Assembly (NCBI RefSeq): GCF_046105845.1
Contig: NZ_CP151004.1
Source of the DNA: Escherichia coli
Lineage (GTDB): Bacteria > Pseudomonadota > Gammaproteobacteria > Enterobacterales > Enterobacteriaceae
Length of the DNA: 64,000 nucleotides
Direction: 5' to 3' (one strand)
Part shown: positions 1 through 64,000 of the stretch, one piece after another
How the letters are laid out: the number at the start of each line of letters is the position of its first letter
Position numbering within the stretch: the stretch's first letter is position 1
Position numbers and translations under genes: made by a program
The notes under the pieces: model-generated
Told to the model about the DNA's origin: nothing
Databases searched by the model: none
What the model saw: the letters and a program-made list of their open reading frames with translations, nothing else

Positions 1-1085
<1,085 letters not shown>

Positions 1086-1880
1086 ATGGCTATCTCAATC
1101 AAGACCCCAGAAGATATCGAAAAAATGCGCGTCGCTGGCCGACTGGCTGCCGAAGTGCTGGAGATGATCGAACCGTATGTTAAACCGGGCGTCAGCACCG
1201 GCGAGCTGGATCGCATCTGTAATGATTACATTGTTAATGAACAACACGCGGTTTCTGCCTGCCTCGGCTATCACGGCTATCCGAAATCCGTTTGCATTTC
1301 TATTAATGAAGTGGTGTGCCACGGTATCCCGGACGACGCCAAGCTGCTGAAAGATGGCGATATCGTTAACATTGATGTCACCGTAATCAAAGATGGTTTC
1401 CACGGCGATACCTCGAAAATGTTTATCGTCGGTAAGCCGACCATCATGGGCGAACGTCTGTGCCGCATCACGCAAGAAAGCCTGTACCTGGCGCTGCGCA
1501 TGGTCAAACCAGGCATTAATCTGCGCGAAATCGGTGCGGCGATTCAGAAATTTGTTGAAGCAGAAGGTTTCTCCGTCGTTCGTGAATATTGTGGACACGG
1601 TATTGGTCGTGGCTTCCATGAAGAACCGCAGGTACTGCACTATGACTCCCCTGAAACCAACGTCGTGCTGAAACCGGGGATGACCTTCACCATCGAGCCA
1701 ATGGTCAACGCGGGTAAAAAAGAGATCCGCACCATGAAAGATGGCTGGACGGTAAAAACCAAAGATCGCAGCTTGTCTGCACAATATGAGCATACTATTG
1801 TGGTAACTGATAACGGCTGCGAAATTCTGACGTTACGCAAGGATGACACCATCCCGGCGATAATCTCGCACGACGAATAA
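1086..1880 (+). CDS. map: Methionine aminopeptidase
   Basis: 264-aa ORF MAISIKTPEDIEKMRVAGRLAAEVLEMIEPYVKPG...; full-length family match. Confidence 0.97.
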   Translation: MAISIKTPEDIEKMRVAGRLAAEVLEMIEPYVKPGVSTGELDRICNDYIVNEQHAVSACLGYHGYPKSVCISINEVVCHGIPDDAKLLKDGDIVNIDVTVIKDGFHGDTSKMFIVGKPTIMGERLCRITQESLYLALRMVKPGINLREIGAAIQKFVEAEGFSVVREYCGHGIGRGFHEEPQVLHYDSPETNVVLKPGMTFTIEPMVNAGKKEIRTMKDGWTVKTKDRSLSAQYEHTIVVTDNGCEILTLRKDDTIPAIISHDE

Positions 1881-1884
1881 GATG

Positions 1885-1908
1885 AAGCCGGCGAATGCCG
1901 GCTTTTTT
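1885..1908 (+). terminator. Rho-independent terminator after map
   Basis: Hairpin aagccggc-gaat-gccggctt followed by a run of six T. Confidence 0.7.
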
Positions 1909-1923
1909 AATGCGATAATTTAA

Positions 1924-4614
<2,691 letters not shown>

Positions 4615-4644
4615 TGTGTTTACTGATATGAAAAGAGTTTAACA

Positions 4645-5469
4645 ATGCAGCAGTTACAGAACATTATTGAAACCGCTTTTGAACGCCGTGCCGAGATCAC
4701 GCCAGCCAATGCAGACACCGTTACCCGCGAAGCGGTAAATCAGGTGATCGCCCTGCTGGATTCCGGCGCACTGCGTGTAGCGGAAAAAATTGACGGTCAG
4801 TGGGTGACGCATCAGTGGTTGAAAAAAGCGGTGCTGCTCTCTTTCCGTATTAATGATAATCAGGTGATCGAAGGGGCAGAAAGCCGCTACTTCGACAAAG
4901 TGCCGATGAAATTCGCCAACTACGATGAAGCACGTTTCCAGAAAGAAGGCTTCCGCGTCGTGCCACCAGCGGCAGTGCGTCAGGGCGCGTTCATTGCCCG
5001 TAACACCGTGCTGATGCCGTCTTACGTCAACATTGGCGCATATGTTGATGAAGGCACGATGGTTGATACCTGGGCGACCGTCGGTTCCTGTGCGCAGATT
5101 GGTAAAAACGTCCACCTTTCCGGTGGCGTGGGTATCGGCGGCGTGCTGGAGCCGCTGCAGGCTAACCCGACCATTATTGAAGATAACTGCTTCATCGGCG
5201 CGCGCTCTGAAGTGGTTGAAGGGGTGATTGTCGAAGAAGGTTCCGTCATCTCTATGGGCGTATACATTGGTCAGAGCACCCGTATTTACGACCGTGAAAC
5301 CGGCGAAATCCACTACGGTCGCGTTCCGGCGGGATCTGTGGTTGTTTCAGGCAATCTGCCGTCGAAAGATGGCAAATACAGTCTTTACTGTGCGGTTATC
5401 GTTAAGAAAGTTGACGCGAAAACTCGCGGCAAAGTCGGCATTAACGAACTGCTGCGTACCATCAACTAA
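4645..5469 (+). CDS. dapD: 2,3,4,5-tetrahydropyridine-2,6-dicarboxylate N-succinyltransferase
   Basis: 274-aa [37 protein letters not shown]...; hexapeptide-repeat C-terminus. Confidence 0.97.
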
Positions 5470-5481
5470 AAGTATGCACAC

Positions 5482-5510
5482 GGGCAGCACGACGCTGCCC
5501 GATTGCTTTC
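5482..5510 (+). terminator. Putative terminator hairpin after dapD
   Basis: Stem gggcagc / gctgccc with 5-nt loop, followed by a moderately T-rich tract. Confidence 0.45.
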
Positions 5511-5783
5511 TGGTTCAGAATAATTCGTCCTACTCATTCTTCTTCCCCCCTTTTTTAAATACTTTTTCATCTTGTTTCGGACTGTCATGTAATTCGCAAA
5601 ACGAAGATAAATGTGCTAATCCATCCCATGGAATATCGCCACAATAAAGCAGGTAATTTTTTGATTTTTACGCCATGATAGAAGTCTGGAAGAAAAAGGC
5701 TTTCTGCGATCACAGTCGAGCCGGGCGGGCCAGGCCAAATGCTAAAATAAGCACAATTTACTGACTCATTTTGAGGTAACGCT

Positions 5784-6170
5784 ATGTACGACAATCTGAA
5801 AAGTCTGGGTATTACCAATCCTGAAGAAATTGATCGTTACAGCCTCCGGCAGGAAGCCAACAACGATATTCTGAAAATCTATTTCCAGAAAGACAAAGGC
5901 GAGTTTTTCGCCAAGAGCGTGAAGTTTAAATATCCGCGTCAGCGTAAAACGGTCGTCGCTGATGGTGTGGGTCAGGGTTATAAAGAAGTCCAGGAAATCA
6001 GCCCGAATCTAAGGTATATCATTGATGAGCTTGATCAAATCTGCCAGCGTGACCGCAGCGAAGTTGATCTTAAGCGTAAGATCCTCGACGACTTACGTCA
6101 CCTGGAGTCAGTTGTAACCAATAAGATCAGCGAGATTGAAGCCGATCTGGAAAAACTAACGCGTAAATAA
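5784..6170 (+). CDS. yaeH: UPF0325 family protein YaeH
   Basis: 128-aa [45 protein letters not shown]... Confidence 0.93.
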
Positions 6171-6195
6171 TCCCGAACTGACGGTTAACTCGGGC

Positions 6196-6228
6196 ATTCC
6201 CCTCTCCCCTTCGGGCTGAGGGGAATGA
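6196..6228. terminator. Hairpin between convergent yaeH and cdaR (possible bidirectional terminator)
   Basis: Perfect 10-bp stem cattcccctc / gaggggaatg with 13-nt loop; no clear U-tract. Confidence 0.35.
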
Positions 6229-6258
6229 GCCAGCGCCGCCTCGACCTTAACGCATAAC

Positions 6259-7416
6259 CTACCGCTCTTCATCCAGTTGTAACGCCACATACAGCAGCAA
6301 TCTGTCATCAAAATTGCCCAAATCAAGCCCGGTCAGTTCCGATATACGATTAAGCCGATACTCCAGGGTATTACGATGAATAAACAGCGCCTTTGACGTT
6401 GCCAGCGGCTGCACGTTATGGCGAAACCACGCCGCCAGCGTTCGCCGCAGCAAGCCGTTATTGTCCATCGCTTTCAGCCGCGCCAGCGGTCGCGCCAGTT
6501 CGTTGGCCTGCCAGTCGCCACGCAAACTGTCGAGTAACACAGGTAACATCAGATCCTGATAAAAATAGCAGCGACTTTCTGGCATCCGTTGTTTACCCAC
6601 CACCATCGTCGTTTTCGCCGTACGATAGGATCGGGCAATACTGCCAGGACCGGTAAAATAGTTGCCCAGCGAAACGCGAAAACGCAGCTGGCCGTACTCT
6701 TTCATGCGGGTAATCAGTTGTTCAACTCGCTTACGATGATCTTCTGCATCCCAGCGCCCAAAAGAGTTCAACGCCGGTTTCAACACCACCATTTCGGTTA
6801 GCGAGACAATCGCCACCAGATTATTACGCTCGGGCGTAGTCAGCGCGTTTTGCAGTTGTTGTAACTCCGCCATTGCGCTGTCCACACCAAGCTGACCGCT
6901 GTCGACCTCAACAATAGCCACCACTCGCGGTTGATTGAGATCGATCCCCAGCCGTTGCGCCCATTCCGTAAGTGCGGGAGTATTCTCCTCAGCCTGAATC
7001 AGGTTCATCACCAGTTCTTCCCGCAAACGGCTATCCTGCGCCAACAGGTGCATCAACCGCGACTGTTCCAGCATCATTTCAGCCGTCATGCAGACCAGTT
7101 CGCCATATTTACGCAGGTTCTCTGGTTCACCAGTCAGGCCAATTACGCCGACAATTTCACCTTCCAGCCGTAACGGCAGATTAATCCCCTGCCGCACACC
7201 GTGCAGATGACGTGCCACCGCGTCATCGATATCGACGACTCGTCCCTGTGAAAGTACCAGCAATGCTCCTTCGTGCAATTCACCAATACGCTCACGATCG
7301 CCGCTGCCGATAATTCGCCCGCGGGCATCCATTACGTTGATATTGGTATCGATGATGCGCATGGTACGTGCCACGATATCCTGCGCCATTTTGGTATCAA
7401 GATGCCAGCCAGCCAT
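6259..7416 (-). CDS. cdaR: Carbohydrate diacid regulator (PucR/CdaR family)
   Basis: ORF 6259-7434 (-); start taken at MAGWHLDTKMAQDIVARTMRII (385 aa); C-terminal helix-turn-helix. Confidence 0.9.
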   Translation of the reverse strand: MAGWHLDTKMAQDIVARTMRIIDTNINVMDARGRIIGSGDRERIGELHEGALLVLSQGRVVDIDDAVARHLHGVRQGINLPLRLEGEIVGVIGLTGEPENLRKYGELVCMTAEMMLEQSRLMHLLAQDSRLREELVMNLIQAEENTPALTEWAQRLGIDLNQPRVVAIVEVDSGQLGVDSAMAELQQLQNALTTPERNNLVAIVSLTEMVVLKPALNSFGRWDAEDHRKRVEQLITRMKEYGQLRFRVSLGNYFTGPGSIARSYRTAKTTMVVGKQRMPESRCYFYQDLMLPVLLDSLRGDWQANELARPLARLKAMDNNGLLRRTLAAWFRHNVQPLATSKALFIHRNTLEYRLNRISELTGLDLGNFDDRLLLYVALQLDEER

Positions 7417-7534
7417 AAGTCCTCCGTTATGCACGGCTTAGCATAAGGAAGTACGTAACGTACGGCATTGTGCAAATGCCCAAAGGATGATGAAGATGTA
7501 TGGAGTTGTGGCGAAGTTCACAGATTGTAAGGAG

Positions 7535-7562
7535 AACCCCTTCCCGTATTCAGGAAGGGGTT
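7535..7562 (-). terminator. Putative terminator after degP
   Basis: Stem aaccccttcc / ggaaggggtt with 8-nt loop, immediately after the degP stop; weak U-tract on - strand. Confidence 0.45.
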
Positions 7563-7570
7563 GAGGGAGA

Positions 7571-8995
7571 TTACTGCATTAACAGGTAGATGGTGCTGTC
7601 GCCGCGCTGAATGTTCAGTGCCAGCACAGACGGTTTGCTGTCGAGAACTTTACGCAGTTCAGCGATGTTTTTCACTGCCTGCTGGTTCGCGCCGATAATC
7701 ACATCACCTTTCTTCAGGCCGATCTGCGCAGCCGGAGTGCCCGTTTTCACGTTGTTCACTACCACGCCCTGATCTTTGCCTTTGTTGCTCATCTCAGCGC
7801 CTTCAATACCGTTGAAGATGGAGCTGGAATCAACCTGATTCTGGCTGCTCTGCTGCAGTTCCAGATTCACGTTGACCTGCTTACCGTCGCGCAGCAAGCC
7901 CAGGGTCAGTTTGCTGCCCACCGGCATAGTACCCACCTGAGCACGCAGGGCGGCAAAGCTGCTGATTGGCTTACCGTTCAGTGAGGTGATCACATCTCCC
8001 GCTTTAATGCCCGCTTTTGCAGCGGAGGAATTAGGCAGAACCTGGCTTACGAAAGCACCGCGCTGGGCGTCAACTTTCATCGCTTTCGCCAGTTCGGAGT
8101 TCAGCTCAGTCCCCATAATACCCAGCTCACCGCGTTTCACCTGGCCGTATTCCACCATCTGCGAGGTCAGGTTTTTCACCATGTTGCTCGGGATAGCAAA
8201 ACCGATACCGATGTTGCCGCCGTCCGGTGCGAGGATCGCGGTGTTGATACCGATCAGTTCACCGTTCAGGTTAACCAGCGCACCACCGGAGTTACCACGG
8301 TTGATCGCTGCATCGGTCTGGATGAAGTTTTCGTAGTTTTCGGCATTCAGCCCGCTACGCCCCAGCGCAGAGACAATCCCGGAAGTTACCGTCTCACCCA
8401 GACCAAACGGGTTACCAATCGCTACGGTGTAATCACCCACGCGCAGTGCATCAGAATCCGCCATCTTAATTGCGGTCAGGTTTTTCGGGTTCTGGATCTG
8501 GATCAGCGCGATATCAGAGCGCGGATCTTTGCCGACCATCTTCGCGTCGAACTTACGGCCATCGCTCAGCTGGACTTTAATCACCGTCGCGTTATCAACA
8601 ACGTGGTTGTTGGTGACGACATAGCCTTTATCGGCATCAATGATGACGCCGGAACCCAGCGCCATGAATTTCTGTTGCTGGCCGCCACCATTACCGCCCT
8701 GGCCCCCCTGGCAGAACGGAGAGCTCTGGAACGGAGAACCTTCCTGGCAGAACGGAGAATCATCACCGAAGAACTGCTGGAAATTACGCGGCATACGCGG
8801 CGTATTAACGGTTGTGCTACCTTCTACGTTAATGCTGACCACTGAAGGCATCACCTTTTCGAGCATCGGTGCAAGGCTTGGCATCTGCTGGGCTGTCGTT
8901 GCTGAAGAAGTCTCAGCCGCCGTTGCAGAGAGCGGAGATAACGCCAAACCTAAACTCAGAGCCAGTGCACTCAGTGCTAATGTGGTTTTTTTCAT
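7571..8995 (-). CDS. degP: Periplasmic serine endoprotease DegP/HtrA
   Basis: 474-aa ORF MKKTTLALSALALSLGLALSPLSATAAETSSATTAQQMPSLAPMLEKVMPSVVSINVEG...; trypsin-like plus two PDZ regions. Confidence 0.97.
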   Translation of the reverse strand: MKKTTLALSALALSLGLALSPLSATAAETSSATTAQQMPSLAPMLEKVMPSVVSINVEGSTTVNTPRMPRNFQQFFGDDSPFCQEGSPFQSSPFCQGGQGGNGGGQQQKFMALGSGVIIDADKGYVVTNNHVVDNATVIKVQLSDGRKFDAKMVGKDPRSDIALIQIQNPKNLTAIKMADSDALRVGDYTVAIGNPFGLGETVTSGIVSALGRSGLNAENYENFIQTDAAINRGNSGGALVNLNGELIGINTAILAPDGGNIGIGFAIPSNMVKNLTSQMVEYGQVKRGELGIMGTELNSELAKAMKVDAQRGAFVSQVLPNSSAAKAGIKAGDVITSLNGKPISSFAALRAQVGTMPVGSKLTLGLLRDGKQVNVNLELQQSSQNQVDSSSIFNGIEGAEMSNKGKDQGVVVNNVKTGTPAAQIGLKKGDVIIGANQQAVKNIAELRKVLDSKPSVLALNIQRGDSTIYLLMQ

Positions 8996-9040
8996 GTATT
9001 TCAGTCTCGATTAACAGATAACGCAAAATTGCTGTGTTCT

Positions 9041-9068
9041 TCAGATTCGTTTTATAGCGCGAAGTTCC
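9041..9068 (-). promoter_or_regulatory. Sigma-E type promoter of degP
   Basis: On the - strand GGAACTT, 16-nt spacer, TCTGA (window aagttcc at 9062-9068 and tcaga at 9041-9045); matches sigma-E consensus spacing. Confidence 0.7.
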
Positions 9069-9124
9069 GAACTAAAGTTTCTGCAAAAGGTAAAAATTTA
9101 TTGTTCGTCTTTACAAAAGCCTGG

Positions 9125-10642
9125 TTATTGTTCTACGGCCATCAGACGTCGGTATTCATCCCACGCATAGAGGTCGGTCATACCGCTGATATAATCCTGC
9201 AGCAGGCGGCAACGGTAATAATATTCCCATAGCGGAAACTCAGGAGAATCTGACGGTAATTTACTGACAGCCTCGACATAGGCCAGCCGATGGCGCGTCG
9301 AGAGTTTGTGGAATAAGCGCGATTCAATAGGGAAACGTTTCACCCGTTCTTTTTCTACCAGTTCAGTAAAGTCTGATAACGACAGGCTTAATAAAGGACG
9401 ATAAATCTCTAATAATCCGCTAATGACCCGATAGCCCTGCAATTCAAGCTGCTCGACATCTGGATGGCTAAACACATGTTTTACAGCGACATTTTTATAA
9501 AGCTTAAGAAGATCGCTGCATTCGCTGGCATCTTCCAATAATGCATGATTAAACGTTCCGGCGAAAATCGCAGGCAGATTATCAATAAATCGTTGTGCCG
9601 CGTAGGGTACCAGTTTATTTAGAGTGTTTACCCTTAAATACATAAAAAACTGATCTTCCGTACTGCGGCTTAAACTATTTGAGCGTGATTTTTCCCAGGC
9701 ATTTTCAACCACCAGCGAAAAGAGCGAACCTTTCTCATGCTGGCCCCACGCTTCGTGCAAATGATGATAAAGCTGCTCAACGGTAAATATTCTTTTCTCT
9801 ACCGCATCTTCAAGATCTGCCACACAATAGGAGATGTCGTCGGCAGCTTCCATAATCCACGTTAATGGAAAACGACTGTAAAGCGCCAAATTAAGTTCTT
9901 TACGCAACCGGGCAATATAGGCTTCCTCAGAAAGATAATAACCCGGCTTTTTCATTAAATAGTGATGTGTCTCAGGCGTTTCACCACGCCACCACGCCGG
10001 ACGAGTATATTTTAAAATACCGCCAACCTGTGCCCAGGTGAGATTCATCCGCATCAATGTATGCACCAGACGAATGCCTTGTGCATTCCCCTCAAAATGA
10101 CATAAATCCTGACGTATTTTGCGCCGCAGCTCGTTAAGCGGTTCTTCCCCGTCCCGTAAACGTAGTGCTGCCACGCTGCAGCGATCGTCAGTCAGAGGCT
10201 GGCTTTCGGCATCTTCCGGGTGCAAACGCTGGCGAAACCAGTCATTTATCGCCGCTTCGCCAAAATGACCAAACGGCGGATTGCCGATATCGTGCATCAG
10301 GCATGACATCTCAACAATGCTTTCAAAGGGGCCGGTCAGTTCATCCAGGCCGTATGCTTCCAGCAATTTAAGCTCTTTCAGACGGCTTAAAATTTCTTTG
10401 GCGATGTAGCGCCCCACCTGCTGGACTTCCATCGAGTGGGTAAGACGCGTGCGCACGGCGGCATTGCGCTCCAGTGGAAAAACCTGGGTCTTTTGTTGCA
10501 GACGACGAATTGCCGGAGAGTTGATGATACGCCCGCGATCGCTCTCGAAGATCCGCAGGATCTCATGTTCGGTTTTAACGCCCTGTGGTGAACGGTAACG
10601 ACGATGCCAGTTTATTTTTTTTCGGAAATCAATCTGTGCCAT
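9125..10642 (-). CDS. dgt: Deoxyguanosinetriphosphate triphosphohydrolase
   Basis: 505-aa [58 protein letters not shown]...; HD domain. Confidence 0.96.
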
Positions 10643-10725
10643 GTCCTCTCCCGCGTGAGAAATACGCTTCCCCGTAAGCGCATGGTAAACTATGCCTTCA
10701 AATCGGGCTTATCGCGAGTAAATCT

Positions 10726-11424
10726 ATGAAAATCGGCATCATTGGTGCAATGGAAGAAGAAGTTACGCTGCTGCGTGACAAAATCGAAAACCGTCAAACT
10801 ATCAGTCTCGGCGGTTGCGAAATCTATACCGGCCAACTGAATGGAACCGAGGTTGCGCTTCTGAAATCGGGCATCGGTAAAGTCGCTGCGGCGCTGGGTG
10901 CCACTCTGCTGTTGGAACACTGCAAGCCAGATGTGATTATTAACACCGGTTCTGCCGGTGGCCTGGCACCAACGCTGAAAGTGGGCGATATCGTTGTCTC
11001 GGACGAAGCACGTTATCACGACGCGGATGTCACGGCATTTGGTTATGAATACGGCCAGTTACCAGGCTGTCCGGCAGGCTTTAAAGCTGACGATAAACTG
11101 ATCGCTGCCGCTGAGGCCTGCATTGCCGAACTGAATCTTAACGCTGTACGTGGCCTGATTGTTAGCGGCGACGCTTTCATCAACGGTTCTGTTGGTCTGG
11201 CGAAAATCCGCCACAACTTCCCACAGGCCATTGCTGTAGAGATGGAAGCGACGGCAATCGCCCATGTCTGCCACAATTTCAACGTCCCGTTTGTTGTCGT
11301 ACGCGCCATCTCCGACGTGGCCGATCAACAGTCTCATCTTAGCTTCGATGAGTTCCTGGCTGTTGCCGCTAAACAGTCCAGCCTGATGGTTGAGTCACTG
11401 GTGCAGAAACTGGCACATGGCTAA
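10726..11424 (+). CDS. mtn: 5'-methylthioadenosine/S-adenosylhomocysteine nucleosidase
   Basis: 232-aa [56 protein letters not shown]... Confidence 0.97.
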
Positions 11425-12217
11425 GTCACTGTTCAGGGCGCTGGTCGCCCTGTCTTTTCTTGCGCCACTGTGGCTCAACGCCGCGCCGCGCGTCATCACG
11501 CTTTCTCCCGCCAACACTGAACTTGCCTTTGCCGCCGGGATCACGCCGGTTGGGGTCAGCAGCTATTCCGACTATCCTCCACAAGCGCAAAAGATTGAGC
11601 AGGTTTCCACCTGGCAGGGGATGAATCTGGAACGCATTGTGGCGCTGAAACCCGATCTGGTGATTGCCTGGCGTGGAGGTAATGCCGAGCGGCAGGTTGA
11701 CCAGCTGGCTTCGCTGGGAATAAAAGTGATGTGGGTCGATGCGACAAGCATTGAACAAATTGCCAATGCGTTACGTCAACTGGCCCCCTGGAGTCCGCAA
11801 CCTGACAAGGCCGAACAAGCCGCGCAATCCCTGCTGGACCAGTACGCGCAATTGAAAGCGCAATATGCTGATAAACCTAAAAAACGTGTTTTTCTGCAAT
11901 TCGGCATTAATCCGCCATTTACCAGTGGAAAAGAGTCGATTCAAAACCAGGTACTCGAAGTTTGTGGCGGAGAAAACATCTTTAAAGACAGCCGGGTTCC
12001 CTGGCCGCAAGTTAGCCGCGAACAGGTGTTAGCACGCTCGCCACAGGCGATTGTCATTACAGGCGGACCGGTCCAAATTCCTAAAATCAAACAATACTGG
12101 GGTGAACAGCTCAAAATTCCCGTTATTCCTCTCACGAGTGACTGGTTTGAACGTGCAAGCCCACGTATTATCCTCGCTGCACAACAGCTCTGTAATGCGC
12201 TTTCACAGGTAGATTAG
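11417..12217 (+). CDS. btuF: Vitamin B12 periplasmic binding protein
   Basis: ORF 11390-12217; start taken at [24 protein letters not shown] (signal peptide, 266 aa); overlaps mtn 3' end by 8 bp. Confidence 0.9.
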
Positions 12218-12254
12218 CGCCTGACCTTTTCAGGTGCTCAGTGGGGATTGAACA

Positions 12255-12878
12255 ATGCTCGTCTATTGGCTGGATATAGTCGGCACAGCGGTATTTGCCA
12301 TCTCCGGCGTTTTGTTAGCCGGAAAATTGCGTATGGACCCTTTTGGTGTTCTGGTACTGGGCGTGGTAACCGCAGTAGGCGGCGGAACAATTCGCGACAT
12401 GGCGCTGGATCACGGCCCGGTATTTTGGGTGAAAGATCCCACCGATCTGGTCGTTGCAATGGTCACCAGCATGCTGACCATCGTGCTGGTGCGCCAGCCA
12501 AGACGCTTACCAAAATGGATGTTGCCGGTGCTGGACGCCGTTGGTCTGGCGGTGTTTGTCGGCATTGGCGTGAATAAAGCCTTTAATGCGGAAGCCGGTC
12601 CGTTAATCGCGGTTTGTATGGGCGTCATTACTGGCGTTGGCGGCGGGATCATTCGTGATGTACTGGCCCGCGAAATCCCCATGATTTTACGTACAGAAAT
12701 CTACGCAACAGCCTGTATTATCGGCGGTATTGTCCACGCTACGGCTTATTACACATTTTCCGTACCACTGGAAACAGCCAGTATGATGGGCATGGTCGTG
12801 ACGCTATTGATTCGGCTGGCGGCTATTCGTTGGCATCTTAAGCTACCGACGTTTGCGCTGGATGAGAATGGGCGTTGA
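12255..12878 (+). CDS. yadS: UPF0126 inner membrane protein YadS
   Basis: 207-aa hydrophobic ORF MLVYWLDIVGTAVFAISGVLLAGKLRMDPFGVLVLGVVTAVGGGTIRD...; duplicated glycine-rich motif. Confidence 0.93.
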   Translation: MLVYWLDIVGTAVFAISGVLLAGKLRMDPFGVLVLGVVTAVGGGTIRDMALDHGPVFWVKDPTDLVVAMVTSMLTIVLVRQPRRLPKWMLPVLDAVGLAVFVGIGVNKAFNAEAGPLIAVCMGVITGVGGGIIRDVLAREIPMILRTEIYATACIIGGIVHATAYYTFSVPLETASMMGMVVTLLIRLAAIRWHLKLPTFALDENGR

Positions 12879-12887
12879 AGAGAGAAG

Positions 12888-12914
12888 ATGTGCCGGATAG
12901 TTTATCCGGCACAT
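12888..12914. terminator. Hairpin between convergent yadS and erpA
   Basis: Perfect 12-bp stem atgtgccggata / tatccggcacat with 3-nt loop. Confidence 0.4.
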
Positions 12915-12924
12915 GAACAACAGA

Positions 12925-13269
12925 TTAGATACTAAAGGAAGAACCGCAACCGCAGGTGCTTTTCGCGTTCGGGTTGGTCACGATGAAACGAGAACCTTCC
13001 AGACCTTCGGTATAGTCAACGGAACCGCCGACCAGATATTGCAGGCTCATCGGGTCAACCACCAGGCCAACGCCCTGTTTTTCGATGGTCATATCGCCTT
13101 CGTTCACCTGATCATCAAAGGTGAAACCATACTGGAAGCCGCTGCAACCGCCACCGGTGATATACACGCGTAATTTCAGATTCGGGTTATCTTCGTCAGC
13201 GATCAGGCTTTTAACTTTGTTGGCTGCTGCGTCGGTAAACTCCAGCGGCAGTGCTACGTCATCACTCAT
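12925..13269 (-). CDS. erpA: Iron-sulfur cluster insertion protein ErpA (A-type carrier)
   Basis: ORF 12925-13302 (-); start taken at [22 protein letters not shown] (114 aa); C-terminal CGCGSSF motif. Confidence 0.92.
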
Positions 13270-13350
13270 ATTTTGCTCCAAACGACATCGGCAATTGGGC
13301 AAATTCTAACCCAATAATAATCGCCATTATCTAATACCCTGGTATTTCGT

Positions 13351-14790
<1,440 letters not shown>

Positions 14791-14996
14791 TCATACAAAT
14801 AAGATGACGGCATTTTACTCGCACGTTCCATGAAAATCCTTTGCAAAGCGTAATGTTTCAAATGCACAAAACTTTTATACTCTAAGAAATCAGGATTGCA
14901 CCAGTACAAGCAGCCTGATGTTTGACGAGTATTTAACTTGTTATGAATAACATAGAATAGCAGCCATTCACTTTTTCTACGAATCAGGAACCCTCC

Positions 14997-16277
14997 ATGA
15001 GTAAGTCTGAAAATCTTTACAGCGCAGCGCGCGAGCTGATCCCTGGCGGTGTGAACTCCCCTGTTCGCGCCTTTACTGGCGTGGGCGGCACTCCACTGTT
15101 TATCGAAAAAGCGGACGGCGCTTATCTGTACGATGTTGATGGCAAAGCCTATATCGATTATGTCGGTTCCTGGGGGCCGATGGTGCTGGGCCATAACCAT
15201 CCGGCGATCCGCAATGCCGTGATTGAAGCCGCCGAGCGTGGTTTAAGCTTTGGTGCACCAACCGAAATGGAAGTGAAAATGGCGCAACTGGTGACCGAAC
15301 TGGTCCCGACCATGGATATGGTGCGCATGGTGAACTCCGGCACTGAAGCGACCATGAGCGCCATCCGCCTGGCCCGTGGTTTTACCGGTCGCGACAAAAT
15401 TATTAAATTTGAAGGTTGTTACCACGGTCACGCTGACTGCCTGCTGGTGAAAGCCGGTTCTGGCGCACTCACGTTAGGCCAGCCAAATTCGCCGGGCGTT
15501 CCGGCAGATTTCGCCAAACATACCTTAACCTGTACTTATAACGATCTGGCCTCTGTACGCGCCGCGTTTGAGCAATACCCGCAAGAGATTGCCTGTATTA
15601 TCGTCGAGCCGGTGGCAGGCAATATGAACTGCGTTCCACCGCTGCCAGAGTTCCTGCCAGGTCTGCGCGCGCTGTGCGACGAATTTGGCGCGTTGCTGAT
15701 CATCGATGAAGTGATGACCGGTTTCCGCGTAGCGCTAGCTGGCGCACAGGATTATTACGGTGTGGAACCGGATCTCACCTGCCTCGGCAAAATCATCGGC
15801 GGTGGAATGCCGGTAGGCGCATTCGGTGGTCGTCGTGATGTAATGGATGCGCTGGCCCCGACCGGTCCGGTCTATCAGGCGGGTACGCTTTCCGGTAACC
15901 CGATTGCGATGGCTGCTGGTTTCGCCTGTCTGAATGAAGTCGCGCAGCCGGGCGTTCACGAAACGCTGGATGAGCTGACAACACGTCTGGCAGAAGGTCT
16001 GCTGGAAGCGGCAGAAGAAGCCGGAATTCCGCTGGTGGTAAACCACGTTGGCGGCATGTTCGGTATTTTCTTTACCGACGCCGAGTCCGTGACGTGCTAT
16101 CAGGATGTGATGGCCTGTGACGTGGAACGCTTTAAGCGTTTCTTCCATATGATGCTGGACGAAGGTGTTTATCTGGCACCGTCAGCGTTTGAAGCGGGCT
16201 TTATGTCTGTGGCGCACAGCATGGAAGATATCAATAACACCATCGATGCTGCACATCGGGTGTTTGCGAAGTTGTGA
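14997..16277 (+). CDS. hemL: Glutamate-1-semialdehyde 2,1-aminomutase
   Basis: 426-aa [52 protein letters not shown]... Confidence 0.97.
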
Positions 16278-16285
16278 TGATTTTG

Positions 16286-16306
16286 CCTCGCCCACCGGGC
16301 GAGGCA
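16286..16306. terminator. Hairpin between convergent hemL and fhuB
   Basis: Stem gcctcgccc / gggcgaggc with 3-nt loop filling most of a 34-bp spacer. Confidence 0.4.
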
Positions 16307-16311
16307 TTCAA

Positions 16312-18294
16312 TTAACGGCTCTGCTTTCTCAACAAATAGATAAAATATGGCGCGCCGATAAAGGTCGACAGCAGCCCCGCTGGGATCTGGAATGGAAACA
16401 GCACCATCCGCCCACACCAGTCAGCGAACACCAGCAGTAAACCACCCACCAGCGCCGAAATTACGATGTGTGGCATCGTCCGTCGAAAGCCCATCATCCG
16501 CGCAATATGCGGTGCCATTAAACCAACAAAACTCAACGGTCCAATAGTCATCGTCGCGGTCGCCGTCAGGCAAGCCGCTAATAGCAGCAGCGCAATTCGC
16601 GTCGGCGTCAGCGCCATTCCTACGGCTCGTGCGGTATCACCGCCCAGCGGTAAAATGGTCAGCCAGCGGCGGCACAGCGGGGTAATCGCCAGCAAAATTA
16701 CCATCGCAATTCCCGTGCGCCAGACCTGCGCATCGGTCGCGTTGTAGGTCGAACCGGAAATCCAAGTCAGAACTTGCGCCATTCGCGGGTCACCACTTGC
16801 CTGCAACATCATCAAAAGCATGGTGAACGCGGTACTTAACGCCATCCCCGCCAGTAGCATGCGGTGTGGGGAAAATCCACCGCGGCCGGCGGCGATCATA
16901 ATGATCAACAGCGTCACCGCCGCCCCGAGACTACCCGCAGGTAACAGCCAGCCAAAGGCATTACCCGGCACCAGAAACAGCATCAACACCACGCCAAACG
17001 CCGCGCCGGAGCTAATCCCCAGCACTTCCGGGCTTGCCATCGGGTTGCCGGTCAGCCGCTGAATAATACAGCCCGCCACCGCCAGCATGACTCCCGCAAA
17101 CAGCGCCGCCATAATTCGCGGCCAGCGCCAGGGCATTAAATCCTCGAGCAACGCCCCGCTCGCCCACGTCCAGCCGTGCGCATCACGGCCAAACGACAGC
17201 GCCACCACCACTGCCATCAACAGCAGCACGCCGCCCGCGAGGGCAAACGCCAGCACATGTTGGCGTTCAGCAGCGACACGATCGTTCACCTTCATATCCG
17301 GCGCGCTAATGCTGCGTAAACGCGGCAGCAGCCAAAGTAGCAGCGGCGCACCTATCAACGCAGTGACCGAACCGGTAGAAACTTCCATCCACACGCGAGT
17401 CAGCCAGAGGATGATTTGATCAGAAAGCCACAGAATTAACGCCCCAATCAGCGACGCCAGCATCAATCGTGGCAACAAACGCCGCGCCCCCAGCATTTTT
17501 GCCAGCAGTGGCGCGAACAACCCGATAAAGCCGATAATCCCCACCGCATTCACCAGCAGCGCACTGATGACTATCGCCAGCGTCAGCGCCGCCAGACGCG
17601 CGAGCGACAAGGCCAGCCCGAGATTGCGCGCCACGCCATCATCAAGCCCCATCAGGGTTAACGGGCGAAGTAGCAATAACGTCAGCATCACGCCGCCCAG
17701 CAGCTGCGGCCATAAACGCTCAACGCCGCCCCAGTCGGTTTGCGTCAGCGTTCCGGTGCTCCACAGAAACATGCTTTGCAGTTGGTCATGATGGAAGATA
17801 ACCAGTAACTGATTGATTGCACCGCAATAAAGGCTCACTACCAGCCCCGCGAGAATCAGCGTTACCGGCGACAGCCGTTTCCCCCACGCGACGCCAAAGA
17901 CAATTAAGCCAACCACACAAGCCCCTGCCAGTGCAGCAAACTGGCTCGCCATAGCACCTGGGATCGCCCAGAGCGTGGTGACGGTAATCCCCAGTTGCGC
18001 GCCTGTAGCAACGCCCAGCGTCGTCGGTTCCGCCAGCGGGTTACGCAGCACTTGCTGAAACAGCACGCCCACCAGCCCCAGGCCCGCGCCCACCAGCAGC
18101 GAAATCGCCAGACGCGGCAGCAAGCTGTAGTGAAAAATCATCTGCTCGATGACATCGATATCCGGCGACCAGGCAGCCTGCGCCCACTGGCTACGCGGCA
18201 GCGCTTGCGAAAAGTTCATCCAGGTGAGCGCCGCTGCGACAATCACCAGCAGCGCCAGCAATAACGCCGGGAAAAGCGCAATTCGTTTACTCAC
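16312..18294 (-). CDS. fhuB: Ferric hydroxamate ABC transporter permease
   Basis: 660-aa ORF MSKRIALFPALLLALLVIVAAALTWMNFSQALPRSQWAQAAWSPDIDVIEQ...; duplicated FecCD-type permease halves. Confidence 0.96.
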   Translation of the reverse strand: MSKRIALFPALLLALLVIVAAALTWMNFSQALPRSQWAQAAWSPDIDVIEQMIFHYSLLPRLAISLLVGAGLGLVGVLFQQVLRNPLAEPTTLGVATGAQLGITVTTLWAIPGAMASQFAALAGACVVGLIVFGVAWGKRLSPVTLILAGLVVSLYCGAINQLLVIFHHDQLQSMFLWSTGTLTQTDWGGVERLWPQLLGGVMLTLLLLRPLTLMGLDDGVARNLGLALSLARLAALTLAIVISALLVNAVGIIGFIGLFAPLLAKMLGARRLLPRLMLASLIGALILWLSDQIILWLTRVWMEVSTGSVTALIGAPLLLWLLPRLRSISAPDMKVNDRVAAERQHVLAFALAGGVLLLMAVVVALSFGRDAHGWTWASGALLEDLMPWRWPRIMAALFAGVMLAVAGCIIQRLTGNPMASPEVLGISSGAAFGVVLMLFLVPGNAFGWLLPAGSLGAAVTLLIIMIAAGRGGFSPHRMLLAGMALSTAFTMLLMMLQASGDPRMAQVLTWISGSTYNATDAQVWRTGIAMVILLAITPLCRRWLTILPLGGDTARAVGMALTPTRIALLLLAACLTATATMTIGPLSFVGLMAPHIARMMGFRRTMPHIVISALVGGLLLVFADWCGRMVLFPFQIPAGLLSTFIGAPYFIYLLRKQSR

Positions 18295-19181
18295 GCTTTA
18301 CCTCCGATGGCGTTATCCAGAATACGCACAAAGTGCATTGCCGAAAGCGTCGCGCCATAGAACCAGACCGCCGGAACGCGCTGAAAGCGTCCGGCGCGGA
18401 CAAACGGCATGGCCTGCCACAGCGGCGTCGCCATTAGGGCGTCCATGTCTTTGCTGTTGTCGTGATCAAAACAGAGCACATCAACGTCTTTATACGCCGC
18501 CAGACGATCGATACTGACGGCGGTACTGCCCCAGAAGTTGGTTTCCCCTTGCCAGGCATTTGGGATGCCGTACTCATCAAGAATTTCCTGGAACAAGCTG
18601 TTTGGACCGAAGACCAGCATATGGCGCGGATCGATAAGTGTCGTCAGTAATAACGGACGCGCACCACGCTTCACAAAGCGGGGTTTCATGCTGCGGATAA
18701 AGTCTTCATAGTGCGCTAAATGCGTTTCTGCTGCGCTTTGCAGGTTAAGTAAATCTGCCATTTCCGTCAGTGATTTACGCGCCATCGCCAGCGGCTGTTT
18801 GCCGTCGCTGAAGTTAAATCCGCGCCCCGGCGCAATACGTGCCAGCATTTCTGGTGAAGGGCCATATCCTGCCGACCAGACCATAAACGACGGTTTCATT
18901 TCGGTCAGCAGTTCAAGGTTAGGTTCTGTACGCAAACCAACGTCAATCACTGAGTCCGGCAATGGTGGTTCGCTGACCCACAGGCGATAGTTGATGGTGT
19001 CCGCCACGCCGTAAGGCACGATGCCGAGCGCCAGCAGTAATTCCACCGGCAACCACTCCAGCGCCACAATACGATTGGGATCAATAGCCGCCGCGTGGGC
19101 GGTATTCATCTGCCATAACAACGGAGAAAGCGCCATCGCCGTTAACAGTCGGCGGCGCGAAATAAGAGGTAAGCCGCTCAT
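18291..19181 (-). CDS. fhuD: Ferric hydroxamate periplasmic binding protein
   Basis: ORF 18291-19184 (-); start taken at MSGLPLISRRRLLTAMALSPLLWQMNTAHA (296 aa); 4-bp overlap with fhuB start. Confidence 0.93.
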   Translation of the reverse strand: MSGLPLISRRRLLTAMALSPLLWQMNTAHAAAIDPNRIVALEWLPVELLLALGIVPYGVADTINYRLWVSEPPLPDSVIDVGLRTEPNLELLTEMKPSFMVWSAGYGPSPEMLARIAPGRGFNFSDGKQPLAMARKSLTEMADLLNLQSAAETHLAHYEDFIRSMKPRFVKRGARPLLLTTLIDPRHMLVFGPNSLFQEILDEYGIPNAWQGETNFWGSTAVSIDRLAAYKDVDVLCFDHDNSKDMDALMATPLWQAMPFVRAGRFQRVPAVWFYGATLSAMHFVRILDNAIGGKA

Positions 19182-19978
19182 CAATAAACAAAACTCACAG
19201 GTGCAGCACCCGCCGGATGCGGCAGAATACCCATCGGGATGCCATAAATCATTTCGAGGGTTTCGCCGCGCATAATTTCCGCAGGCGTTCCCTGAGCAAT
19301 CATTTCACCGCCGCGCAGGGCGACCAGATAATCACAGTAGCGCGCCGCCATATTAATATCGTGCAGCACGGCAATGACCGTCAGACCACGTTCCTGACTT
19401 AAACGATGCACCAGCGCCAGCACGTCAACCTGGTGGGCGATATCCAGCGCCGAGGTCGGTTCGTCGAGCAACAGACAACGGCTATCCTGCGCCACCAGCA
19501 TAGCGATCCACGCCCGCTGACGTTCGCCGCCAGAGAGACTATCGACCAGCCGATGCGCCAGCGGTTTTAAGCCAACCAGCGAAATCGCCTCTTCGACCTT
19601 TTCGCGATCTGCCGCACCAAAGCGCCCCAGTGCGCCATGCCACGGGTAACGACCAATCGCCACCAGTTCACGCACGGTCATCCCTTCTGCCGGAGGAAGC
19701 TGCTGCGGCAAATAAGCCACTTTGCGGGCGAACGCTTTGCTGCTCCAGCTTTCCAGCGGCTGGGCATCAAGAAGAATTTCGCCTTCCGACGGTGGCTGAT
19801 GACGGCCAAGCATTTTGAGCAGAGTGGATTTACCAGAACCGTTGTGACCAATCAGACCAGTCACTTTCCCGGCAGGAAAGGTTAACGACAGCGGATGCAA
19901 AAGCGTGCGCCCTGGCACACGAAAGGAGATATTACGCAGTGCAAAAGTGGTATCGGAATGATTCGTGTATTCCTGCAT
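19181..19978 (-). CDS. fhuC: Ferric hydroxamate ABC transporter ATP-binding protein
   Basis: ORF 19181-20020 (-); start taken at MQEYTNHSDTTFALRNISFRVPGRTLL (265 aa); Walker A GHNGSGKST; 1-bp overlap with fhuD. Confidence 0.93.
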   Translation of the reverse strand: MQEYTNHSDTTFALRNISFRVPGRTLLHPLSLTFPAGKVTGLIGHNGSGKSTLLKMLGRHQPPSEGEILLDAQPLESWSSKAFARKVAYLPQQLPPAEGMTVRELVAIGRYPWHGALGRFGAADREKVEEAISLVGLKPLAHRLVDSLSGGERQRAWIAMLVAQDSRCLLLDEPTSALDIAHQVDVLALVHRLSQERGLTVIAVLHDINMAARYCDYLVALRGGEMIAQGTPAEIMRGETLEMIYGIPMGILPHPAGAAPVSFVY

Positions 19979-20028
19979 AACAGCCAACTTGTGAAACGGG
20001 CACGGAAATCCGTGCCCCAAAAGAGAAA

Positions 20029-22272
20029 TTAGAAGCGGAAGGTTGCGGTTGCAACGACCTGACGTTCTGCGCCCCAGAAGCAGCCATAGGTGTTAAAGCA
20101 GCTGGCGACGTATTCACGATCGAACAGGTTGTTGACATGCAGCGCCACGTTGGAGCCAGCCATGCCGACTCGCGCCAGATCATAACGCACTAACGCATCC
20201 ACGACCGTATAACTTCCCACTTTAAAGGAGTTAGCCGGATCACCATAGCTGGAGCCAGTATAACGACCACCGGTGCCCAGCGTCAGACCTGAAAGCGGAC
20301 CGTCAAAGAAGGTATAGTCAGCCCACAGCGAAGCCATGTGTTTTGGCACCTGTGCAGGCGTATTGCCTTTATAGGTAGTGTCGGTGGTGTATTCCGCATC
20401 GGTGTAAGTATAAGAACCGACTACGTTAACACTCGCCGACAGCGCCGCTTTCGCTTCGATTTCTACGCCACGAGCGCGGATCTCGCCACCTTCAACCGAG
20501 AAGAAGGAACCCTCAGGGTCCGCCATCAGGTTGTTGGTTTTAGTGAGATTATACACGGCACCAGTAACCACAATTGGACGATCTTCCGGTACATATTTCA
20601 CGCCGACTTCATACTGCTTACCTTTAGACGGTGCGAAAATATTACCATCCTTCCCAACTTGCGAAGAAGGTTCAAACGATTCGCTATAGCTGAAGTAAGG
20701 TGTTACACCATTATCAAACAGGTAGTTAACACCACCACGCCAGGTAAACTGTTTGTCATCACGTTTATCGGTCGTTCCCGCTACGCGGTTAAGAGATTCT
20801 TGATCTGCCCAGTCGTAACGACCGCCCAGGGTGACCAGCACTTTATCCCACTGCGCCTGATCCTGAACATAAACGCCCGTTTGCTTCTGCTTATTCAGAA
20901 TGCGGTACGGACCGGAGTTATCCGGGTCTTTCGCATTGAAGTCGAAATCGGTATTCACCGGATTGTACAGATCGAGCAGCGGTACGGAGTCGTCGTAACC
21001 AAACCAGGCGTTGATGTCATTACGCATACGCATAAAGTCGACACCGGTCAGCAGGGTGTGGTCGATATCGCCAGTGGCAAACTTGCTCTGCAACTGGGTA
21101 TCAACGGAGAAGTTTTGCAGCTTCTCATCATCAACGACGTATTTACGTGCCAGGTAGTGACCTTTATCGGCTGGCGCTAAAGCGGCACACTGTTTGCTGT
21201 AAGCATTCGCCGGATCGGAGCAGACGCCGTAACCATAAACGCTGTTTTGCGAGGTTTTGTTTTCAGCAAAGCGCAGGTTCTGACGCACAGTAAAGGTGTC
21301 GTTAAATTCGTGATCGAAGCTATAGCCCACCATCTTCTCATTACGAGAATAGGTGTTGTTCTTCGCCCCTTCGTTAAAATCTGTCGGCAGACGCTTACCG
21401 TTCGGCAGCGGCTCAACGGTACCCTCTTTCGGCAACCAGCCGTAATAACCGGTTTCCGGCTCGTTCTGGAAGTAAGAAAGGAAGGTGAAATTGGTTTTAT
21501 CATCCGGACGCCAGGTGAACGCCGGTGCAATAGCATAACGCTGCTCTTCTGAGCCTTTCTGCTGGGCATTGGCAGAACGCGCAAGACCGGTCAGGCGATA
21601 AGAGTAAACACCGTCATCATCCAACGCATCGCTAAAGTCAAAACCAGTCTGGAACAGGCTGTCAGTACCGGCTTTAAACTGAACTTCTTTCAGCGGTTCA
21701 GTAGTCGGACGCTTGCTGACCATATTCAACAGACCGCCAGGACTGCTTTTACCGTAAAGCACGGAAACCGGGCCACGCATAATTTCAGCGCGTTCCAGCA
21801 TATACGGGTCAATGACCGCATCGTTATAGAAGTTGCCCTGCAACTTCAGGCCATTCAGATAGTTATTCTGGCTTTGGCCTTCTGCCGCAAAGCCGCGAAT
21901 GATCAGGTGGTCATAGGTGTTGGATGCGCCACGCGTACCAACAGAGACACCCGGCGTGTAGCTAAGCGCTTCTTTTACCGACTTCGGCTGATGCAGCGCC
22001 ATCTCTTCGGCGGTCACAACAGAAATAGACTGTGGCACTTTTTGAATCGGCGTATCGGTTTTAGTGCCGGTAGCTGACTGTCGCGCCGCAATAGTTGCAG
22101 CCGGCCCCCATGCGCTTTCTTGCGGCGCAGGTGCAGCGGTAACGGTGATAGTGTCTTCTTTCGGTTCAACCGCTGCCTGTGCATAAACAGACATGCCGCT
22201 AACCGCTGTGGCTACTACAACTGCGATTTTACGCAGTGAATGTTTTGGCTGAGCAGTTTTGGAACGCGCCAT
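20029..22272 (-). CDS. fhuA: Ferrichrome outer membrane transporter (TonB-dependent receptor)
   Basis: 747-aa ORF MARSKTAQPKHSLRKIAVVVATAVSGMSVYAQAAVEPKEDTITV...; terminal ...ATATFRF. Confidence 0.97.
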   Translation of the reverse strand: MARSKTAQPKHSLRKIAVVVATAVSGMSVYAQAAVEPKEDTITVTAAPAPQESAWGPAATIAARQSATGTKTDTPIQKVPQSISVVTAEEMALHQPKSVKEALSYTPGVSVGTRGASNTYDHLIIRGFAAEGQSQNNYLNGLKLQGNFYNDAVIDPYMLERAEIMRGPVSVLYGKSSPGGLLNMVSKRPTTEPLKEVQFKAGTDSLFQTGFDFSDALDDDGVYSYRLTGLARSANAQQKGSEEQRYAIAPAFTWRPDDKTNFTFLSYFQNEPETGYYGWLPKEGTVEPLPNGKRLPTDFNEGAKNNTYSRNEKMVGYSFDHEFNDTFTVRQNLRFAENKTSQNSVYGYGVCSDPANAYSKQCAALAPADKGHYLARKYVVDDEKLQNFSVDTQLQSKFATGDIDHTLLTGVDFMRMRNDINAWFGYDDSVPLLDLYNPVNTDFDFNAKDPDNSGPYRILNKQKQTGVYVQDQAQWDKVLVTLGGRYDWADQESLNRVAGTTDKRDDKQFTWRGGVNYLFDNGVTPYFSYSESFEPSSQVGKDGNIFAPSKGKQYEVGVKYVPEDRPIVVTGAVYNLTKTNNLMADPEGSFFSVEGGEIRARGVEIEAKAALSASVNVVGSYTYTDAEYTTDTTYKGNTPAQVPKHMASLWADYTFFDGPLSGLTLGTGGRYTGSSYGDPANSFKVGSYTVVDALVRYDLARVGMAGSNVALHVNNLFDREYVASCFNTYGCFWGAERQVVATATFRF

Positions 22273-22294
22273 TGGTATATCTCTGATGTAAAGT

Positions 22295-22345
22295 GAATGA
22301 TAACGTAAACGAGAATGATTATTATAAAGATAAGATAATATTCGA
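22295..22345 (-). promoter_or_regulatory. fhuA promoter with Fur box
   Basis: AT-rich segment just upstream of fhuA; - strand reads ...CTTATCTTTATAATAATCATTCTCGTTTACGTTATCATTC..., containing GATAAT/ATCATT hexamer repeats typical of Fur sites. Confidence 0.65.
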
Positions 22346-22491
22346 AACGCTGGCGGGTTCGCAAGCGGTACGCAATCTGAGCGTTCCTGAAGGGTTAATA
22401 AACAACCAGATGAAAAGAAAGGGTTAATACTTTAGGTGGGATGTTATTTTACCGGATGGCAACTCGCCATCCGGTATGTCACGCTTAGACG

Positions 22492-25023
22492 TTAATTACT
22501 ACCAAACATATCCTTGATCCAACCGGCTACACCGTCGCTGTCTTTCTGCTCTTGCTGAGCAGGTTGCTGTTGCGGCTGTTGCTGCGGCTGAGAAGACTGA
22601 TCAAACGGATTGCCTGACGGTTGCTGCTGCATCTCACTCTGCTGGCACAGCGATTGCGGATCGCTGGTCCAGACCGGCAAGACACGCATGCCACCGCTGC
22701 AAACAAAGTTGCCGTCGTAGTCCACGCCCATATCTGCAATATCTTCTGGCGGAACAAGATTCAGCGGTGTTGGCGTCTGGTTAGCCAGATAACGCTGATA
22801 AATCGACATTGCCCCGCTGGCTCCATACAGTTTGGTCGGTTGGTTGTTATCACGGCCTACCCAGGTGATGGTCACCGTGCTGCCGTCAATGCCCGCAAAC
22901 CAGGTATCTACGTTATTGTTGGTAGTCCCTGTTTTCCCTGCCAGATGCAGGTTCGGGTATTTCGCCCCAAGCTGACGACCCGTACCGCGTTGTACAACCT
23001 GCTGCATGGTCCATAGTGTCAGATACGCCGCCTGCGCCGGAACAGCGCGTTCCGCCTGCGGGAAGCTCTGATACAGCACTTTGCCATCTTCCGCGATTAC
23101 CGAACGCAGCGCAGAAAGCGGTGCACGGTTACCACCGCTGGCGATGGTCTGGAATGCCTGCGCCACTTCGATTGGCGTTAAGTTCAACGCCCCCAGCAGC
23201 ATTGCCGGAACCGGATGCAGCTGATCTTTCGGTACGCCCAGTTTGATCCAGGTCTCCGTAACCGCAGGCAGCCCCAGCGCCATCCCCAGATTTACCGTCG
23301 GCACGTTCATCGAACGGGTCAACGCATCCACCAGCATCACTCTGCCGCTTTCGCTATAACGACGGTCATCGTTCTGCGGTGACCAGACCTGGCCATTCGG
23401 CTGACGTAGCGCGATTGGCGCATCCGCAATCCACGTGTTCAGGCGATAGATTTTCGGCTGGCTTAAGGCCGTCAGATAAGTCGCTGGTTTTGCAAGAGAA
23501 CCAATCGAACGACGCGCCTGCATCGCACGGTTGTAGCCCGCAAACTGCGGCTCAGAACCACCGACCATCGCACGAACTTCACCACTAAAGCGGTCGACGA
23601 CCACAATCGCAGTTTCAAGATCGCTCAGCTTACGCTGTTTCTTCAGTGCCGGAATGCCTTCCACGGCGGCTTTTTCTGCCGCGTCCTGTGCCACCGAGTC
23701 AAATGTAGTGAAGATCTTCACGCCGGAGAGATCTTTTACCTTATCGCCCAGTTTTGCCTGCAGCTCCTGACGCACCAGTTGCATAAAGGCTGGCTGAGGA
23801 GAGATCACCCCACCGCGCGGCTGAACACCCAGCGGACGTGCACTCAACATGTCATAGAGTTCTTGATCAATAATCTGTTGCTGTTGCAGCAAACGTAGCA
23901 CCAGGTTACGTCGCTCCAGCGCCAGTTTCGGGTTACGCCACGGGTTGTAGATGGACGCCCCTTTCACCATACCCACCAACAGCGCCTGCTGATCGAGGCT
24001 CAATTCTTCTACCGGACGACCAAAGTAATACAAGCTCGCCAGCGGGAAGCCGCGGATTTCGTTGTCGCCGCTCTGACCGAGATACACCTCGTTCATATAC
24101 AGCTCAAGAATACGGTCTTTGCTGTAACGCGCGTCCATGATCAGCGCCATGTAAGCTTCGTTCGCTTTACGCCAGTAAGAGCGCTCGCTGGAGAGGAACA
24201 GGTTTTTCACCAGCTGTTGCGTCAGCGTACTCGCACCCTGCACCGTGCGTCCGGCGGTCAGGTTTGCCAGCACCGCACGTCCGATGGAGTAGAGACTGAT
24301 CCCATCATGCTCGTAGAAATGGCGGTCTTCTGTCGCCAGCAAAGTATCCACCAGCAAATCAGGGAAACCACTGCGCGGCACAAACAGACGTTGCTCACCG
24401 TTTGGCGAGGAGATCATGGTGATCAGGCGCGGATCAAGACGGAAGAAACCAAACTGACGGTTGTTCTCCATATTGACGATGGTCGCCAGATGATCGCCAT
24501 CAAAGGTCAGACGCGCACGCACCTGCCCTTCTTTACTGTCCGGGAAATCAAACGGACGGCGGATCATCTCAATGCTGTTGGCCTGCACGGTAAATTCGCC
24601 AGGACGGGTCATTTTCGACACCTGACGATACTGGGTCGCCTCCAGCAGCTTCACCATCTCGTTCTTGCTGATGGTCATGTCTGGCTCAAGGTTGACCATC
24701 CGGCCATAAACTGCCGCGGGCAGTTGCCAGACCTTACCATCAATACGGCTGCGAATTTTTTGATCGAGATAAACGCCGTAAATGGCGATCAGCACGGCAA
24801 AAACGATAGCCAGTTTTAGCAGCAGCCATAGCCAGCCGCGTTTGCCACGAGGCTTACGCCCTTTGCCTTTGCCCTTACCTTTGCGTGGCATCGGTTCTTC
24901 ATCCTCATAGTCATCATAATCGTCGTAATCGTCATCTTCGTAACGACGACGGCTTACCTTTTGTTTGACCGGACGCGTCGGTTTCCCTTTGCGTCCAATT
25001 GGCTCGCGGTCATTCCCGGCCAT
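22492..25023 (-). CDS. mrcB: Penicillin-binding protein 1B (bifunctional glycosyltransferase/transpeptidase)
   Basis: ORF 22492-25038 (-); start taken at [23 protein letters not shown] (843 aa); acidic [14 protein letters not shown] and KGKGKGKG tracts then transmembrane helix. Confidence 0.95.
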
Positions 25024-25116
25024 GCTTTTTCTCCGCAATATTCAGGCGCAAAAGCCCGATTTTCTGTTCTTCTGTTGCAAGACAGAAGAAGATATCTCTC
25101 AAATTTGCTTTGGTCT

Positions 25117-27546
25117 TCACGAATACTTTTTCGTCCGTCGCGTCGGTGCAGTATTTGCCGGGTCGTCCGGCCAGACATGTTTGGGATAACGCCCTTTCAT
25201 CTCTTTTTGCACCTCACGGTACGCTCCTTTCCAGAAGGCGCTCAAATCTCGTGTGATTTGTAATGGCCTTTGGGCAGGGGAAAGCAACTCCAGCACCAGC
25301 GGCACGCGCCCCTGGGCGATCGTCGGATTGGTGGCCTCACCAAACATCTCCTGCATTCTCACCGCCAGCGCGGGCGGGTTATCTTCATGATAACGAATGG
25401 CGATTCGGCTTCCCGTCGGCACAGTGTAATGCGCAGGCAATTCACTATCCAGACGTTGCTGCATTCCCCAATCAAGTAATCCGCGTAGTGCCTGATAAAT
25501 GTCGAGTGATTTCAGGCCGCGTAGTGAATGCACGCCGCTCATATGCGGCAGTAGCCACGTTTCCAGCGTCGCCAACAAACTCTCATCATCAACCGCTGGC
25601 CAGTCATATTCCGGCAACCACTTTGCGGCGCATAACAAACGCAAGCGTAGCTGTTCCGCTTCCGCCGTCCAGTTGAGCACGCTTAAACCTTTATCACGAA
25701 TGCCGTTAAGCATCGCCTGATGCAACTCGTCTTCCGAGGGTTTCGCCAGTGGCTGCACTTTCACCGTCAACTGACCGATTTGCAGCCGACGCCAGGCTTT
25801 CAGCGTACCTTGCGCGTCATCCCACTCCACAGTGTCAGACTGCTGTACCAGCTGCGGGCAGAGTTGTACTAATTCATCGATATCGACCGGTAGCGCCAGT
25901 AAAATCCGCGCATCCGGCGAGGCGCTGCCCTGCAATAATAACGGTGCGATCAACCATTCGTGGCGGCTTAGCGCATCGTCGGCATCGAGCATCGCCCCCA
26001 TGCCGTTTGCCAGTTGATAGCGTCCATCTTGCCCACGGCGACGAGCAATGCGATCGGCATACGCCCCGGCAAGTAGCGGCGCGATAAGCGAACTGTCTGC
26101 CTCACCGCCGCGTACGTTTAAACGTTTTAACAGTTGCTGACTACGTTGCTGCCAGGCGGGTTGATTGCGCGAAAACTCCACGCCCAGGTCACTATTGCCC
26201 ATCCGTGGCGGCTCTTCGAGAATGGCGGCAATTTTTGCCGCGGTAGCAGCTTCGTCGTCGTTCTTCGCGCTAACCAGCATTGCCGCTAAACGCGGATCGT
26301 TACCCAGCGCTGCCATTTTTTGCCCTTGCGCACTAAGCCGTTCACCGTCCAGCGCCCCCAGCATCCGTAACAGGCGTTTCGCGGCCAGTAGATTCACCGT
26401 TGGCGGTTGATCCAGCCAGCTCATCTGCGCCGGATCGCTGCATCCCCATTGCAGTAATTCCATCAGCAAACCGGAAAGATCGCTTTGTAATATTTCCGGT
26501 TCACTTTGCGCCGCGGCGCGTTCGGCTTGTTCTTTGGCGATTAAATGCAGGCAGATACCCGGCTCCAGACGCCCGGCGCGCCCGGCACGCTGCGTCATGG
26601 ATGCCTGGCTAACGCGTTGAGTAATCAGTCGCGTAAGCCCCGTGCGCGGATCAAAACGCGCCACACGCTCCTGGGCACAATCCACCACCAGACGAATACC
26701 TTCAATGGTTAAACTGGTTTCAGCAATATTGGTCGCCAGCACCACTTTGCGCATCCCTTGCGGTGCCGGGAGGATCGCTTTTCGTTGATCGTTCAGCGAC
26801 AACGCGCCATACAGCGGGCAGAGCAACACATCACTGCCGATGCGCGAAGCCAGTTGTTCCTGCACGCGCTGAATTTCTCCGACGCCAGGTAAAAATAACA
26901 GTAATGATCCACTTTCCTGACGCAGCGTTTCGGCGGTGGCTACCGCAACGGCTTCGTCAAAACGCTGATGCGCGGGCAGCGGTAAATAACGGCGTTCAAC
27001 CGGAAACGAGCGCCCTTCTGAGATGACGACGGGCGCTCCTGGCAGCATTTGCTGCAAGCGGTCGTTGTCCAGCGTAGCCGACATAATCAGCAGTTTAAGG
27101 TCATCACGCAGACCTTGTTGCACATCGAGTAACAGCGCCAACGCCAAATCCGCCTGCAAGCTGCGCTCATGAAACTCATCGAGGATCACCAATCCAACAC
27201 CGCTCAGTTCAGGGTCACGCTGGATCATGCGCGTCAGCACGCCTTCGGTAACCACTTCCAGGCGGGTATTCGGCCCGACGCAGTTTTGCGCACGCATCCG
27301 GTAGCCAACGGTATCGCCTGGCTTTTCGTTAAGCAGCTCCGCCAGTCGTTGCGCAACGTTACGCGCCGCCAAACGACGCGGCTCCAACAGGATAATTTTC
27401 CCGTTAATGCCGGGATGCGCCAGCAGTTGCAGCGGCAGCCAGGTTGATTTCCCGGCCCCGGTCGGCGCACTTAATAACACCTGCGATGCACAATCGAGAG
27501 CGGTAAGTAATTCAGGTAAGACGGCAGCAACGGGCAACGACGACAC
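25117..27546 (-). CDS. hrpB: ATP-dependent RNA helicase HrpB (DEAH-box)
   Basis: ORF 25117-27591 (-); GTG at 27544-27546 gives VSSLPVAAVLPELLTAL... (809 aa), the length I recall for HrpB; motifs GAGKST and DEFH. Confidence 0.85.
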   Translation of the reverse strand: MSSLPVAAVLPELLTALDCASQVLLSAPTGAGKSTWLPLQLLAHPGINGKIILLEPRRLAARNVAQRLAELLNEKPGDTVGYRMRAQNCVGPNTRLEVVTEGVLTRMIQRDPELSGVGLVILDEFHERSLQADLALALLLDVQQGLRDDLKLLIMSATLDNDRLQQMLPGAPVVISEGRSFPVERRYLPLPAHQRFDEAVAVATAETLRQESGSLLLFLPGVGEIQRVQEQLASRIGSDVLLCPLYGALSLNDQRKAILPAPQGMRKVVLATNIAETSLTIEGIRLVVDCAQERVARFDPRTGLTRLITQRVSQASMTQRAGRAGRLEPGICLHLIAKEQAERAAAQSEPEILQSDLSGLLMELLQWGCSDPAQMSWLDQPPTVNLLAAKRLLRMLGALDGERLSAQGQKMAALGNDPRLAAMLVSAKNDDEAATAAKIAAILEEPPRMGNSDLGVEFSRNQPAWQQRSQQLLKRLNVRGGEADSSLIAPLLAGAYADRIARRRGQDGRYQLANGMGAMLDADDALSRHEWLIAPLLLQGSASPDARILLALPVDIDELVQLCPQLVQQSDTVEWDDAQGTLKAWRRLQIGQLTVKVQPLAKPSEDELHQAMLNGIRDKGLSVLNWTAEAEQLRLRLLCAAKWLPEYDWPAVDDESLLATLETWLLPHMSGVHSLRGLKSLDIYQALRGLLDWGMQQRLDSELPAHYTVPTGSRIAIRYHEDNPPALAVRMQEMFGEATNPTIAQGRVPLVLELLSPAQRPLQITRDLSAFWKGAYREVQKEMKGRYPKHVWPDDPANTAPTRRTKKYS

Positions 27547-27619
27547 AAAACGCTCCAGAGGGTTAACATTCTTCGCGGCACATTGTAGCATCGCGGTAAT
27601 TCATAACCGAGTGCCTCAC

Positions 27620-28869
<1,250 letters not shown>

Positions 28870-29046
28870 TAAAGTATGTAACTGGTTAATTTACATTCTG
28901 GTCGCGTGCGCAAATACGCTTTTCCTCACACAGTTGTCAAGTGTTACGTTTAGATAATTGCTATCCGGAAAAGCATCTGCTATTTATAGCGGCCTCATTT
29001 TTCCCCCGAACATGGGGATCGATAGTGCGTGTTAAGGAGAAGCAAC

Positions 29047-29502
29047 ATGCAAGAAGGGCAAAACCGTAAAACATCGTCCCTGAGTATTCTCGCCATCGCT
29101 GGGGTGGAACCATATCAGGAGAAGCCGGGCGAAGAGTATATGAATGAAGCCCAGCTGGCGCACTTCCGTCGTATTCTGGAAGCATGGCGTAATCAACTCA
29201 GGGATGAAGTCGATCGCACCGTTACACATATGCAGGATGAAGCAGCCAACTTCCCGGACCCGGTAGACCGTGCAGCCCAGGAAGAAGAGTTCAGCCTCGA
29301 ACTGCGTAACCGCGATCGCGAGCGTAAGCTGATCAAAAAGATCGAGAAGACGCTGAAAAAAGTGGAAGACGAAGATTTCGGCTACTGCGAGTCCTGCGGT
29401 GTTGAAATTGGTATTCGCCGTCTGGAAGCGCGCCCGACAGCCGATCTGTGCATCGACTGCAAAACGCTGGCTGAAATTCGCGAAAAACAAATGGCTGGCT
29501 AA
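29047..29502 (+). CDS. dksA: RNA polymerase-binding transcription factor DksA
   Basis: ORF 29029-29502; start taken at [28 protein letters not shown] (151 aa); C4 zinc finger CESCGVEI...CIDCK. Confidence 0.95.
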
Positions 29503-29530
29503 TTACAGCCGTTCCATCACGTTTACCACA

Positions 29531-29558
29531 GGCGGGAAATGCTCCCGCCTTATTTTTT
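29531..29558 (+). terminator. Rho-independent terminator between dksA and gluQ
   Basis: Hairpin ggcggga-aatgc-tcccgcc followed by TTATTTTTT. Confidence 0.7.
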
Positions 29559-29568
29559 GTTCAACGAG

Positions 29569-30465
29569 ATGACAGACACACACTATATTGGCCGCTTTGC
29601 CCCCTCTCCTTCCGGCGAGCTTCATTTTGGCTCTCTGATTGCCGCGCTTGGCAGCTATTTACAGGCTCGCGCCCGGCAAGGTCGCTGGCTGGTACGCATT
29701 GAAGATATCGACCCGCCTCGTGAAGTTCCCGGTGCCGCAGAGACTATCCTGCGCCAGCTGGAACATTACGGTCTGCACTGGGACGGCGACGTTCTCTGGC
29801 AATCGCAACGTCACGATGCCTATCGCGAAGCACTCGCCTGGTTACATGAGCAAGGACTAAGTTATTACTGCACCTGCACGCGCGCGCGTATTCAAAGCAT
29901 TGGCGGTATTTACGACGGTCATTGCCGGGAATTACATCATGGACCAGACAACGCCGCAGTACGTATCCGCCAGCAGCATCCGGTCACCCAGTTTACTGAC
30001 CTGCTGCGAGGCATTATTCACGCCGACGAAAAACTGGCACGGGAAGATTTTATTATTCATCGCCGTGATGGTTTGTTTGCCTATAACCTGGCGGTGGTGG
30101 TGGATGATCACTTCCAGGGCGTGAGCGAAATTGTCCGCGGGGCAGATTTGATCGAACCGACAGTGCGGCAAATCTCGCTGTACCAGCTTTTTGGCTGGAA
30201 AGTGCCAGATTACATCCATTTACCGCTGGCGCTTAATCCACAAGGCGCTAAACTTTCCAAGCAGAATCATGCGCCTGCGTTGCCGAAAGGCGATCCGCGC
30301 CCAGTGTTAATCGCGGCACTTCATTTTCTGGGTCAGCAGGTAGAAACACACTGGCAGGATTTCAGCGTCGAGCAAATCCTTCAGTCAGCCGTCAAAAACT
30401 GGCGGCTCACCGCAGTGCCTGAGTCGGCAATTGTAAATTCAACATTCTCAAATGCGTCATGCTGA
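29569..30465 (+). CDS. gluQ: Glutamyl-Q tRNA(Asp) synthetase
   Basis: [23 protein letters not shown]... (298 aa) with class-I HIGH-like motif; longest ORF starts at 29539, inside the upstream terminator hairpin, so the downstream ATG is preferred. Confidence 0.85.
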
Positions 30466-30524
30466 GCTATGATTAGCCGCTATTTTTTTGTCCTGAATGA
30501 TGTTTGACACTACCGAGGTGTACT

Positions 30525-31922
30525 ATTTTTACCCGAGTCGCTAATTTTTGCCGCAAGGTGCTAAGCCGCGAGGAAAGCGAGGCTGAACAGGCAGTCGCCC
30601 GTCCACAGGTGACGGTGATCCCGCGTGAGCAGCATGCTATTTCCCGCAAAGATATCAGTGAAAATGCCCTGAAGGTAATGTACAGGCTCAATAAAGCGGG
30701 ATACGAAGCCTGGCTGGTTGGCGGCGGCGTGCGCGACCTGTTACTTGGCAAAAAGCCGAAAGATTTTGACGTAACCACTAACGCCACGCCTGAACAGGTA
30801 CGTAAACTGTTCCGTAACTGCCGCCTGGTGGGTCGCCGTTTCCGTCTGGCTCATGTTATGTTTGGCCCGGAGATTATCGAAGTTGCGACCTTCCGTGGAC
30901 ATCACGAAGGTAACGTCAGCGACCGCACGACCTCCCAACGCGGGCAAAACGGTATGTTGCTGCGCGACAACATTTTCGGCTCCATCGAAGAAGACGCCCA
31001 GCGCCGCGATTTCACTATCAACAGCCTGTATTACAGCGTGGCAGATTTTACCGTCCGTGATTACGTTGGCGGTATGAAGGATCTGAAGGACGGCGTTATC
31101 CGTCTGATTGGTAACCCGGAAACGCGCTACCGTGAAGATCCGGTACGGATGCTGCGCGCGGTACGTTTTGCCGCCAAATTGGGTATGCGCATCAGCCCGG
31201 AAACCGCAGAACCGATCCCTCGCCTCGCTACCCTGCTGAACGATATCCCACCGGCACGCCTGTTTGAAGAATCGCTTAAACTGCTACAAGCGGGCTACGG
31301 TTACGAAACCTATAAGCTGCTGTGTGAATATCATCTGTTCCAGCCGCTGTTCCCGACCATTACCCGCTACTTCACGGAAAATGGCGACAGCCCGATGGAG
31401 CGGATCATTGAACAGGTGCTGAAGAATACCGATACGCGTATCCATAACGATATGCGCGTGAACCCGGCGTTCCTGTTTGCCGCCATGTTCTGGTACCCAC
31501 TGCTGGAGACGGCACAGAAGATCGCCCAGGAAAGCGGCCTGACCTATCACGACGCTTTCGCGCTGGCGATGAACGACGTGCTGGACGAAGCCTGCCGTTC
31601 ACTGGCGATCCCGAAACGTCTGACCACGCTAACCCGCGATATCTGGCAGTTGCAGTTGCGTATGTCCCGACGTCAGGGTAAACGCGCCTGGAAACTGCTG
31701 GAGCATCCTAAGTTCCGTGCGGCTTATGACTTGTTGGCCTTGCGAGCTGAAGTTGAACGTAACGCTGAACTGCAACGTCTGGTGAAATGGTGGGGTGAGT
31801 TTCAGGTTTCCGCGCCACCAGATCAAAAAGGGATGCTCAACGAGCTGGATGAAGAGCCGTCACCGCGTCGCCGTACTCGTCGTCCACGCAAACGCGCACC
31901 GCGTCGTGAGGGTACCGCATGA
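30525..31922 (+). CDS. pcnB: Poly(A) polymerase I
   Basis: ORF 30504-31922 (TTG-initiated in track); pcnB is known to initiate at AUU, placed here at ATT 30525-30527 giving [22 protein letters not shown]... (465 codons); nucleotidyltransferase motif [10 protein letters not shown]. Confidence 0.85.
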
Positions 31923-32398
31923 CAGTGGCGTATATTGCCATAGGCAGCAATCTGGCCTCTCCGCTGGAGCAGGTCAATGCTGCCCTAAAAGCATTAGGCG
32001 ATATCCCTGAAAGCAGCATTCTTGCCGTTTCTTCGTTTTACCGCACCCCACCGCTGGGGCCGCAAGATCAACCCGATTACTTAAACGCAGCCGTGGCGCT
32101 GGAAACCTCTCTTGCACCTGAAGAGCTACTCAATCACACACAGCGTATCGAATTGCAGCAAGGTCGCGTCCGTAAAGCGGAACGCTGGGGACCGCGTACG
32201 CTGGATCTCGACATCATGCTATTTGGTAATGAAGTAATAAATACCGAACGCCTGACCGTTCCGCACTACGATATGAAGAATCGTGGATTTATGCTGTGGC
32301 CGCTGTTTGAAATCGCGCCGGAGTTGGTGTTTCCTGATGGGGAGACGTTGCGTCAAATCTTACATACAAGAGCATTTGACAAATTAAACAAATGGTAA
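31919..32398 (+). CDS. folK: 2-amino-4-hydroxy-6-hydroxymethyldihydropteridine pyrophosphokinase
   Basis: 159-aa [62 protein letters not shown]...; 4-bp overlap with pcnB stop. Confidence 0.96.
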
Positions 32399-32767
32399 TT
32401 TATTTATATTGCGAATATAAATATTATCTGAAAATCACACCACCTCTCTTTCCTTAATAACGATTTTACTTTAAACATTTTTATAGAAACATAATATAAA
32501 TTCCCGCAGATAAATATCAATCCCATCTCCATACCCTAACCAATTGCACTTGTGAACTTATTTTTACTTAATTTTGAATTAAGTAAATTTAATTTGTTCA
32601 AAAGCTTCTAAAGTGCACAATAGGCGACCTAATGAACAATGGTTGTAAATTTGGGTAACAAATATCATTGCTCATTAATATCTAACATTTGTTTCTCCTA
32701 TTTGTGTCATGAATAGTCATTCTTCAAACATGTAGTCTGACTAATGGAATTTTATTCAAGGATTTTT
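32399..32767 (+). promoter_or_regulatory. AT-rich leader / promoter region of the yad fimbrial operon (candidate H-NS silenced region)
   Basis: 369 bp with very high A+T content and A/T tracts, in sharp contrast to flanking coding DNA; no ORF. Confidence 0.6.
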
Positions 32768-33352
32768 ATGTCTAAAAAATTAGGTTTTGCCCTGTCTGGT
32801 CTTATGCTGGCAATGGTTGCAGGTACTGCTTCTGCTGATATGGACGGTGGTCAGTTAAATATCAGTGGCCTGGTTGTTGATAACACCTGTGAAACCCGCG
32901 TTGACGGCGGTAACAAAGATGGCCTGATCCTGCTGCAAACCGCAACCGTTGGTGAAATCGATGCAGGCGTACTCGAAACTACCGTTGGTGCCAAGGCTAA
33001 ACCTTTCAGCATCACCGTTGATTGCAGCAAAGCAAACCCTGCACCGGGCAGCTCTGCCAAAATGACCTTCGGTTCCGTGTTCTTTGGTAACAGCAAAGGT
33101 ACGCTGAACAACGATATGTCTATCAATAACCCATCTGACGGTGTGAATATTGCTCTGCACAACATTGACGGTTCCACTGTTAAGCAGGTAAAAATTAATA
33201 ATCCTGGCGATGTTTACACTAAAGCACTGGACGCGACCACTAAATCTGTAACCTATGATTTTAAAGCATCCTATGTTCGTGCTGTAAATGACCAGACGGC
33301 AACTGCTGGTTATGTAAAAACCAATACCGCATATACCGTTACTTATCAGTAA
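32768..33352 (+). CDS. yadN: Major fimbrial subunit (pilin)
   Basis: ORF 32744-33352; start taken at [23 protein letters not shown] (signal peptide, 194 aa); pilin-type C-terminus ...YTVTYQ. Confidence 0.9.
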
Positions 33353-33457
33353 TATTTCACCGAATTAATTGATTTAGTGAATATATAGGGAATAACATTG
33401 CCTGTAATTATGACAATGATTATTCCCTGTTCTAAATAATTCGATCAGGGATGGTTT

Positions 33458-34198
33458 ATGTTTTTTAATACAAAACATACTGTAGCATTATGCTTTGCAA
33501 CCTGTTTAGCTTTTAGCTCTTCAGCTATTGCAGATATCGTCATTTCAGGTACACGCGTTATTTACACAAGCGATCAAAAAAGTGTCAATGTACGTCTGGA
33601 AAATAAAGGCAATAACCCATTGCTGGTCCAGAGTTGGTTAGATACCGGAGATGATAACGCCGAACCTGGCAGTATCAATGTCCCATTTACGGCGACTCCC
33701 CCTGTTTCACGTATTGACGGCAAACGCGGTCAAACAATCAAGCTGATGTATACCGGCAGTTCTGCTTTACCCAAAGATCGGGAAAGTGTGTTTTGGTTCA
33801 ATGTCCTCGAAGTTCCACCAAAACCCGACGCGGAAAAAATGGCTAACCAAAGCATGTTGCAACTGGCCTTCCGTACTCGCATCAAACTGTTTTATCGTCC
33901 GGAAGGACTCACCGGAATACCGTCCGATGCTCCGGCTGCACTGAAGTGGTCGTGGACAACATCCGGCGGCAAAGTGGCGCTTCGTGTCGTTAATCCTACC
34001 CCCTTCTACGTCTCTTTCAGCAGTGGTGACGTTGTCGCCAGCGGAAAGCGTTATCCGTTAGACGTCAAAATGATCGCGCCACGCAGTGAAGATGCCATCA
34101 CAGTTAATGGGATCAGTAGCAAAGTGAGTTCTGCACAAGTTCACTTCTTTGCCATTAATGATTTTGGCGGCGCAATTGAAGGCAATGCCACTCTGTAA
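33458..34198 (+). CDS. ecpD: Periplasmic fimbrial chaperone (PapD-like)
   Basis: 246-aa ORF MFFNTKHTVALCFATCLAFSSSAIADIVISGTRVIYTSDQKSVNVRLENKGNNPLLVQSW...; also named yadV. Confidence 0.93.
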   Translation: MFFNTKHTVALCFATCLAFSSSAIADIVISGTRVIYTSDQKSVNVRLENKGNNPLLVQSWLDTGDDNAEPGSINVPFTATPPVSRIDGKRGQTIKLMYTGSSALPKDRESVFWFNVLEVPPKPDAEKMANQSMLQLAFRTRIKLFYRPEGLTGIPSDAPAALKWSWTTSGGKVALRVVNPTPFYVSFSSGDVVASGKRYPLDVKMIAPRSEDAITVNGISSKVSSAQVHFFAINDFGGAIEGNATL

Positions 34199-34232
34199 AG
34201 TCTTCAGGATCACACGCAGCAGGAAGCAAAAC

Positions 34233-36833
34233 GTGAACAAAAAAACAACTACAAATTATCACTATCCCCTTACACATATCGCCACGTTTTGCGCACTGCT
34301 TTACAGCAGTAGTGCTTTAAGCGCCGAGCACGTTGAGTATGACAATACCTTCCTGATGGGTCGTGATGCTTCAAATATTGATCTTAGTCGCTATAGCGAG
34401 GGTAACCCAACATTACCAGGCCTTTACGACGTCAGCGTTTATATCAACGACCAGCCCGTCACCAACCAGAGCATTGCCTTTGTTACGGTTGAGGGTAAGA
34501 AAAACGCTCAGGCTTGTCTCACCCTGAAGAACTTATTGCAGTTTCATATCAATCAACCCGATATCAATGTTGCTAATGCCGTGCTGCTTGCAAGGGACAA
34601 CGAACTCGGGGATTGCCTCAACCTGGCGGAACTCATCCCCCAGACGTCGATTCGTTATGATGTCAACGATCAGCGCCTGGACATCTATGTTCCCCAGGCA
34701 TGGGTAATGAAAAATTACCAAAACTATGTTGATCCTTCCTTGTGGGAAAACGGTATCAACGCTGCAATGTTGTCTTACAACGTCAACGCATATCACAGTG
34801 AAAGCCCCGACAGGAAAAATGACAGTGTTTATGCTGCTTTTAATGGCGGTATGAATTTAGGAGCATGGCGGTTACGCGCTACCGGTAACTACAGTTGGAG
34901 GAATGATTCAGACAGTAACTATGACTTTCAGAATCGCTACCTCCAGCGCGATCTCGCATCCTTACGCTCGCAGTTAATTGTCGGTGAGTCATATACCACG
35001 GGTGAAACCTTCGATTCAGTCAGCATTCGGGGAGTTCGCTTATATAGCGACAGTCGCATGTTACCCCCTGCGTTAGCCAGTTTTGCGCCAATTATTCATG
35101 GTGTTGCGAACACTAACGCCAAGGTCACTATTACCCAGGGCAGTTATAAGATCTATGAAACCACCGTACCGCCAGGTGCGTTTGTCATCGATGATCTTAG
35201 CCCATCGGGTTACGGCAGCGATCTTATCGTCACTATTGAAGAAGCGGATGGTTCAAAGCGTACTTTCTCACAACCATTTTCATCAGTTGTACAGATGTTA
35301 CGGCCAGGCGTCGGGCGCTGGGATATCAGCGGTGGTCAGATCATAAAAGACGATATTCAAGACGAGCCCAATCTTTTTCAGGCCAGTTATTACTACGGTT
35401 TAAACAACTATCTGACCGGTTATACCGGGATCCAACTTACTGACAATCATTACACTGCCGGATTACTGGGTCTGGGCCTGAATACCTCTTTAGGTGCTTT
35501 TTCATTCGATATCACCCATTCAAATGTCAGCATTCCGGATGATAAAACCTATCAGGGGCAAAGCTATCGCCTCTCCTGGAACAAATTATTCGAAAATACC
35601 AATACATCGCTAAATATCGCGGCTTATCGCTATTCAACGCAGAATTACCTTGGCCTTAACGACGCACTGACTTTAATCGACGAAGTAAAACATCCGGAAC
35701 AGGACCTCGAACCGCAAACCATGCGTAACTACTCTCGCATGAAAAATCAGGTGACGGTCAGCATTAGCCAACCGCTGAAATTTGAGAAACAGGATTACGG
35801 TTCATTCTATCTCACCGGGGATTGGTCAGATTACTGGGCTTCCGGGCAAAATCGCAGCAATTACTCTATTGGTTACAGTAATAGCGCTTCCTGGGGGAGT
35901 TACAGCATCAGTGCACAACGTTCATGGAATGAGGATGGTGAAACGGATGATAGCATCTACCTTAGTTTCACCATTCCAATTGAAAAATTATTAGGCACAA
36001 GCCATCGCGATTCCGGTTTTCAGAGTATTGATACTCAGTTAAATAGTGATTTTAAAGGCAATAATCAGCTCAACATCAGCAGCAGTGGCTTTAGCGACGC
36101 AAATCGCGTCAGTTACAGCGTAAACACCGGCTATACAATGATGAAAGCCAGTGACGATTTAAGTTACATCGGTGGTTATGCCAGTTACGAATCGCCCTGG
36201 GGAACGCTTGCAGGTTCCGTTTCCGCAAGTAGCGATAACAGTCGTCAATTCTCGCTTAATACTGACGGTGGATTCGTGCTGCACAGCGGCGGCCTGACAT
36301 TCAGTAACGATAGCTTTAGCGACTCCGACACACTTGCCGTTGTACAAGCCCCTGGAGCAAAAGGTGCGCGCATTAACTATGGCAACAGTACAGTAGACCG
36401 CTGGGGATACGGCGTGACCAGTGCCCTCTCGCCATATCATGAAAACCGTATCGCTCTGGACATTAGCGGAATCGAAAATGATGTAGAAATGAAATCTACC
36501 AGTGCAATTGCCGTCCCTCGTCAGGGCTCTGTTGTCTTCGCCGATTTTGAAACCGTCCAGGGACAATCGGCAATCATGAATATTAAACGTACTGACGGTA
36601 AAAATATTCCATTCGCGGCGGATATCTTTGATGAACAAAATAACATGATTGGTAACGTCGGCCAGGGCGGACAAGCTTTTGTTCGAGGCATCGAACAGCA
36701 AGGTAATATCCGCATCAACTGGGTTGAAGAGGGTAAACCTGTCGCATGTATTGCCCATTATAAGCAAACAGCGGATCAACAAAAATTAACACAAACTATT
36801 ATTCTGAATGGAATTAGTTGTCAGATACAGTAA
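34233..36833 (+). CDS. htrE: Fimbrial outer membrane usher
   Basis: ORF 34149-36833 overlaps ecpD; start placed at GTG 34233 after AGGAAG ribosome-binding site, giving (M)NKKTTTNYHYPLTHIATFCALLYSSSALSAEHVEYDNTFLMG... (866 aa). Confidence 0.88.
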   Translation: MNKKTTTNYHYPLTHIATFCALLYSSSALSAEHVEYDNTFLMGRDASNIDLSRYSEGNPTLPGLYDVSVYINDQPVTNQSIAFVTVEGKKNAQACLTLKNLLQFHINQPDINVANAVLLARDNELGDCLNLAELIPQTSIRYDVNDQRLDIYVPQAWVMKNYQNYVDPSLWENGINAAMLSYNVNAYHSESPDRKNDSVYAAFNGGMNLGAWRLRATGNYSWRNDSDSNYDFQNRYLQRDLASLRSQLIVGESYTTGETFDSVSIRGVRLYSDSRMLPPALASFAPIIHGVANTNAKVTITQGSYKIYETTVPPGAFVIDDLSPSGYGSDLIVTIEEADGSKRTFSQPFSSVVQMLRPGVGRWDISGGQIIKDDIQDEPNLFQASYYYGLNNYLTGYTGIQLTDNHYTAGLLGLGLNTSLGAFSFDITHSNVSIPDDKTYQGQSYRLSWNKLFENTNTSLNIAAYRYSTQNYLGLNDALTLIDEVKHPEQDLEPQTMRNYSRMKNQVTVSISQPLKFEKQDYGSFYLTGDWSDYWASGQNRSNYSIGYSNSASWGSYSISAQRSWNEDGETDDSIYLSFTIPIEKLLGTSHRDSGFQSIDTQLNSDFKGNNQLNISSSGFSDANRVSYSVNTGYTMMKASDDLSYIGGYASYESPWGTLAGSVSASSDNSRQFSLNTDGGFVLHSGGLTFSNDSFSDSDTLAVVQAPGAKGARINYGNSTVDRWGYGVTSALSPYHENRIALDISGIENDVEMKSTSAIAVPRQGSVVFADFETVQGQSAIMNIKRTDGKNIPFAADIFDEQNNMIGNVGQGGQAFVRGIEQQGNIRINWVEEGKPVACIAHYKQTADQQKLTQTIILNGISCQIQ

Positions 36834-36849
36834 CAACAAGGAATCTCAC

Positions 36850-37416
36850 ATGATAAAAATAGCACCCTATAAATTGGCGATACTGACGGGAATAATGTTA
36901 TCTCCTTGTGTATTAGCTACGGATATTAATGTCGAATTTACGGCAACCGTAAAAGCAACGACATGTAATATTAAGATAACCGGTAATAATGTCACCGAAG
37001 ACGGAAATGACAGTTATACGTTAACATTACCCAATATGGGTCTGGATCAAATAGTAAATAAAACCACCAGGGCCCAGGCTGACTTTACGATGGTAGCCAG
37101 TGGTTGCAGTGCAGGTATCAGCCATATTGATACTACATTGTCAGGTAATGGGTCCCGAACCTTTGATAGACTTGTTATACCGCTGTCTTCAGACACCACA
37201 TCAACCACCAGTTATATCGGTATGGGGTTCAAAAAACGTAATGCTGGTGATGAAACATTTTTAAAACCAAACAGCGCAGAAAAAATACGCTGGAGTGCAA
37301 CAGAAATTAGTACCACAGGTCTGGAAATGACCGTGGCACTACGTGAAACGAGCGCAGGTGAGGGGATACCCGGAGACTTTCGTGCTCAGGCAATTTTCAA
37401 TTTCACCTATGAATAA
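36850..37416 (+). CDS. yadM: Fimbrial minor subunit
   Basis: ORF 36808-37416; start taken at MIKIAPYKLAILTGIMLSPCVLA (signal peptide, 188 aa). Confidence 0.85.
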   Translation: MIKIAPYKLAILTGIMLSPCVLATDINVEFTATVKATTCNIKITGNNVTEDGNDSYTLTLPNMGLDQIVNKTTRAQADFTMVASGCSAGISHIDTTLSGNGSRTFDRLVIPLSSDTTSTTSYIGMGFKKRNAGDETFLKPNSAEKIRWSATEISTTGLEMTVALRETSAGEGIPGDFRAQAIFNFTYE

Positions 37417-37430
37417 CAAGGATGACAATG

Positions 37431-48735: not shown

Positions 48736-51126
48736 ATGGCAATTAACAATACAGGCTCGCGACGATTACTCGTCACGCTAACAGCCCTTTTTGCAGCGCT
48801 TTGCGGGCTGTATCTACTCATTGGCGGAGGCTGGCTGGTCGCGATTGGCGGCTCCTGGTACTACCCTATCGCTGGCCTTGTGATGCTCGGCGTCGCCTGG
48901 ATGCTGTGGCGCAGTAAACGCGCCGCGCTTTGGCTATACGCCGCCCTGCTGCTCGGCACCATGATTTGGGGCGTCTGGGAAGTTGGTTTCGACTTCTGGG
49001 CGCTGACTCCGCGTAGCGACATTCTGGTCTTCTTCGGCATCTGGCTGATCCTGCCGTTTGTCTGGCGTCGCCTGGTCATTCCTGCCAGCGGCGCAGTTGC
49101 CGCCCTGGTGGTGGCGTTGCTGATTAGTGGCGGAATCCTCACCTGGGCGGGATTTAACGATCCGCAGGAAATCAACGGCACCTTAAGCGCCGATGCCACA
49201 CCTGCCGAAGCCATCTCACCGGTTGCCGATCAGGACTGGCCTGCGTATGGTCGCAATCAGGAAGGTCAACGCTTTTCACCACTGAAGCAAATTAACGCCG
49301 ATAACGTTCACAACCTGAAAGAAGCCTGGGTGTTCCGTACAGGCGATGTGAAACAGCCGAACGATCCGGGCGAAATCACCAATGAAGTGACGCCGATTAA
49401 AGTGGGCGATACGCTTTACCTGTGTACCGCTCACCAGCGCCTGTTTGCGCTCGATGCCGCCAGCGGCAAAGAGAAATGGCATTACGATCCTGAACTGAAA
49501 ACCAACGAGTCTTTCCAGCACGTAACCTGCCGTGGCGTCTCTTATCATGAAGCCAAAGCAGAAACGGCCTCGCCAGAAGTGATGGCGGATTGCCCGCGTC
49601 GTATCATTCTTCCGGTCAATGATGGTCGCCTGATTGCGATTAACGCTGAAAATGGCAAGCTGTGCGAAACCTTCGCTAATAAAGGCGTGCTCAATCTGCA
49701 AAGCAATATGCCGGACACCAAGCCGGGTCTGTATGAGCCGACTTCGCCGCCGATTATCACCGATAAAACCATCGTGATGGCCGGTTCAGTCACCGACAAC
49801 TTCTCAACCCGCGAAACGTCTGGCGTGATCCGTGGTTTTGATGTCAACACCGGGGAGCTGTTGTGGGCTTTTGATCCTGGTGCGAAAGATCCTAACGCAA
49901 TCCCGTCTGACGAACACACCTTTACCTTTAACTCGCCAAACTCGTGGGCACCAGCGGCCTATGACGCGAAGCTGGATCTGGTGTATCTGCCGATGGGCGT
50001 GACCACGCCAGATATCTGGGGCGGTAATCGCACACCGGAACAGGAACGTTATGCCAGCTCGATTCTGGCGCTGAATGCCACTACCGGGAAACTGGCGTGG
50101 AGCTACCAGACCGTTCACCACGACCTGTGGGATATGGATCTTCCGGCACAGCCGACGCTGGCGGATATCACCGTTAATGGTCAGAAAGTGCCAGTTATTT
50201 ATGCTCCGGCGAAAACCGGCAACATTTTTGTGCTCGATCGTCGTAATGGCGAACTGGTGGTTCCGGCACCGGAAAAACCGGTTCCCCAAGGTGCTGCCAA
50301 AGGCGATTACGTAACCCCAACTCAACCGTTTTCTGAACTGAGCTTCCGTCCGACGAAAGATTTGAGCGGTGCGGATATGTGGGGAGCCACCATGTTTGAC
50401 CAGCTGGTGTGCCGCGTGATGTTCCACCAGATGCGCTATGAAGGCATTTTCACCCCGCCATCTGAACAGGGTACGCTGGTCTTCCCGGGTAACCTGGGGA
50501 TGTTCGAATGGGGCGGGATTTCCGTTGATCCGAATCGTGAAGTGGCAATTGCCAACCCAATGGCACTGCCGTTTGTTTCGAAACTGATCCCACGCGGTCC
50601 GGGTAACCCGATGGAGCAGCCGAAAGACGCCAAAGGCACGGGTACGGAATCCGGCATTCAGCCGCAGTACGGTGTACCGTATGGTGTCACGCTCAACCCG
50701 TTCCTCTCACCGTTTGGTCTGCCATGTAAACAGCCAGCATGGGGTTATATCTCGGCGCTGGATCTGAAAACCAATGAAGTGGTGTGGAAGAAACGTATTG
50801 GTACGCCGCAGGACAGTATGCCGTTCCCGATGCCGGTTCCGGTGCCATTCAATATGGGGATGCCGATGCTGGGCGGGCCAATCTCCACGGCGGGTAACGT
50901 GCTGTTTATCGCCGCTACGGCAGACAACTACCTGCGCGCTTACAACATGAGCAACGGTGAAAAACTGTGGCAGGGTCGTTTACCAGCGGGTGGTCAGGCT
51001 ACGCCAATGACCTATGAAGTGAATGGCAAGCAGTATGTGGTGATCTCCGCAGGCGGTCACGGTTCATTTGGTACGAAGATGGGCGACTATATTGTGGCTT
51101 ATGCGCTGCCGGATGATGTGAAGTAA
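48736..51126 (+). CDS. gcd: Quinoprotein (PQQ-dependent) glucose dehydrogenase, membrane-bound
   Basis: ORF 48718-51126; start taken at MAINNTGSRRLLVTLTALFAALCGLYLLIGG (796 aa); N-terminal transmembrane segments then PQQ beta-propeller. Confidence 0.93.
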   Translation: MAINNTGSRRLLVTLTALFAALCGLYLLIGGGWLVAIGGSWYYPIAGLVMLGVAWMLWRSKRAALWLYAALLLGTMIWGVWEVGFDFWALTPRSDILVFFGIWLILPFVWRRLVIPASGAVAALVVALLISGGILTWAGFNDPQEINGTLSADATPAEAISPVADQDWPAYGRNQEGQRFSPLKQINADNVHNLKEAWVFRTGDVKQPNDPGEITNEVTPIKVGDTLYLCTAHQRLFALDAASGKEKWHYDPELKTNESFQHVTCRGVSYHEAKAETASPEVMADCPRRIILPVNDGRLIAINAENGKLCETFANKGVLNLQSNMPDTKPGLYEPTSPPIITDKTIVMAGSVTDNFSTRETSGVIRGFDVNTGELLWAFDPGAKDPNAIPSDEHTFTFNSPNSWAPAAYDAKLDLVYLPMGVTTPDIWGGNRTPEQERYASSILALNATTGKLAWSYQTVHHDLWDMDLPAQPTLADITVNGQKVPVIYAPAKTGNIFVLDRRNGELVVPAPEKPVPQGAAKGDYVTPTQPFSELSFRPTKDLSGADMWGATMFDQLVCRVMFHQMRYEGIFTPPSEQGTLVFPGNLGMFEWGGISVDPNREVAIANPMALPFVSKLIPRGPGNPMEQPKDAKGTGTESGIQPQYGVPYGVTLNPFLSPFGLPCKQPAWGYISALDLKTNEVVWKKRIGTPQDSMPFPMPVPVPFNMGMPMLGGPISTAGNVLFIAATADNYLRAYNMSNGEKLWQGRLPAGGQATPMTYEVNGKQYVVISAGGHGSFGTKMGDYIVAYALPDDVK

Positions 51127-51131
51127 CCATA

Positions 51132-51153
51132 ATGCCCGGAGAGATCCGGGCAT
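51132..51153. terminator. Hairpin between convergent gcd and cueO
   Basis: Stem atgcccgg / ccgggcat with 6-nt loop, flanked by A/T. Confidence 0.45.
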
Positions 51154-51172
51154 ATTTCCGAATACGGTCTTT

Positions 51173-52726
51173 TTATACCGTAAACCCTAACATCATCCCC
51201 GTATCTTCATGCTCCAGCAAATGGCAGTGCGCCATATAAGAATGTTCTTTCGGTGCATCGTGATTAAACTTCACCAGCACTTCGCTGACATTACCTTCTA
51301 CCTTAACGGTATCTTTCCAGCCTGCGCGATGAGTCGCTGGCGGTTTGCCATTTTCTGACAAGATACGGAACTGCGTACCGTGGATATGGAACGGATGCAG
51401 CATCATGTCGCCCACGCCAGAGATAACCCAACGTTCGTATTGCCCTTTCGCCGCCGCAAACATCGGCTTGTTCATATCAAACGCCTGACCGTTGATTTTA
51501 TTGGCATGGTGGAAATCGAACTTCCCGCCGTGGTTCATATGATTCATATTGCCATGCCCCATATGCCCCATCATCTGGCTGTGATCCATCCCGGCCATCG
51601 CCTGATCGCCATATTTCTCCATCAGCATCTGCATACCCATCATATCGAGCATCGGGTCCATAGAGAGTTGCAGCTTGCGTACCGTCAGCCCTTCCAGCGA
51701 AGGTAACGCAGGCAGGCTACTTAATGTGTCTGGCAAAGCACCAGAGGCACTAATGGCAATCGGCTGAATCCGCATTACCGGATGCGGCTTGTCAAAGGGC
51801 GCAATCGCCATCCCCATCTGGCTGACCGGCAGCGTCACCAGGTCAAATGGTTTGTTGTCGTTAACCTCCACCAGCACTTCAAAACGCTCACCCATCAGCA
51901 CCGGTAGCTCGCTCACCTTCACCGGTTCAGGTAGCAGACCACCGTCGCTGGCAATCACATACAGCGGGCGATTGTCGCTGGTGGCGAAATTGAGCGAACG
52001 GGCATTACAGCCATTGAGCAAACGCAGGCGCAGCCAGCCGCGCGGGGCAGCATGTTGCGGGTAGATTGCACCGTTGGTCAGCAGCGTATCGCCAAACCAG
52101 CCCACGGCGGCGGTCATCACATCCAGTTGATAATCAATCTGCCCGTCAGCGTTAAATTTTTTATCCTGAACAATCACCGGGACATCATCAATACCCCACT
52201 GTTTTGGCAGCATTAATTTCAGGATCTCGTCATCTTCAATCACCACCAAACCAGCCAGCCCCATCGCCACCTGACGTCCGGTCTTGCCATGTTGATGTGG
52301 ATGGAACCAGCAGGTAGCGGCAGGTTGATCAACGTTCAACGTCACCGAGCGCTTGCCACCTGGCGGAATAATTCCCTGCGGGCCGCCGTCGACTTCACCC
52401 GGTACTTCCAGCCCGTGCCAGTGCAACGTTGTCTCTTCCGTCAGTTGGTTGTAGATATCAACCGTTACCGCTTTGCCGCGCTGTAATTTCACCGCCGGCC
52501 CCAGCAGATTGCCGTTATAGCCCCAGGTAGTTGCAGTTTTCCCGCCAAAGGTGGACTGGCCTGCGCCAATAGTTAACTGAATGCGATTACGGGCATCGGT
52601 CGTGAGCAAATCAGGGATCGGTAACGTTGGGCGGCGTTCCGCCGCAAATACTGCGCGGCTCCACAGCGGTAAAGCCGAAGCCACGCCCAGCGCGACGGAA
52701 TATTTTAAGAAATCACGACGTTGCAT
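51173..52726 (-). CDS. cueO: Multicopper oxidase CueO
   Basis: ORF 51173-52765 (-); start taken at [28 protein letters not shown] (twin-arginine signal); Met/His-rich segment [39 protein letters not shown]; copper ligands HCHLLEH. Confidence 0.93.
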
Positions 52727-52771
52727 AGTTATTTCCTTATTCTTAAGCAGGCGAAACAAAATCAAACGTTG

Positions 52772-52802
52772 AGCATAGTCCTTCCCCTTACGGGAAGGTC
52801 AA
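52772..52802 (-). promoter_or_regulatory. MerR-type (CueR) promoter of cueO
   Basis: On - strand TTGACC, 19-nt spacer containing perfect dyad CCTTCCCGTAAGGGGAAGG, TATGCT; 19-bp spacing is the MerR-family hallmark. Confidence 0.7.
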
Positions 52803-52891
52803 GCCGCAGACACAATTTAATCGACAATAATGGTCGTCGCCTCGCTCGCAGTGTGCTAACGTTTATCTTCTTTAAGCCCCTGGTAGAAGCA

Positions 52892-53239
52892 ATGAAGACG
52901 TTTTTCAGAACAGTGTTATTCGGCAGCCTGATGGCCGTCTGCGCAAACAGTTACGCGCTCAGCGAGTCTGAAGCCGAAGATATGGCCGATTTAACGGCAG
53001 TTTTTGTCTTTCTGAAGAACGATTGTGGTTACCAGAACTTACCTAACGGGCAAATTCGTCGCGCACTGGTCTTTTTCGCCCAGCAAAACCAGTGGGATCT
53101 CAGTAATTACGACACCTTCGACATGAAAGCCCTCGGTGAAGACAGCTACCGCGATCTCAGCGGCATTGGCATTCCCGTCGCTAAAAAGTGCAAAGCCCTG
53201 GCTCGCGATTCCTTAAGCCTGCTTGCCTACGTCAAATAA
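52892..53239 (+). CDS. yacC: PulS/OutS-like lipoprotein-type protein YacC
   Basis: In-frame ATG at 52892 within ORF 52721-53239 gives MKTFFRTVLFGSLMAVCANSYALSESEAEDMADLTAVFVFLKNDCGY... (115 aa). Confidence 0.88.
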   Translation: MKTFFRTVLFGSLMAVCANSYALSESEAEDMADLTAVFVFLKNDCGYQNLPNGQIRRALVFFAQQNQWDLSNYDTFDMKALGEDSYRDLSGIGIPVAKKCKALARDSLSLLAYVK

Positions 53240-53344
53240 TCCCTGATACCTTTTTGTAGAAATATTGACCGTGCATCCGCGGTCAATGTTAGCTATTATG
53301 TTGCGCCCTTTTTTTACGGGTGTTAACAAAGGAGGTATCAACCC

Positions 53345-54211
53345 ATGGCTGAAAAAAAACAGTGGCATGAAACGCTACACGACCAGTTTGGGCAGTACTT
53401 TGCGGTAGATAACGTTCTGTATCATGAAAAGACCGATCACCAGGATCTGATCATTTTTGAGAACGCTGCATTTGGTCGCGTAATGGCGCTGGATGGCGTA
53501 GTACAAACCACCGAGCGCGACGAGTTTATCTATCATGAGATGATGACCCATGTTCCGCTACTGGCCCACGGTCACGCGAAACATGTGCTGATTATCGGCG
53601 GCGGCGACGGTGCCATGCTGCGTGAAGTAACCCGACATAAAAACGTTGAGTCAATCACGATGGTGGAAATCGATGCGGGTGTCGTGTCGTTCTGCCGTCA
53701 GTATCTACCCAACCATAACGCCGGTAGCTACGACGATCCGCGCTTTAAACTGGTGATCGACGATGGCGTCAATTTCGTTAATCAAACCAGCCAGACCTTT
53801 GATGTCATTATCTCCGACTGCACCGATCCTATCGGTCCCGGCGAAAGTCTGTTCACCTCAGCATTTTATGAAGGCTGCAAACGTTGCCTGAATCCTGGCG
53901 GTATCTTCGTCGCACAAAACGGCGTCTGCTTTTTACAGCAGGAAGAGGCTATCGACAGTCATCGCAAACTCAGCCATTACTTCAGCGACGTTGGCTTTTA
54001 TCAGGCGGCGATCCCGACCTATTACGGCGGCATCATGACCTTTGCATGGGCGACAGATAACGACGCCTTACGCCATCTCTCAACCGAAATTATTCAGGCG
54101 CGTTTTCTCGCCTCTGGCCTGAAATGCCGTTATTACAATCCAGCAGTCCATACGGCAGCTTTTGCCTTACCCCAGTATCTGCAAGACGCACTGGCTTCAC
54201 AGCCGTCCTAA
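53345..54211 (+). CDS. speE: Spermidine synthase
   Basis: 288-aa [64 protein letters not shown]... Confidence 0.97.
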
Positions 54212-54226
54212 GGAGAAGATAAGAAA

Positions 54227-55021
54227 TTGAAAAAACTGAAACTGCATGGCTTTAATAATCTGACCAAAAGTCTGAGTTTTTGTATTTACGATATCTGCTA
54301 CGCCAAAACTGCCGAAGAACGCGACGGTTATATTGCTTATATCGATGAACTCTATAATGCCAACCGTCTGACCGAAATCCTGTCAGAAACCTGTTCCATT
54401 ATCGGGGCCAATATTCTTAACATCGCCCGCCAGGATTACGAACCACAGGGTGCCAGCGTCACTATTCTGGTGAGTGAAGAACCGGTTGACCCGAAACTCA
54501 TCGACAAAACAGAACACCCCGGCCCACTGCCAGAAACGGTCGTTGCCCATCTCGATAAAAGTCATATTTGCGTACATACCTACCCGGAAAGCCATCCTGA
54601 AGGCGGTTTATGTACCTTCCGCGCCGATATTGAAGTCTCTACCTGCGGCGTGATTTCTCCGCTGAAGGCGCTGAATTACCTGATCCACCAGCTTGAGTCC
54701 GATATCGTAACCATTGATTATCGCGTGCGCGGTTTTACTCGCGACATTAACGGTATGAAGCACTTTATCGACCATGAGATTAATTCGATTCAGAACTTTA
54801 TGTCTGACGATATGAAGGCGCTGTATGACATGGTGGATGTAAACGTCTATCAGGAAAATATCTTCCATACCAAGATGTTGCTTAAAGAGTTCGACCTTAA
54901 GCACTACATGTTCCACACCAAACCGGAAGATTTAACCGACAGCGAGCGCCAGGAAATTACCGCTGCGCTGTGGAAAGAAATGCGCGAGATTTATTACGGG
55001 CGCAATATGCCAGCTGTTTAA
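54227..55021 (+). CDS. speD: S-adenosylmethionine decarboxylase proenzyme
   Basis: 264-aa ORF starting at TTG (M)[47 protein letters not shown]...; pyruvoyl-enzyme family. Confidence 0.95.
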
Positions 55022-55026
55022 CGGCT

Positions 55027-55052
55027 CTGGCGGAGCTCCCAGGCTCCGCCAG
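55027..55052. terminator. Hairpin between convergent speD and yacL
   Basis: Perfect 10-bp stem ctggcggagc / gctccgccag with 6-nt loop, followed by ATTTATTT on + strand. Confidence 0.55.
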
Positions 55053-55058
55053 ATTTAT

Positions 55059-55421
55059 TTACTTCTGCTGCACGAAATTACGGTAAGCCGCCACCACCTG
55101 CAGAAAATCCTCAACGCCACATAGCGACAGGCTTTCTTCATCGTAGTAGTTCATCCCCTCTTCCATTTCATCGCCAGCGAATTCCAGTTGATTGGCGCGA
55201 ACCATCACTTCTTCGCCGTCCATCCATAGCGTGTACTCATGCCCTGCCCGCTGCCAGGAACGTTCGCTACCTTTGAGCGTGCGCGCGGCGTCTTCCACTT
55301 CATCAAGCAAGGCCAGGTTTTCTTTCACCTCTTCGTTAAACCAGTGCCCGACCACTTCATGCCCCATGGACATACGCACCTTTACCACTCCGGTAATATC
55401 ACGCAGAAATTCGTAATCCAT
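55059..55421 (-). CDS. yacL: UPF0231 family protein YacL
   Basis: ORF 55059-55469 (-); start taken at [33 protein letters not shown] (120 aa). Confidence 0.88.
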
Positions 55422-55526
55422 AGTGTGTTCCTCTGCTCCCGGCAATGCGCCGAAATCGCATTGCGCCATTGATGTAATTATCGCAGCCTTACCGGAGAAA
55501 AACAGCGGAACGGCGATGGTTTAGAA

Positions 55527-55563
55527 ATAAAAAAATGCCCGGGAATCTCATTCACCGGGCATT
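55527..55563 (-). terminator. Rho-independent terminator after acnB
   Basis: On - strand stem aatgcccgg / ccgggcatt with 12-nt loop followed by a long T run (window A-run 55527-55535). Confidence 0.7.
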
Positions 55564-55596
55564 GTGTCGTTTATGCGCAGCGCATGCGCTTACTTA

Positions 55597-58194
55597 TTAA
55601 ACCGCAGTCTGGAAAATCACCCCATCGGCTTTTTCGGTGTACTGAGAAAGCTGGTTGAAGTTCAGGTAACGGTAAGTATCAACGGCAGTTTTATCCACCT
55701 GCGCCACGTAGGTCTGGTACTCTTCCGGCGTCGGCAGTTTGCCAATCAGCGCCGCAACAGCAGCCAGTTCCGCAGAAGCCAGGAAGACATTCGCGCCAGT
55801 ACCCAAACGGTTCGGGAAGTTACGGGTAGAGGTGGAAACCACCGTCGCACCGTCTGCTACACGCGCCTGGTTACCCATACACAGGGAACAGCCAGGGATC
55901 TCGATACGCGCACCACTCTTACCGAAGACGCTGTAGTAGCCTTCTTCGGTCAACTGCGCGGCGTCCATACGGGTTGGCGGTGCCACCCACAGGCGGGTCG
56001 GCAACTGGCCTTTATGCGCATCCAGCAGTTTACCCGCAGCACGGAAGTGACCGATGTTGGTCATGCAGGAACCGATAAACACTTCGTCGATCTTCTCACC
56101 CTGTACCGCAGACAGCGGACGTGCGTCATCCGGATCGTTCGGAGCACACAGGATTGGCTCTTTAATATCCGCCAGATCGATGTCGATCACTGCCGCGTAT
56201 TCCGCATCTGCATCGGCTTCCAGCAGCTCAGGATTCGCCAGCCATTTTTCCATGCCCTGAATACGACGTTCCAGGGTACGACGATCGCCGTAACCTTCCG
56301 CGATCATCCACTTCAGCAGGACGATGTTGGAGTTCAGGTATTCGATGATCGGTTCTTTGTTCAGCTTGATAGTACAACCAGCGGCAGAACGCTCGGCGGA
56401 CGCATCGGTTAGCTCAAAGGCCTGCTCAACTTTCAGATCCGGCAGACCTTCAATTTCCAGAATGCGACCAGAGAAGATGTTTTTCTTGCCTTTCTTCTCA
56501 ACGGTCAGCAGACCTTGTTTGATCGCATACAGCGGAATGGCGTGTACCAGATCGCGCAGGGTGATGCCCGGCTGCATTTTGCCTTTGAAGCGCACCAGAA
56601 CGGATTCCGGCATATCCAGCGGCATTACGCCTGTTGCGGCTGCAAATGCCACCAGACCAGAACCCGCCGGGAAAGAGATACCGATCGGGAAACGGGTATG
56701 GGAGTCACCACCGGTACCGACGGTATCCGGCAGCAGCATACGGTTCAGCCAGGAGTGGATTACGCCGTCACCCGGACGCAGCGACACACCGCCACGGTTC
56801 ATAATGAAGTCCGGCAGCGTGTGGTGCGTATTCACGTCAACTGGTTTCGGATACGCCGCGGTGTGGCAGAAAGACTGCATCACCAGGTCAGCCGAGAAGC
56901 CCAGACACGCCAGGTCTTTCAGTTCATCACGGGTCATCGGGCCGGTGGTGTCCTGTGAACCTACAGAAGTCATTTTCGGTTCGCAGTACGCGCCCGGACG
57001 AATGCCTTTCACACCGCAGGCACGACCGACCATTTTCTGCGCCAGCGAGAAGCCGCGATCGCTCTCAGCGACATCTTTCGCCTGACGGAACACATCGCTG
57101 TGCGGCAGACCAAGTGCTTCACGCGCTTTGGTGGTCAGGCCACGCCCGATAATCAGCGGAATACGGCCGCCAGCACGCACTTCATCAATCAGCACGTCGG
57201 TTTTCAGTTCGAAGGTCGCCAGCAGTTCGCCGGTTTCGTGGTTACGCACTTCACCTTTGTACGGGTAAACGTCAATTACGTCGCCCATGTTCAGGTTAGA
57301 GACGTCCACTTCAATTGGCAGTGCACCCGCATCTTCCATCGTGTTAAAGAAGATGGGTGCAATTTTACCGCCGAGGCACAAACCACCGCCGCGTTTGTTC
57401 GGCACATGTGGAATATCATCGCCCATAAACCACAGTACGGAGTTCGTGGCGGATTTACGCGAAGACCCCGTACCCACAACGTCACCGACGTACGCCAGCG
57501 GGAAACCTTTCTGTTGCAGAGCTTCGATTTGCTTGATCGGACCAACAACACCTGGCTGGTCTGGCTCAATACCTTCACGGGCGTTTTTCAGCATCGCCTG
57601 CGCGTGCAGCGGGATATCCGGGCGTGACCACGCATCCGGTGCCGGAGAAAGGTCATCGGTGTTGGTTTCGCCAGTTACTTTAAAGACGGTAACGGTCAGT
57701 TTTTCAGCCAGCGCCGGGCGATTCAGGAACCATTCGGCATCCGCCCAAGACTGCATTACCTGCTTCGCATATTCGTTGCCTGCTTTCGCTTTCTCTTCTA
57801 CGTCATAGAAATTATCGAACATCAGCAGCGTGTGAGAAAGTGCTTTGGCAGCGATCGGTGCCAGTTTGGCATCATCCAGCGCGTCGATCAGCGGATGAAT
57901 GTTGTAACCACCCTGCATGGTGCCCAGCAGTTCGATGGCTTTTTCCGGAGTCAGCAGTGGGGATTTGGCTTCACCTTTCGCGACAGCAGCCAGGAAGCCT
58001 GCTTTGACATAGGCGGCTTCATCGACGCCAGGGGGAACACGGTTGGTTAATAGATCTAACAGGAATTCTTCTTCGCCCGCGGGCGGGTTTTTCAGCAGCT
58101 CTACAAGTGCGGCCATTTGGTTTGCATCCAGGGGTTTGGGCGCAATCCCCTCAGCGGCACGCTCAGCTACGTGCTTACGGTATTCTTCTAGCAC
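55597..58194 (-). CDS. acnB: Aconitate hydratase B (2-methylisocitrate dehydratase)
   Basis: ORF 55597-58347 (-); GTG at 58192-58194 preceded by GAGGAGAA gives (M)[29 protein letters not shown]... (865 aa). Confidence 0.93.
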
Positions 58195-58548
58195 GACGGT
58201 TCTCCTCGCTCTCATTGTCATAGTGCGGCAGGCGATTCTCTTCACGCTCCTGTGAGACAGCAGTTTGTAGGGTAAATGCCCAGTACCGCAACGGGCAGAA
58301 TAGCAGGATTTTGACGATGTGTTAATCTGTTTACAAAAAAGCAACATAAAAAAGTGGCTGAATCGTTAAGGATGGTCTAGAGATTGTTTCCCTCCGTAAA
58401 AACCTCGTTAATTCGCATGGTGATAATCACCTTTCTCAACGAATCCCAAGATTAGTCAAAATTTAAACTACCGCCTCTTTATACTCGGAATCACAGCACC
58501 TGCGGGTGGCAGTTCGCCGACCATTGCGATTTCCTTGAGATCCGAATT

Positions 58549-64000: not shown

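Follow-up and report, generated by a model that had tools for sequence, protein, structure and literature searches.

The 314-bp spacer between dapD and yaeH in the window (the whole 64-kb stretch of Escherichia coli DNA analysed here) is very probably the widespread form of this locus without yaeI, one of three allelic states in Escherichia, left by an old deletion of yaeI and of most of a neighbouring gene, here called geneX. At the dapD–yaeH locus the strain is without YaeI, and a copy elsewhere in its genome is unlikely, since the genome counts for yaeI and for the sequence that takes its place are complementary. On present evidence the interval appears to be non-coding, and would terminate dapD transcription and carry the promoter and leader of yaeH.

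The preliminary description of this DNA placed only 314 bp between the dapD stop codon and the yaeH start, as the open reading frame (ORF) listing confirms (Table 1), with no ORF of yaeI size and no phosphoesterase motif between them; the longest open stretch in the six frames of the spacer is 65 codons, and the motifs GNH[DE], GDxx[DY] and GHxH are all absent from its six-frame translation. Proposed tblastn searches with YaeI (270 aa, strain Z30) returned nothing, either against the 64-kb window (best E 0.56) or against positions 5400–5850 alone (best E 0.26, over 13 residues), so that no ORF similar to YaeI (NCBIfam NF008460; Pfam PF00149, Metallophos) was detected there. The gene order and size given for K-12 are also correct, MG1655 having dapD–yaeI–yaeH with 1027 bp from the dapD stop to the yaeH start, and the neighbouring spacers have K-12 lengths as stated (glnD–dapD 30 bp and yaeH–cdaR 88 bp in both). 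K-12 YaeI is a metallophosphoesterase: with 531 bits it clears the NF008460 cut-off of 188, and it reaches 49.8 bits for PF00149; its match to a Tat signal is weak and stays below the cut-off. The source names of some homologues call it a phosphodiesterase that acts on bis-pNPP, a model substrate.

Table 1. Features of the dapD–yaeH locus in the window, with coordinates of comparator genes.
Feature	Position	Strand	Basis and remarks
glnD	1942–4614		ORF listing
dapD CDS, 274 aa	4645–5469	+	ORF listing; annotated dapD in matching E. coli records; left flank of variable site
Predicted antisense ORF, 23 codons	5466–5537	minus	Overlaps dapD terminator and stop codon; preceded by purine-rich run GGGGGGAAGAAGA
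dapD–yaeH spacer, 314 bp	5470–5783		ORF listing
Left segment common to yaeI-bearing alleles	5470–5504	+	blastn junction; K-12-type homology ends after CCCGATT (5504)
dapD terminator hairpin, CGGGCAGC-ACGAC-GCUGCCCG	5481–5501	+	Terminator scan and fold
Filler, 129 bp, 37% GC, pyrimidine-rich	5505–5633		Allelic to 842-bp yaeI segment of K-12
geneX 3'-end relic	5614–5664	+	Spans right junction 5633/5634; anchored alignment and in-frame translation
Right shared segment, 150 bp upstream of yaeH	5634–5783	+	Begins TATCGCC; common to all Escherichia alleles
yaeH CDS, 128 aa, DUF3461	5784–6170	+	ORF listing; right flank
cdaR	6259–7434	minus	ORF listing
degP	7571–8995	minus	ORF listing
geneX, Escherichia sp. 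MOD1-EC7003	L014 2672–3382
geneX, E. coli GF43	L083 2515–3225
geneX, Salmonella-labelled assembly	L096 3822–4556
dapD, MG1655	185123–185947
yaeI, MG1655	184257–185069
yaeH, MG1655	183709–184095

The spacer is composed of three segments, of which the outer two are shared with yaeI-bearing strains: blastn aligns positions 5400–5504 to the yaeI-bearing Z30 locus with a 98% match, and positions 5634–5850 are 100% identical to Z30 over 217 nt. The left segment contains a hairpin with an 8-bp stem (7 GC pairs) that passes the terminator scan and folds at −22.4 kcal/mol (z −4.2), giving the GC-rich stem and U-tract of an intrinsic (Rho-independent) terminator, though the U-tract is interrupted; the hairpin is the same in K-12, but the tail reads AUUGCUUUCU in the window and AUUUUUUUGC, a stronger U-tract, in K-12. 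Between the outer segments lies the 129-bp filler, whose Z30 counterpart is 842 bp made up of yaeI and its immediate flanks (18 bp on the upstream side, 11 bp on the downstream side). The suggested alignment of positions 5400–5850, run against Z30, thus found the yaeI segment missing as anticipated, but not as a clean deletion: filler and 842-bp insert do not align to each other by blastn, so the difference is of the replacement type, and a simple deletion model, like the proposed loss of about 0.7 kb, fails because 129 bp that cannot be aligned to the K-12 type stand between the junctions.

The filler is found in 3338 of the 5426 complete E. coli genomes at 93–100% identity and in exactly one place in each (distant blastn), ruling out a copy of sequence from elsewhere in E. 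coli; it is unannotated among the matches listed. Significant alignment of the filler to anything is limited to its last 20 nt. Its first ~107 nt could not be matched significantly to yaeI or geneX by local, nhmmer or chained alignment: collinear chained alignment without the 3' geneX anchor gives p 0.06–0.35, a left-anchored match to the start region of yaeI gives p 0.001–0.17 depending on the comparator, and a weak match to yaeI codons ~45–55 recurs in local alignments. Homology of the whole filler to yaeI–geneX was not borne out: in local, left-anchored and chained alignments, significance is confined to the geneX 3' end, and the remainder could not be told apart from shuffles. A diverged or frameshifted yaeI in the spacer was rejected on the basis of tblastn (E up to 1000), of the motif scan and of an nhmmer profile built from nine yaeI-bearing spacers, which found nothing in the filler.

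The history of the site is recorded in the 3' end of the filler, which preserves the end of geneX, a 236–244-aa ORF lying between yaeI and yaeH in the cryptic Escherichia sp. MOD1-EC7003 (L014), E. coli GF43 (L083) and a Salmonella enterica-labelled assembly (L096). In E. coli GF43 and relatives the product of geneX is recorded as the hypothetical protein WP_157916455.1; it has no match in Pfam, NCBIfam or PADLOC. Its C-terminus in all three genomes reads ...CEPVPWGIA(R/K)IKQVIF* (asterisk, stop codon), and the last nine codons with the stop fall within the 150 bp common to all Escherichia alleles, such that the ‘intergenic’ DNA upstream of yaeH starts with the fossil end of a gene now lost from K-12. 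In the window, in-frame translation gives C*SIPWNIATIKQVIF* against CEPVPWGIARIKQVIF* in intact geneX, reading across the junction (slash) as C*SIPWN/IATIKQVIF* with a premature stop, the IATIKQVIF* part corresponding to positions 5635–5664. Directly upstream of the junction, positions 5614–5633 match geneX at 14 of 20 nucleotides in anchored alignment, a result equalled by 0 of 2000 shuffles; the similarity is collinear and in frame, and ends at the same stop codon position, as in a pseudogene relic. K-12 keeps the last 9 geneX codons and the stop, whereas the window keeps ~7 codons (20 nt) more, and because these extra nucleotides are missing from the K-12-type allele, the short allele cannot descend from that allele. 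The two would instead be independent deletion derivatives of a dapD–yaeI–geneX–yaeH ancestor, and descent from a yaeI and geneX spacer of ~1.7 kb would put the net loss at ~1.4 kb, not the figure first proposed.

The preliminary description attributed the loss of yaeI to this strain, an attribution that does not survive comparison with other genomes: the same junctions and the same filler recur in the 3338 genomes given above and in Escherichia sp. E1V33. Of the 5424 complete E. coli genomes that match, 3343 have the contiguous short form, scored as at least 80% of window positions 5300–5950 covered in one piece, and the yaeI-less allele is the majority form, at ~61% of complete E. coli, with K-12 carrying the minority form. 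In the short allele the dapD 3' end, filler and yaeH 5' end are contiguous, with junctions after CCCGATT and before TATCGCC; it is carried by O157:H7, O104:H4, an ATCC 25922-like strain and ECA64. yaeI is present in 2085 of 5426 complete genomes, including K-12 and a BL21-like NEBExpress strain, and the filler and yaeI counts together total 5423 of 5426, consistent with mutually exclusive states; the long allele with both yaeI and geneX occurs in one E. coli of 5426 (GF43). In a published pan-genome study, yaeI is one of the orthologous groups for which phylogroup A shows significant enrichment (PMC5422975). All aligned short alleles, including that of Escherichia sp. E1V33, have the same left junction and filler, and the same right junction except for strain BS-04, with a further deletion; the common junctions and filler argue for a single origin of the short allele. 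BS-04 (L085 1897–2193) carries a rare variant with a 297-bp spacer, in which another T/C-rich sequence stands in for the 5' half of the filler and the 3' end has lost 28 bp, and is the sole genome of the 3338 with less than 80% of the filler covered.

Species-representative genomes were scanned with YaeH, giving 80 loci that included neither E. fergusonii nor typical Salmonella. Within Escherichia, yaeI occupies this interval in E. albertii, E. whittamii, SCPM-O-B-8794 and Escherichia sp. MOD1-EC7003; the allele of Escherichia sp. E1V33 is the short one, with the same filler in a 310-bp spacer. Outside the genus, Superficieibacter electus encodes a YaeI homologue (65% amino acid identity) between dapD and yaeH, and the Salmonella-labelled assembly encodes one of 84% identity at the same position, followed by geneX. 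The flanks of this last locus are about as distant from E. coli as those of Citrobacter, yet its YaeI and that of E. albertii are equally close to E. coli YaeI, a pattern that hints at some horizontal movement of yaeI; outside Escherichia, the long arrangement may be either ancestral or a product of transfer. In the same assembly, yaeH is followed closely on its 3' side by an IS110-family transposase gene (L096, 5314–6300). Most sampled Enterobacteriaceae, among them Citrobacter, Klebsiella, Enterobacter, Kluyvera, Raoultella and Cedecea, have a dapD–yaeH spacer of ~107–121 bp with another terminator and without yaeI. Other genes have entered the interval in Enterobacter: E. wuhouensis has a 762-aa minus-strand ORF in a 2587-bp spacer (L055 914–3500), and isolate BIGb0383 a 646-bp spacer (L063 2855–3500) with a 57-aa ORF whose N-terminus resembles a lipoprotein signal peptide. 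The site seems to take up insertions repeatedly.

The ancestral order would have been dapD–yaeI–geneX–yaeH, from which one old deletion, or a few, may have removed yaeI and nearly all of geneX, leaving the dapD terminator, a decayed 129-bp filler ending in the 3' end of geneX, and an intact yaeH upstream region; the K-12 allele would have arisen separately by deletion of geneX alone. The retained geneX relic is the main evidence that the window records a loss, not a gain by K-12, and the occurrence of yaeI at the same site in other Escherichia, in Superficieibacter and in the Salmonella-labelled assembly also favours loss. That part of the original claim therefore stands, yaeI being absent relative to K-12, but the loss is old and shared by most E. 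coli. The converse history, in which the short spacer would be the original state and an ancestor of K-12 and the other yaeI-bearing strains gained yaeI, alone or together with geneX, by insertion, so that the window shows no loss, draws on the gene-free spacers of most Enterobacteriaceae, on the insertions taken by the site in Enterobacter and on the scarcity of close YaeI relatives outside Escherichia (Superficieibacter, 65%; a related lineage, 64%; the Salmonella-labelled assembly, 84%), with named YaeI matches below ~55% identity coming from Verrucomicrobiota, as expected of an acquired gene. We consider it quite unlikely: an in-frame geneX 3' relic with a premature stop in the short allele makes sense only if geneX came first, yaeI recurs at this position in representatives of at least four further Escherichia species and in two other genera, each time with greater divergence than its flanks, and both alleles have Escherichia-specific flanks, unlike the ~110-bp spacer of other genera. 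The chance that a collapsed or mis-joined assembly, or a sequencing error, dropped yaeI from the window is negligible, as the same arrangement recurs with junctions identical base for base in thousands of independent complete genomes.

The filler might alternatively be a functional replacement, acting as an antisense 23-aa peptide (5537..5466), as an RNA, or as an element altering dapD termination or yaeH expression, in keeping with its persistence in more than 3300 genomes, with a U-tract after the dapD hairpin weaker than that of K-12, and with the retention of the antisense ORF, together with the purine-rich stretch ahead of it, in 6 of the 7 short alleles examined, including that of Escherichia sp. 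E1V33. This is very unlikely in view of filler variation of up to 7% with homopolymer indels among E. coli, and of BS-04, in which half of the filler is rewritten and the ORF is lost; Rfam returned only a sub-threshold sroE match (21 bits, where the gathering score is 51), placed on the terminator hairpin, and a scan of both strands gave no promoter-like site. Half of the antisense ORF is the terminator hairpin, which accounts for its conservation, and the ORF is probably spurious because of this overlap and its loss in BS-04.

The window and Z30 are nearly identical in the 3' half of dapD and identical upstream of yaeH, but opposite in yaeI state, and O157:H7 and K-12 likewise combine similar flanks in dapD with opposite states; no link of allele state to flank haplotype was found, the flanks being mosaic and unsorted by yaeI state. 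Because nearly identical flanks carry opposite states and the mosaic is unsorted, the alleles have most simply been carried from one E. coli background to another by homologous recombination in the conserved flanks, as we would read the pattern. The mosaicism is visible among E. coli at window positions ~4070–5469 (the glnD 3' end and dapD), where 200-nt patches diverged by 5–11% lie beside patches diverged by 0–1%. Over positions 1–20000 of the window the best match among the 5426 complete E. coli genomes is 98.5–98.7% identical over 20 kb, so the lineage of the window is not closely represented in that collection. yaeI itself is diverse: K-12 and GF43 copies share 80.7% nucleotide identity, against ~96.5% (about 96–97%) in the adjoining dapD and yaeH, and 339 of the 2085 yaeI-bearing genomes fall below 95% identity to the Z30 allele. 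Divergent alleles occur in L089, L090, L084, L083 and others, and all alleles examined are intact. A long-lived three-state polymorphism across Escherichia, shuffled by recombination, whose diversity reflects balancing or diversifying selection rather than neutral loss, is conceivable but unlikely; if true, selection would act on a predicted, possibly Tat-exported phosphodiesterase and its partner geneX or, in a minor variant, the filler would encode the 23-aa antisense peptide.

Downstream of the filler, the 150-bp right segment, recognisable homologues of which are present in the Salmonella-labelled assembly and in Superficieibacter, presumably holds the yaeH promoter and 5' untranslated region. 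By eye, TGCTAAAAT at positions 5740–5748 looks like an extended −10 element, which would put the start of yaeH transcription about 7 nt beyond 5748, and GAGG at 5773–5776 like a Shine–Dalgarno site; a sigma-70 consensus promoter scan of positions 5300–6300 on both strands found none. RpoD holoenzyme binding has been reported in the K-12 yaeI–yaeH spacer (PMC3946193). The spacer on the other side of yaeH (yaeH–cdaR, window 6171–6258) is dimorphic, with an 88-bp form containing an inverted repeat (TTCCCCTC...GAGGGGAA) in the window, K-12, O157:H7 and Escherichia sp. E1V33, and an unrelated 53-bp form in Z30, the ATCC 25922-like strain, ECA64 and E. albertii; the form is unlinked to yaeI state.

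Presence/absence polymorphism of yaeI is already known and visible in standard annotation, and the geneX relic, with the proposed independent origins of the K-12 and short alleles, is a minor refinement. Its importance is small, as the absence of yaeI is normal in most E. coli, and taking K-12 as the mental reference would flag the dapD–yaeH site in most non-A strains; what is gained is a clearer picture of how the locus evolved.

Compared with described arrangements, the window has the same flanking genes in the same orientation as K-12 MG1655 (b0166-b0164-b0163) and a nearly identical 150 bp upstream of yaeH, but 129 bp of filler where K-12 has 842 bp with yaeI. O157:H7, O104:H4, the ATCC 25922-like strain and ECA64 carry the same allele as the window in a 311–314-bp spacer, with filler identity of 100% for ECA64 and 99.2% for O157:H7 and otherwise point and homopolymer-length differences; their flanking dapD haplotypes differ from that of the window owing to mosaicism. 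The long allele of Escherichia sp. MOD1-EC7003, E. coli GF43 and the Salmonella-labelled assembly occupies the same site, with the same terminator and yaeH upstream region, but holds two intact genes in a ~1.7-kb spacer, neither of which is present in the window. The ~107–121-bp spacer of Citrobacter, Klebsiella, Enterobacter and Kluyvera is gene-free like that of the window, but is unrelated in sequence and has a different terminator (AAAAAGCGGG...CCCGCTTTTTTT); the yaeH upstream region of the genera with this spacer also differs, with similarity to the window resuming only ~12–17 nt before the yaeH ATG.

Follow-up and report, generated by a model that had tools for sequence, protein, structure and literature searches.

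The sequence GGAACTT, 16 nt, TCTGA, found on the minus strand immediately upstream of degP in a 64,000-nucleotide stretch of Escherichia coli DNA (hereafter the window), is almost certainly the core promoter at which sigma-E (RpoE) RNA polymerase initiates transcription of this gene. DegP acts on misfolded outer-membrane proteins, for which it is the main periplasmic protease and chaperone, and the sigma-E consensus was first established from two promoters, of which the sigma-E promoter of degP was one. In K-12 the sigma-E promoter of degP (htrA), designated degPp, is said to have been described by Lipinska in 1988 and by Erickson and Gross in 1989. It should be emphasized that the degP sigma-E promoter is already known, well characterised and of textbook status; the element is real but ordinary. 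The original prediction, which read the motif as a sigma-E promoter in keeping with the known regulation of degP, holds with respect to gene, motif, spacing and position, and the K-12 literature agrees with it. Full-text searching of the literature with the sequence of the promoter gave matches that were all irrelevant.

The locus is the dgt-degP-cdaR region of the E. coli chromosome (Table 1). Assignment of the gene downstream of the motif as degP, which had been made from the sequence, is confirmed by a match to the NCBIfam equivalog NF008189 that extends across the full 474 aa of the product. A 401-nt query over the region displayed at least 99% identity to 5424 of 5426 complete E. coli genomes, in which the features are annotated as dgt and degP; RefSeq E. 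coli genomes with a 100% match along the query likewise carry the degP annotation. Among the 5424 records with a match over dgt-degP, three bear a plasmid label and are probably mislabelled or chimeric replicons. The sigma-E motif is contained within the 129 nt that separate dgt and degP. Between positions 8850 and 9350 a sigma-70 scan called no sigma-70-like promoter, and no intrinsic terminator was called in the same interval, and thus none between dgt and the degP promoter.

Table 1. Features of the degP promoter region and its flanking genes, in window positions.
Feature	Position	Strand	Basis
sigma-E -35 element, GGAACTT	9068..9062	-	direct sequence reading; 7/7 bases match the consensus
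sigma-E spacer, CGCGCTATAAAACGAA, 16 nt	9061..9046	-	direct sequence reading
sigma-E -10 element, TCTGA	9045..9041	-	direct sequence reading
Predicted sigma-E start, A (40-nt 5' UTR)	9035	-	discriminator and purine-start rule; position 1 of RF02700; Salmonella 40-nt UTR
Candidate sigma-70 -10 hexamer, TATAAA, within the sigma-E spacer	9056..9051	-	putative, from sequence reading
CpxR box degP1, GTAAAGACGAACAAT, centre about -72 from 9035	9114..9100	-	identical to curated known site, Table S1 of PMC9600279
CpxR box degP2, GTAAATTACCGTCAG, in the 3' part of dgt	9264..9250	-	GTAAA-N5-GTAAA scan (2 mismatches); identical to curated site (PMC9600279)
degP 5' UTR, HtrA fourU-type RNA thermometer hairpin	9035..8990	-	Rfam RF02700
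degP CDS, 474 aa	7571..8995	-	NCBIfam equivalog NF008189, 935 bits against a cut-off of 720, full length
dgt (dGTPase), upstream gene	9125..10642	-	NF003429, 896 bits
cdaR (CdaR), downstream ORF	6259..7434	-	ORF identified as CdaR

Read directly on the minus strand, the promoter region consists, in order, of TTAGTTC, GGAACTT, CGCGCTATAAAACGAA, TCTGA and AGAACACAGCAATTTTGCG; the coordinates 9041-9068 given for the motif in the original prediction are exact, base for base. The last base of TCTGA lies 46 nt from the A of the degP ATG (8995), and the earlier estimate of about 50 bp upstream of the start was a fair one. The exact two-block pattern occurs once in the 64 kb when both strands are considered, against an expectation of about 0.008 per window, and was present in none of 100 dinucleotide-preserving shuffles. 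When two mismatches were allowed the window yielded 3 matches, compared with 3.6 expected by chance, and thus only the exact match is informative. A relaxed scan of the whole window for sigma-E-like motifs identified two matches in addition to that of degP. The first, GGAACTT-17-TCTTA at 28815..28843 (plus strand), is located at the 3' end of sfsA some 200 nt upstream of dksA; it was judged to be strain-specific and probably a chance occurrence because the corresponding -35 in K-12 reads GGAAATT, in which the key C is replaced by A. The second, at 35037..35010 (minus strand), has a poor -35, CGAACTC.

The sigma-E consensus derived from 28 mapped starts comprises a -35 of GGAACTT and a -10 of TCAAA, with a spacer of 15-19 nt in which 16 is strongly preferred, a discriminator of 5 or 6 nt, a start at A or G, and 26 or 27 nt between the -35 and +1, as reported in Rhodius et al. 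(PMC1312014). Description of the degP motif as a consensus promoter is thus justified for the -35 element and the spacer, but only in part for the -10, as TCTGA corresponds to an older form of the consensus and agrees with the later logo TCAAA at only three of five positions (T, the invariant C and the final A), the two middle bases being different. This older -10 consensus was derived partly from the degP promoter itself, and the term is therefore slightly circular when applied to the -10 element. The same survey of sigma-E promoters describes A/T-rich, UP-like peaks near -48/-49 and -57/-58 (PMC1312014). In the degP promoter, T-tracts are evident at 9087..9084 (about -52 to -49) and 9096..9092 (about -61 to -57), numbered from 9035, and the T-rich, UP-like DNA between the CpxR box and the -35 element probably helps to tune the output of degP.

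The conservation of the motif was evaluated in a comparative set containing one genome per species, which provided 80 loci encoding DegP proteins of 83-100% identity, 79 of which had sufficient upstream DNA. The loci derive from more than 20 genera of the Enterobacteriaceae, including Escherichia, Citrobacter, Salmonella, Enterobacter, Klebsiella, Kosakonia, Kluyvera, Buttiauxella, Atlantibacter, Franconibacter, Mangrovibacter and Leclercia. The pattern GGAACNN/15-17 nt/TCNNA was present 64-84 nt before the start codon in 70 of the 79 loci, and the core pattern GAACTN/15-17 nt/TCNNA was present 40-100 nt upstream of degP in 76. Elsewhere in these loci the core pattern was found 13 times in 690 kb, equivalent to about 0.001 per 61-nt target. 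Among the 76 motif-bearing loci the -35 was GGAACTT in 58, GGAACTA in 12 and TGAACTT in 6, while the -10 was TCTGA in 66, TCTTA in 7 and TCTCA in 3, such that TCTNA was invariant; the spacer was 16 nt in 73 loci and 17 nt in the other three. The three exceptions are all Buttiauxella, which retain GGAACTT but have TCTAT at a distance of 17 nt. In an alignment of 75 distinct upstream regions the GAACT core and the T, C, T and final A of the -10 are at least 95% conserved, while the columns that adjoin the two blocks (9071..9069 and 9040..9038) show some of the highest variability. This pattern supports a function for the motif but does not constitute independent proof, given the relatedness of the loci and the fairly good conservation throughout the intergenic region.

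The position of the transcription start can be estimated from three lines of evidence. The A at 9035 follows a discriminator of 5 nt after TCTGA and lies 26 nt from the -35, and it is the base at which the Rfam leader model begins. In Salmonella Typhimurium three mapped htrA starts are summarised in PMC5602114: one with a 40-nt UTR that was at first observed under stress only, a second with a 47-nt UTR reported to be constitutive at a low level, and a third inside dgt that generates a long UTR. As the alignment of the loci revealed that the distance between TCTGA and the ATG is the same in Salmonella and E. coli, the 40-nt UTR start is equivalent to window position 9035, and that with the 47-nt UTR to 9042. 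In K-12, a tagRNA-seq study with controlled sigma-E induction reports that the degP start described earlier responds like bona fide sigma-E starts; it sits in a stretch of 28 consecutive tagged nucleotides, and the authors assigned it to the processing sites and proposed starts at 180840/42 instead (PMC7075262). These K-12 positions correspond to window 9039/9037, and are thus 2-4 nt upstream of the base predicted by rule. Collectively, Rfam, Salmonella and the K-12 tagRNA-seq data place sigma-E-responsive 5' ends 2-6 nt past TCTGA; the +1 in this strain is predicted at 9035, with the exact base uncertain by a few nucleotides. In K-12 the sigma-E-responsive 5' ends thus lie at and just downstream of the motif, and the stress-only start in Salmonella also lies downstream of it, where the original prediction required a start to be found. 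The Salmonella 47-nt UTR and dgt-internal starts, in turn, indicate that sigma-E is not the sole route to degP mRNA.

The distance between TCTGA and the leader is not uniform across the genera. In Escherichia, Salmonella and Citrobacter the discriminator is 5 nt (window 9036..9040). In the alignment, Klebsiella, Kosakonia, Franconibacter and other genera have some 7 additional bases separating TCTGA from the conserved ACACAGCAA leader block, and the sigma-E start, and the length of the leader relative to the thermometer, must therefore differ in those genera.

The dependence of this promoter on sigma-E is carried over from the K-12 literature and would be expected to apply to the near-identical sequence described here. 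The chaperones assigned to the conserved core sigma-E regulon of K-12 include DegP (PMC1312014). In the account given by Rhodius 2012, the degP promoter was included among 60 cloned sigma-E promoters and belonged to the ten that displayed basal activity in vivo, and it was an outlier in the model of in vivo promoter strength (PMC3326320). When sigma-E was overproduced in K-12, degP was the top-induced gene, increasing 56-fold, while overproduction of CpxR alone did not induce degP, which the authors attributed to the requirement of degP transcription for sigma-E (PMC2731931).

The degP promoter resembles several characterized systems. K-12 degPp represents the same locus, with identical -35 and -10 elements, spacer length, leader, CpxR box and distance to the ATG, and differs only at two adjacent bases in the spacer. 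The htrA promoter region of Salmonella Typhimurium (htrAp1/p2/p3) shares the sigma-E motif, its spacing and the 40-nt leader, although the discriminator is AGAAC in the window and CGTAC in Salmonella, and the degP leader matches the htrA thermometer family RF02700 over its full length. Core sigma-E promoters such as rpoE P2, rpoH P3, micA, rybB and bamA display the same two-block architecture of GGAACTT, approximately 16 nt and TCNNA, and, like degP, have an A/T-rich upstream region and a short discriminator. In contrast to these promoters, degP has an additional site for the activator CpxR, and thus integrates two envelope-stress pathways.

Two CpxR boxes from the curated list are identical to sequences in the region. 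In degP1 the first pentamer is perfect and the second reads ACAAT, giving three mismatches overall to GTAAA-N5-GTAAA; this box was therefore missed by a scan that allowed up to two mismatches, and was recovered only through the curated list. The scan itself returned 68 matches where about 49 would be expected, a number too large for it to be informative by itself. The degP1 box lies within the non-coding block that is best conserved in the dgt-degP intergenic region (9117..9087, TTGTAAAGACGnACAATAAATTTTTAC), where most positions are at least 95% identical across the genera aligned.

The presence of the CpxR box is relevant to the main alternative to a sigma-E promoter, in which an overlapping sigma-70 promoter is dominant, with TATAAA as its -10 and a weak -35 that is offset by CpxR~P bound at 9114..9100, while sigma-E has only a minor role. 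It could be argued that the conservation of TATAAA within the sigma-E spacer (80-100% across genera) reflects such a promoter, as the constitutive, low-level Salmonella start at window 9042 (PMC5602114) is 9 nt downstream of the hexamer, the curated degP1 box is at a class-I-like distance, and activation of Cpx raises degP 27- to 32-fold in vivo (PMC9600279). The sigma-70 scan, however, found nothing acceptable as there is no -35; induction of degP by NlpE was still about 6-fold without CpxR (PMC9600279); and the 56-fold response to sigma-E overproduction alone stands against the lack of any response to CpxR overproduction alone (PMC2731931). A dominant sigma-70 promoter is thus very improbable and could not plausibly take the place of the sigma-E promoter. 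An overlapping sigma-70 promoter with a poor -35, possibly assisted by CpxR, is plausible as an additional, minor promoter. The proposal that the motif arose by chance and lacks a promoter role, and that degP is served by read-through from dgt or by promoters internal to that gene, draws on the lack of a called terminator between the two genes, on the long-UTR transcripts of Salmonella that begin within dgt (PMC5602114) and on a report that the start of degP in K-12 lies inside a strongly transcribed stretch (PMC7075262), but is effectively refuted, its likelihood being negligible, by the rarity of the exact motif (about 0.008 per window and 0/100 shuffles), its conserved position in 76/79 loci against a background of about 0.001, and the extensive published evidence that degP depends on sigma-E (PMC3326320, PMC1312014 and PMC2731931).

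The leader of the degP transcript matches the RF02700 model over positions 1-46 of 46 (77 bits against a gathering threshold of 52, E about 3e-17), with position 1 at 9035. The match is immediately 5' of the start codon and overlaps the degP ATG at 8995. Both the covariance model and a single-sequence fold pair UUUU with the GAGA of the Shine-Dalgarno sequence. The single-sequence fold is weak (-3 kcal/mol) and no more stable than shuffled sequences (z = +1.5). The view that the leader is without structure, to which this z score might point, was rejected in light of the covariance model and published SHAPE data, and a weak hairpin is suited to a thermometer. Indeed the Salmonella htrA hairpin melts over the range from 30 to 42 degrees C (PMC5602114), and by analogy the degP leader is likely to act as a thermometer that sequesters the Shine-Dalgarno sequence, the function known from Salmonella (PMC5602114). 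In the alignment, the lower stem in E. coli contains an A/C mismatch where the RF02700 consensus has an A-U pair.

With RNA polymerase directed to this promoter by sigma-E, the following sequence of events may be proposed. Region 4 of sigma-E would read GGAACTT at -35, while region 2 would read and melt TCTGA, 16 nt downstream of the -35 element. Transcription would then start about 5 nt past TCTGA, at A 9035, generating a leader of 40 nt. Accumulation of unfolded outer-membrane proteins would lead to degradation of the anti-sigma factor RseA, raising free sigma-E and, consequently, degP mRNA. CpxR~P bound to the box near -72 would boost the output of degP, as K-12 data on Cpx activation suggest, and the leader hairpin, a fourU-type thermometer over the ribosome-binding site, would gate translation by temperature.

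Comparison with K-12 MG1655 revealed that 159 of 161 aligned bases are identical, and that both differences are adjacent bases in the spacer after the -35. At 9060-9059 (minus strand) the window has CG where K-12 has AG, that is CGCG here and CAGG in K-12. The exact 71-nt promoter allele of the window is carried by 4020 of 5424 complete E. coli genomes (~74%), and the K-12 allele by 1384 (~26%). As CGCG is also found in the aligned Salmonella, Klebsiella and Franconibacter sequences, the window allele is probably ancestral and the CAGG of K-12 derived. Spacer sequence is reported to correlate with the strength of sigma-E promoters (Rhodius 2012, PMC3326320), and a small quantitative effect of the CGCG/CAGG difference is thus conceivable. 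The suggestion that it alters degP output, through the strength of the sigma-E promoter, the TATAAA sigma-70 promoter or both, is speculative and we regard it as rather unlikely.

Recognition of the degP promoter annotates the window and adds no new biology. A by-product is a compact map of the controls stacked upstream of degP, comprising the CpxR box, UP-like DNA, the sigma-E core, a possible sigma-70 -10 and the thermometer leader. The analysis also indicates that the spacer allele of laboratory K-12 is a minority form, and probably a derived one. If the two spacer bases do influence output, measurements made in K-12, by which the degP promoter is defined, would be unrepresentative of most E. 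coli.

Follow-up and report, generated by a model that had tools for sequence, protein, structure and literature searches.

The window analysed in the current study is a 64,000-nt segment of the E. coli chromosome running from rpsB to aceF, onto which the RefSeq (PGAP) gene calls of E. coli GMF054 were mapped gene by gene. All of the transferred CDSs were intact. Five pairs of intact, co-directional neighbouring genes within it share bases at their stop/start junctions: mtnN (mtn) and btuF at a spacing of -8, fhuC and fhuD at -1, and fhuD/fhuB, pcnB/folK and yadG/yadH at -4 (Table 1). Overlaps of these sizes had been proposed in the first-pass annotation, and all five were confirmed by direct reading of the sequence, by the RefSeq calls, and by the K-12 gene coordinates in a published expression table, which give identical overlaps of 8, 1, 4, 4 and 4 nt. 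The 3-kb segment around the mtn/btuF junction has matches of at least 95% identity in 5,424 of the 5,426 complete genomes of E. coli.

Short overlaps at these three spacings are textbook traits of bacterial operons, and the -4 (NTGA), -1 (TRATG) and -8 (NTGNNTRA) classes are known to be enriched across prokaryotes. The five overlaps are routine, already annotated junctions in the compact E. coli operons mtn-btuF-yadS, fhuACDB, pcnB-folK and yadGH. Because they are real, conserved and previously annotated, the finding as such is ordinary; the overlaps are present in every E. coli annotation, and are useful only as a sanity check of the gene calls.

Table 1. Features of the window. mRNA and ribosome-density ratios are downstream/upstream median RPKM, computed from RNA-seq and ribosome-profiling tables published for K-12 (36 samples).
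Feature	Position	Strand	mRNA ratio	Ribosome-density ratio	Remarks
mtnN	10726-11424	+			5'-methylthioadenosine/S-adenosylhomocysteine nucleosidase; 232 aa; intact; 99.1% DNA identity to GMF054 mtnN
btuF	11417-12217	+			periplasmic vitamin B12-binding protein; 266 aa; signal peptide of 22 residues
mtnN/btuF overlap	11417-11424	+	0.14	0.06	8 nt, ATGGCTAA; btuF ATG 11417-11419, mtnN TAA 11422-11424
hairpin and U-tract	11434-11461	+			btuF signal-peptide codons 6-15; begins 10 nt after the mtnN stop
yadS/erpA hairpin	12888-12914				between convergent yadS (+) and erpA (-)
yadW/erpA overlap	13262-13269	-			8 nt, ATGAGTGA; small protein YadW in PGAP; 100% identical in the window
yadW	13262-13327	-			tiny annotated protein gene; 21 codons
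yadX	14784-14831	-			tiny annotated protein gene; 15 codons
fhuB	16312-18294	-			GTG start
fhuD	18291-19181	-
fhuD/fhuB overlap	18291-18294	-	2.0	0.97	4 nt, GTGA
fhuC	19181-19978	-
fhuC/fhuD overlap	19181	-	0.77	0.31	1 nt; TGATG at junction 19179-19183
fhuA	20029-22272	-
pcnB	30525-31922	+
folK	31919-32398	+
pcnB/folK overlap	31919-31922	+	0.18	0.39	4 nt, ATGA
yad fimbrial genes	33458-38659	+
yadV/htrE overlap	34185-34198	+			14 nt; yadV, fimbrial chaperone; htrE, usher; holds under PGAP start 34185
fimbrial-subunit gene, partial match	38378-38595
yadH	45489-46259	-
yadG	46256-47182	-
yadG/yadH overlap	46256-46259	-	1.26	1.03	4 nt, ATGA (tandem ATGATG)

The start codons on which the overlaps depend were examined by scanning all in-frame ATG, GTG and TTG codons between the preceding in-frame stop and a point 45 codons past each annotated start. 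For btuF, the only upstream alternative was a TTG at 11390, which would give a 35-nt overlap and has no SD sequence; this TTG is missing in many species, supporting the annotated start. Downstream of 11417, no in-frame ATG, GTG or TTG was found within the 45 codons scanned, which cover the whole signal peptide, and the mature BtuF chains in the PDB start at residue 22 or 23. Moreover, an ATG or GTG occupies the btuF start position in 49 of the 50 species compared below.

It is highly improbable that some of the annotated starts are wrong and that the true ones lie downstream, so that the overlaps vanish. An in-frame GTG at 31925, two codons past the annotated folK start, could be cited in favour of this, but the solved E. 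coli HPPK (FolK) chains are 158 aa long and match residues 2-159, and thus begin at Thr2. Each of the downstream fhuD starts would cut away the positively charged SRRR of the signal peptide and lacks an SD sequence, as do the downstream fhuB starts; GTG 18294 alone has one (GGAGG, -10.8 kcal/mol). Use of the second ATG of yadH (46256) would still leave a 1-nt overlap with yadG. The start of the htrE usher gene is ambiguous because several in-frame starts exist, and GTG 34233 would replace its 14-nt overlap with yadV by a 34-nt gap. Among the five pairs, no plausible alternative start removed the overlap. The choices made inside longer ORFs in the first-pass annotation agree with the annotation, with the N-termini in the PDB and with the conservation of the btuF start, and the notion of wrong starts is already largely refuted.

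Two more overlaps were missed in the first-pass annotation, namely yadW/erpA, which belongs to the same class as mtn/btuF, and yadV/htrE. The small genes yadW and yadX were likewise unlisted, the latter lying 11 nt upstream of clcA. Co-directional neighbours overlap in 7 of the 36 pairs in the window, a frequency that is normal for E. coli. A spacing of exactly -8, -4 or -1 was found in six of these 36 pairs against 0.9 expected (binomial P ~2e-4) under a crude uniform model over -20 to +100 nt.

The conservation of the mtn/btuF junction was followed by scanning for Mtn in one genome per species, which yielded 80 loci; btuF lies directly after mtn in 50 Enterobacteriaceae species. The two genes overlap in 49 of the 50, by 8 nt in 46 species and by 11 nt in three. 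In the 8-nt class (NTGNNTRR geometry), btuF begins with GTG in 31 species and with ATG in 15, and the geometry survives although base sequence, start codon and encoded residues differ among the species. Outside the Enterobacteriaceae, the junction is TAATG (-1) in Yersinia, a 1-nt gap in Serratia oryzae and a 71-nt gap in Providencia. The comparison shows a close apposition of mtn and btuF that has been maintained. It was also observed that the choice between ATG and GTG for btuF is the same base change as that between His and Arg at Mtn residue 231 (window 11418-11420; loci L004-L061). Because the btuF start and this residue use the same nucleotide, each gene constrains the other at the shared base.

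In addition to the overlaps themselves, the first-pass annotation had proposed that they indicate translational coupling. In the proposed mechanism, ribosomes ending the upstream gene would re-initiate at the downstream start, or would open it, and this would matter most for btuF and fhuD, neither of which has an SD sequence (-2.8 and -2.2 kcal/mol, respectively). As both lack an SD, re-initiation would be the simplest route to their translation. The other three downstream genes have SD sequences of their own (AGGAG, -8.5 kcal/mol, for yadH and GAGGG, -6.2 kcal/mol, for folK, besides that of fhuB), which could serve either coupling or independent initiation. Judged from these sequence features, coupling is plausible at the five junctions and is probably most needed for btuF and fhuD. 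A mechanism in which coupling unfolds RNA at the btuF start was considered and rejected, as the 100 nt around this start fold no better than shuffled sequences (z -0.47) and the start codon lies outside any stable helix in the centroid structure; this analysis covered the mtn/btuF junction.

An overlap alone does not show translational coupling. Huber et al. 2019 found four of five overlapping E. coli pairs tested to be coupled, while bioBF was initiated de novo, and Burkhardt et al. 2017 found relative translation to be equally variable in overlapping and non-overlapping pairs (the tables of the latter study contain mtn, and btuF, fhuD, folK and yadH are absent from them). Coupling has been found to be most efficient between -4 and +3 nt and to weaken as the overlap grows past -4. 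In addition, coupling tends to be less efficient where there is structure just 3' of the stop codon of the first gene.

Ribosome profiling at the junctions, which the first-pass annotation had suggested as a check, is available for K-12 in published form, and gave a mixed outcome (Table 1). The K-12 strain differs from that of the window by one synonymous base in the 61 nt around the mtn/btuF junction. Translation was close to 1:1 for yadG/yadH and fhuD/fhuB, and these two pairs behave as tightly co-translated. The mtn/btuF pair does not, showing a drop in mRNA of about 7-fold and a step-down in ribosome density of 16-fold, and the density ratios at fhuC/fhuD and pcnB/folK were likewise well below one. 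The first-pass reading as a whole is supported in part, but its claim that an overlap by itself indicates coupling is not supported: the missing SD sequences of btuF and fhuD speak for coupling, while the equal variability of overlapping pairs, the de novo initiation of bioBF and ratios as low as 0.06 speak against reading coupling from the overlap itself.

These data also bear on whether the overlaps arose neutrally, through genome compaction and the ease with which NTGA and TRATG motifs form, with the downstream genes initiating independently. The published counterexamples cited above are in keeping with such neutrality, as are the SD sequences of fhuB, folK and yadH and the low density ratios, between 0.06 and 0.39, of three of the five pairs. 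Against it stand the absence of SD sequences from btuF and fhuD, the coupling demonstrated by Huber et al. for most of the overlapping pairs in their experiments, the nearly equal translation of two of the pairs described here, and the retention of the exact 8-nt mtn/btuF geometry across species while its bases, start codon and residues vary. On balance, a purely neutral origin with independent initiation is considered rather unlikely.

The five pairs resemble the known coupled pairs trpB/trpA, hyfHI, astDB and menDH in their co-directionality within operons, in overlaps at the enriched spacings and, for three of the five downstream genes, in an SD inside the upstream gene. They differ from these in that btuF and fhuD have no SD, in that their translation ratios run from 1.03 down to 0.06, and in that coupling is here predicted from sequence. 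Both btuF and fhuD encode binding proteins of ABC importers; both have SD-less starts within overlaps, and both show a ribosome density below that of the upstream gene. The two differ in setting, since fhuD sits in fhuACDB whereas btuF is apart from btuCED and is joined to mtn, an unrelated metabolic gene.

Support of the overlaps for operon structure, also claimed in the first-pass annotation, was similarly divided. The overlaps leave no space between the paired genes for a promoter or a terminator, and a consensus scan of the + strand inside mtn found no sigma-70-like site that would drive btuF separately. According to PMC11837498, where the work is cited, insertion of a resistance gene into Salmonella pfs (= mtn) blocked B12 uptake, and a polar effect of this kind fits co-transcription of mtn and btuF. 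On the other side, a mapped 3' end lies inside btuF and the mRNA level falls across the junction, as described below for the former and in Table 1 for the latter.

The feature that probably accounts for this fall is a hairpin followed by a U-tract in the btuF signal-peptide codons. A pattern scan identified a 7-bp stem (CAGGGCG/CGCCCTG) with the loop CTGGT at 11434-11452, followed by TCTTTTCTT at 11453-11461. Seven of the nine nt past the stem are T, and the fold energy is -15.3 kcal/mol, so that the element has the form of an intrinsic terminator, i.e. a GC-rich hairpin directly before a U-tract. Adams et al. 2021 (supplementary file 1) list Term-seq 3' ends at K-12 positions 178423 and 178421 with a Rho score of 1.37 ('No'), and these map to window positions 11456 and 11458, 4 and 6 nt past the stem and within the U-tract. 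The element is identical in K-12, and in that strain it has Rho-independent 3' ends in vivo. The end is classed as 'primary' for mtn and as 'internal' for btuF, 39 nt inside the latter. There are three btuF entries, one for each growth-condition tab, of which two (178423 and 178421) were inspected. The intrinsic terminator score given by the same authors is 2.32, below their cut-off of 3.0.

The hairpin at 11434-11461 is most likely a leaky Rho-independent terminator. With leaky Rho-independent attenuators known from operons it shares the GC-rich 7-bp stem, the 5-nt loop and the U-rich tail, together with 3' ends in the U-tract that are insensitive to Rho inhibition and a step-down in mRNA. 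It differs from them in lying inside an overlapping downstream CDS, not between genes, and in a score below the published cut-off. The main text of Adams et al. 2021 has no mention of the mtn/btuF 3' end, a full-text search on btuF, mtn and terminator returned nothing relevant, and the TERMITe supplements have no mtn or btuF entry; in the literature searched, the element appears only in the supplementary table. An Rfam search at the junction gave noise only. No comparable hairpin was found at fhuC/fhuD, fhuD/fhuB, pcnB/folK or yadG/yadH, and the data of Adams et al. list no Term-seq 3' ends at these four junctions.

The degree of termination is estimated differently by different data. DirectRNA-seq counts over 800 nt on each flank of the 3' end were similar (106, 75, 67 and 65), and because of this similarity read-through would be much higher than the RNA-seq ratio implied.

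Conservation of the hairpin was examined in the same 50 species. A GC-rich stem of 6-10 bp recurs across them, mostly at +8 to +12 nt from the mtn stop; a stem of 6 bp or more is present in 94% of the species. At least ten sequence variants of the hairpin occur, and the peptides that they encode vary, with RALVAL, RGITAL, GRLTGAL, RSLCAL and QGIFAL among them. When each species' own peptide was recoded synonymously, the native sequences had a mean best-hairpin score of 19.3 against 11.3 for the recodings, with p<0.05 in 60% of the species; the score is register-free, the statistic was picked after the hairpin had been seen, and the 50 species are phylogenetically related, which matters for these statistics. 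The hairpin-specific score replaced a test on whole-region folding energy, in which the difference from synonymous recodings was modest (mean z -0.89, with 84% of the species below zero). Fixed-column covariation was weak: the paired fraction of cells was 76.6%, compared with 40-55.5% when the partners were slid, and only two pairs changed on both sides, and RNAalifold found no consensus structure across the species, since the register of the stem shifts between genera. The Arg7 codon in the stem is AGG, a codon that makes up 0.6% of the Arg codons in 20 genes of the window, and among the 44 species with Arg at this position, 26 have AGG. In Providencia, where the two genes are separated, a canonical terminator (A-tract, hairpin and T-tract) lies directly past the mtn stop.

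The main rival to the terminator gives the stem only a stabilising role at a processed 3' end, or explains it in part by GC-rich Ala, Leu and Arg codons. The hairpin at 11434-11452 would in that case be a by-product of the encoded peptide or would shield a processed mtn mRNA from degradation at its 3' end, and the lower level of btuF RNA would come from faster decay of the distal transcript. The terminator score below the cut-off is in line with this, and synonymous recodings retain folding energies of -10 to -18 kcal/mol; several genera have poor U-tracts (e.g. CTCCTCCTC); the scan gave five terminator-like sites against 3.3 +/- 2.0 in shuffled sequences; and Adams et al. 2021 attributed most of the 3' ends that they could not explain to processing. 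By contrast, the hairpin-specific recoding favours the native codons, the stem keeps AGG despite its rarity, and the 3' ends lie 4 to 6 nt inside the U-tract, with an entry for the end under each of the three growth conditions. Furthermore, a canonical terminator occupies the equivalent site in Providencia, and none of the four other junctions has such a hairpin. Taken together, a stem without a terminator function is a possibility of some weight, but the less probable of the two.

With a leaky terminator at this site, most transcripts would end after mtn, and only those that read through would carry btuF-yadS. About one in seven transcripts would pass into btuF-yadS according to the RNA-seq ratio, and a further reduction of about 2-fold in translation efficiency would give the 16-fold step-down. 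The hairpin may also oppose coupling at btuF, since structure past the stop codon correlates negatively with coupling efficiency. Coupling, where it operates, would leave the ratio of the two proteins unset, and the leaky terminator in the btuF signal-peptide codons is most likely the dominant determinant of the relative expression of mtn and btuF. The need for BtuF is assumed to be low in copy number, and an abundant enzyme followed by a scarce binding protein fits the step-down.

The evidence as a whole makes it very likely that the five junctions are ordinary, annotated overlaps at -4, -1 and -8 in compact operons, for which coupling, and a leaky terminator at mtn/btuF, can be inferred. Given the hairpin and the 16-fold step-down in translation at mtn/btuF, an overlap is not evidence of stoichiometric co-expression. 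The added value is modest and lies in the coexistence of a stop/start overlap with a probable internal terminator at one junction; the hairpin would be an example of a transcript-end signal written in signal-peptide codons.

On a general estimate of the ribosome footprint, the hairpin would start close to the 3' limit of the mRNA covered by a ribosome parked on the mtn stop or the btuF start. For this reason the overlap and the hairpin could together form a translation-sensing attenuator within the signal-peptide codons. A ribosome that ends mtn, or re-initiates at btuF, close behind RNA polymerase would block closing of the stem and allow transcription of btuF-yadS, and an uncoupled polymerase would terminate after mtn. 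If this were true, the capacity for B12 uptake would be tied to translation of a gene of the methionine/SAM cycle. Such an attenuator is a speculative proposal and quite unlikely.

Two loci in the species comparison depart from the usual arrangement of the junction. Mangrovibacter yixingensis (L024, ~3185-3250) is the sole Enterobacteriaceae locus without an ATG or GTG at -8 or -11 (CAGGGTTAA); its nearest candidate btuF start is a TTG that would give a 14-nt overlap, and it is among the few loci without a hairpin past the mtn stop (folding energy -4.8 kcal/mol). In Buttiauxella agrestis (L042, ~3192-3235), an 18-nt tandem duplication (GTTAATAAGAAACT...) lies exactly at the mtn/btuF junction. 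The stop/start motif is doubled there, the N-terminus of BtuF is longer (VVNKKLLVNKKLW...), and the hairpin has moved to +29.

Some further features of the window were recorded. The mRNA level in K-12 drops 5-fold from pcnB to folK despite the 4-nt overlap, and no hairpin or mapped 3' end was found past the pcnB stop. The pcnB gene is annotated with a non-canonical ATT start at 30525, preceded at a distance of 21 nt by an in-frame TTG (30504); initiation of pcnB at AUU has been reported before.

The fhuA gene is 72% identical to its counterpart in GMF054, against 97-99% in the flanking genes. Among the yad fimbrial genes, those of the chaperone and usher are ~72% identical to GMF054, and the partial match in the fimbrial-subunit gene is ~67% identical. 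With other E. coli strains, however, the yad fimbrial region shares 98% identity. From these identities, the divergence of fhuA and yad is suggestive of mosaic or allelic replacement at surface-exposed loci.

A perfect 12-bp hairpin, ATGTGCCGGATAAACTATCCGGCACAT, followed on the - strand by a T-rich tail, is situated between yadS and erpA, which are convergent. A primary 3' end of erpA is listed for this sequence in the K-12 Term-seq data, and the element is probably a terminator common to both convergent genes.

Follow-up and report, generated by a model that had tools for sequence, protein, structure and literature searches.

Repeat-free alleles at three intergenic sites of a non-K-12 strain of Escherichia coli

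The genes hemL and fhuB are aligned convergently in the window, by which we mean the whole 64,000-nt stretch of E. coli DNA analyzed here. Their stop codons had been predicted to lie only 34 bp apart, and both the ORF coordinates and the raw sequence agree with this distance. The features of the locus, with the source of each, are as follows.

14997-16277, + strand: hemL (glutamate-1-semialdehyde aminomutase), stop codon TGA at 16275-16277; ORF list, matching annotated E. coli hemL
16278-16311: convergent hemL/fhuB spacer, 34 bp from stop to stop, the repeat-free 'hairpin' allele; sequence
16284-16306: perfect hairpin T-GCCTCGCCC-ACC-GGGCGAGGC-A, with a 10-bp stem and a 3-nt loop; RNA fold
16312-18294, - strand: fhuB (ferric hydroxamate ABC permease), stop codon at 16312-16314; ORF list and annotation of matching genomes

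Read in the fhuB sense, the 34-bp spacer is TTGAATGCCTCGCCCGGTGGGCGAGGCAAAATCA, and almost all of it is one perfect GC-rich hairpin with a stem of 9-10 bp and a loop of 3 nt. The RNA fold of the hairpin at 16284-16306 gave -25.8 kcal/mol (z -4.2) for the + strand and -23.3 kcal/mol (z -4.0) for the - strand. The stem is identical in the five E. coli sampled, hence the absence of compensatory changes among them is uninformative, while the tail differs between strains. Directly after the hairpin on the + strand, in the hemL sense, the window carries ATTCAATT, with T at 4 of the 8 bases following the stem; the corresponding tail is the U-richer ATTTTATT in O157:H7 and ATTCTATT in other sampled E. 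coli. In the fhuB sense there is an A-run.

The length of the fhuB/hemL spacer was surveyed by scanning one genome per species, and was obtained for 59 species of Enterobacteriaceae with this gene pair. It ranged from 34 to 538 bp with a median of 90, and the 34 bp of the window is the shortest of the 59, which is an observation of length and not a statistical one. In 17 of the 59 species the spacer is 60 bp or shorter, and all 17 contain exactly one GC-rich hairpin each, with unrelated sequences, which argues that the hairpin architecture itself is selected. As a separate observation, Kosakonia and several other genera carry a short fhuB/hemL hairpin with BoxC-like stems, either CCCTCTCCC/GGGAGAGGG or CCCTCACCC/GGGTGAGGG, so that sequences of BoxC type turn up repeatedly in this spacer in genera other than Escherichia.

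The hairpin of the window is most likely a 3'-end or terminator hairpin of the hemL transcript, and we infer for it a role as terminator or stabilizer. It would form where the hemL transcript ends, serving there as a weak intrinsic terminator and 3'-end protector; in E. coli strains with the U-richer tail, the same hairpin could serve as a stronger hemL terminator. On the opposite strand it would close the fhuACDB transcript, and since no U-tract follows in the fhuB sense, it could be only a structural barrier or stabilizer there. The arrangement resembles the intrinsic terminators of convergent genes, in which a single stable GC-rich stem-loop likewise lies a few bases after both stop codons, as recurs in the 17 species, but the U-tract of the window is weak in the hemL sense and missing in the fhuB sense. 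Compared with a rho-independent terminator, the GC-rich stem is present, but the tail ATTCAATT has T at 4/8 positions and the hairpin was not called by a simple terminator scan, which gave nothing between 16150 and 16450. Promoter and terminator scans of the hemL/fhuB and hrpB/mrcB spacers gave zero matches, and the covariance models of Rfam 15 gave no match at the gathering score in either spacer. Elsewhere in the window, two Rfam matches reached the gathering score, the t44 sRNA at 746-832 (- strand), upstream of rpsB, and the HtrA (degP) 5'-UTR thermometer at 8990-9035 (- strand).

The REP element is defined as an imperfect palindrome of 30-40 nt with GTAG (or CTAC) beside the foot of the stem and a y, z1 or z2 consensus (PMC3333891). 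Against this definition, the window hairpin has neither GTAG nor CTAC, shows no mismatch in its stem and is present as a single copy. A 38-mer of the spacer was found in 3,713 of 5,426 complete E. coli genomes (exact in 2,244), in one place each, even in a blastn search with a word size of 11 and E values up to 10; a dispersed repeat was thereby ruled out.

In MG1655, the annotated spacer between fhuB (ending at 173444) and hemL (starting at 173602) is 157 bp long (173445-173601). The flanks of K-12 and of the window align up to both stop codons, but the two spacers share no homology save one base adjoining the fhuB stop codon. The K-12 spacer folds into three REP-type hairpins, with the following units.

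Unit 1: GCCCGATGCGACGCTGGCGCGTCTTATCGGGCCTAC, z2-like, with CTAC at its end; matches the REP pattern with 2 mismatches
Unit 2: GTAGGTCGGATAAGGCGTTCACGCCGCATCCGAC, y-like, with GTAG at its start; head-to-head with unit GCCCGATGCGACGCTGGCGCGTCTTATCGGGCCTAC
Unit 3: degenerate

With its GTAG/CTAC units, inverted pairs and dispersed copies (a 257-bp K-12 query of this region was found in a median of 9 places per genome), the K-12 allele is a REP/BIME cluster and is BIME-2-like. When at least 80% coverage of the 257-bp segment was taken as the threshold, the K-12 form was observed in 1,701 of the 5,426 complete E. coli genomes, and a 70-mer of the window crossing the spacer in 3,697 of them. The hairpin allele is therefore the majority form in E. 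coli (about 68%) and the K-12 REP allele the minority form (about 31%), which makes K-12 atypical at hemL/fhuB. A literature search for published mention of the fhuB/hemL repeat found none.

Outside E. coli, a 157-bp REP spacer colinear with that of K-12 was observed in Escherichia sp. MOD1-EC7003 (17/157 differences) and in Escherichia sp. E1V33 (6/157), the differences from K-12 matching the divergence of the adjoining coding sequence in both. Salmonella and Citrobacter have other REPs in the fhuB/hemL spacer, and in more distant genera the spacer is often 35-58 bp long. Recent import of the K-12 REP spacer from a cryptic Escherichia lineage was also considered, and flank divergence gave no sign of it: the divergence of the flanks from the outgroups is equal for K-12 and the window right up to the spacer, and the divergence between K-12 and the window is not raised beside it.

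Since the REP spacer is present in two outgroup Escherichia lineages, the REP allele appears to be at least as old as E. coli; this polarity is read from two outgroups, MOD1-EC7003 and E1V33. Because the REP allele is shared with these two lineages, the hairpin allele most plausibly reflects a replacement of the whole spacer, and probably not the state before an insertion in K-12. It may have spread by homologous recombination through the genes flanking the spacer; both the direction and the mechanism of the replacement are inferred. A long-lived polymorphism of two alleles, or an older exchange between lineages, would be expected to give the same pattern at hemL/fhuB.

The second short spacer of the original prediction lies between hrpB and mrcB. 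The features around this spacer are given below; hrpB of K-12 is annotated with a length of 2430 nt.

22492-25023, - strand: mrcB (PBP1b), ATG at 25021-25023; ORF list, translation and alignment to the K-12 mrcB start
25024-25103, - strand: conserved block of about 80 bp directly upstream of mrcB; outgroup spacer sequences and alignment
25104-25119, - strand: empty BoxC/TMECO site, consisting of the hrpB stop codon TGA (25117-25119) and 13 nt; alignments
25117-27591, - strand: hrpB ORF, with its first ATG at 27591 and the K-12-equivalent start at about 27546; ORF list

The distance of 93 bp from the hrpB stop codon to the mrcB start (25024-25116) agrees with the ORF list and with the sequence, the stop codon occupying 25117-25119 on the - strand. 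The term 'convergent', which had been applied to both spacers, is correct for hemL/fhuB but not for hrpB/mrcB, where both genes lie on the same strand and the spacer runs co-directionally from stop to start. For other E. coli genomes with the window alleles, the RefSeq annotation gives the same gaps of 34 bp (hemL/fhuB) and 93 bp (hrpB/mrcB). Between hrpB (ending at 164534) and mrcB (starting at 164730), the annotated spacer of MG1655 is 195 bp long (164535-164729). The K-12 spacers, expected to be about 120 and 100 bp longer than those of the window, are 157 and 195 bp long in MG1655 and hence 123 and 102 bp longer, in agreement with the expectation.

Escherichia, Citrobacter, Salmonella, Pseudescherichia and Atlantibacter all conserve the 80-bp block upstream of mrcB, which in two Citrobacter species makes up the entire hrpB/mrcB spacer and which presumably serves as the control region and 5' leader of mrcB. 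The extra DNA of K-12, about 102 bp, runs from base 2 of the hrpB stop codon, which is TAA there and TGA in the window, to just before the conserved block. The stop codon is TGA in empty-site genomes and TAA in element-bearing ones, and the end of the protein is the same.

The K-12 extra DNA contains CCCTCTCCCTGTGGGAGAGGGCCGGGGTGAGGGC and an inverted CCCTCTCCCTTGAGGGAGAGGGTTAGGGTGAGGGT, which are identical to entries 1 and 2 in Table 1 of PMC4666352 (164547-164580 and 164631-164597) and stand at the same MG1655 coordinates. In that report, TMECO is equated with the BoxC and PIT elements, with the consensus CCCTCNCCC N3-6 GGGNGAGGG N3 GGGNGAGGG (PMC4666352), and the K-12 allele conforms to this consensus. 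The predicted fold of the K-12 region is one long nested palindrome, at -75.8 kcal/mol (z -7.6). The extra DNA at hrpB/mrcB is an inverted pair of BoxC/PIT/TMECO elements and not REP. The expectation of REP elements at both K-12 spacers is therefore borne out at hemL/fhuB, where REP units are present, but not at hrpB/mrcB. A search of the window for the BoxC pattern CCCTCTCCC-N4-GGGAGAGGG with up to 3 mismatches gave 0 matches.

Four lengths of the hrpB/mrcB spacer were distinguished.

93 bp, empty: the window, strains SA186 and 5283, E. albertii, and Escherichia sp. MOD1-EC7003
131 bp, hairpin stump: O111:H8 and Escherichia sp. E1V33
183 bp, partial deletion: O145
195 bp, full pair: K-12

Of the 5,426 E. 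coli genomes, 3,536 carry a form that spans 80% or more of the K-12 segment, and at least 1,488 carry the empty junction. Since the empty site is found in E. albertii and MOD1-EC7003, the empty state looks ancestral and the K-12 pair looks like a gain. In K-12 the inverted pair is inserted right at the hrpB stop codon, upstream of the conserved block, and in the 131- and 183-bp forms of other strains it is partly deleted. TMECO has been described as an intrastrand-triplex motif with presence/absence polymorphism across 56 strains (PMC4666352, Nucleic Acids Res 2015), in some of which pairs are wholly missing or partly deleted with a hairpin left (PMC4666352). The paper also cites earlier work in which these motifs showed neither promoter nor terminator activity (PMC4666352). 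The absences and partial deletions match the series of 93, 131, 183 and 195 bp, in which the window represents the empty site; the paper gives no polarity, and the outgroups used here point to the empty state as ancestral. Apart from this series, a genome labelled 'Escherichia coli SCPM-O-B-8794' has a hrpB/mrcB spacer of 137 bp (L006 3433-3569) with a degenerate element containing GGGGAGAGGG; it shares no more than about 91% identity with the window and is probably a non-coli Escherichia.

A third site of this kind is the spacer between cueO and gcd.

51127-51172: convergent gcd/cueO spacer, 46 bp, with one hairpin, ATGCCCGGAGAGATCCGGGCAT

The K-12 cueO/gcd spacer of 201 bp consists of the same hairpin plus a BIME-1 of 158 bp, composed of two REPs and a long linker. 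The K-12 form was observed in 2,742 of the 5,426 E. coli genomes, and the element occurs in about 38 or more places per genome. A search of the whole 64-kb window for the REP consensus, allowing 3 to 6 mismatches, gave 0 matches, and the orthologous stretch of K-12 (64.7 kb) has REPs at fhuB/hemL and cueO/gcd alone. Both of these K-12 alleles are clusters of the REP/BIME family (y, z1, z2; BIME-1, BIME-2); the window has none, and what it carries at fhuB/hemL is another sequence, present in single copy, and not an empty REP site. The claim that this genome 'lacks REP insertions' is misleading for hemL/fhuB, which is not K-12 minus an insert, the sequences being non-homologous and the outgroups carrying REP. 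All three small-repeat sites of K-12 are polymorphic in E. coli, and the window is repeat-free at each of them.

The whole window was compared by blastn with MG1655 from 124 to 193 kb, and the spacer lengths differ from those of MG1655. The overall identity is about 97.9%, with 97.3-98.6% in collinear blocks, and collinearity is interrupted at six places.

Interruptions 1-3: the hemL/fhuB spacer, the hrpB/mrcB spacer and the cueO/gcd spacer
Interruptions 4-6: the yaeI region, the rpnC 3' flank and the yacH internal repeat

The identity of the window to Escherichia sp. MOD1-EC7003 is 94.4%, to Escherichia sp. E1V33 91.6%, to E. albertii 90.7% and to Salmonella about 80%, indicating that the window belongs to E. 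coli proper. The strain behind the window is an E. coli but not K-12, in agreement with the suggestion of a close relative, the collinear blocks being 97.3-98.6% identical and the yad fimbrial region 73-93%.

The overall explanation that we favor, with a probability of about 80%, is that a non-K-12 E. coli carries repeat-free alleles at three intergenic sites where K-12 carries palindromic repeats. It is rather unlikely that the window simply represents the ancestral uninserted state at both spacers of the original prediction and that the K-12 lineage gained REP there by insertion. The empty 93-bp hrpB/mrcB spacer common to E. albertii and MOD1-EC7003 does indicate that the K-12 DNA was gained, but what was gained is BoxC/TMECO, the wrong repeat family (PMC4666352). 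The K-12 cueO/gcd spacer is the window form plus BIME-1, as insertion would predict. At fhuB/hemL, the short hairpin-only spacers of distant genera agree with an uninserted ancestor, but the K-12 and window spacers are non-homologous end to end, neither being the other plus an insert, and two outgroup Escherichia carry the colinear 157-bp REP spacer with a divergence matching that of the flanks.

It is improbable that the 34-bp hairpin is the stump of a mobile element of BoxC/TMECO type that displaced the BIME. GCCTCGCCC and GGGCGAGGC match the TMECO blocks CCCTCNCCC and GGGNGAGGG at 8 of 9 positions each, but the likeness of a 9-bp GC-rich stem to a GC-rich consensus is weak evidence, and the third TMECO block is missing from the hairpin. 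Deletions that leave a hairpin have been described (PMC4666352), and the 131-bp hrpB/mrcB allele may be compared with them; BoxC-like stems of the CCCTCTCCC/GGGAGAGGG type are likewise found in the fhuB/hemL spacer of several other genera. Against these points, the hairpin sequence occurs once per genome even in the permissive blastn search (11-base word, E values as high as 10), and the BoxC pattern search of the window was empty at up to 3 mismatches.

We consider it very doubtful that the two hemL/fhuB alleles form an old polymorphism maintained by selection, through different stability of, or read-through at, the 3' ends of hemL and fhuACDB. If this were true, the REP allele would have been kept since before the split between E. 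coli and the cryptic Escherichia, and the alleles would affect the heme-synthesis gene hemL and the iron-uptake operon fhuACDB. An assembly artefact is rejected as hardly credible: draft assemblies may collapse small repeats, but both junctions recur across complete genomes by the thousand, 3,697 for hemL/fhuB and at least 1,488 for hrpB/mrcB, and the RefSeq gene coordinates of matching genomes give identical gaps.

The hemL/fhuB spacer resembles the 'switched' intergenic regions that Oren et al. (PNAS, 2014) and Thorpe et al. (2018, 'Piggy') reportedly described in the E. coli pan-genome with emphasis on promoters. In both cases two non-homologous alleles between the same conserved genes segregate within the species, but those studies stress promoter regions, whereas hemL/fhuB is a 3'-3' spacer. 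Bachellier et al. (Genetics, 1997) are said to have described variation of REP/BIME elements in presence, absence and copy number among E. coli strains. The three sites provide a worked example in which a REP cluster, a BoxC pair and a BIME-1 are all polymorphic, one apparently by insertion and one apparently by replacement of the whole spacer. Caution is called for when K-12 annotation of terminators, 3'-UTRs or gyrase sites is transferred, because the elements are missing in many strains. Otherwise, the differences are of little importance beyond bookkeeping. REP/BIME clusters are known to differ between E. coli strains at given loci (Ton-Hoang et al. 2012, PMC3333891), and variation of REP/BIME and BoxC from strain to strain is established knowledge (PMC3333891, PMC4666352), with nothing surprising to the specialist.

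Several further differences from K-12 were observed along the window. At 33000-41900, which holds panB, panC and the yad fimbrial operon (yadN to yadC), identity to K-12 is only 73-93%, against 96-99% in the remainder of the window, indicating a divergent allele of the yad operon. Among the 5,426 complete RefSeq E. coli genomes, the closest over 26000-50000 (24 kb) reached at most 98.5% identity, the top matches being dog, mink, human and PCN033 strains, and the closest over 15780-16810 (1 kb) reached at most 99.3%; the source lineage of the window is without a close representative among these genomes. At 5505-5633, 129 bp of the window stand in place of 842 bp of K-12 (184246-185087), which include the whole of the phosphodiesterase gene yaeI, so that this gene is missing from the window. 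Directly after rpnC, about 295 bp at 41919-42213 have no K-12 counterpart; within them, the 3' end of rpnC is partly repeated at 42065-42211, with 96% identity to K-12 147715-147861. The internal repeat region of yacH, at 60012-60169, lacks about 99 bp relative to K-12, as judged from overlapping blast blocks.

Follow-up and report, generated by a model that had tools for sequence, protein, structure and literature searches.

Evidence for a Fur operator at the fhuACDB promoter of Escherichia coli and a conserved block adjoining it

The fhuACDB locus and its upstream region

The element considered here lies upstream of fhuA in a 64-kb window of E. coli DNA (the window being the whole stretch that was analyzed, 64,000 nucleotides). 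The first gene of the operon, fhuA (20029..22272, minus strand), encodes the ferrichrome outer-membrane transporter (NCBIfam equivalog NF007465, 1473 bits) and is followed on the same strand by fhuC (19181..20020), fhuD (18291..19184), and fhuB (16312..18294). These three genes together span 16312..20020 and were assigned from the open reading frame list and NCBIfam equivalogs (NF007863, NF007864, and NF007865 for the fhuC/fhuD/fhuB set). The arrangement is that of the fhuACDB operon, as named in a first-pass annotation made from the sequence alone. The longest fhuC reading frame starts with a TTG at 20020, 8 bp past the fhuA stop codon; because the FhuC profile aligns only from residue 15 of this frame, the true fhuC start is probably at 19978. 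The open reading frame upstream of fhuA is mrcB (22492..25038), which encodes MrcB. Directly past the mrcB stop codon, at 22447..22475 (minus strand), a GC-rich hairpin, CCGGATGGCGAGTTGCCATCCGG, is followed by an A/T-rich (mostly A) run, TAAAATAA. This is probably the mrcB terminator; a simple terminator scan did not report the hairpin.

The 40-nt string that had drawn attention to this region, CTTATCTTTATAATAATCATTCTCGTTTACGTTATCATTC, has a single occurrence, on the minus strand at 22295..22334, inside the 22295-22345 interval given for it. Its 3' end is 22 bp upstream of the fhuA ATG (22272), within the 219-bp mrcB-fhuA intergenic region. The description of the interval as AT-rich was borne out: 22295-22345 is 76.5% A+T, whereas the intergenic region has 59.4% and the window 48.5%. 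On the minus strand, exact NATWAT hexamers are limited to 22340-35, 22326-21, and 22323-18; on the plus strand, they are limited to 22317-22, 22320-25, and 22334-39.

Over the roughly 200 bp that precede the fhuA ATG, the window is identical to K-12 MG1655; it departs from K-12 only beyond this stretch, close to the mrcB terminator. A window position x converts to MG1655 position 167484 + (22272 - x). The window is a 100% match to E. coli strains such as ST2747 and PCN033, and the 291 bp around the element match 5421 of 5426 complete E. coli genomes.

Promoter and transcription start

A promoter scan found a sigma-70 promoter on the minus strand, TTGCGA-N18-TATTAT (9/12 consensus matches), with its -35 hexamer at 22359..22364 and its -10 hexamer at 22335..22340. 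Both elements fit the transcription start site (TSS) mapped by Cappable-seq in MG1655 grown in M9 glucose (Ettwiller et al., 2016; PMC4782308, supplementary file 1), which lies at MG1655 167428 (window 22328, minus strand; relative read score 31.4), 7 nt past the end of the -10 hexamer. The same data also contain a minor TSS at 167477. A different start, at window 22314, is implied by the positions in Jo et al. (2019; PMC6397515), whose TSS was taken from Huerta and Collado-Vides (2003); we derived it from their statement "TTACGTTATCATTCA, +7 to +21 from the TSS." The start at 22314 would use a perfect TATAAT inside the Fur box (22321..22326, minus strand) as an alternative -10 hexamer. The two placements thus disagree, the Cappable-seq start at 22328 fitting the conserved TTGCGA-N18-TATTAT promoter and the start of Jo et al. 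(2019) fitting the TATAAT, and no Cappable-seq TSS was present at 167442 (window 22314) in MG1655 in M9 glucose.

We compared these elements across more than 20 genera by aligning 73 unique upstream sequences. The -35 hexamer is strongly conserved (TTGC 99-100%, final A 93%), as is the -10 hexamer TATTAT (88-100%), and the TATAAT at 22321..22326 reads CATAAT in 54 of the 73 other sequences. A point that may help annotators is that the Fur box, judged from the mapped TSS, falls within the initial transcribed region.

Upstream of the promoter, an 11-bp direct repeat, TATTAACCCTT, occurs on the minus strand at 22419..22429 and 22391..22401, the copies lying 28 bp apart. The first copy overlaps the counterpart of a distal HypT footprint that is discussed below. 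Several positions within 22410-22393 are 95-99% conserved across genera.

A Fur matrix places the core site over the start region

We scored the window with a strand-symmetric log-odds position weight matrix (PWM) built from 18 K-12 Fur sites (NC_000913.3), with fhuA excluded. The training sites were footprinted or gel-shifted K-12 Fur sites with coordinates from Chen et al. (2007; PMC2189734), converted from U00096.2 to NC_000913.3, with the cir site shifted by a 2-bp correction. Their 19-mers align as AATGATAATnATTATCATT. The fur, tonB, and fepB sites were chosen within published footprints by the matrix itself, so that the procedure is mildly circular where they are concerned. Scored leave-one-out, the training sites ranged from 7.7 to 27.7 bits, with a median of 20.8.

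Matrix scoring, the check that the first-pass annotation had proposed for its Fur-box-like operator, gave 20.0 bits for the 9-1-9 19-mer TATAATAATCATTCTCGTT (22308..22326, minus strand). This is the best of the 63,982 positions in the 64-kb window and falls within the range of footprinted Fur sites. The center of the 19-mer, 22317, corresponds to MG1655 167439, 45 bp upstream of the fhuA ATG, and is the same coordinate as a site gel-shifted by Chen et al. (2007). From the exact score distribution, such a match has a probability of 7.4e-8 per position, or 0.005 expected per 64-kb window, and a 20-bit match is expected 1.2e-4 times in the mrcB-fhuA spacer at the spacer's own base composition. 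When the window was resampled 200 times with a first-order Markov model, a score of 20 bits was reached once. The core occupies +3..+21 relative to the mapped TSS at 22328, or -12..+7 relative to the alternative TSS at 22314.

Near the core, PWM scores are positive only at centers 22323 (6.1 bits), 22317 (20.0 bits), and 22311 (1.8 bits), and off-register positions are strongly negative. The site is therefore a cluster of three in-phase walkers covering 31 bp (22302..22332, minus strand), in a 6-bp register of the kind expected for multi-dimer binding; the neighboring walkers are weak, and binding of a second dimer is no more than probable. The left half-site, TATAATAAT, is degenerate, with no G at -6, which makes the fhuA site one of middling strength. 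The imperfect dyad symmetry of the site counts against a Fur assignment. These scores also narrow the operator as it was first drawn. Only the central part of the quoted string, in which GATAAT/ATCATT-type hexamers had been noted, carries the Fur signal, and the operator extends over about 31 bp (core 22308..22326) rather than the whole 40-51 bp. The downstream ATCATT lies in a block with negative PWM scores that corresponds to a HypT footprint, and the upstream CTTATC of the quoted string is not conserved outside E. coli in the 73-sequence alignment.

The second-best PWM match in the window was ATTGAGAATCATTCTGAAT, at 993..1011 (17.1 bits; palindromic, so found on either strand), 84 bp upstream of the ATG at 1086 of map, which encodes methionine aminopeptidase. 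This match, which was absent from the first-pass annotation, coincides with a published Fur ChIP-exo peak at MG1655 189588-189600 (annotated "map," intergenic; PMC10164565) and thus provides an independent validation of the matrix.

Counting matches to the classical 19-bp consensus, GATAATGATAATCATTATC, performed far less well. The best fhuA match was 14/19, at 22329..22311, a score that about 15 further strand-positions in the window equal or exceed, so we rejected consensus counting as a test. The top consensus match in the window (16/19, at 59491..59509) falls in a DDDDHDHHHH codon repeat of a 649-aa open reading frame (58549..60498) with Gln/Arg-rich C-terminal repeats. The GAT/CAT codon run in which it lies, DDDDHDHHHHDDDDYHHH (59458..59509, plus strand), mimics the Fur consensus, reaches at most 11.7 bits by PWM, and is likely a false positive for consensus-based scans. 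The fhuA site thus exceeds chance only weakly by eye or by the classical consensus and clearly by PWM, and it is the matrix, not hexamer counting, that tells a true Fur site from look-alikes such as His/Asp codon repeats.

Conservation of the operator

Within the species, the 47-mer at 22294-22340 is present in 5409 of the 5426 complete E. coli genomes and exact in 4185. The other 1224 copies are 95-99% identical, with one or two mismatches among the matches listed; the variants that were aligned carry theirs at 22333/22332. The spacer surrounding the 47-mer falls to 88% identity within E. coli. In some lineages (E. coli 4/0 and 2017-02-2CC) a fimbrial-protein gene replaces mrcB directly upstream of fhuA; in these two strains the sequence becomes similar to the window again only from about 40-150 bp before the ATG onward, and the promoter/operator block is intact.

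A scan for FhuA among GTDB representative genomes recovered 78 loci in more than 20 genera, 77 of them with an intact 5' end. The genera include Escherichia, Salmonella, Citrobacter, Enterobacter, Leclercia, Lelliottia, Kosakonia, and Phytobacter, among others, with Buttiauxella, Atlantibacter, Klebsiella indica, Hafnia, and Ewingella as further taxa. For all 77 loci, the best PWM match in the 300 bp upstream scored 12.5-21.6 bits; it was located at -43..-49 in the 72 loci whose protein match starts from residue 1, and the five with an extrapolated start have it between -36 and -60. The sequence of this match in almost all 77 loci is [C/T]ATAATAAT[A/C]ATT[C/A]TCGTT.

In the alignment of 73 sequences, 16 of the 19 core positions are at least 95% conserved (Fur core mean 88.7%). 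Conservation is 96-100% throughout 22325..22294 with the exception of 22317, the zero-information center of the palindrome, and 22313, which is A or C, each of them frequent among Fur sites. The right half-site, ATTCTCGTT, is accordingly 97-100% conserved outside 22313 (C/A, 73%), and 22326 is mostly C. Positions 22332-22327 are poorly conserved and the upstream walker is lost in other genera, which makes this weak walker specific to E. coli; the downstream walker (-39) scores 5.3-11.4 bits in other genera. The correlation between PWM information and conservation across the 19-mer was positive and not significant (Spearman rho 0.38, p = 0.10), since hardly any position varies; it counts among the points against a Fur assignment. 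A conserved mismatch, G at 22310, hints at an additional constraint. The operator is among the most conserved non-coding blocks of the locus, and the evidence of our own for a Fur site consists of this conservation, the sequence match, its significance, and its position in the promoter.

Published binding and regulation by Fur

Binding of Fur in vitro, its occupancy in vivo, and derepression in fur deletion strains have been reported by others for K-12, whose sequence is identical here. Table 4 of Chen et al. (2007; NAR 35:6762) lists fhuA at 167439, -45 from the start codon, with a score of 19.5 bits, as a cluster of three walkers over 31 bp with experimental code G (gel-shift positive), and 150 nM Fur shifted the fhuA oligo in that study. 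A DNase I footprint of Fur on fhuA was not found in the literature surveyed.

Gao et al. (2023; PMC10164565) assigned three MG1655 Fur ChIP-exo peaks to fhuACDB (167218-254, 167456-466, and 167641-672; also in Seo et al.) and found a W3110 peak at 167456-468, with iron-replete conditions for both strains. The central interval, 167456-167466 (window 22300..22290), has its midpoint about 22 bp downstream of the PWM center, and this offset counts against the assignment. We considered the two side peaks (window ~22502-22538 and 22084-22115) as operators and rejected them, since their PWM scores are only 2.1 and -13.6 bits.

Deletion of fur raised fhuA expression in eight of nine strains, by a log2 of 1.09 to 5.0 (Gao et al., 2023). 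The derepression in MG1655 is at the modest end of this range (log2 1.09), a further point against. The same authors place fhuA in the "accessory" regulon, since expression did not change in one of the nine (log2 fold change 0, with no fhuA ortholog entry). Derepression of fhuA in a fur deletion was also observed by RT-qPCR and with a fhuA::lacZ fusion (Gerken et al., 2020; PMC7315122). Together with the ChIP-exo data, these results agree with the iron/Fur repression that had been proposed from the sequence. A paper on a "PfhuA" expression vector (PMC3621691) was set aside as evidence; its promoter comes from Vibrio cholerae and is uninformative for the E. coli sequence.

The block next to the Fur core and its match to a HypT footprint

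The 3' part of the quoted string can be read in a way that complements the Fur assignment and is compatible with it. Jo et al. (2019; PNAS 116:3740) reported two HypT DNase I footprints on Salmonella Typhimurium fhuA, TTACGTTATCATTCA and, at -111..-97, AACCCTTCCTTTTCA. The promoter-proximal footprint is found letter for letter at 22294..22308 (minus strand), and the distal one has a counterpart, AACCCTTTCTTTTCA, at 22411..22425 (minus strand), which is identical at 14 of 15 positions. Compared with the Salmonella HypT (YjiE) sites, then, the proximal 15-mer is identical, the distal site has one mismatch, and the spacing is the same; the TSS to which Jo et al. (2019) refer their positions (window 22314), in contrast, is without Cappable-seq support.

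The GTTATCATTC segment of this block (22304..22295) is PWM-negative in every register, and we therefore rejected a second Fur site at the 3' ATCATT repeat. Scores are negative from center 22310 downstream, and only the +1.8-bit walker at 22311 reaches into the block, to 22302. The block is nonetheless the most conserved part of the region, with a mean of 96.6% across the 73 sequences, above the 88.7% of the Fur core.

These features would fit a composite operator in which Fur occupies only the 5' two-thirds and 22308..22294 is a separate half-site for HypT, a LysR-type regulator that senses HOCl. Bound there and at the distal site (22425..22411), HypT would fold the promoter into a loop and repress fhuA during hypochlorite stress. 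We regard this arrangement as plausible, if somewhat short of probable. The binding evidence is for Salmonella HypT on Salmonella DNA, the effect of HypT on fhuA was only about twofold and seen only under HOCl (PMC6397515), and the distal counterpart is only moderately conserved across genera. An extended Fur array could instead protect the block: the PWM keeps its 6-bp phase through it (-4.2 bits at 22305 and -7.6 at 22299, with off-phase positions mostly at -12 or lower), and the reported Fur ChIP-exo interval maps to the area of this block, not to the PWM center. From these sequence comparisons, 22294..22308 may serve HypT in E. coli as well, may extend the Fur array, or may do both.

A stronger proposal, which we consider rather unlikely, is that 22308..22294 would serve in E. 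coli as a docking site that Fur and HypT share or compete for, so that iron and hypochlorite signals would be integrated on one composite operator. If this were true, the composite operator would be part of the transcribed leader, past the TSS at 22328, instead of covering the -10 hexamer as databases assume. For annotators, the invariant block beside the Fur core is a candidate HypT site.

The same block could in principle act at the RNA level, as part of a structured or sRNA-targeted 5' leader of the fhuA mRNA rather than as a protein operator. Transcription from 22328 would place the Fur box and the nearly invariant downstream block in a 56-nt leader. A 74-nt stretch comprising this leader and the first 18 coding nucleotides, however, has a minimum free energy of -2.8 kcal/mol, no better than shuffled sequences (z = +1.2), and it matches no Rfam family at E <= 1, which makes an RNA-level role very improbable. 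The near-invariance gives no covariation to test, and no sRNA acting on fhuA was found in the literature surveyed, in which OmrA/B are reported for fecA and fepA (PMC7315122). Least credible of all is a chance resemblance, in which the AT-rich stretch would be a promoter only, Fur boxes and -10 elements both being A/T-rich: the 76.5% A+T content, the perfect TATAAT, and a 14/19 consensus match that is equaled or beaten elsewhere in the window, coding sequence included, would all suit it, but it is at odds with the expectation of 1.2e-4 matches of 20 bits in the spacer, with the conservation of a right half-site that is no promoter element, and with a published gel shift (PMC2189734) and ChIP-exo peak (PMC10164565) on the exact sequence.

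Fur control of fhuACDB

The element is almost certainly the Fur operator of the fhuACDB promoter, and the first-pass annotation, working from sequence only, was right to call it so. This operator is already in the literature, and recognizing it here brings nothing new to the biology.

That Fur controls fhuACDB is textbook knowledge, and this control couples the level of the ferrichrome receptor to iron supply; the same receptor serves albomycin, phages T1, T5, and phi80, and colicin M. The working of the fhuA site can be sketched from established knowledge of Fur, which is the source of the occlusion mechanism; its steric nature and the number of dimers are what we infer. When iron is plentiful, Fe2+-loaded Fur dimers bind the 19-bp inverted repeat at 22308..22326, and a second, overlapping dimer probably binds 6 bp away on a different helix face. 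The site covers part of the start region, either +3..+21 of the mapped transcript or the -10 and +1 of the alternative start. Because of this overlap, bound Fur would be expected to keep RNA polymerase from forming a productive initiation complex, which would turn ferrichrome uptake off. With either TSS, the Fur core falls within the RNA polymerase footprint, in keeping with repression by occlusion. When iron is scarce, Fur gives up its metal and comes off the DNA, which allows the operon to be transcribed.

Comparison with known Fur sites

The closest known system is the K-12 fhuA cluster of Chen et al. (2007). It is the same locus at the same coordinate (window 22317), the promoter sequence is identical throughout, and our matrix gives 20.0 bits, three walkers, and 31 bp where 19.5 bits, three walkers, and 31 bp were published. 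Nothing of substance differs, the window being simply another E. coli strain.

The fhuA site also resembles canonical Fur boxes such as those of fepA-fes, entC, fecI, cir, fhuF, exbB, and tonB, which are described by the 9-1-9, 7-1-7, and GATAAT-hexamer models. Like them, it is a 19-bp imperfect inverted repeat of the AATGATAATnATTATCATT type, has overlapping sites 6 bp apart, and lies over the core promoter or start of a TonB-dependent uptake system. Whereas fecI, yoeA, and iucA carry long arrays of Fur sites (PMC2189734), fhuA has one strong site with weak neighbors.

Follow-up and report, generated by a model that had tools for sequence, protein, structure and literature searches.

The mrcB gene (ponB; 22492..25023, minus strand) of the window, by which is meant the whole 64,000-nucleotide stretch of Escherichia coli DNA analysed here, is intact, and what makes its length unusual is natural allelic variation and not an error. 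As read from the ORF and its translation it encodes PBP1b alpha with 843 codons plus stop, and this form is one of the less common alleles, in itself unremarkable, of a coding repeat prone to slippage. We consider it highly probable that the explanation holds as a whole, namely that the cytoplasmic tail of the protein is disordered and built of three blocks, and that the loss of one Asp from it derives from slippage and is probably neutral.

Gene identity and the one-codon difference from K-12

The gene is identified as mrcB, and its product as PBP1b, by sequence comparison. The protein matches the NCBIfam equivalogs NF007061 (1729.6 bits against a cut-off of 1120, residues 1-842) and TIGR02071 (1247.6 bits against a cut-off of 717.75), its Pfam domains follow in the order PBP1_TM (residues 1-78), UB2H (112-196), Transgly (208-378), and Transpeptidase (472-713), and it is near-identical to the chains of PDB 3VMA and 5HL9 over residues 52-803, with one substitution (V781I) in the printed alignment. 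An hrpB ORF (25117-27591) and an ORF of 747 aa (20029-22272) lie on the same strand as mrcB; features annotated under the genome matches give the synteny hrpB-mrcB-fhuA, as in K-12. The equivalog and Pfam matches and this synteny bear out the first-pass annotation, which had named the gene mrcB/PBP1b and placed the tract under study in the cytoplasmic N-terminal tail. K-12 PBP1b (MrcB/PonB, b0149, NP_414691.1) has the same synteny, alpha start, gamma start, and domain order as the window copy; the hrpB-mrcB spacer differs, with 93 nt in the window and 195 nt in K-12. To judge from its near-identity to the K-12 enzyme (two differences), the window PBP1b would have glycosyltransferase and DD-transpeptidase activity.

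The alpha start is the ATG at 25023-25021, and the stop codon ends at 22492. A GGAG Shine-Dalgarno (SD) sequence of this start was read from the sequence 7 nt upstream of the ATG (25031..25034, minus strand). Start codon and SD are as in K-12, and the same codon is annotated as the start in K-12 as well as in AF40; among complete genomes AF40 comes nearest to the window over hrpB-mrcB, and its RefSeq mrcB likewise has 843 codons. The longest ORF begins at a TTG (25038; 848 aa); this start was rejected in favour of the ATG at 25023 with its GGAG and its annotation in K-12 and AF40, and the count of 843 codons therefore holds. Translation of the ORF from this ATG returned the 843 codons given in the earlier reading, and the 844 codons put forward there for K-12 were found as well, the mrcB of K-12 MG1655 being translated into 844 aa.

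The suspicion that the shortfall was a single triplet inside the tract proved correct: alignment assigns it to exactly one Asp codon, a GAT, in the acidic run. The K-12 sequence GAA GAT GAC GAT GAT TAC is opposed to GAA GAT GAC GAT TAC in the window, a single 3-nt gap by which EDDDDY becomes EDDDY at the protein level; the Asp run concerned (GAT GAC GAT, codons 30-32; 24928..24936, minus strand) was located by pairwise and multiple alignments. Over 300 nt of aligned 5' regions, window and K-12 differ by three substitutions and this one 3-nt gap, and over the whole protein by the missing Asp and V781I and nothing else. The deletion shortens the alpha tail from 64 to 63 residues and changes its net charge from +5 to +6; it does not alter the gamma isoform, either start site, the FtsA-binding peptide, or the catalytic domains.

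Layout, composition, and predicted disorder of the tail

The 63-residue tail consists of three blocks with net charges of +8 (residues 1-27), -12 (residues 28-43), and +10 (residues 44-63). At its tip lies the N-terminal peptide (codons 1-14; 24982..25023, minus strand), which is reportedly FtsA-binding and is delimited here from conservation and from PMC13423804. The acidic D/E/Y tract (codons 28-43; 24895..24942, minus strand; net charge -12) shows a 9-nt GAY-GAY-TAY periodicity by direct reading of the codons; this DDY period is under the score threshold of Tandem Repeats Finder and was not reported by it. The basic G/K/R juxtamembrane tract (codons 46-63; 24835..24888, minus strand; net charge +10) contains a hexanucleotide repeat (AAR GGN)x4 encoding KGKGKGKG (24859..24882, minus strand), the only repeat that Tandem Repeats Finder reported (24860-24884; period 6, 4.2 copies). 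Between the two charged tracts stands Pro-Met (P44-M45). The first-pass annotation had described an acidic and then a basic tract at 24841-24945; both blocks are present and the coordinates are about right, with some two codons clipped at either end (R25 to G63, 39 residues, corresponds to 24951-24835), and the Pro-Met between the blocks had been left out. The tract is followed directly by the transmembrane helix, drawn from W64 to about residue 86 (24766..24834, minus strand) according to the AF2 helix and the starts of the crystal constructs. A further low-complexity tract, rich in Q and P, was recognized from low-entropy windows near the C-terminus (residues 806-828; 22540..22608, minus strand).

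Chance comes nowhere near accounting for the acidic and basic tracts. When the window PBP1b was shuffled 20000 times, 12 D/E in 16 residues never occurred (maximum 10), nor did 16 D/E/Y in 16 residues (maximum 13) or 16 G/K/R in 18 residues (maximum 14). The net charge of 15-residue windows ranges from -12 to +9 in the tail and from -5 to +4 in the remaining protein, and charge segregation in the tail has a z of 6.9 against 5000 shuffles. The tail is predicted to be an intrinsically disordered region: Shannon entropy is below 2 bits in its 16-residue windows, and in an AF2 model built on an alignment of 47 sequences, residues 1-60 have a pLDDT of 48-55 without secondary structure, followed by a helix at residues 63-94 (pLDDT 84-93). 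The PDB holds no entry containing residues before about 52, the constructs beginning at 52-57.

The tail as such is already known, from Pfam PF14812 (PBP1_TM), from the alpha and gamma isoforms, and from FtsA-mediated septal recruitment. Residues 1-78 of the window protein match positions 1-85 of the 85 in the PF14812 profile with 87 bits (cut-off 27.8); the model already covers both charged tracts, and compared with the K-12 member the window copy is short by one residue.

Length alleles in E. coli and their origin

Probes of 100 and 103 nt, covering codons 11-44, were compared with 5426 complete RefSeq E. coli genomes, of which 5424 matched; an allele of exactly the probe length scores at least 99% identity, and a 3-nt gap about 97%. 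The K-12 form with four Asp was found in 5229 of these 5424 genomes and the window form with three Asp in 179; a second 3-Asp haplotype (GAC for GAT, with an additional GAA giving EEEE; e.g., AHM8C160RI and DSM 103246) occurs in 15 genomes, and a 9-nt deletion of one whole DDY unit in a single genome, CFS3292. No allele longer than the K-12 form was present in the 5424 genomes. Tract length thus varies among strains, as the first reading had supposed, with 5229 of 5424 genomes carrying four Asp and 194 (3.6% of the complete E. coli genomes matched) carrying one or other 3-Asp form.

Length also varies outside the Asp run. Another 100-nt probe, over the basic tract, places 143 genomes in the range of identity that a 6-nt gap would give, which makes up to 143 carriers of such a deletion; the two genomes sampled from this band both span 94 nt, compared with 100 nt, and one GGC-AAA (KG) unit is deleted in DSM 103246 and MS10860. 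The ST131 strain 2822 lacks 9 nt (CCG CAA CAG) in the C-terminal Q/P tract, which gives 841 aa. Translation of full-length E. coli PBP1b genes gave 841, 843, or 844 aa, and other lengths are to be expected from the shorter acidic and KG alleles. Every length difference found among the compared sequences lies in one of three low-complexity tracts (acidic, KG, and Q/P). Genomes with at least 99% identity over hrpB-mrcB were counted to see whether the 3-Asp allele marks a single lineage; the 5.1-kb haplotype of the window proved to be rare itself, one genome having 99.1% identity and the others at most 98.0%. A literature search for a prior description of this length polymorphism returned nothing beyond the Navarro papers.

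There is next to no chance that the one-codon difference is an artefact of sequencing, assembly, or start placement. Low-complexity repeats are prone to error, and 30EVA2, which is annotated as frameshifted, has a probable homopolymer error in this region (+1 A at codons 11-13); the gap of the window, however, is exactly 3 nt and in frame, its 100-nt allele is identical in 179 independently assembled complete genomes, a second 3-Asp haplotype recurs in 15, RefSeq annotated the AF40 gene with the same start and length, and start codon and SD are those of K-12. A sequencing artefact was rejected because a 3-Asp allele, of one haplotype or the other, is present in 194 complete genomes.

Each of the indels is the in-frame loss of one copy of a short direct repeat (3, 6, or 9 nt). 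The repeats involved are GAT/GAT, 9 nt between two GATTA, GGCAAA/GGCAAA, and 9 nt between CAACAG repeats. The independence of recurrent indels was judged from the number of flanking substitutions over 336 nt. CFS3292 has 0 substitutions from K-12 over this length and E69, which is labelled E. coli yet is about 94% identical to the window, has 18; both carry the same 9-nt deletion. MS10860 (on a 4-Asp background) and DSM 103246 share the KG deletion and are separated by 7 substitutions, and AHM8C160RI, 1 substitution from DSM 103246, keeps all four KG units. A 3-Asp allele is also present in the divergent SCPM-O-B-8794. E. albertii, E. whittamii, and two further Escherichia species have the 4-Asp/(KG)4 form, and since these four other species carry the K-12 form, the window allele is derived.

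Identical deletions on unrelated backgrounds fit the pattern expected of slipped-strand mispairing, and most likely one GAT of the tandem GAT-GAT was lost by replication slippage; short-tract recombination could also shift an allele from one background to another. The mrcB indels resemble those of the slipped-strand mispairing class in being in-frame losses of repeat copies that recur on different backgrounds, and differ from them in that the mrcB repeats have only 2-4 copies and show no phase-variable on/off switching. Nothing suggests a contingency-locus function for the mrcB repeats.

Conservation, the gamma start, and function of the tail

One genome per species was scanned, which gave 80 Enterobacteriaceae loci. 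The three-block tail is present in 80 of 80 species, with a length of 58-69 residues and a net charge of +1 to +10. The acidic block is always present; it comprises 10-19 residues, of which 8-16 are D/E and, as a rule, 2-3 are Tyr. The basic block comprises 18-28 residues, yet its K/R count is 8-10. Charge compensation between the blocks was rejected, as acidic and basic counts show no positive correlation across the species (r = -0.27). In the 47 aligned Enterobacteriaceae sequences M1, A2, G3, D5, R6, E7, P8, I9, G10, R11, and K12 are invariant, as are R17, P18, K20, K22, R25, and R26; residues 1-27 are nearly invariant throughout, and the alignment gaps are nearly all inside the two charged tracts. 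Residues 1-14 of the window protein are identical to those of K-12, including R6, P8, I9, G10, and R11.

The conservation of Tyr within the acidic block is fair, most species having 2-3 of these residues, and it hints at something beyond pure spacing.

E. coli PBP1b occurs as the isoforms alpha, made from the first ATG, and gamma, made from an internal start at Met46 (PMC13423804). The homologous codon of the window is the internal ATG of Met45 (24889..24891, minus strand), and in the RefSeq K-12 annotation the PBP-1Bgamma CDS starts at the codon homologous to 24891-24889. An SD-like core, GAGGA, is formed by the codons of E40-D41 (24902..24906, minus strand), 10 nt upstream of this ATG, and the last acidic codons (GAG GAT GAA GAA CCG) probably double as the ribosome-binding region for gamma. 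Among the 80 species the internal start is ATG in 64, GTG in 7, and absent in 9. Of the species with an internal ATG, 63 out of 64 show an SD core at -17..-5; Glu at -15 is encoded by GAG in 55 of 59 species, and Glu at -9 and at -6 by GAA in 44 of 52 and 44 of 58 species, respectively, all these being raw counts uncorrected for shared ancestry. Of the 9 species that have no internal start, 4 likewise show the SD core, GAGGA arising easily from Glu-Asp codons.

Such figures might be explained by the acidic tract being constrained mainly as mRNA, a purine-rich and unstructured stretch that drives gamma initiation, with the amino acids incidental and the deletion altering the gamma rate. The spacing of GAGGA from the internal ATG, the near-constant SD core, and the preference for GAG at -15 and GAA at -9 and -6 are in keeping with this, as are the predicted folds, in which the 25-35 nt before the AUG are unpaired for either allele. 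Nevertheless we hold it to be quite improbable. All 9 species without an internal start keep the acidic block; the block is therefore more than a ribosome-binding site, and selection at the protein level, apart from gamma, is indicated. Moreover, about 40 nt separate the deletion from the internal SD downstream of it, which is open in either allele, and the structure predicted around the internal start (folds of 86 and 89 nt) is not significant against shuffles (z = -1.4 and -1.3).

According to Navarro et al. (Nat Microbiol 2026, PMC13423804), enrichment and activity at the division site are confined to alpha; its septal recruitment needs the N-terminal peptide and is abolished by R6E, and on supported bilayers the peptide displaces FtsZ from FtsA, consistent with binding at the FtsZ-binding site on FtsA. 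The same authors report that the first 14 residues are conserved in Enterobacteriaceae and credit Chalut et al. (2001) with the finding that the first six residues matter. Their peptide (K-12 residues 1-60) is the same as the window sequence except for one Asp. R6, invariant in the 47-sequence alignment used here, was more variable in the 113 hits of Navarro et al. (PMC13423804), who placed function in the N-terminal tip and left the acidic block and its natural length variation unaddressed.

The tract is best explained as the middle and membrane-proximal part of the disordered cytoplasmic tail of PBP1b alpha. The tip of the basic N-terminal peptide (residues 1-27) would, as the literature has it, attach to FtsA and so take the enzyme to the site of division; the acidic block would serve as a length-tolerant, highly charged spacer between this FtsA-binding tip and the membrane-proximal basic block; and the latter, beside the membrane helix, would fix the N-in topology by the positive-inside rule. 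Gamma retains the basic block and has neither the acidic block nor the FtsA-binding peptide. Slippage at GAT-GAT most likely produced a derived minority allele that is one codon shorter and probably neutral. Because the linker spans a range of nine residues among related species, a change of one residue is most likely neutral. The frequency of the 3-Asp forms is also compatible with mild selection in either direction or with hitch-hiking in a few clones.

It has alternatively to be considered that the length of the Asp run is tuned, the acidic block folding back electrostatically on the juxtamembrane basic block or on the basic N-terminal peptide and setting the availability of the alpha tail to FtsA or anionic lipids, so that a single Asp gained or lost would shift the activity of alpha and the variant would be adaptive in its lineage. 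The segregation into +/-/+ blocks (z about 7 against shuffles), which is conserved in all 80 species, the fairly conserved Tyr positions, and the restriction of the block to alpha, the septum-specific form (PMC13423804), speak for such a role. An acidic count that ranges from 8 to 16, a tail charge from +1 to +10, and the negative r make tuning to a single residue unlikely, and the indels recur and persist at low frequency as near-neutral slippage products would; we consider adaptive tuning improbable, if slightly less so than the mRNA reading. On a par with it in its small probability is the broader proposal that the mrcB repeats (Asp/DDY, KG, and QQQP) are slippage hot spots with partly non-neutral products, the run lengths setting the reach and charge of the alpha tether and its FtsA recruitment, and the last four acidic codons being under dual selection. 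If this were true, measurable differences in the fortification of the septum would exist among natural E. coli lineages, through the lengths of their Asp and KG runs.

The preferred reading remains that of a length-tolerant spacer with a probably neutral slippage allele, and its overall importance is low, the window form being an ordinary length variant in the known tail of a thoroughly studied enzyme. What is added is modest and lies in the census: three length-variable tracts, identical indels that recur, a flexible acidic block, and a constant tip and K/R count. For quality control of annotations it follows that 841, 843, and 844 aa all occur for intact E. coli PBP1b. In the design of constructs, the GAG-GAT codons are part of the gamma start region and should be preserved or deliberately changed, and the pattern gives reason to regard the acidic block of tagged or truncated PBP1b as a linker that tolerates change.

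Source lineage and the hrpB–mrcB spacer

The lineage from which the window derives is, by sequence comparison over window positions 1–27591, poorly represented among complete RefSeq E. coli genomes. No complete RefSeq E. coli genome reached 99% identity over positions 1–22000 (best, 98.8%), and over hrpB–mrcB only AF40 reached at least 99% (99.1%), all remaining complete genomes being at 98.0% or below. Over the first 1200 nt of mrcB, the gene for PBP1b, K-12 is 97.0% identical and is nearer than any other sampled Escherichia species.

The spacer between hrpB and mrcB (25024–25116) is 93 nt long in the window and in AF40 versus 195 nt in K-12, which carries a G+C-rich, imperfectly palindromic insert of 102 nt (beginning CCCTCTCCCTGTGGGAGAGGG). 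This insert is presumably akin to a boxC-type intergenic repeat. In strain 11899A, the first part of the K-12-type insert is present and 57 nt normally found upstream of the mrcB start region are absent.

Two RNA features elsewhere in the window, both on the minus strand and both matched at Rfam gathering level, are as expected for this chromosomal region: the HtrA (degP) 5′-UTR thermometer (8990–9035), directly upstream of a 474-aa ORF (7571–8995), and the t44 sRNA (746–832). A search of the 64,000-nt window for tRNA genes found none.

Variable and conserved stretches of PBP1b

Besides the acidic Asp/DDY run and the basic KG repeat at the N-terminus, a third mrcB repeat that varies in length is the low-complexity, Q/P-rich tract at C-terminal residues 806–828 (22540–22608, minus strand). 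ST131 strain 2822 lacks 9 nt of this tract (CCG CAA CAG); the loss falls between CAACAG direct repeats and gives a PBP1b of 841 aa.

Residue R6 was invariant in all 47 Enterobacteriaceae sequences of alignment A4, whereas it was more variable than P8, I9, G10, and R11 among 113 JackHMMER hits [Navarro et al., PMC13423804]; the discrepancy probably reflects a difference in sampling.

The internal gamma start

The mrcB gene of E. coli 30EVA2 (NZ_CP138419.1; L003 in our set) is annotated as a frameshifted pseudogene, the frameshift consisting of one additional A in CGC AAA GGG (codons 11–13). Because it lies upstream of Met46, the gamma reading frame is intact; the additional A is either a homopolymer sequencing error or the mark of a natural gamma-only strain.

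The internal start was compared at the position homologous to window 24889–24891 in 80 Enterobacteriaceae species (entries L013–L088) and is not universal: ATG is found in 64 species, GTG in seven (e.g., Klebsiella pneumoniae, Leclercia), and the start is missing in nine (e.g., Pseudescherichia vulneris, Phytobacter, Kluyvera ascorbata), where APAP, SAP, or KPRS stands in place of PMP. Judged from these sequences, the nine species may produce the long PBP1b isoform only.

Follow-up and report, generated by a model that had tools for sequence, protein, structure and literature searches.

The dksA-gluQ junction of Escherichia coli: a known intrinsic terminator with an in-frame ATG in its loop and gluQ starting at the next ATG

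The junction between dksA and gluQ has been characterized experimentally in Shigella flexneri, at a locus that is near-identical to the one described here (Caballero et al., 2012, BMC Microbiol 12:226, PMC3542578). An AUG within the S. flexneri terminator was already described in that work. In lacZ fusions, mutations disrupting the stem raised reporter activity more than 2-fold, and activity was about 10-fold higher from a construct reaching only to the dksA stop codon than from one that contained the junction (Caballero et al., 2012). A fusion that extended from dksA +58 to the gluQ start and lacked the dksA promoters stayed at baseline activity, hence gluQ is without a separate promoter, and a dksA-gluQ co-transcript was seen by RT-PCR (Caballero et al., 2012). 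Edman sequencing of the S. flexneri protein gave TDTQYIGRFAP, an N-terminus showing that the second Met initiates and that the protein has 298 aa (Caballero et al., 2012). Since 2012 it has been known that gluQ is preceded by a leaky terminator, is translated from the second Met and depends on the dksA promoters. Later literature on the mapping of the gluQ start site or terminator, as far as full-text search covers it, comprised only papers citing PMC3542578. As comparable layouts, the rpsU-dnaG and recA-recX junctions of E. coli have been given (Caballero et al., 2012). Both likewise carry a Rho-independent terminator between co-transcribed genes, the distal gene is expressed via read-through only (about 10% for recX), and its Shine-Dalgarno sequence is unusual or absent. 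They differ from dksA-gluQ in their genes and sequences, and the dksA-gluQ loop adds an in-frame AUG that misleads longest-ORF annotation. The expression platforms of preQ1 riboswitches and attenuators are also similar, in that a terminator hairpin is located immediately 5' of a gene for queuosine-related tRNA modification; however, the dksA-gluQ junction has no aptamer, no Rfam match and just 27 poorly conserved nucleotides upstream of the hairpin.

The window analysed here is a stretch of 64,000 nucleotides from E. coli. It comes from another E. coli lineage than the S. flexneri locus, but the dksA-gluQ terminator feature itself is identical: the same locus, the same hairpin, the first AUG in the loop and 27 nt between it and the second AUG (30 nt from start to start). 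The conclusions also agree with those for S. flexneri: the terminator is functional, the protein has 298 aa and gluQ is expressed from the dksA promoters. Evidence for terminator activity, for the absence of a separate promoter and for the N-terminus is taken from the literature, from experiments on an S. flexneri junction that is essentially identical to that of the window strain; the anatomy, conservation and annotation status are described here. We are highly confident that the junction carries the intrinsic terminator, or attenuator, already known from the dksA-gluQ operon of E. coli and Shigella, and that gluQ yields a 298-aa product from position 29569. All of the interpretation in a first-pass annotation of this DNA, including the refutation test proposed there, is already contained in Caballero et al. 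(2012).

The hairpin between dksA and gluQ

The sfsA-dksA-gluQ(yadB)-pcnB cluster of E. coli occupies positions 28165-31922 of the window. E. coli strain VCSW7 shares 99.9% identity with the region 29000-30500, which has matches in 5,424 of 5,426 complete E. coli genomes. The coordinates of dksA and gluQRS in Table 1 derive from a RefSeq-annotated E. coli record with 99.9% identity, whose features were transferred to the window. Apart from position 29565, where the window has C and K-12 has A, the intergenic region is that of E. coli K-12, and GluQ of the window is 97.7% identical to K-12 GluQ, with His as residue 5 where K-12 has Gln. At the following gene, RefSeq places the pcnB start at 30525-30527 with the codon ATT, and the mechanical ORF list begins at TTG 30504. 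The ATT agrees with reports that poly(A) polymerase I is initiated at a non-canonical AUU.

Table 1. Features of the dksA-gluQ junction in window coordinates
Feature	Position	Strand	Basis and remarks
dksA CDS, 151 aa	29047..29502	+	Mapped RefSeq annotation; upstream gene whose promoters drive the operon
Shine-Dalgarno-like AGGCGGG before the loop ATG	29530..29536	+	Can pair with the 16S 3' end; sequestered as 5' stem arm
Terminator hairpin AGGCGGGA-AAUGC-UCCCGCCU, 8 bp, 6 G-C, 5-nt loop	29530..29550	+	Terminator scan, folding, conservation, S. flexneri experiments
ATG1, first ATG of the longest ORF, inside the hairpin loop; not the initiator	29539..29541	+	ORF list; Edman sequencing gives the second Met
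U-rich tract TATTTTTT, completes the intrinsic terminator	29551..29558	+	Unstructured region just 5' of the real gluQ start
ATG2, true gluQ initiation codon, without usable Shine-Dalgarno sequence	29569..29571	+	Anti-Shine-Dalgarno duplex -1.8 kcal/mol, spacing 0
gluQ (gluQRS, yadB) CDS as translated, 298 aa, glutamyl-Q tRNA(Asp) synthetase	29569..30465	+	PGAP, PDB 1NZJ/4A91, TIGR03838, Edman sequencing

The first-pass annotation had placed a strong intrinsic terminator with the stem ggcggga/tcccgcc and a T-tract at this junction, and its coordinates proved exact. The hairpin lies on the same strand as dksA, 27 nt downstream of the stop codon (TAA, 29500-29502). In the stem, ggcggga (29531-29537) pairs with tcccgcc (29543-29549), and an A-T pair between 29530 and 29550 makes 8 bp, which enclose the loop AATGC (29538-29542). 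Written as DNA, the hairpin reads AGGCGGGA-AATGC-TCCCGCCT and is followed by TATTTTTTG; the T-tract TTATTTTTT covers 29550-29558, and a U run, UAUUUUUUG at 29551-29559, stands immediately 3' of the stem. The terminator scan returned 8 pairs, 6 of them G-C, a 5-nt loop and the tail TATTTTTTGT. The G+C-rich stem-loop folds stably: positions 29526-29560 alone reach -15.1 kcal/mol against -6.6 ± 2.2 for shuffled sequences (z = -3.9), and 0 of 200 shuffles were as stable. The whole 101-nt junction folds at z = -1.5 only and is not unusually stable. The minimum free energy structure of the junction contains an outer helix around the terminator, in which CAUC/CGUU (29515-29523) pairs with AACG/GAUG (29563-29571) and covers the gluQ AUG, leaving AUG 29569 with P(unpaired) of about 0.1. 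This predicted helix is probably not meaningful: one of its pairs needs C29565, a position where K-12 and E. albertii have A, and the overall z-score is the modest one given above.

Conservation was followed within the species and beyond. Of 5,423 complete E. coli genomes, 4,980 carry the 60 nt at 29503-29562, which contain ATG1, without any difference; in the one divergent record that was inspected, SCU-111 (98.3% identity), a single nucleotide is deleted 5' of the hairpin, and hairpin and ATG1 are both kept. For the comparative set, a degenerate-pattern scan for the DksA C-terminus yielded 120 gammaproteobacterial loci, which were analysed together with two E. coli records and the window (123 sequences). 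gluQ is found immediately 3' of dksA on the same strand in 105 of these 123. Thirteen Enterobacteriaceae sequences were aligned, from Escherichia, Citrobacter, Enterobacter, Kluyvera, Leclercia, Pseudescherichia, Superficieibacter, Mangrovibacter and a MAG. The stem core GGCGGG/CCCGCC is invariant in all 13 (at least nine genera), and the loop occurs as AATGC, TTT, CTT, TTTAT, CCT, TCAC, TTTT, TCT or TGA, with flanks that also diverge. The 60-nt identity within E. coli, together with the invariant stem core across Enterobacteriaceae genera, shows that the hairpin is not a chance match. As judged from this alignment, the stem is supported by conservation and not by covariation. In the pair count over the 13 sequences, with one of them (L070) misaligned by 2 columns, 90.7% of the cells are paired and 2 pairs are changed on both sides, and the covariation score of the nearly invariant stem was matched by 47 of 500 shuffles. 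Covariation support is weak because the stem hardly varies. Escherichia, Kluyvera and Enterobacter sp. Bisph1 have a strong U-tract, and in E. cloacae, Superficieibacter and Mangrovibacter it is degraded; termination strength probably differs among genera with the quality of this tract.

On a broader scale, the 90 gammaproteobacterial dksA-gluQ spacers with a length of 25 nt or more fold with a median z-score of -3.1 against mononucleotide shuffles. Perfect hairpins, here defined by at least 5 bp, are present in 74 of the 90, and 47 of those 74 have a T-rich tail. These counts indicate that a hairpin between dksA and gluQ is general and that its sequence turns over between families. Two loci, from Klebsiella sp. 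BIGb0407 (L051) and Budvicia (L095), have a different, longer intergenic region with a 130-nt spacer from which the GGCGGG hairpin is absent, hence the junction has been remodelled in some Enterobacterales; the Klebsiella locus has a GGATGG/CCATCC hairpin near the dksA stop codon. In three Pseudomonas spp. (L032, L048, L086) the spacers are much longer, about 160-210 nt, and extremely structured, with fold energies between -78 and -100 kcal/mol and z-scores from -5 to -8; REP-like or other repeated palindromic insertions may account for them.

Read-through from dksA and its possible control

As shown in the S. flexneri literature, RNA polymerase coming from the dksA promoters mostly stops at the hairpin and U-tract (29530-29558), and the fraction that reads through is the sole source of gluQ mRNA. 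That gluQ expression depends on read-through from dksA was also proposed in the first-pass annotation, and this is borne out by the baseline activity of the promoterless fusion and by the RT-PCR co-transcript in S. flexneri (Caballero et al., 2012). On the read-through RNA the hairpin would re-form, burying AGGCGGG and leaving the loop AUG 29539 unused. Ribosomes initiate at AUG 29569 within an A/U-rich stretch past the U-tract and without a Shine-Dalgarno sequence, at a codon that is shown for the S. flexneri protein and with a presumably low efficiency. The outcome would be a 298-aa GluQ-RS made at a low level.

A different reading is that the hairpin, beyond being a constitutive leaky terminator, belongs to a regulated attenuator as its expression platform, with read-through shifted by a ligand, a protein or an sRNA according to growth phase. 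In stationary phase the junction-spanning RNA of S. flexneri increased about 20-fold, compared to only 1.3-fold for the dksA and gluQ amplicons, and the authors themselves raised riboswitch-like or protein-mediated control as a speculation (Caballero et al., 2012). However, the 20-fold rise rests on semi-quantitative end-point RT-PCR, and the authors' own riboswitch search was negative (Caballero et al., 2012). The geometry of the Enterobacteriaceae junctions would also be in line with such control: the distance from the 3' end of the hairpin to the gluQ start is fairly constant (13-23 nt), while that to the dksA stop codon ranges from about 12 to 73 nt. The hairpin with its U-tract could serve as a ribosome standby site, or the steady distance could simply reflect compact spacing. 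Loci with this constant distance (L021, L030, L057, L064, L065, L070, L087, L089, L104, L118 and L122) do not share a conserved spacer sequence. Against a regulatory element, the 27 nt between the dksA stop codon and the hairpin are too short for an aptamer and poorly conserved between genera, and the 101-nt junction fold is unremarkable. Moreover, a scan of 28800-30600 on both strands against Rfam families, preQ1 riboswitches included, gave no relevant match at E <= 1. The lone match was a chance snoRNA inside dksA, and a riboswitch or another known cis-regulatory RNA was rejected on this ground. Altogether we consider a regulated attenuator unlikely. A leader-peptide attenuator was likewise considered and rejected. 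ATG1 is in frame with gluQ without an intervening stop codon, so that there is no discrete leader peptide and no separate leader ORF, and the weak fold of the whole junction offers no convincing alternative structure.

A gluQ promoter of its own, in or after dksA, which would make expression independent of read-through, is most improbable in view of the baseline activity of the promoterless dksA +58 fusion (Caballero et al., 2012), on which the rejection rests because our consensus scan is insensitive, and of the mere 10 nt that separate the U-tract from the start codon. That scan found no sigma-70-like site on the + strand of 28500-30444 and misses the known dksA promoters too. A promoter-like TTCTCA-17-TATGAT is present at 30445-30473, where it overlaps the gluQ end.

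The start codon of gluQ

The longest ORF with gluQ extends from 29539 to 30465 and encodes 308 aa; it begins within the hairpin loop, just as the first-pass annotation had it. The next in-frame ATG (29569-29571), 10 nt past the U-tract, opens the 298-aa product (MTDTHY...) that had been favoured there, and several lines of evidence establish it as the real start: Edman sequencing of the S. flexneri protein, the PGAP annotation, the crystallised chains 1NZJ and 4A91, and the conservation of ATG2 compared to a loop ATG that is confined to Escherichia. N-terminal peptide evidence for gluQ had been proposed as a test, and the published Edman data have answered it with the second Met and not with residues encoded by 29539-29568 (Caballero et al., 2012). 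The ten codons by which the longest ORF exceeds the 298-aa frame belong to the non-coding intergenic region.

All 13 aligned Enterobacteriaceae sequences have a homologue of ATG2; a loop ATG in frame with gluQ is limited to E. coli and E. albertii. In the remaining genera, the frame 5' of the real start either lacks an ATG or is interrupted by a stop codon only a few codons away from that start. The family data are in agreement with the short form. The protein scores above the curated cutoffs for GluQ-RS (tRNA glutamyl-Q(34) synthetase), with 378.7 bits against 276.7 for TIGR03838 and 622 bits against 453 for NF004312. The TIGR03838 match begins only at residue 16 of the long ORF, and the 298-aa chain of PDB 1NZJ and 4A91 corresponds to residues 11-308 of the long ORF (E = 1e-202). 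Together with the homologues from other Enterobacteriaceae, both place the family N-terminus at ATG2. NF004312, a model of 306 positions, aligns from long-form residue 6, which suggests that its seed sequences carried the old long annotation.

The translation signals of the two ATGs differ, and in this respect the loop AUG could be taken for a genuine alternative start. Such a start would require an open hairpin, with the ribosome loading before the 3' arm is made and AGGCGGG serving as Shine-Dalgarno sequence; it would yield a 308-aa GluQ-RS and may suppress termination. AGGCGGG pairs with the 16S 3' end at -6.3 kcal/mol, compared to the far weaker duplex at ATG2 (Table 1). It was named a 'possible Shine-Dalgarno sequence' in S. 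flexneri, where the second Met has 'no obvious Shine-Dalgarno' (Caballero et al., 2012). However, its spacing to ATG1 is just 2 nt and its bases are fully paired, with P(unpaired) of about 0. The Shine-Dalgarno sequence of dksA, AAGGAG, is strong (-9.2 kcal/mol, spacing 6), and none is visible before gluQ in the other Enterobacteriaceae examined. The first-pass annotation had considered ATG1 implausible because of its position in the loop. That conclusion stands and the reason holds in part: the loop AUG itself is unpaired (P(unpaired) = 1.0), and it is AGGCGGG that is sequestered in the stem, which we infer to be the cause of the disuse of ATG1. The U-tract, in turn, might possibly offer an unstructured landing site for ribosomes initiating gluQ.

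Conservation of the ATG1-bearing 60-mer in E. coli, the occurrence of ATG1 in E. albertii and its annotation as start codon in NC_000913.3 could be read in favour of the 308-aa form. Within E. coli, however, conservation of ATG1 is expected regardless, as the same bases build the terminator, and the loop ATG is absent from all other sampled genera; in E. fergusonii, the terminator is present and a Met at that position is absent (Caballero et al., 2012). Neither TIGR03838 nor the crystallised protein contains anything equivalent to the ten extra residues. Edman sequencing yielded the second-Met product only, from a construct spanning the dksA stop codon to the gluQ end with a C-terminal His tag, overexpressed from T7/pET in BL21(DE3) (Caballero et al., 2012). 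The data concern the predominant band of this overexpression, leaving room for a minor 308-aa isoform. Such an isoform is unlikely because ATG1 is confined to Escherichia and its spacing is just 2 nt, and we judge genuine initiation at the loop AUG to be highly improbable. A related idea is that the Shine-Dalgarno-like 5' arm and the loop AUG, a combination found in Escherichia only, form a 30S binding site on the nascent RNA, and that 30S capture blocks the hairpin and sets read-through, perhaps with a minor 308-aa isoform. If true, this would couple GluQ-RS synthesis to the availability of free ribosomes and to growth phase, and it could account for the 20-fold rise of junction RNA in stationary phase; we give it a very small chance.

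With the known terminator and the start at ATG2 as the preferred reading, what is left concerns annotation. PGAP starts gluQRS at the equivalent of ATG2 in all RefSeq records that were opened, and in 10 of 10 spread matches to the 60-nt junction query no feature is annotated over the hairpin. The curated K-12 MG1655 record NC_000913.3 still has a 308-aa gene (b0144/NP_414686.3; 159186-160112, 927 nt) that starts inside the terminator loop. This ORF and the residue-6 alignment of NF004312 go back to older annotation and do not show that the long form is translated. Correcting the stale K-12 entry is the sole actionable outcome, a matter of annotation hygiene, and the dksA-gluQ junction is a clear case in which the longest-ORF rule fails beside terminators. 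As far as the comparison of sequences can tell, the widespread hairpin with its invariant core in Enterobacteriaceae points to a tight limitation of GluQ-RS expression that appears to be under selection.

Follow-up and report, generated by a model that had tools for sequence, protein, structure and literature searches.

Our analysis supports translation of pcnB, the gene for poly(A) polymerase I (PAP I), from the AUU codon at 30525-30527 (+ strand; positions are those of the window, the whole 64-kb stretch of Escherichia coli DNA that was analysed) and not from the TTG that opens its frame. We put at about 95% the probability that initiation takes place at this codon, selected by the Shine-Dalgarno (SD) sequence GAGGUG, and that so weak a codon, presumably discriminated against by IF3, keeps PAP I scarce. 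The position of the start rests on sequence, annotation, and comparative evidence. An AUU start of pcnB is already known, having been shown experimentally in 2002, and is part of the standard annotation. An earlier note on this DNA had proposed the same start from the letters of the sequence; what it observed is confirmed, except for an inaccurate remark on the absence of in-frame ATG and GTG codons, and its interpretation is supported as correct.

Reading Frame and Gene Identity

In the open reading frame (ORF) list of the window, the + strand between 28165 and 32398 carries sfsA, dksA, gluQRS, pcnB, and folK, and the order dksA-gluQRS-pcnB-folK is the conserved genomic context of PcnB; gluQRS-type genes (PF00749) are found upstream of pcnB in distant gammaproteobacterial loci too. 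The reading-frame scan places an in-frame TGA, which closes the pcnB frame upstream, at 30498..30500. The frame is then opened, as the earlier note had reported, by a TTG (30504..30506), which yields a mechanical ORF of 472 aa. Seven codons further on comes the in-frame ATT at 30525..30527, from which 465 codons are read, again as in that note, and the stop codon TGA (31920-31922) brings the gene to 31922. The N-terminus suggested for this product, with Ile or Met as first residue, agrees with our translation. The note's remark that the 5' part of the pcnB frame is free of in-frame ATG and GTG codons did not hold: GTG occurs at 30558, 30609, and 30615 (codons 12, 29, and 31) and ATG at 30678 (codon 52).

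RefSeq annotates the pcnB coding sequence (CDS; product poly(A) polymerase I) at 30525..31922 on the + strand (2226-3623 in L001), a CDS of 1398 nt with this ATT as its first codon, and a K-12-like record has a pcnB CDS of the same 1398 nt at 157729-159126 with the same ATT start. The NCBIfam PcnB equivalog NF008634 matches the protein with 997.1 bits (cutoff 702), residues 1-464 being placed on profile positions 1-468, and TIGR01942 does so with 523 bits (cutoff 305.65). Comparison with PDB 3AQM gave zero mismatches across residues 28-442 (E = 7e-285); the constructs behind the E. coli PAP I structures (PDB 3AQK-3AQN, residues 28/29-442) are without residues 1-27 and hold no information on the N-terminus. 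In the same region, the mechanical ORFs of dksA (from GTG 29029) and gluQRS (from ATG 29539) exceed the RefSeq genes (29047-29502 and 29569-30465, respectively), an ordinary difference between an ORF and a gene.

Previous Evidence and Proposed Mechanism

That E. coli pcnB initiates at AUU, as the earlier note had stated, agrees with RefSeq, with the citing literature, and with our independent comparative analysis. According to PMC2939334, translation of pcnB from the non-canonical AUU was demonstrated by Binns and Masters (2002), who are likewise credited with the proof in PMC3561954, PMC9764084, PMC4447247, PMC5499595, and bioRxiv 10.1101/063800. Four papers present infC and pcnB as the pair of E. 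coli genes whose initiation at AUU is confirmed (bioRxiv 10.1101/063800; PMC4447247; PMC5499595; PMC9764084), and on phylogenetic grounds an AUU start has been suggested for the PAP I homologues of many Proteobacteria as well (PMC3561954). Our literature search returned no start-site ribosome profiling or N-terminomics data for pcnB: the profiling papers that it returned do not name the gene, a paper in which pcnB occurs with these terms has it among its references only, and the N-terminomics paper PMC13245402 is without pcnB.

The protein itself polyadenylates RNAs for decay and controls the copy number of ColE1-type plasmids (PMC3561954). It is present at some 30-50 molecules per cell, and in excess it is toxic and kills the cell (PMC3561954), which is why its scarcity matters. 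The further proposal of the earlier note, that the AUU codon keeps PAP I low, finds support in the literature: initiation at AUU limits PAP I synthesis (Binns and Masters 2002, as cited in PMC2939334 and PMC3561954). As to how, the SD GAGGUG, four nucleotides upstream, would position the ribosome on the AUU, a codon expected to pair imperfectly with initiator tRNA and against which IF3 would discriminate during proofreading of the 30S initiation complex. Discrimination by IF3 against AUU is a general statement in the introduction of PMC5499595, and we apply it to pcnB from general knowledge of IF3; the papers examined contained no statement on IF3 that is specific to pcnB. Imperfect pairing and IF3 discrimination would cause few initiation complexes to mature, leaving PAP I scarce, and output would be expected to rise if IF3 became limiting.

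Ribosome-Binding Signals

Taken alone the ATT triplet proves nothing, since the chance of an in-frame ATT within the first eight codons after the opening of the frame is about 0.11 (ATT accounts for 7/465 codons of pcnB); its significance derives from an SD at the right spacing, from conservation across species, and from its position where the coding signature begins. The SD, GAGGTG (30515..30520, + strand), lies 4 nt upstream of the ATT and pairs with the 3' end of 16S rRNA at -9.7 kcal/mol, a value equalled at only 0.6% of 3000 random window positions. At the competing codons the corresponding values are +0.4 kcal/mol for TTG 30504, +1.4 for GTG 30558, and +0.7 for GTG 30609, with a weak -2.9 at ATG 30678; upstream of GTG 30615 an AGGTGA pairs at -6.8 kcal/mol, at a spacing of only 2 nt. 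This SD-like AGGTGA lies inside the CDS (30607-30617 region), right before the in-frame GTG of codon 31, and SD-like pause sites in pcnB have been described (PMC3561954). The wording "poor ribosome-binding site", used of pcnB in PMC3561954 and PMC9764084, fits badly with an SD that is strong by sequence. In many species a weak hairpin, ACACU/GGUGU (-3 to -4.7 kcal/mol), masks part of the SD, namely its 3' half; being absent in Kluyvera, Trabulsiella, and Pluralibacter, it is not claimed here as a conserved element.

Conservation within Enterobacteriaceae and E. coli

We compared the locus in 80 species of Enterobacteriaceae, with one genome each (L003-L082). In every one of the 80 species ATT lines up with 30525, and positions -10..-5 read GAGGTG in 80/80 with a fixed spacing. 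Within E. coli, the 501-nt stretch that was searched (features gluQRS and pcnB) matched 5424 of 5426 complete genomes at 95-99.8% identity, and the 31-mer spanning the SD, the spacer, the ATT, and codons 2-5 (30511-30541) is unchanged in 5420 of the 5424 genomes carrying the locus. An ATG is a single base change away from ATT, yet the ATT is kept in all 80 species; for folK, which served as control in the same species, ATG and GTG starts occur at roughly 35 to 29, whereas the ATT of pcnB is never replaced by ATG. Taken together, the aligned sequences indicate that the ATT start codon of pcnB is maintained by selection.

The upstream TTG is a poor competitor by the same comparison. Translation from TTG 30504 would give a protein of 472 residues (MTLPRCTIF...), and the codon has in its favor that no other canonical start comes earlier in the open frame and that a mechanical ORF finder reports it; moreover, TTG or ATG stands at this position in 28 of the 80 species (TTG in 26, ATG in 2), and database proteins with such extensions exist, for example in Pantoea (P0008) and Aeromonas (P0033). 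Nevertheless, the other 52 species have a non-start triplet there, no SD pairing is seen upstream of it, and both RefSeq and the literature put the start at the ATT. In 43/80 species there is no canonical in-frame start at all between the upstream stop and the ATT, and in 5/80 the frame is closed by a stop as near as 4-6 codons before the ATT. Between the TTG position and the SD, the leader alignment contains deletions of 1 nt, an insertion of 1 nt, and insertions of 3 nt, and given these indels the stretch is not under frame constraint. Furthermore, the "RC" of the extended proteins is merely the AGGTG of the SD read through, as the DNA of distant loci makes visible. We thus consider a start at the TTG very improbable.

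Downstream of the ATT the picture is that of a coding sequence. Codons 13-28 contain no in-frame stop in any of the 80 species, as against stops in 79/80 and 48/80 in the other two frames, and their entropy is concentrated in the third position (1.28, vs. 0.59 in the first and 0.69 in the second). Combined with the indels of the leader, this signature implies that translation begins at or upstream of about codon 13 but not upstream of the SD region. Overall, the coding signature starts at the AUU and not before it, with indels and variable stops upstream and a stop-free, biased frame downstream.

Two observations at the margins of the gene may be added. In Salmonella enterica subsp. diarizonae and arizonae (L022 and L023), an ATG without an SD of its own occurs 21 nt upstream of the ATT (gtATGacactaccgaggtg...ATT); gene callers will prefer this ATG, adding seven spurious residues. 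At the other end, the ORF list and RefSeq have the folK start overlapping the pcnB stop in ATGA (31919..31922, + strand), and a 4-nt overlap, ATGA or GTGA, recurs in the majority of the 72 loci with an identified folK. The persistence of this arrangement in most species suggests that the two genes may be translationally coupled.

Distant Gammaproteobacterial Relatives

Because codons 1-12 are nearly invariant at all three positions, the Enterobacteriaceae data alone cannot separate constraint on the peptide from constraint on the nucleotides, a matter that more distant loci resolve. A protein homologue search with PcnB residues 1-127 returned only fragments of at most 223 aa, enough for the study of N-termini and not a taxon survey, and the DNA of eight distant loci was examined, seven of which have a counterpart (56-66% identical over the first 127 residues). 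In the distant set, the called ORFs open at various codons further upstream, with the reading ...RC[TPHI]-I-F-x-R-[VI]-A-x-F-C-R-K. At the Ile that corresponds to codon 1, L083 (Aeromonas veronii), L084, L085, L086, L087, and L090 have ATT and L088 has ATC; in each case this codon is preceded at 4-7 nt by an SD (GAGGTG, AAGGAG, AGGAGA, or GGAG). In the Vibrio-like locus L089, neither a recognisable N-terminal peptide nor an evident SD with ATT was seen. L088 has the arrangement GAGGTG-tatt-ATC, with an ATG that overlaps the SD four codons upstream of the ATC.

The peptide that follows the Ile codon is kept in the distant loci with its codons swapped synonymously (GCT/GCA/GCC, CGA/CGT, AAT/AAC, CGC/CGT, and AAG/AAA), and the sequence after the Ile codon is therefore translated. 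This bears directly on a start at the in-frame GTG of codon 12 (30558..30560, + strand), which would turn the conserved block before it into an untranslated regulatory leader. Such a start is attractive insofar as the GTG is invariant in the 78 in-register Enterobacteriaceae loci and conservation in codons 1-12 extends to the nucleotides themselves, as it might in a non-coding element. However, GTG is retained only in L083 and L084 among the distant loci, CTG, GTA, ACC, ATA, or GTT replacing it in five of the seven (L085-L088 and L090) while the upstream peptide is synonymously preserved, which removes GTG 30558 as a conserved start. In addition, it has no SD, and the NF008634 profile covers residues upstream of codon 12. 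Like the TTG, we regard this codon as highly unlikely to be the start of pcnB, and initiation at the AUU remains the preferred reading.

An Invariant Block from the SD to Codon 12

Beyond the start codon itself, the nucleotides of codons 2-12 (30528..30560, + strand) are nearly invariant in Enterobacteriaceae, synonymous sites included. Their mean synonymous codon entropy is 0.18, vs. 0.94 gene-wide, the lowest window of pcnB; for codons 1-9 it is 0.04, against a gene median of 0.96 in windows of the same size. Seven of the 15 degenerate codons of pcnB that never vary fall in codons 1-12. No such effect is seen at the 5' end of folK, the control from the same loci (synonymous entropy 1.14 vs. 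1.17), and in the distant loci the synonymous constraint on codons 1-12 relaxes. Given that the whole 46-nt block from the SD to codon 12 (30515-30560) is almost invariant in the 80 species, synonymous sites included, and that folK shows no such effect, the block could conceivably serve a further cis-acting role, hitherto undescribed, in addition to providing the AUU start, a proposal that we advance as doubtful rather than likely. The block may reflect a fine tuning of the weak initiation site, or be a candidate binding site for a protein or small RNA. Stable RNA structure was rejected as the reason for the invariance, the folding of 30480-30600 and of 30505-30565 being no better than that of shuffles (z = +1.3 and +0.8, respectively). 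Of the elements described here, the block is the only one not obviously present in the pcnB literature examined. If the proposal were true, the block might, for example, tune the rejection of the AUU by IF3 or bind a factor, and PAP I output would be set with growth rate.

Synonymous variation is also reduced, though less strongly, in a patch at codons 36-44 (30630-30656), where codons 41-43 (CGC AAA GAT) are identical throughout the 78 in-register loci. The patch falls where the internal sigma-S promoter pS1 (PMC2939334) should be, a candidate link only.

Promoters and Internal Starts

Upstream of the gene, a sigma-70-like element, TTCTCA-N17-TATGAT (30445..30473, + strand), overlaps the gluQRS stop codon (30463-30465); the scan of 30150-30750 gave no other promoter-like match. 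The element is conserved in 67/80 Enterobacteriaceae, in the distant L090 and, as TATTAT, in the Vibrio-like L089. The element is probably the known pcnB promoter pB of Binns and Masters, an identity that we infer. The TTG that opens the mechanical ORF is itself part of a perfect -35 hexamer, TTGACA (30504-30509), and (T/C)TGACAC is common at that position among the 80 species; the hexamer was rejected as a promoter, the scan having found no acceptable -10 at 16-18 nt.

Liu and Parkinson (1989) proposed a promoter and an ATG downstream of the AUU, as related in PMC2939334, and the start that they originally put forward corresponds to the in-frame ATG of codon 52 (30678..30680, + strand). Besides the AUU-initiated protein, a shorter PAP I might be made from an internal start (ATG 30678, or GTG 30609/30615) on transcripts from pS1, a sigma-S promoter inside pcnB for which activity is reported in vitro and, in vivo, under special conditions (PMC2939334). 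Two bands are seen in Western blots with anti-PAP I, and the possibility is raised in that same paper, although its authors regard the idea as unproven. The individual codons speak both ways: GTG 30615 has its SD-like AGGTGA, but at a spacing of no more than 2 nt; codon 29 is ATG in most species, but Val (GTG) in Escherichia and Ile in Atlantibacter; and most of the 80 species have Leu at codon 52. As a group, the candidate codons are poorly conserved. We judge a shorter isoform improbable, if less so than either of the rival starts considered above, and even with such an isoform the AUU would stay the main start.

Comparison with Known Systems and Significance

The pcnB of the window is that of another E. 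coli strain (best match SK1144) and presents no substantive difference from E. coli K-12 pcnB (b0143; Binns and Masters 2002, Mol Microbiol 44:1287), with which it shares gene, codon, SD, 465-residue product, and the proposed PAP I-limiting role. Identity of the window to E. coli genomes is 98-99.8%, and the CDS 157729-159126 of the K-12-like record corresponds to 30525-31922. The closest parallel elsewhere in the genome is infC, the gene for IF3, which with its AUU/AUC start is the other confirmed non-canonical start of E. coli (bioRxiv 10.1101/063800; PMC5499595). In infC, too, expression is held down by a weak codon, which different species have conserved and for which AUC is accepted as a variant, just as the pcnB counterpart in L088 has ATC. 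Yet infC is autoregulated, its own product discriminating against its start, and in this pcnB differs; dependence on IF3 would make pcnB expression follow IF3 levels without a feedback loop. AUU or AUA starts have also been described in Enterococcus faecalis ebpA (PMC4447247) and in Staphylococcus aureus cvfC1, ccpN, and citZ (PMC13009471), where a rare start is combined with a good or extended SD and output is about ten-fold below that of AUG. These are unrelated genes in unrelated organisms, analogues of pcnB in mechanism and not homologues.

For annotation, the consequence is that ORF finders limited to ATG, GTG, and TTG misplace the pcnB start: to the upstream TTG in Escherichia, to the upstream ATG in Salmonella diarizonae and arizonae, and to a downstream GTG or ATG elsewhere, with the result that many PcnB N-termini in protein databases are wrong. 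For the biology of the gene, our findings leave current understanding unchanged: just two starts of E. coli are confirmed as non-canonical, and the AUU of pcnB is one of them and a textbook case of a protein level set by the start codon.

Follow-up and report, generated by a model that had tools for sequence, protein, structure and literature searches.

The cueO gene is a copper homeostasis gene, and in the Escherichia coli DNA studied here it lies on the minus strand of a stretch of 64,000 nucleotides (NCBI RefSeq assembly GCF_046105845.1, contig NZ_CP151004.1). This whole stretch is referred to below as the window. The locus raises the question of which signal controls cueO, and of where its transcription and translation begin. 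In this study, we analyzed the segment directly upstream of the gene. The element found there is almost certainly the CueR-dependent, copper-inducible sigma-70 promoter of cueO, of the MerR type that works through "activation by DNA distortion". The element is already known, and our analysis is a re-identification of a well-characterised CueR promoter without new biology. The site was reportedly first described by Outten, Outten, Hale and O'Halloran in J Biol Chem in 2000.

CueR is the MerR-family sensor of Cu(I), Ag(I) and Au(I), and its target promoters have a 19-bp spacer (PMC8169799). Its core site is CCTTCC-N7-GGAAGG, as quoted in PMC8169799 from Yamamoto and Ishihama 2005. Both copA and cueO are activated by CueR (PMC8169799, PMC5329002, PMC9909328), and apo-CueR represses the two genes from the same site (PMC5329002). 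The cueO promoter, PcueO, is attributed as a CueR target to Outten et al. 2000 where that work is cited in PMC8169799 and PMC5329002. Previous reports stated that cueO is induced by copper (PMC8169799, PMC5329002, PMC10995868), used a PcueO-lacZ fusion as a reporter for CueR-dependent activation (PMC9396075), and handled PcueO as a CueR operator site in living cells (PMC4507017). A comparative genomics study of 2006 included the yacC-yacK (cueO) divergon, with a spacer of 19 nt, among its candidate CueR sites (PMC1526738). PMC10995868 was also considered as a cueO-promoter expression system and was set aside, as the promoter used there is actually PcopA. A literature search on cueO for mapped transcription starts, primer extension or genomic SELEX gave no usable data.

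Promoter architecture and the start of cueO

The first-pass annotation of this DNA had placed a promoter of the form TTGACC, 19 nt, TATGCT at 52802-52772 on the minus strand, with a perfect inverted repeat in the spacer. Direct reading and a pattern search found both hexamers exactly at these coordinates (Table 1), in the minus-strand context GGC TTGACC TTCCCGTAAGGGGAAGGAC TATGCT CAACG. An inverted-repeat finder returned two arms, CCTTCCC (52798-52792) and GGGAAGG (52786-52780), which are 100% complementary and 5 nt apart. The resulting 19-mer dyad is an interrupted palindrome of 7+5+7, the central GTAAG of which is not self-complementary. Its opening CC closes TTGACC, and 2 bp are shared with the -35 hexamer. 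The repeat is perfect as described, but it runs 2 bp into the -35 and is not confined to the spacer.

Table 1. Features of the cueO promoter and gene, in window coordinates
Feature	Position	Strand	Basis or remark
-35 hexamer TTGACC	52797..52802	-	Direct read and pattern match; the final CC also opens the CueR box
19-nt spacer TTCCCGTAAGGGGAAGGAC	52778..52796	-	2 bp over the sigma-70 optimum
-10 hexamer TATGCT	52772..52777	-	Direct read and pattern match
CueR operator, core box CCTTCC-N7-GGAAGG	52780..52798	.	Inverted repeat and published core site
Predicted transcription start, about 7 nt past the -10	52763..52767	-	Usual -10 to +1 spacing
cueO 5' leader with Shine-Dalgarno AAGGA (52738-52734)	52727..52762	-	
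cueO coding sequence, 517 aa, stop codon included	51173..52726	-	NF008205 multicopper oxidase CueO, residues 1-517

A sigma-70 promoter scan of 52500-53100 on both strands, limited to spacers of 16-18 nt, found no promoter. This result is expected because the spacer of the cueO promoter is 19 nt long. When the box CCTTCC-N7-GGAAGG was searched with at most one mismatch, the 64-kb window contained one match against 0.09 expected, and this single match is exact. As single-stranded DNA, the 31-mer from the -35 to the -10 folds with -7.4 kcal/mol compared to -2.2 +/- 1.2 kcal/mol for shuffled sequences (z = -4.4), and 0 of 200 shuffles folded as well.

A dyad of this kind could also arise by chance, or it could be a structural element (a hairpin, a terminator, a cruciform or a member of a repeat family) that happens to adjoin a weak promoter and plays no part in regulation. 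The frame TTGACC-N19-TANNNT occurs once in the window against 0.34 expected, which alone is not improbable, and short palindromes of 6-7 bp are common in the intergenic region, where seven were listed. The bare frame is unremarkable, and the significance of the element thus comes from box and frame jointly and above all from conservation. The structural forms of this explanation are opposed by several observations. The box is unique in the 64-kb window, which argues against a repeat family. The scan of 52500-53100 showed no T-tract, and the dyad lies upstream of both flanking gene starts, so that it terminates nothing. An Rfam search of 52400-53200 gave no match at E <= 1, and the reading of the dyad as an RNA element was rejected on this ground.

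The open reading frame downstream of the promoter is CueO according to the NCBIfam equivalog NF008205, which scored 976 bits over the full length against a cutoff of 525. The first-pass annotation had taken the position of the promoter as support for its cueO start. This holds for the ATG at 52726 and excludes the TTG at 52765, at which a mechanical list of longest open reading frames opens cueO, 7 nt past the -10. The TTG was rejected as a start codon; it falls on the predicted +1 and therefore cannot be the start of cueO. From the predicted +1 to the ATG, the leader would measure about 39 nt. Among genera, between 33 and 45 nt separate the -10 from the ATG, and this variable length indicates that the leader is non-coding. 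Nearly all orthologues have AAGGA or AAGGG ahead of the ATG. The homologous ATG is the start in all 80 orthologues described below, and the K-12 annotation agrees. These results support translation of cueO from ATG 52726. For annotation, the value of the promoter is that it anchors the start of cueO at this ATG and not at the TTG.

Read from ATG 52726, CueO begins with what we take, by recognition, to be a Tat-type signal. The protein encoded here has 517 aa, with AAERRPTLP after the signal peptide; the annotated K-12 open reading frame of 1551 bp encodes 516 aa. CueO of this strain appears to differ from the K-12 protein by one residue just past the signal-peptide cleavage region, near codon 32.

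The palindrome AACGTT was observed twice in the cueO-yacC intergenic region, at 52765-52770, just past the -10 and around the predicted +1, and at 52858-52863. This pair is probably due to chance.

Conservation of the promoter in Enterobacteriaceae

The footprint was obtained by a scan with the CueO protein, using one genome per species, and the promoter motif was not used for selection. The scan yielded 80 orthologous loci with 74-98% identity. They cover about 30 genera, among them Escherichia, Citrobacter, Salmonella, Enterobacter, Klebsiella, Raoultella, Kosakonia, Kluyvera and Phytobacter, with about 20 more. With the window counted, 80 of 81 loci have TTGACN-N19-TANNNT at most 150 nt from the ATG, and spacers of any other length were absent.

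Information content was calculated from the 73 unique sequences, anchored on the -35. The mean per column was 1.97 bits in the -35, 1.50 bits in the spacer and 1.80 bits in the -10, compared to 0.63 bits in the 30 nt upstream and 0.76 bits in the 20 nt downstream. The conserved island starts at the C that precedes the -35 and ends about 3 nt downstream of the -10. Within it, the -35 is invariant or nearly so, and the -10 reads TA(T/A)GCT in all but two of the 73 unique sequences. Arm positions 1, 2, 4 and 6 hardly vary, and neither do their mirror partners. Variation is found at position 5 of the left arm (C64/G7/A2) and at its mirror partner 2' (G51/A8/C7/T7). Such a mirror-symmetric constraint is the pattern expected for a homodimeric binder. 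Box, frame and spacer length persist across about 30 genera, in 80 of 81 loci, whereas the flanks have diverged, and this phylogenetic footprint effectively refutes a chance palindrome; we regard a dyad without regulatory role as next to impossible.

The first-pass annotation had stressed the perfect dyad. Perfection is true of this strain, but it is the minority state: the box is exact in 13 of the 80 loci, it carries one mismatch in 48 of them, and no locus with the hexamer frame has more than three. An exact search, which matched 13 of the 81 loci, had suggested that the box is poorly conserved. This reading was discarded, as the relaxed hexamer frame was present in 80 of 81. The arm proximal to the -10 is GGAGGG in 53 of the 73 unique sequences, the change falling at window position 52782 (position 20 of the 31-mer). 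The only carriers of a perfect GGAAGG are E. coli, E. albertii, some Citrobacter, Raoultella, Klebsiella indica and one isolate labelled Enterobacter, and two Escherichia lineages (L005 and L006) carry GTAAGG. The cross-genus survey makes a modest descriptive point, namely that the 19-nt spacer and the register of the box are near-invariant, whereas a perfectly symmetric dyad is not.

Another block of weaker conservation, rich in A+T, was observed on the minus strand at window positions 52815-52829, which lie 13-27 nt ahead of the cueO -35. It reads CGACGAnCTTTATTATT in most genera and CATTATTGTCGATTAAA in E. coli. Its conserved A+T-rich stretch lies 13-19 nt from the -35, with 1.0-1.5 bits at -14 to -18. 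The block could be an UP element for cueO or the -10 of a divergent yacC promoter. A doubtful idea is that the conserved GGAGGG asymmetry tunes CueR occupancy or the induction threshold of cueO versus copA, with a shifted set-point in Escherichia, or that the A+T-rich block couples cueO to the yacC promoter.

The one locus among the 81 without the promoter was that of Intestinirhabdus alba (NZ_WMJZ01000002.1, 1-1500), where no yacC lies upstream of cueO. Neither TTGACN-N19-TANNNT nor, at up to two mismatches in 4.5 kb, a CueR box was found there. The upstream DNA contains open reading frames with a repeated peptide motif, and the 3' part of an open reading frame that, judged by eye, resembles a methyl-accepting chemotaxis protein. 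In this species, cueO is presumably regulated differently.

The cueO-yacC locus in E. coli

The 201 bp of window positions 52700-52900, which include the entire cueO-yacC intergenic region, are identical to K-12 MG1655 (NC_000913.3). A window position p corresponds to NC_000913.3 position 137083 + (52726 - p). The -35 and the -10 accordingly lie at 137007-137012 and 137032-137037 in K-12, where cueO is annotated at 137083-138633, and the predicted +1 would correspond to about 137042-137046. A 241-bp intergenic query was matched in 5,424 of 5,426 complete E. coli genomes, with at least 99% identity in 5,354 records. Profile scoring covered cueO and yacC, and speE is annotated beside yacC in K-12. 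We take the neighbouring open reading frames of the window to be gcd, speE, speD and acnB from their size, order and orientation, their translations having been recognised by eye. The cueR gene lies outside the 64-kb window. In the K-12 annotation it is found at 513993-514400, near copA, and we infer that it is present in the strain of the window as well.

The divergent open reading frame that starts at 52892 on the other strand is YacC. It begins 94 nt beyond the dyad, and the two genes share an intergenic region of 165 bp. The CueR site could therefore be bifunctional and also control yacC, by repression or by coupling through this shared region. The closeness of the yacC start and the wording "yacC-yacK divergon" in PMC1526738 fit such a role, and the conserved A+T-rich block upstream of the cueO -35 could be an element of the yacC promoter. 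However, this block could equally well be an UP element for cueO, the sigma-70 scan with 16-18-nt spacers detected no yacC promoter, and the literature consulted names yacC neither as a CueR target nor as copper-responsive. Control of yacC is possible but unsupported, and we consider it quite unlikely; it would add to CueR control of cueO and not replace it.

The intergenic query also matched 10 plasmid-borne places. The E. coli plasmid pE6474.2 (NZ_CP116983.1, 98.5 kb, from pig faeces) carries cueO and a gcd fragment at 2685-8084 between two copies of ISVsa5, an element of the IS4 family. The flanking end (...GGGGATTCATCAG) is presumably an IS10-type terminus, to judge from its appearance. 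It abuts TGCTCAACG inside the -10 hexamer, with the junction at about 4001, equivalent to window position 52775 or so. This copy of cueO is without the -35 and the CueR box and thus cannot be controlled by CueR; it may be driven from the insertion sequence instead.

Proposed mechanism and comparison with copA and other MerR-type promoters

At a separation of 19 bp instead of 17 bp, RNA polymerase would be unable to engage both hexamers of the cueO promoter on straight B-form DNA. A CueR homodimer is expected to occupy CCTTCC-N7-GGAAGG from the side of the DNA that faces away from the polymerase. In its Cu(I)-free form, CueR would hold the promoter DNA in a shape that represses transcription. 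Once Cu(I), or likewise Ag(I) or Au(I), is bound, it would kink and undertwist the spacer, so that the two hexamers come to be spaced and phased as in a 17-bp promoter. Transcription of cueO would then begin at about 52765, and translation at ATG 52726.

Much of this model comes from the copA promoter. Cryo-EM on PcopA showed a CueR dimer clamped onto the inverted repeat, on the side of the DNA away from RNA polymerase (PMC8169799). In this complex the spacer is bent and undertwisted, the -35 and the -10 are about 55 A apart, as in a 17-bp promoter, and CueR makes an auxiliary contact with the non-conserved region of sigma-70 (PMC8169799). The register-shift mutants PcopA-1bp and PcopA+1bp were predicted to disturb the contact between CueR and sigma (PMC8169799). 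Since the arms, the spacer length and the register of PcueO are identical to those of PcopA, the structural mechanism should be safely transferable to PcueO.

Comparison with the copA dyad had been proposed as a check in the first-pass annotation. The K-12 copA promoter reads TTGACC-TTCCCCTTGCTGGAAGGTT-TAACCT, with one exact CueR box upstream of copA. As in PcueO, the -35 is TTGACC, the spacer has 19 nt, the arms are CCTTCC and GGAAGG, and the box runs in the same register from the fifth base of the -35 to 2 bp before the -10. The two promoters differ in the central 7 nt (CGTAAGG in PcueO and CCTTGCT in PcopA), in the -10 (TATGCT and TAACCT) and in the dinucleotide that separates the box from the -10 (AC and TT). 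The symmetry also extends differently, outward in PcopA (ACCTTCC...GGAAGGT) and inward in PcueO (CCTTCCC...GGGAAGG). With a box equal to the published core site, the register of copA, conservation in 80 of 81 loci and cueO as the downstream gene, the CueR-type architecture first proposed for this element is borne out.

The site might instead be the operator of another MerR-family regulator, such as ZntR, SoxR or a GolS-like gold sensor as in Salmonella, which would place cueO under another signal. To our knowledge, E. coli K-12 has no GolS paralogue. This alternative draws on the fact that metal-sensing MerR-family promoters all share a 19-20-bp spacer with an internal palindrome, that the signals of CueR and HmrR are nearly identical, and that the CueR paralogue of Salmonella has a CueR-type candidate site and a reported gold response (PMC1526738). 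However, the box equals the published CueR core (PMC8169799), and the literature names CueR as the regulator of E. coli cueO. Loss of the copper induction of cueO upon cueR deletion and a CueR footprint over the operator (52780-52798 here) have reportedly been described. Another regulator of the family is very improbable because the arms are those of the copA operator, the defining target of CueR, in the same register.

The promoter at the same locus of K-12, PcueO of cueO (yacK), is identical base for base, whereas the K-12 open reading frame (1551 bp) is 3 bp shorter than the one found here (1554 bp) in a different E. coli strain. In the MerR-family promoters of Tn21/Tn501 mer, zntA, pbrA and cadA, the dyad operator likewise lies in a sub-optimal spacer of 19-20 bp, and one regulator serves as both repressor and activator by distorting the DNA (PMC1526738, PMC9909328). 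The half-site found upstream of cueO is specific to CueR/HmrR, whereas the other MerR members recognise different palindromes.

Follow-up and report, generated by a model that had tools for sequence, protein, structure and literature searches.

Several genes in a 64,000-nucleotide stretch of Escherichia coli DNA (contig NZ_CP151004.1; hereafter, the window) were given GTG or TTG start codons in a first-pass annotation, which raises the question of whether acnB, hrpB, panC, htrE, and speD are really translated from these codons. The window covers the chromosome from rpsB to aceF, is of the E. coli type, and runs in reverse orientation to K-12. We conclude, with a probability of roughly 0.85, that the primary translation starts of these genes are indeed the five assigned codons. 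Such starts are ordinary biology that is already contained in the curated K-12 annotation, and their importance beyond annotation hygiene is slight.

All five codons were found at the positions assigned to them. On the minus strand, acnB starts with GTG at 58192–58194 (CDS 55597–58194, 865 aa) and hrpB with GTG at 27544–27546 (CDS 25117–27546, 809 aa), where the plus strand reads CAC in both cases. The first-pass annotation is silent on this minus-strand placement. On the plus strand, panC starts with GTG at 40863–40865 (CDS 40863–41714, 283 aa), htrE with GTG at 34233–34235 (CDS 34233–36833, 866 aa), and speD with TTG at 54227–54229 (CDS 54227–55021, 264 aa).

Alignment to curated orthologs, which had been proposed as a check, showed that the five starts coincide with the curated K-12 MG1655 starts of b0118 (acnB, GTG 131615), b0148 (hrpB, GTG 162105), b0133 (panC, GTG), b0139 (htrE, GTG 155426, matched by position), and b0120 (speD, TTG), with the same codon type in every case. 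The product lengths are also those of K-12, except that HtrE has 866 aa in the window and 865 aa in K-12. The PGAP start is the chosen start in acnB, hrpB, panC, and speD. A GTG or TTG at the homologous position was seen for hrpB in E. coli and Citrobacter, and for panC in the comparison with K-12. The statement that the chosen starts give lengths matching the protein families also holds, as NCBIfam equivalog models align to the products from model position 1–3. The Shine-Dalgarno (SD) sequences, spaced 6–11 nt from the start codons, have pairing energies between −4.3 kcal/mol (htrE, the weakest) and −9.1 kcal/mol. GUG and UUG, as near-cognate codons, would be read as formyl-methionine by the initiator tRNA, positioned by the SD sequence 6–11 nt upstream.

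The experimental start data all come from K-12, and the Ribo-RET values are those re-tabulated in Table S2 of the INRI-seq study. [quoted passage not shown] The leaders of the present strain are identical or nearly so, and we infer that these data transfer to it. In the K-12 dataset of N-terminal peptides, PanC is present and AcnB, SpeD, and HrpB are absent. In K-12, ribosome profiling and N-terminal peptides, the other proposed checks, agree with the chosen starts of acnB, panC, speD, and weakly htrE, the peptide evidence being confined to PanC, and give no peak for hrpB.

The reason originally given for the non-ATG starts was that no suitably placed ATG exists. This is correct for panC and speD, where no possible start lies between the upstream in-frame stop and the GTG or TTG, and incorrect for acnB, hrpB, and htrE, where in-frame ATGs lie upstream with no stop between. 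For these three genes the argument from a missing ATG fails, but the conclusion on all five starts is right. The upstream ATGs would be incidental triplets, belonging to a conserved 5' leader in acnB, to a promoter −10 element in hrpB, and to the C-terminal codons of the chaperone gene in htrE.

The panC GTG follows AAGGAG by 7 nt, is both the K-12 and the PGAP start, and has no competing start candidate in the stretch from the upstream in-frame stop to an ATG 18 codons downstream. In K-12, an 11-residue N-terminal peptide of PanC beginning at this GTG has been detected, and an INRI-seq peak has been reported there. PanC scores 435 bits with TIGR00018 (pantoate--beta-alanine ligase; cut-off 212.75), where residues 1–281 correspond to model positions 1–283 of 283, and distant PanC proteins with solved structures align from residue 1. 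The peptide and the alignments to the family model and to the solved structures rule out the downstream ATG.

The speD TTG lies 11 nt after AAGGAG and is likewise the K-12 and PGAP start, with an INRI-seq peak in K-12. An in-frame stop precedes this TTG by 5 codons, and the first 60 codons contain no further ATG, GTG, or TTG. SpeD matches the E. coli-type model TIGR03331 with 491.5 bits (cut-off 255.8), residues 3–261 corresponding to model positions 1–259 of 259. The genes panC, speD, and htrE are each a downstream gene in an operon. The TAA stop of panB overlaps the SD sequence of panC (TAAGGAG, 40849–40855, plus strand), which suggests translational coupling, and the TAA of speE overlaps that of speD in the same manner (TAAGGAG, 54209–54215, plus strand). 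These overlaps make it probable that initiation at panC and speD is coupled to the end of translation of the preceding gene.

In acnB, the GTG is preceded at a distance of 7 nt by the SD sequence GAGGAG (58202–58207, minus strand). Among the in-frame candidates, this sequence pairs best with the anti-SD (−8.9 kcal/mol); it is invariant across genera, and GTG and GAGGAG are kept together in 36 of 36 Enterobacterales loci. AcnB scores 1717.7 bits with TIGR00117 (bifunctional aconitate hydratase 2; cut-off 1287.2), where residues 1–854 correspond to model positions 1–844 of 844, and its residues 1–865 align to 1–865 of the structure 1L5J. At the K-12 start, the published signals are 412–493 in INRI-seq and 191 in Ribo-RET. 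A literature search for N-terminal data on AcnB returned nothing direct.

Three in-frame ATGs precede the acnB GTG on the minus strand. The most distant, at codon −51 (58345–58347), begins the mechanical 916-aa ORF, has no SD pairing (+0.3), and precedes by 57 nt the major K-12 transcription start site (TSS) 131519, which is at −96 and projects to 58290 in the window; this ATG is excluded because the major TSS is downstream of it. The other two, at codons −9 (58221–58219) and −7 (58215–58213), lie in the 5' leader with no intervening stop, and the leader is identical to that of K-12 over 175 nt but for one base. A minor proteoform extended by nine residues (MTMRARRTV-) could be made from the ATG at 58221, for example on a leaderless transcript, as a minor Cappable-seq TSS at 131588 (score 14.9 versus 158.8 for the main site) falls exactly on the A of this ATG, which is kept in frame in Escherichia, Citrobacter, Enterobacter, and relatives. 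However, the frame is not kept beyond this Enterobacter–Escherichia group: a 1-nt deletion puts both ATGs out of frame in loci of Pantoea, Erwinia, Rahnella, and Serratia, and both are missing from the two Yersinia loci that reach acnB. The conservation of the leader has another explanation in that the ribosome-binding region is the binding site of RyhB, and neither Table S3 of the INRI-seq study nor its Ribo-RET column contains an alternative acnB start. We consider the extended form very improbable. For hrpB, the corresponding alternative is translation from the ATG at codon −15 (27591–27589, minus strand), which gives an 824-aa protein, as in some Citrobacter annotations and in the mechanical longest ORF. 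The ATG and its 15-codon frame, which contains no stop, are kept between E. coli and Citrobacter, 824-aa records exist, and in K-12 the GTG has no peak in either INRI-seq or Ribo-RET, all values being zero. The INRI-seq construct for hrpB did not include the upstream ATG, so the in vitro result is silent on that codon. Owing to the zero signal, the hrpB start has to be decided by TSS, comparative, and family evidence. The K-12 Cappable-seq TSS 162077 projects to 27574, which is 15 nt downstream of the upstream ATG and still upstream of the GTG. The ATG itself is located inside an extended −10-like sequence, TGcTACAAT, where TACAAT occupies 27587–27582; this reading follows from the mapped TSS. 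A scan against the promoter consensus gave only a plus-strand TTAACA-17-TAGCAT and no call for the hrpB promoter on the minus strand. The SD pairing is −6.2 kcal/mol for the GTG, with GGAG at 27553–27556 on the minus strand, 6 nt before it, and is essentially lacking for the ATG (−2.4). Since the best 120 HrpB homologues reached only Citrobacter, substitution patterns and a library of 50%-identity representatives were used. Relative to Citrobacter, the 45 nt between the two codons have 4–6 differences without third-position bias, a non-coding pattern, whereas the coding sequence has 38–40 differences per 150 nt with strong third-position bias. About 140 of 150 diverse homologues in the representative library align from the residue encoded by the GTG, and both NCBIfam models begin there; with NF008662 (ATP-dependent helicase HrpB), the score is 1510.1 bits against a cut-off of 1053, and residues 1–809 correspond to model positions 1–812 of 813. 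The K-12 curators and PGAP also take the GTG, and the 809-aa form is the one used for both HrpB crystal structures. Initiation at the upstream ATG of hrpB is, in our estimate, extremely improbable.

The start of htrE, which encodes the Yad usher, is the one that differs from the PGAP annotation. The first-pass annotation described the five starts as routine, which is appropriate, and also as its least certain coordinates, which is justified for htrE. The GTG follows AGGAAG (34221–34226, plus strand) by 6 nt. Two in-frame ATGs lie upstream on the plus strand with no stop before the GTG, at codon −25 (34158) and at codon −16 (34185–34187). PGAP places the start at the latter, giving an 882-aa model, in two records of the same allele, NZ_CP151009 and NZ_CP039404. 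The yad operon of the window is an allele divergent from that of K-12, with 77% identity in the segment around the start, and it lacks the in-frame TAA that precedes the htrE GTG in K-12. The frame from 34185 to the GTG is thus open, and translation of this usher from the ATG, solely or alongside the GTG, is physically possible. Such initiation would involve a 14-nt overlap with the chaperone gene and a signal peptide whose N-region is 16 residues longer and more basic; long signal peptides do occur among ushers, FimD being an example. The SD scores are also close (ATG, −4.8; GTG, −4.3), but the GAAGG of the ATG is only 2 nt away from it, which is poor spacing. The comparison of alleles points in the other direction. 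The ATG is formed by Asn-Ala codons (AAT-GCC) at the C-terminus of the chaperone; in five of the seven other alleles (K-12 and four more), an in-frame TAA makes it unusable, and in APEC 102026 the ATG is missing. The start at position +35 from the chaperone stop and the motif gcAGGAAGc are kept in 8 of 8 alleles compared, and in the most divergent allele the start codon at this same position is an ATG. The usher matches NF007337 (Yad/HtrE-type outer membrane usher) with 1652.3 bits against a cut-off of 830; residues 19–882 of the 882-aa version correspond to model positions 3–865 of 865, so that model position 1 falls on residue 17, encoded by the GTG. In K-12, a weak INRI-seq peak is found at the htrE start. 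These sequence comparisons favor GTG 34233 over the PGAP start, and the ATG at 34185 is probably a decoy; we regard its use in this allele as quite unlikely. The mature usher would be identical from either start, since the difference would lie within the cleaved signal peptide. RefSeq/PGAP therefore appears to make the usher 16 codons too long in the minority yad allele of the window (882 aa versus 865–866 aa elsewhere), a discrepancy that the allele comparison resolves.

Two further non-ATG starts in the window were absent from the original list. The fhuB gene starts with GTG at 18292–18294 on the minus strand, where it overlaps the fhuD stop (GTGA), and the curated K-12 ATT start of pcnB projects to 30525–30527 on the plus strand, in a region 100% identical to K-12 with the SD sequence GAGGTG (−7.2 kcal/mol). 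The mechanical pcnB ORF begins at TTG 30504 instead of this ATT. In total, 7 of the 54 mapped genes (13%) have non-ATG starts, comprising five GTG, one TTG, and one ATT, and the GTG and TTG starts account for 6 of 54. In well-annotated bacterial genomes, non-ATG codons make up about 18% of annotated starts (about 14% GTG and 4% TTG). Enrichment of such starts in the window is ruled out, as the count is slightly below this expectation. Rules that select the longest ORF or the nearest ATG would assign wrong starts to acnB, hrpB, htrE, and pcnB in this window; comparative or TSS evidence is needed for such genes, and the absence of an ATG is not a sufficient guide.

Among known systems, the polyamine modulon offers a comparison for speD. 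TTG is present at the speD start in all 80 Enterobacterales species compared, which range from Escherichia to Photorhabdus, whereas four-fold sites average a major-allele frequency of 0.62. Because the codon is invariant in 80 species in which neutral sites are scrambled, the UUG might be a selected regulatory device, serving coupling to speE or a polyamine response, instead of a tolerated weak codon; we regard this idea as unlikely on present evidence. SpeD translation is not known to depend on polyamines. A literature search on the UUG start of speD found nothing direct. Genes of the polyamine modulon with inefficient start codons include cya, spoT, cra, uvrY, frr, and gshA, and membership, as for gshA, is judged by polyamine-stimulated translation that is lost when UUG is changed to AUG; one paper on the modulon makes no mention of speD. 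The likeness of speD to this group, a UUG start in a gene of polyamine metabolism, is known here from the codon and its conservation. Eukaryotic AdoMetDC is under polyamine-sensing translational control. Control through the speD UUG, if true, would be its bacterial counterpart.

[quoted passage not shown] In contrast to the rare AUU, the starts of acnB, hrpB, panC, htrE, and speD use the common near-cognate codons. They share with bacterial GUG and UUG initiation in general the SD sequence at 6–11 nt and the usual frequency range, with nothing distinctive to set them apart from it.

The five non-ATG start codons assigned in the first-pass annotation are all present in the sequence: GTG for acnB (58192-58194), hrpB (27544-27546), panC (40863-40865) and the Yad usher gene htrE (34233-34235), and TTG for speD (54227-54229). 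The acnB and hrpB genes lie on the minus strand (the plus strand reads CAC), which had been left unstated; the other three are on the plus strand. Real SD motifs precede all five starts by 6-11 nt, namely GAGGAG for acnB and AAGGAG for panC (both 7 nt), GGAG for hrpB and AGGAAG for htrE (both 6 nt), and AAGGAG for speD (11 nt). Alignment to curated orthologs shows that all five positions are the curated K-12 starts with the identical codon type, and the coordinates of the NCBI annotation pipeline (PGAP) in the closest RefSeq genomes agree for acnB, speD, hrpB and panC. The products are family-typical, as had been expected: with the chosen starts, NCBIfam equivalog models are matched over essentially their full length by AcnB (residues 1-854 to positions 1-844 of 844 in TIGR00117), HrpB (1-809 to 1-812 of 813 in NF008662), PanC (1-281 to 1-283 of 283 in TIGR00018) and SpeD (3-261 to 1-259 of 259 in TIGR03331). 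The first-pass annotation is correct in substance, and its rating of these codons as routine is apt; they are ordinary near-cognate starts already known from annotation.

The window runs from rpsB to aceF and is an E. coli-type chromosome segment, oriented opposite to K-12 MG1655 (~125.8-190 kb). Against 5,426 complete E. coli genomes, the top identity was 98.5-99.3% by segment (98.5% for speD-acnB, 99.3% for hrpB and 98.7% for yad-panC); each top match was a different strain and none of the genomes was identical, a pattern that points to a mosaic or an unsampled lineage. When each curated K-12 CDS start was projected onto the window, 54 genes mapped, with 47 ATG starts, five GTG (acnB, hrpB, panC, htrE and fhuB), one TTG (speD) and one ATT (pcnB). 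The non-ATG share of 13%, compared with ~18% among annotated starts in well-annotated bacterial genomes, indicates no enrichment that needs explanation. The earlier list was correct for its five members but left out fhuB and pcnB. In fhuB (minus strand), the GTG overlaps the fhuD stop as GTGA (18291-18294), and the SD ahead of it, GGAGG, is strong (-10.8 kcal/mol); no INRI-seq or Ribo-RET peak is found for this start in the published K-12 initiation data. For pcnB (plus strand), the curated K-12 start projects to ATT (AUU) at 30525, preceded by GAGGTG, and TTG 30504 is where the mechanical ORF starts. Over the 240-nt start segment, window and K-12 show 100% identity. The only confirmed AUU starts in E. 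coli are those of pcnB and infC, and among the start codons of the window the pcnB AUU stands out as the most unusual, being far rarer than the fhuB GTG.

The claim that no suitably placed ATG exists holds for panC and speD, whose GTG and TTG are the first ATG, GTG or TTG past the upstream in-frame stop. However, open in-frame ATGs lie upstream of acnB at 58347, 58221 and 58215 (51, 9 and 7 codons before the GTG), of hrpB at 27591 (15 codons) and of htrE at 34158 and 34185 (25 and 16 codons), which raises the question of whether those ATGs are the true starts. For acnB, the GTG and its GAGGAG are invariant in the 36 Enterobacterales loci reaching the gene. The leader containing ATG(-7) and ATG(-9) is almost invariant within the Escherichia-Enterobacter group; in other genera, these ATGs are put out of frame by a 1-nt deletion (Pantoea, Erwinia, Rahnella and Serratia loci) or are missing (both Yersinia loci reaching acnB, L072 and L074), and therefore neither is a conserved acnB start. 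The major acnB TSS in the K-12 Cappable-seq data, 131519, precedes the GTG by 96 nt, and no TSS is recorded in 131440-131499, so that ATG(-51) is off the main transcript and was rejected. The window differs from K-12 by one base over 175 nt of this leader. In K-12, the annotated acnB start gives values of 412-493 in INRI-seq and 191 in in vivo Ribo-RET, and acnB is absent from the INRI-seq table of non-annotated starts. The crystal structure 1L5J comprises the same 865 AcnB residues, which is consistent with the GTG and not independent of annotation. RyhB reportedly binds at the ribosome-binding site of acnB and prevents 30S binding there, which offers a reason for the leader conservation. The GTG is almost certainly the acnB start. 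The 22 nt upstream of it (aatgagagcgaggagaaccgtc, within 58195-58221 on the minus strand) are almost invariant in many enterobacterial genera. Minor K-12 Cappable-seq TSSs fall at 131588, on the A of ATG(-9) (score 14.9), and at 131615, on the first base of the GTG (score 10.4); the corresponding transcripts would be leaderless.

The hrpB start has the least direct support of the five, with no INRI-seq or Ribo-RET peak at all in the K-12 data. Citrobacter shares ATG(-15) and its frame, and its hrpB product has been called at 809/810 aa as well as at 824 aa. The 45 nt from this ATG to the GTG show just 4-6 differences from Citrobacter and no third-position excess, compared with 38-40 differences in a coding pattern (e.g., [13, 4, 21] by codon position) in the first 150 nt past the GTG; judging from these substitutions, conservation of the 45-nt stretch is at the DNA and not the protein level. 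ATG(-15) is part of TGcTACAAT, which resembles an extended -10 element. Coordinates in U00096.2 and NC_000913.3 are assumed to be equal in this region, which is consistent with the fit of the TSS to the element. The nearest Cappable-seq TSS, 162077, falls between the two candidate starts, 15 nt past ATG(-15) and 28 nt before the GTG. With an 824-aa HrpB query, ~140 of the best 150 diverse representatives begin to align at query residue 16-19 or beyond, in most cases starting at residue 2-10 of their own sequence, and the full-length ones show 41-53% identity. ATG(-15) is rejected on the basis of the substitution pattern, the TSS downstream of it and the alignment of diverse homologues, and the 809-aa form was used in both HrpB crystal structures. 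The GTG is very probably the correct hrpB start. In the 73-nt thpR-hrpB divergent intergenic region, a plus-strand sigma-70-like TTAACA-17-TAGCAT (27563-27591) overlaps the hrpB -10 element of the opposite strand and may be the thpR promoter.

For panC, the K-12 N-terminomics supplement of TRAINSPOTTER contains a PanC N-terminal peptide that covers residues 1-11 and begins at the GTG NC_000913:148793-148795. This GTG is classed as a database start with a near-cognate codon and noted as supported by Ribo-RET and INRI-seq; the value in INRI-seq Table S2 is 149-244. The downstream ATG(+18) is argued against by distant PanC structures, which align from residue 1 (e.g., 2EJC, 1-280 to 1-279). The panC GTG is virtually certain to be correct. 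The TRAINSPOTTER data also contain a second, internal PanC N-terminus at Met117, whose ATG (41211-41213, plus strand) is kept in the window with an identical 12-residue peptide sequence.

The htrE start is the only real disagreement with annotation among the five. In the two fetched records of the window-type yad allele (NZ_CP151009 and NZ_CP039404), the PGAP usher model begins at the counterpart of ATG 34185, giving 882 aa and a 14-nt overlap with the chaperone gene; in the other fetched alleles the usher is annotated at 862-866 aa, never at 882 aa. The 882-aa models are WP_047938328.1 and WP_062859914.1 (34185-36833 on the plus strand of the window; 1886-4534 in comparison locus L003; from 386 in L007, where the CDS is cut at the locus end). 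When the chaperone/usher junction was compared with the 5,426 genomes, the window allele proved a minority, found in 91 genomes at at least 95% identity, with ~4,500 carrying alleles 60-80% identical. The yad fimbrial operon from yadN to yadC (~32700-39950) forms a rare and strongly divergent allele, flanked by the conserved folK and panB, and the yadK and yadL start regions have just ~70% identity to K-12.

Across eight alleles of this junction, the annotated usher start lies 35 nt past the chaperone stop in K-12 and five other allele classes, which is the exact position of 34233; the most divergent allele, EC21Z-144, has an ATG at the equivalent position, and all eight share gcAGGAAGc followed by the start. 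An in-frame TAA 7-11 codons upstream of the start codon makes the upstream ATG unusable in K-12, 2013C-4081, IMT5155, AR_451 and P19_598, and the ATG is missing from APEC 102026. The upstream "ATG" is itself an out-of-frame Asn-Ala (AAT-GCC) junction near the chaperone C-terminus. Residues 19-882 of the 882-aa usher align to positions 3-865 of 865 in NF007337, which places model position 1 on residue 17, the GTG. In K-12, the htrE GTG shows a weak INRI-seq peak of 7.6-13.3 (threshold 5). We conclude that GTG 34233 is better supported than the PGAP ATG, with a probability of about 0.85 that it is the correct start, and the 882-aa usher looks like a 16-codon over-extension. Translation from ATG 34185 in the window's own allele, where the frame to the GTG is open, keeps a small probability; by our reading of the sequence, the two products would differ only in the signal peptide, cleaved between MNKKTTTNYHYPLTHIATFCALLYSSSALSA and EHVEYD. 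In P19_598 (L013, NZ_CP067241), PGAP places the usher start on an ATC at 446, four codons downstream of the conserved GTG; this could reflect a non-canonical start call or a quirk of annotation.

Several other differences from K-12 were observed in the window. The window lacks yaeI, which in K-12 spans 813 nt between dapD and yaeH; ~842 nt of K-12 sequence are replaced by 129 nt (5505-5633). The yacH gene (58549-60498, plus strand) carries 3.4 tandem copies of a 96-nt (32-aa) unit at 59938-60265, with a 90% match, and the window's YacH, at 649 aa, is longer than the 617-aa K-12 protein by exactly one repeat unit. Both mrcB starts, for full-length PBP1B (24889-24891, minus strand) and for the internal PBP-1B-gamma ATG (25021-25023, minus strand), are conserved, and the full-length product has 843 aa against 844 aa in K-12. 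The products of rpnC (42062-42994, minus strand) and cueO have 310 and 517 aa, against 300 and 516 aa in K-12, respectively.

The speD TTG is the sole start candidate within the first 60 codons, has an INRI-seq peak of 35-61 in K-12, and is correct beyond reasonable doubt. The TTG is shared by all 80 species loci, which span Escherichia to Photorhabdus, compared with a mean major-allele frequency of 0.62, and no invariant site, at the 15 four-fold-degenerate third positions of these 60 codons, which indicates that purifying selection acts on the weak TTG codon itself. The speD SD and the speE stop overlap (TAAGGAG), as do the panC SD and the panB stop, and these overlaps suggest translational coupling. 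A regulatory role of the conserved speD UUG would be improbable; polyamines have been reported to stimulate UUG/GUG initiation, in a paper in which speD goes unmentioned, for cya, spoT, cra, uvrY, frr and gshA.
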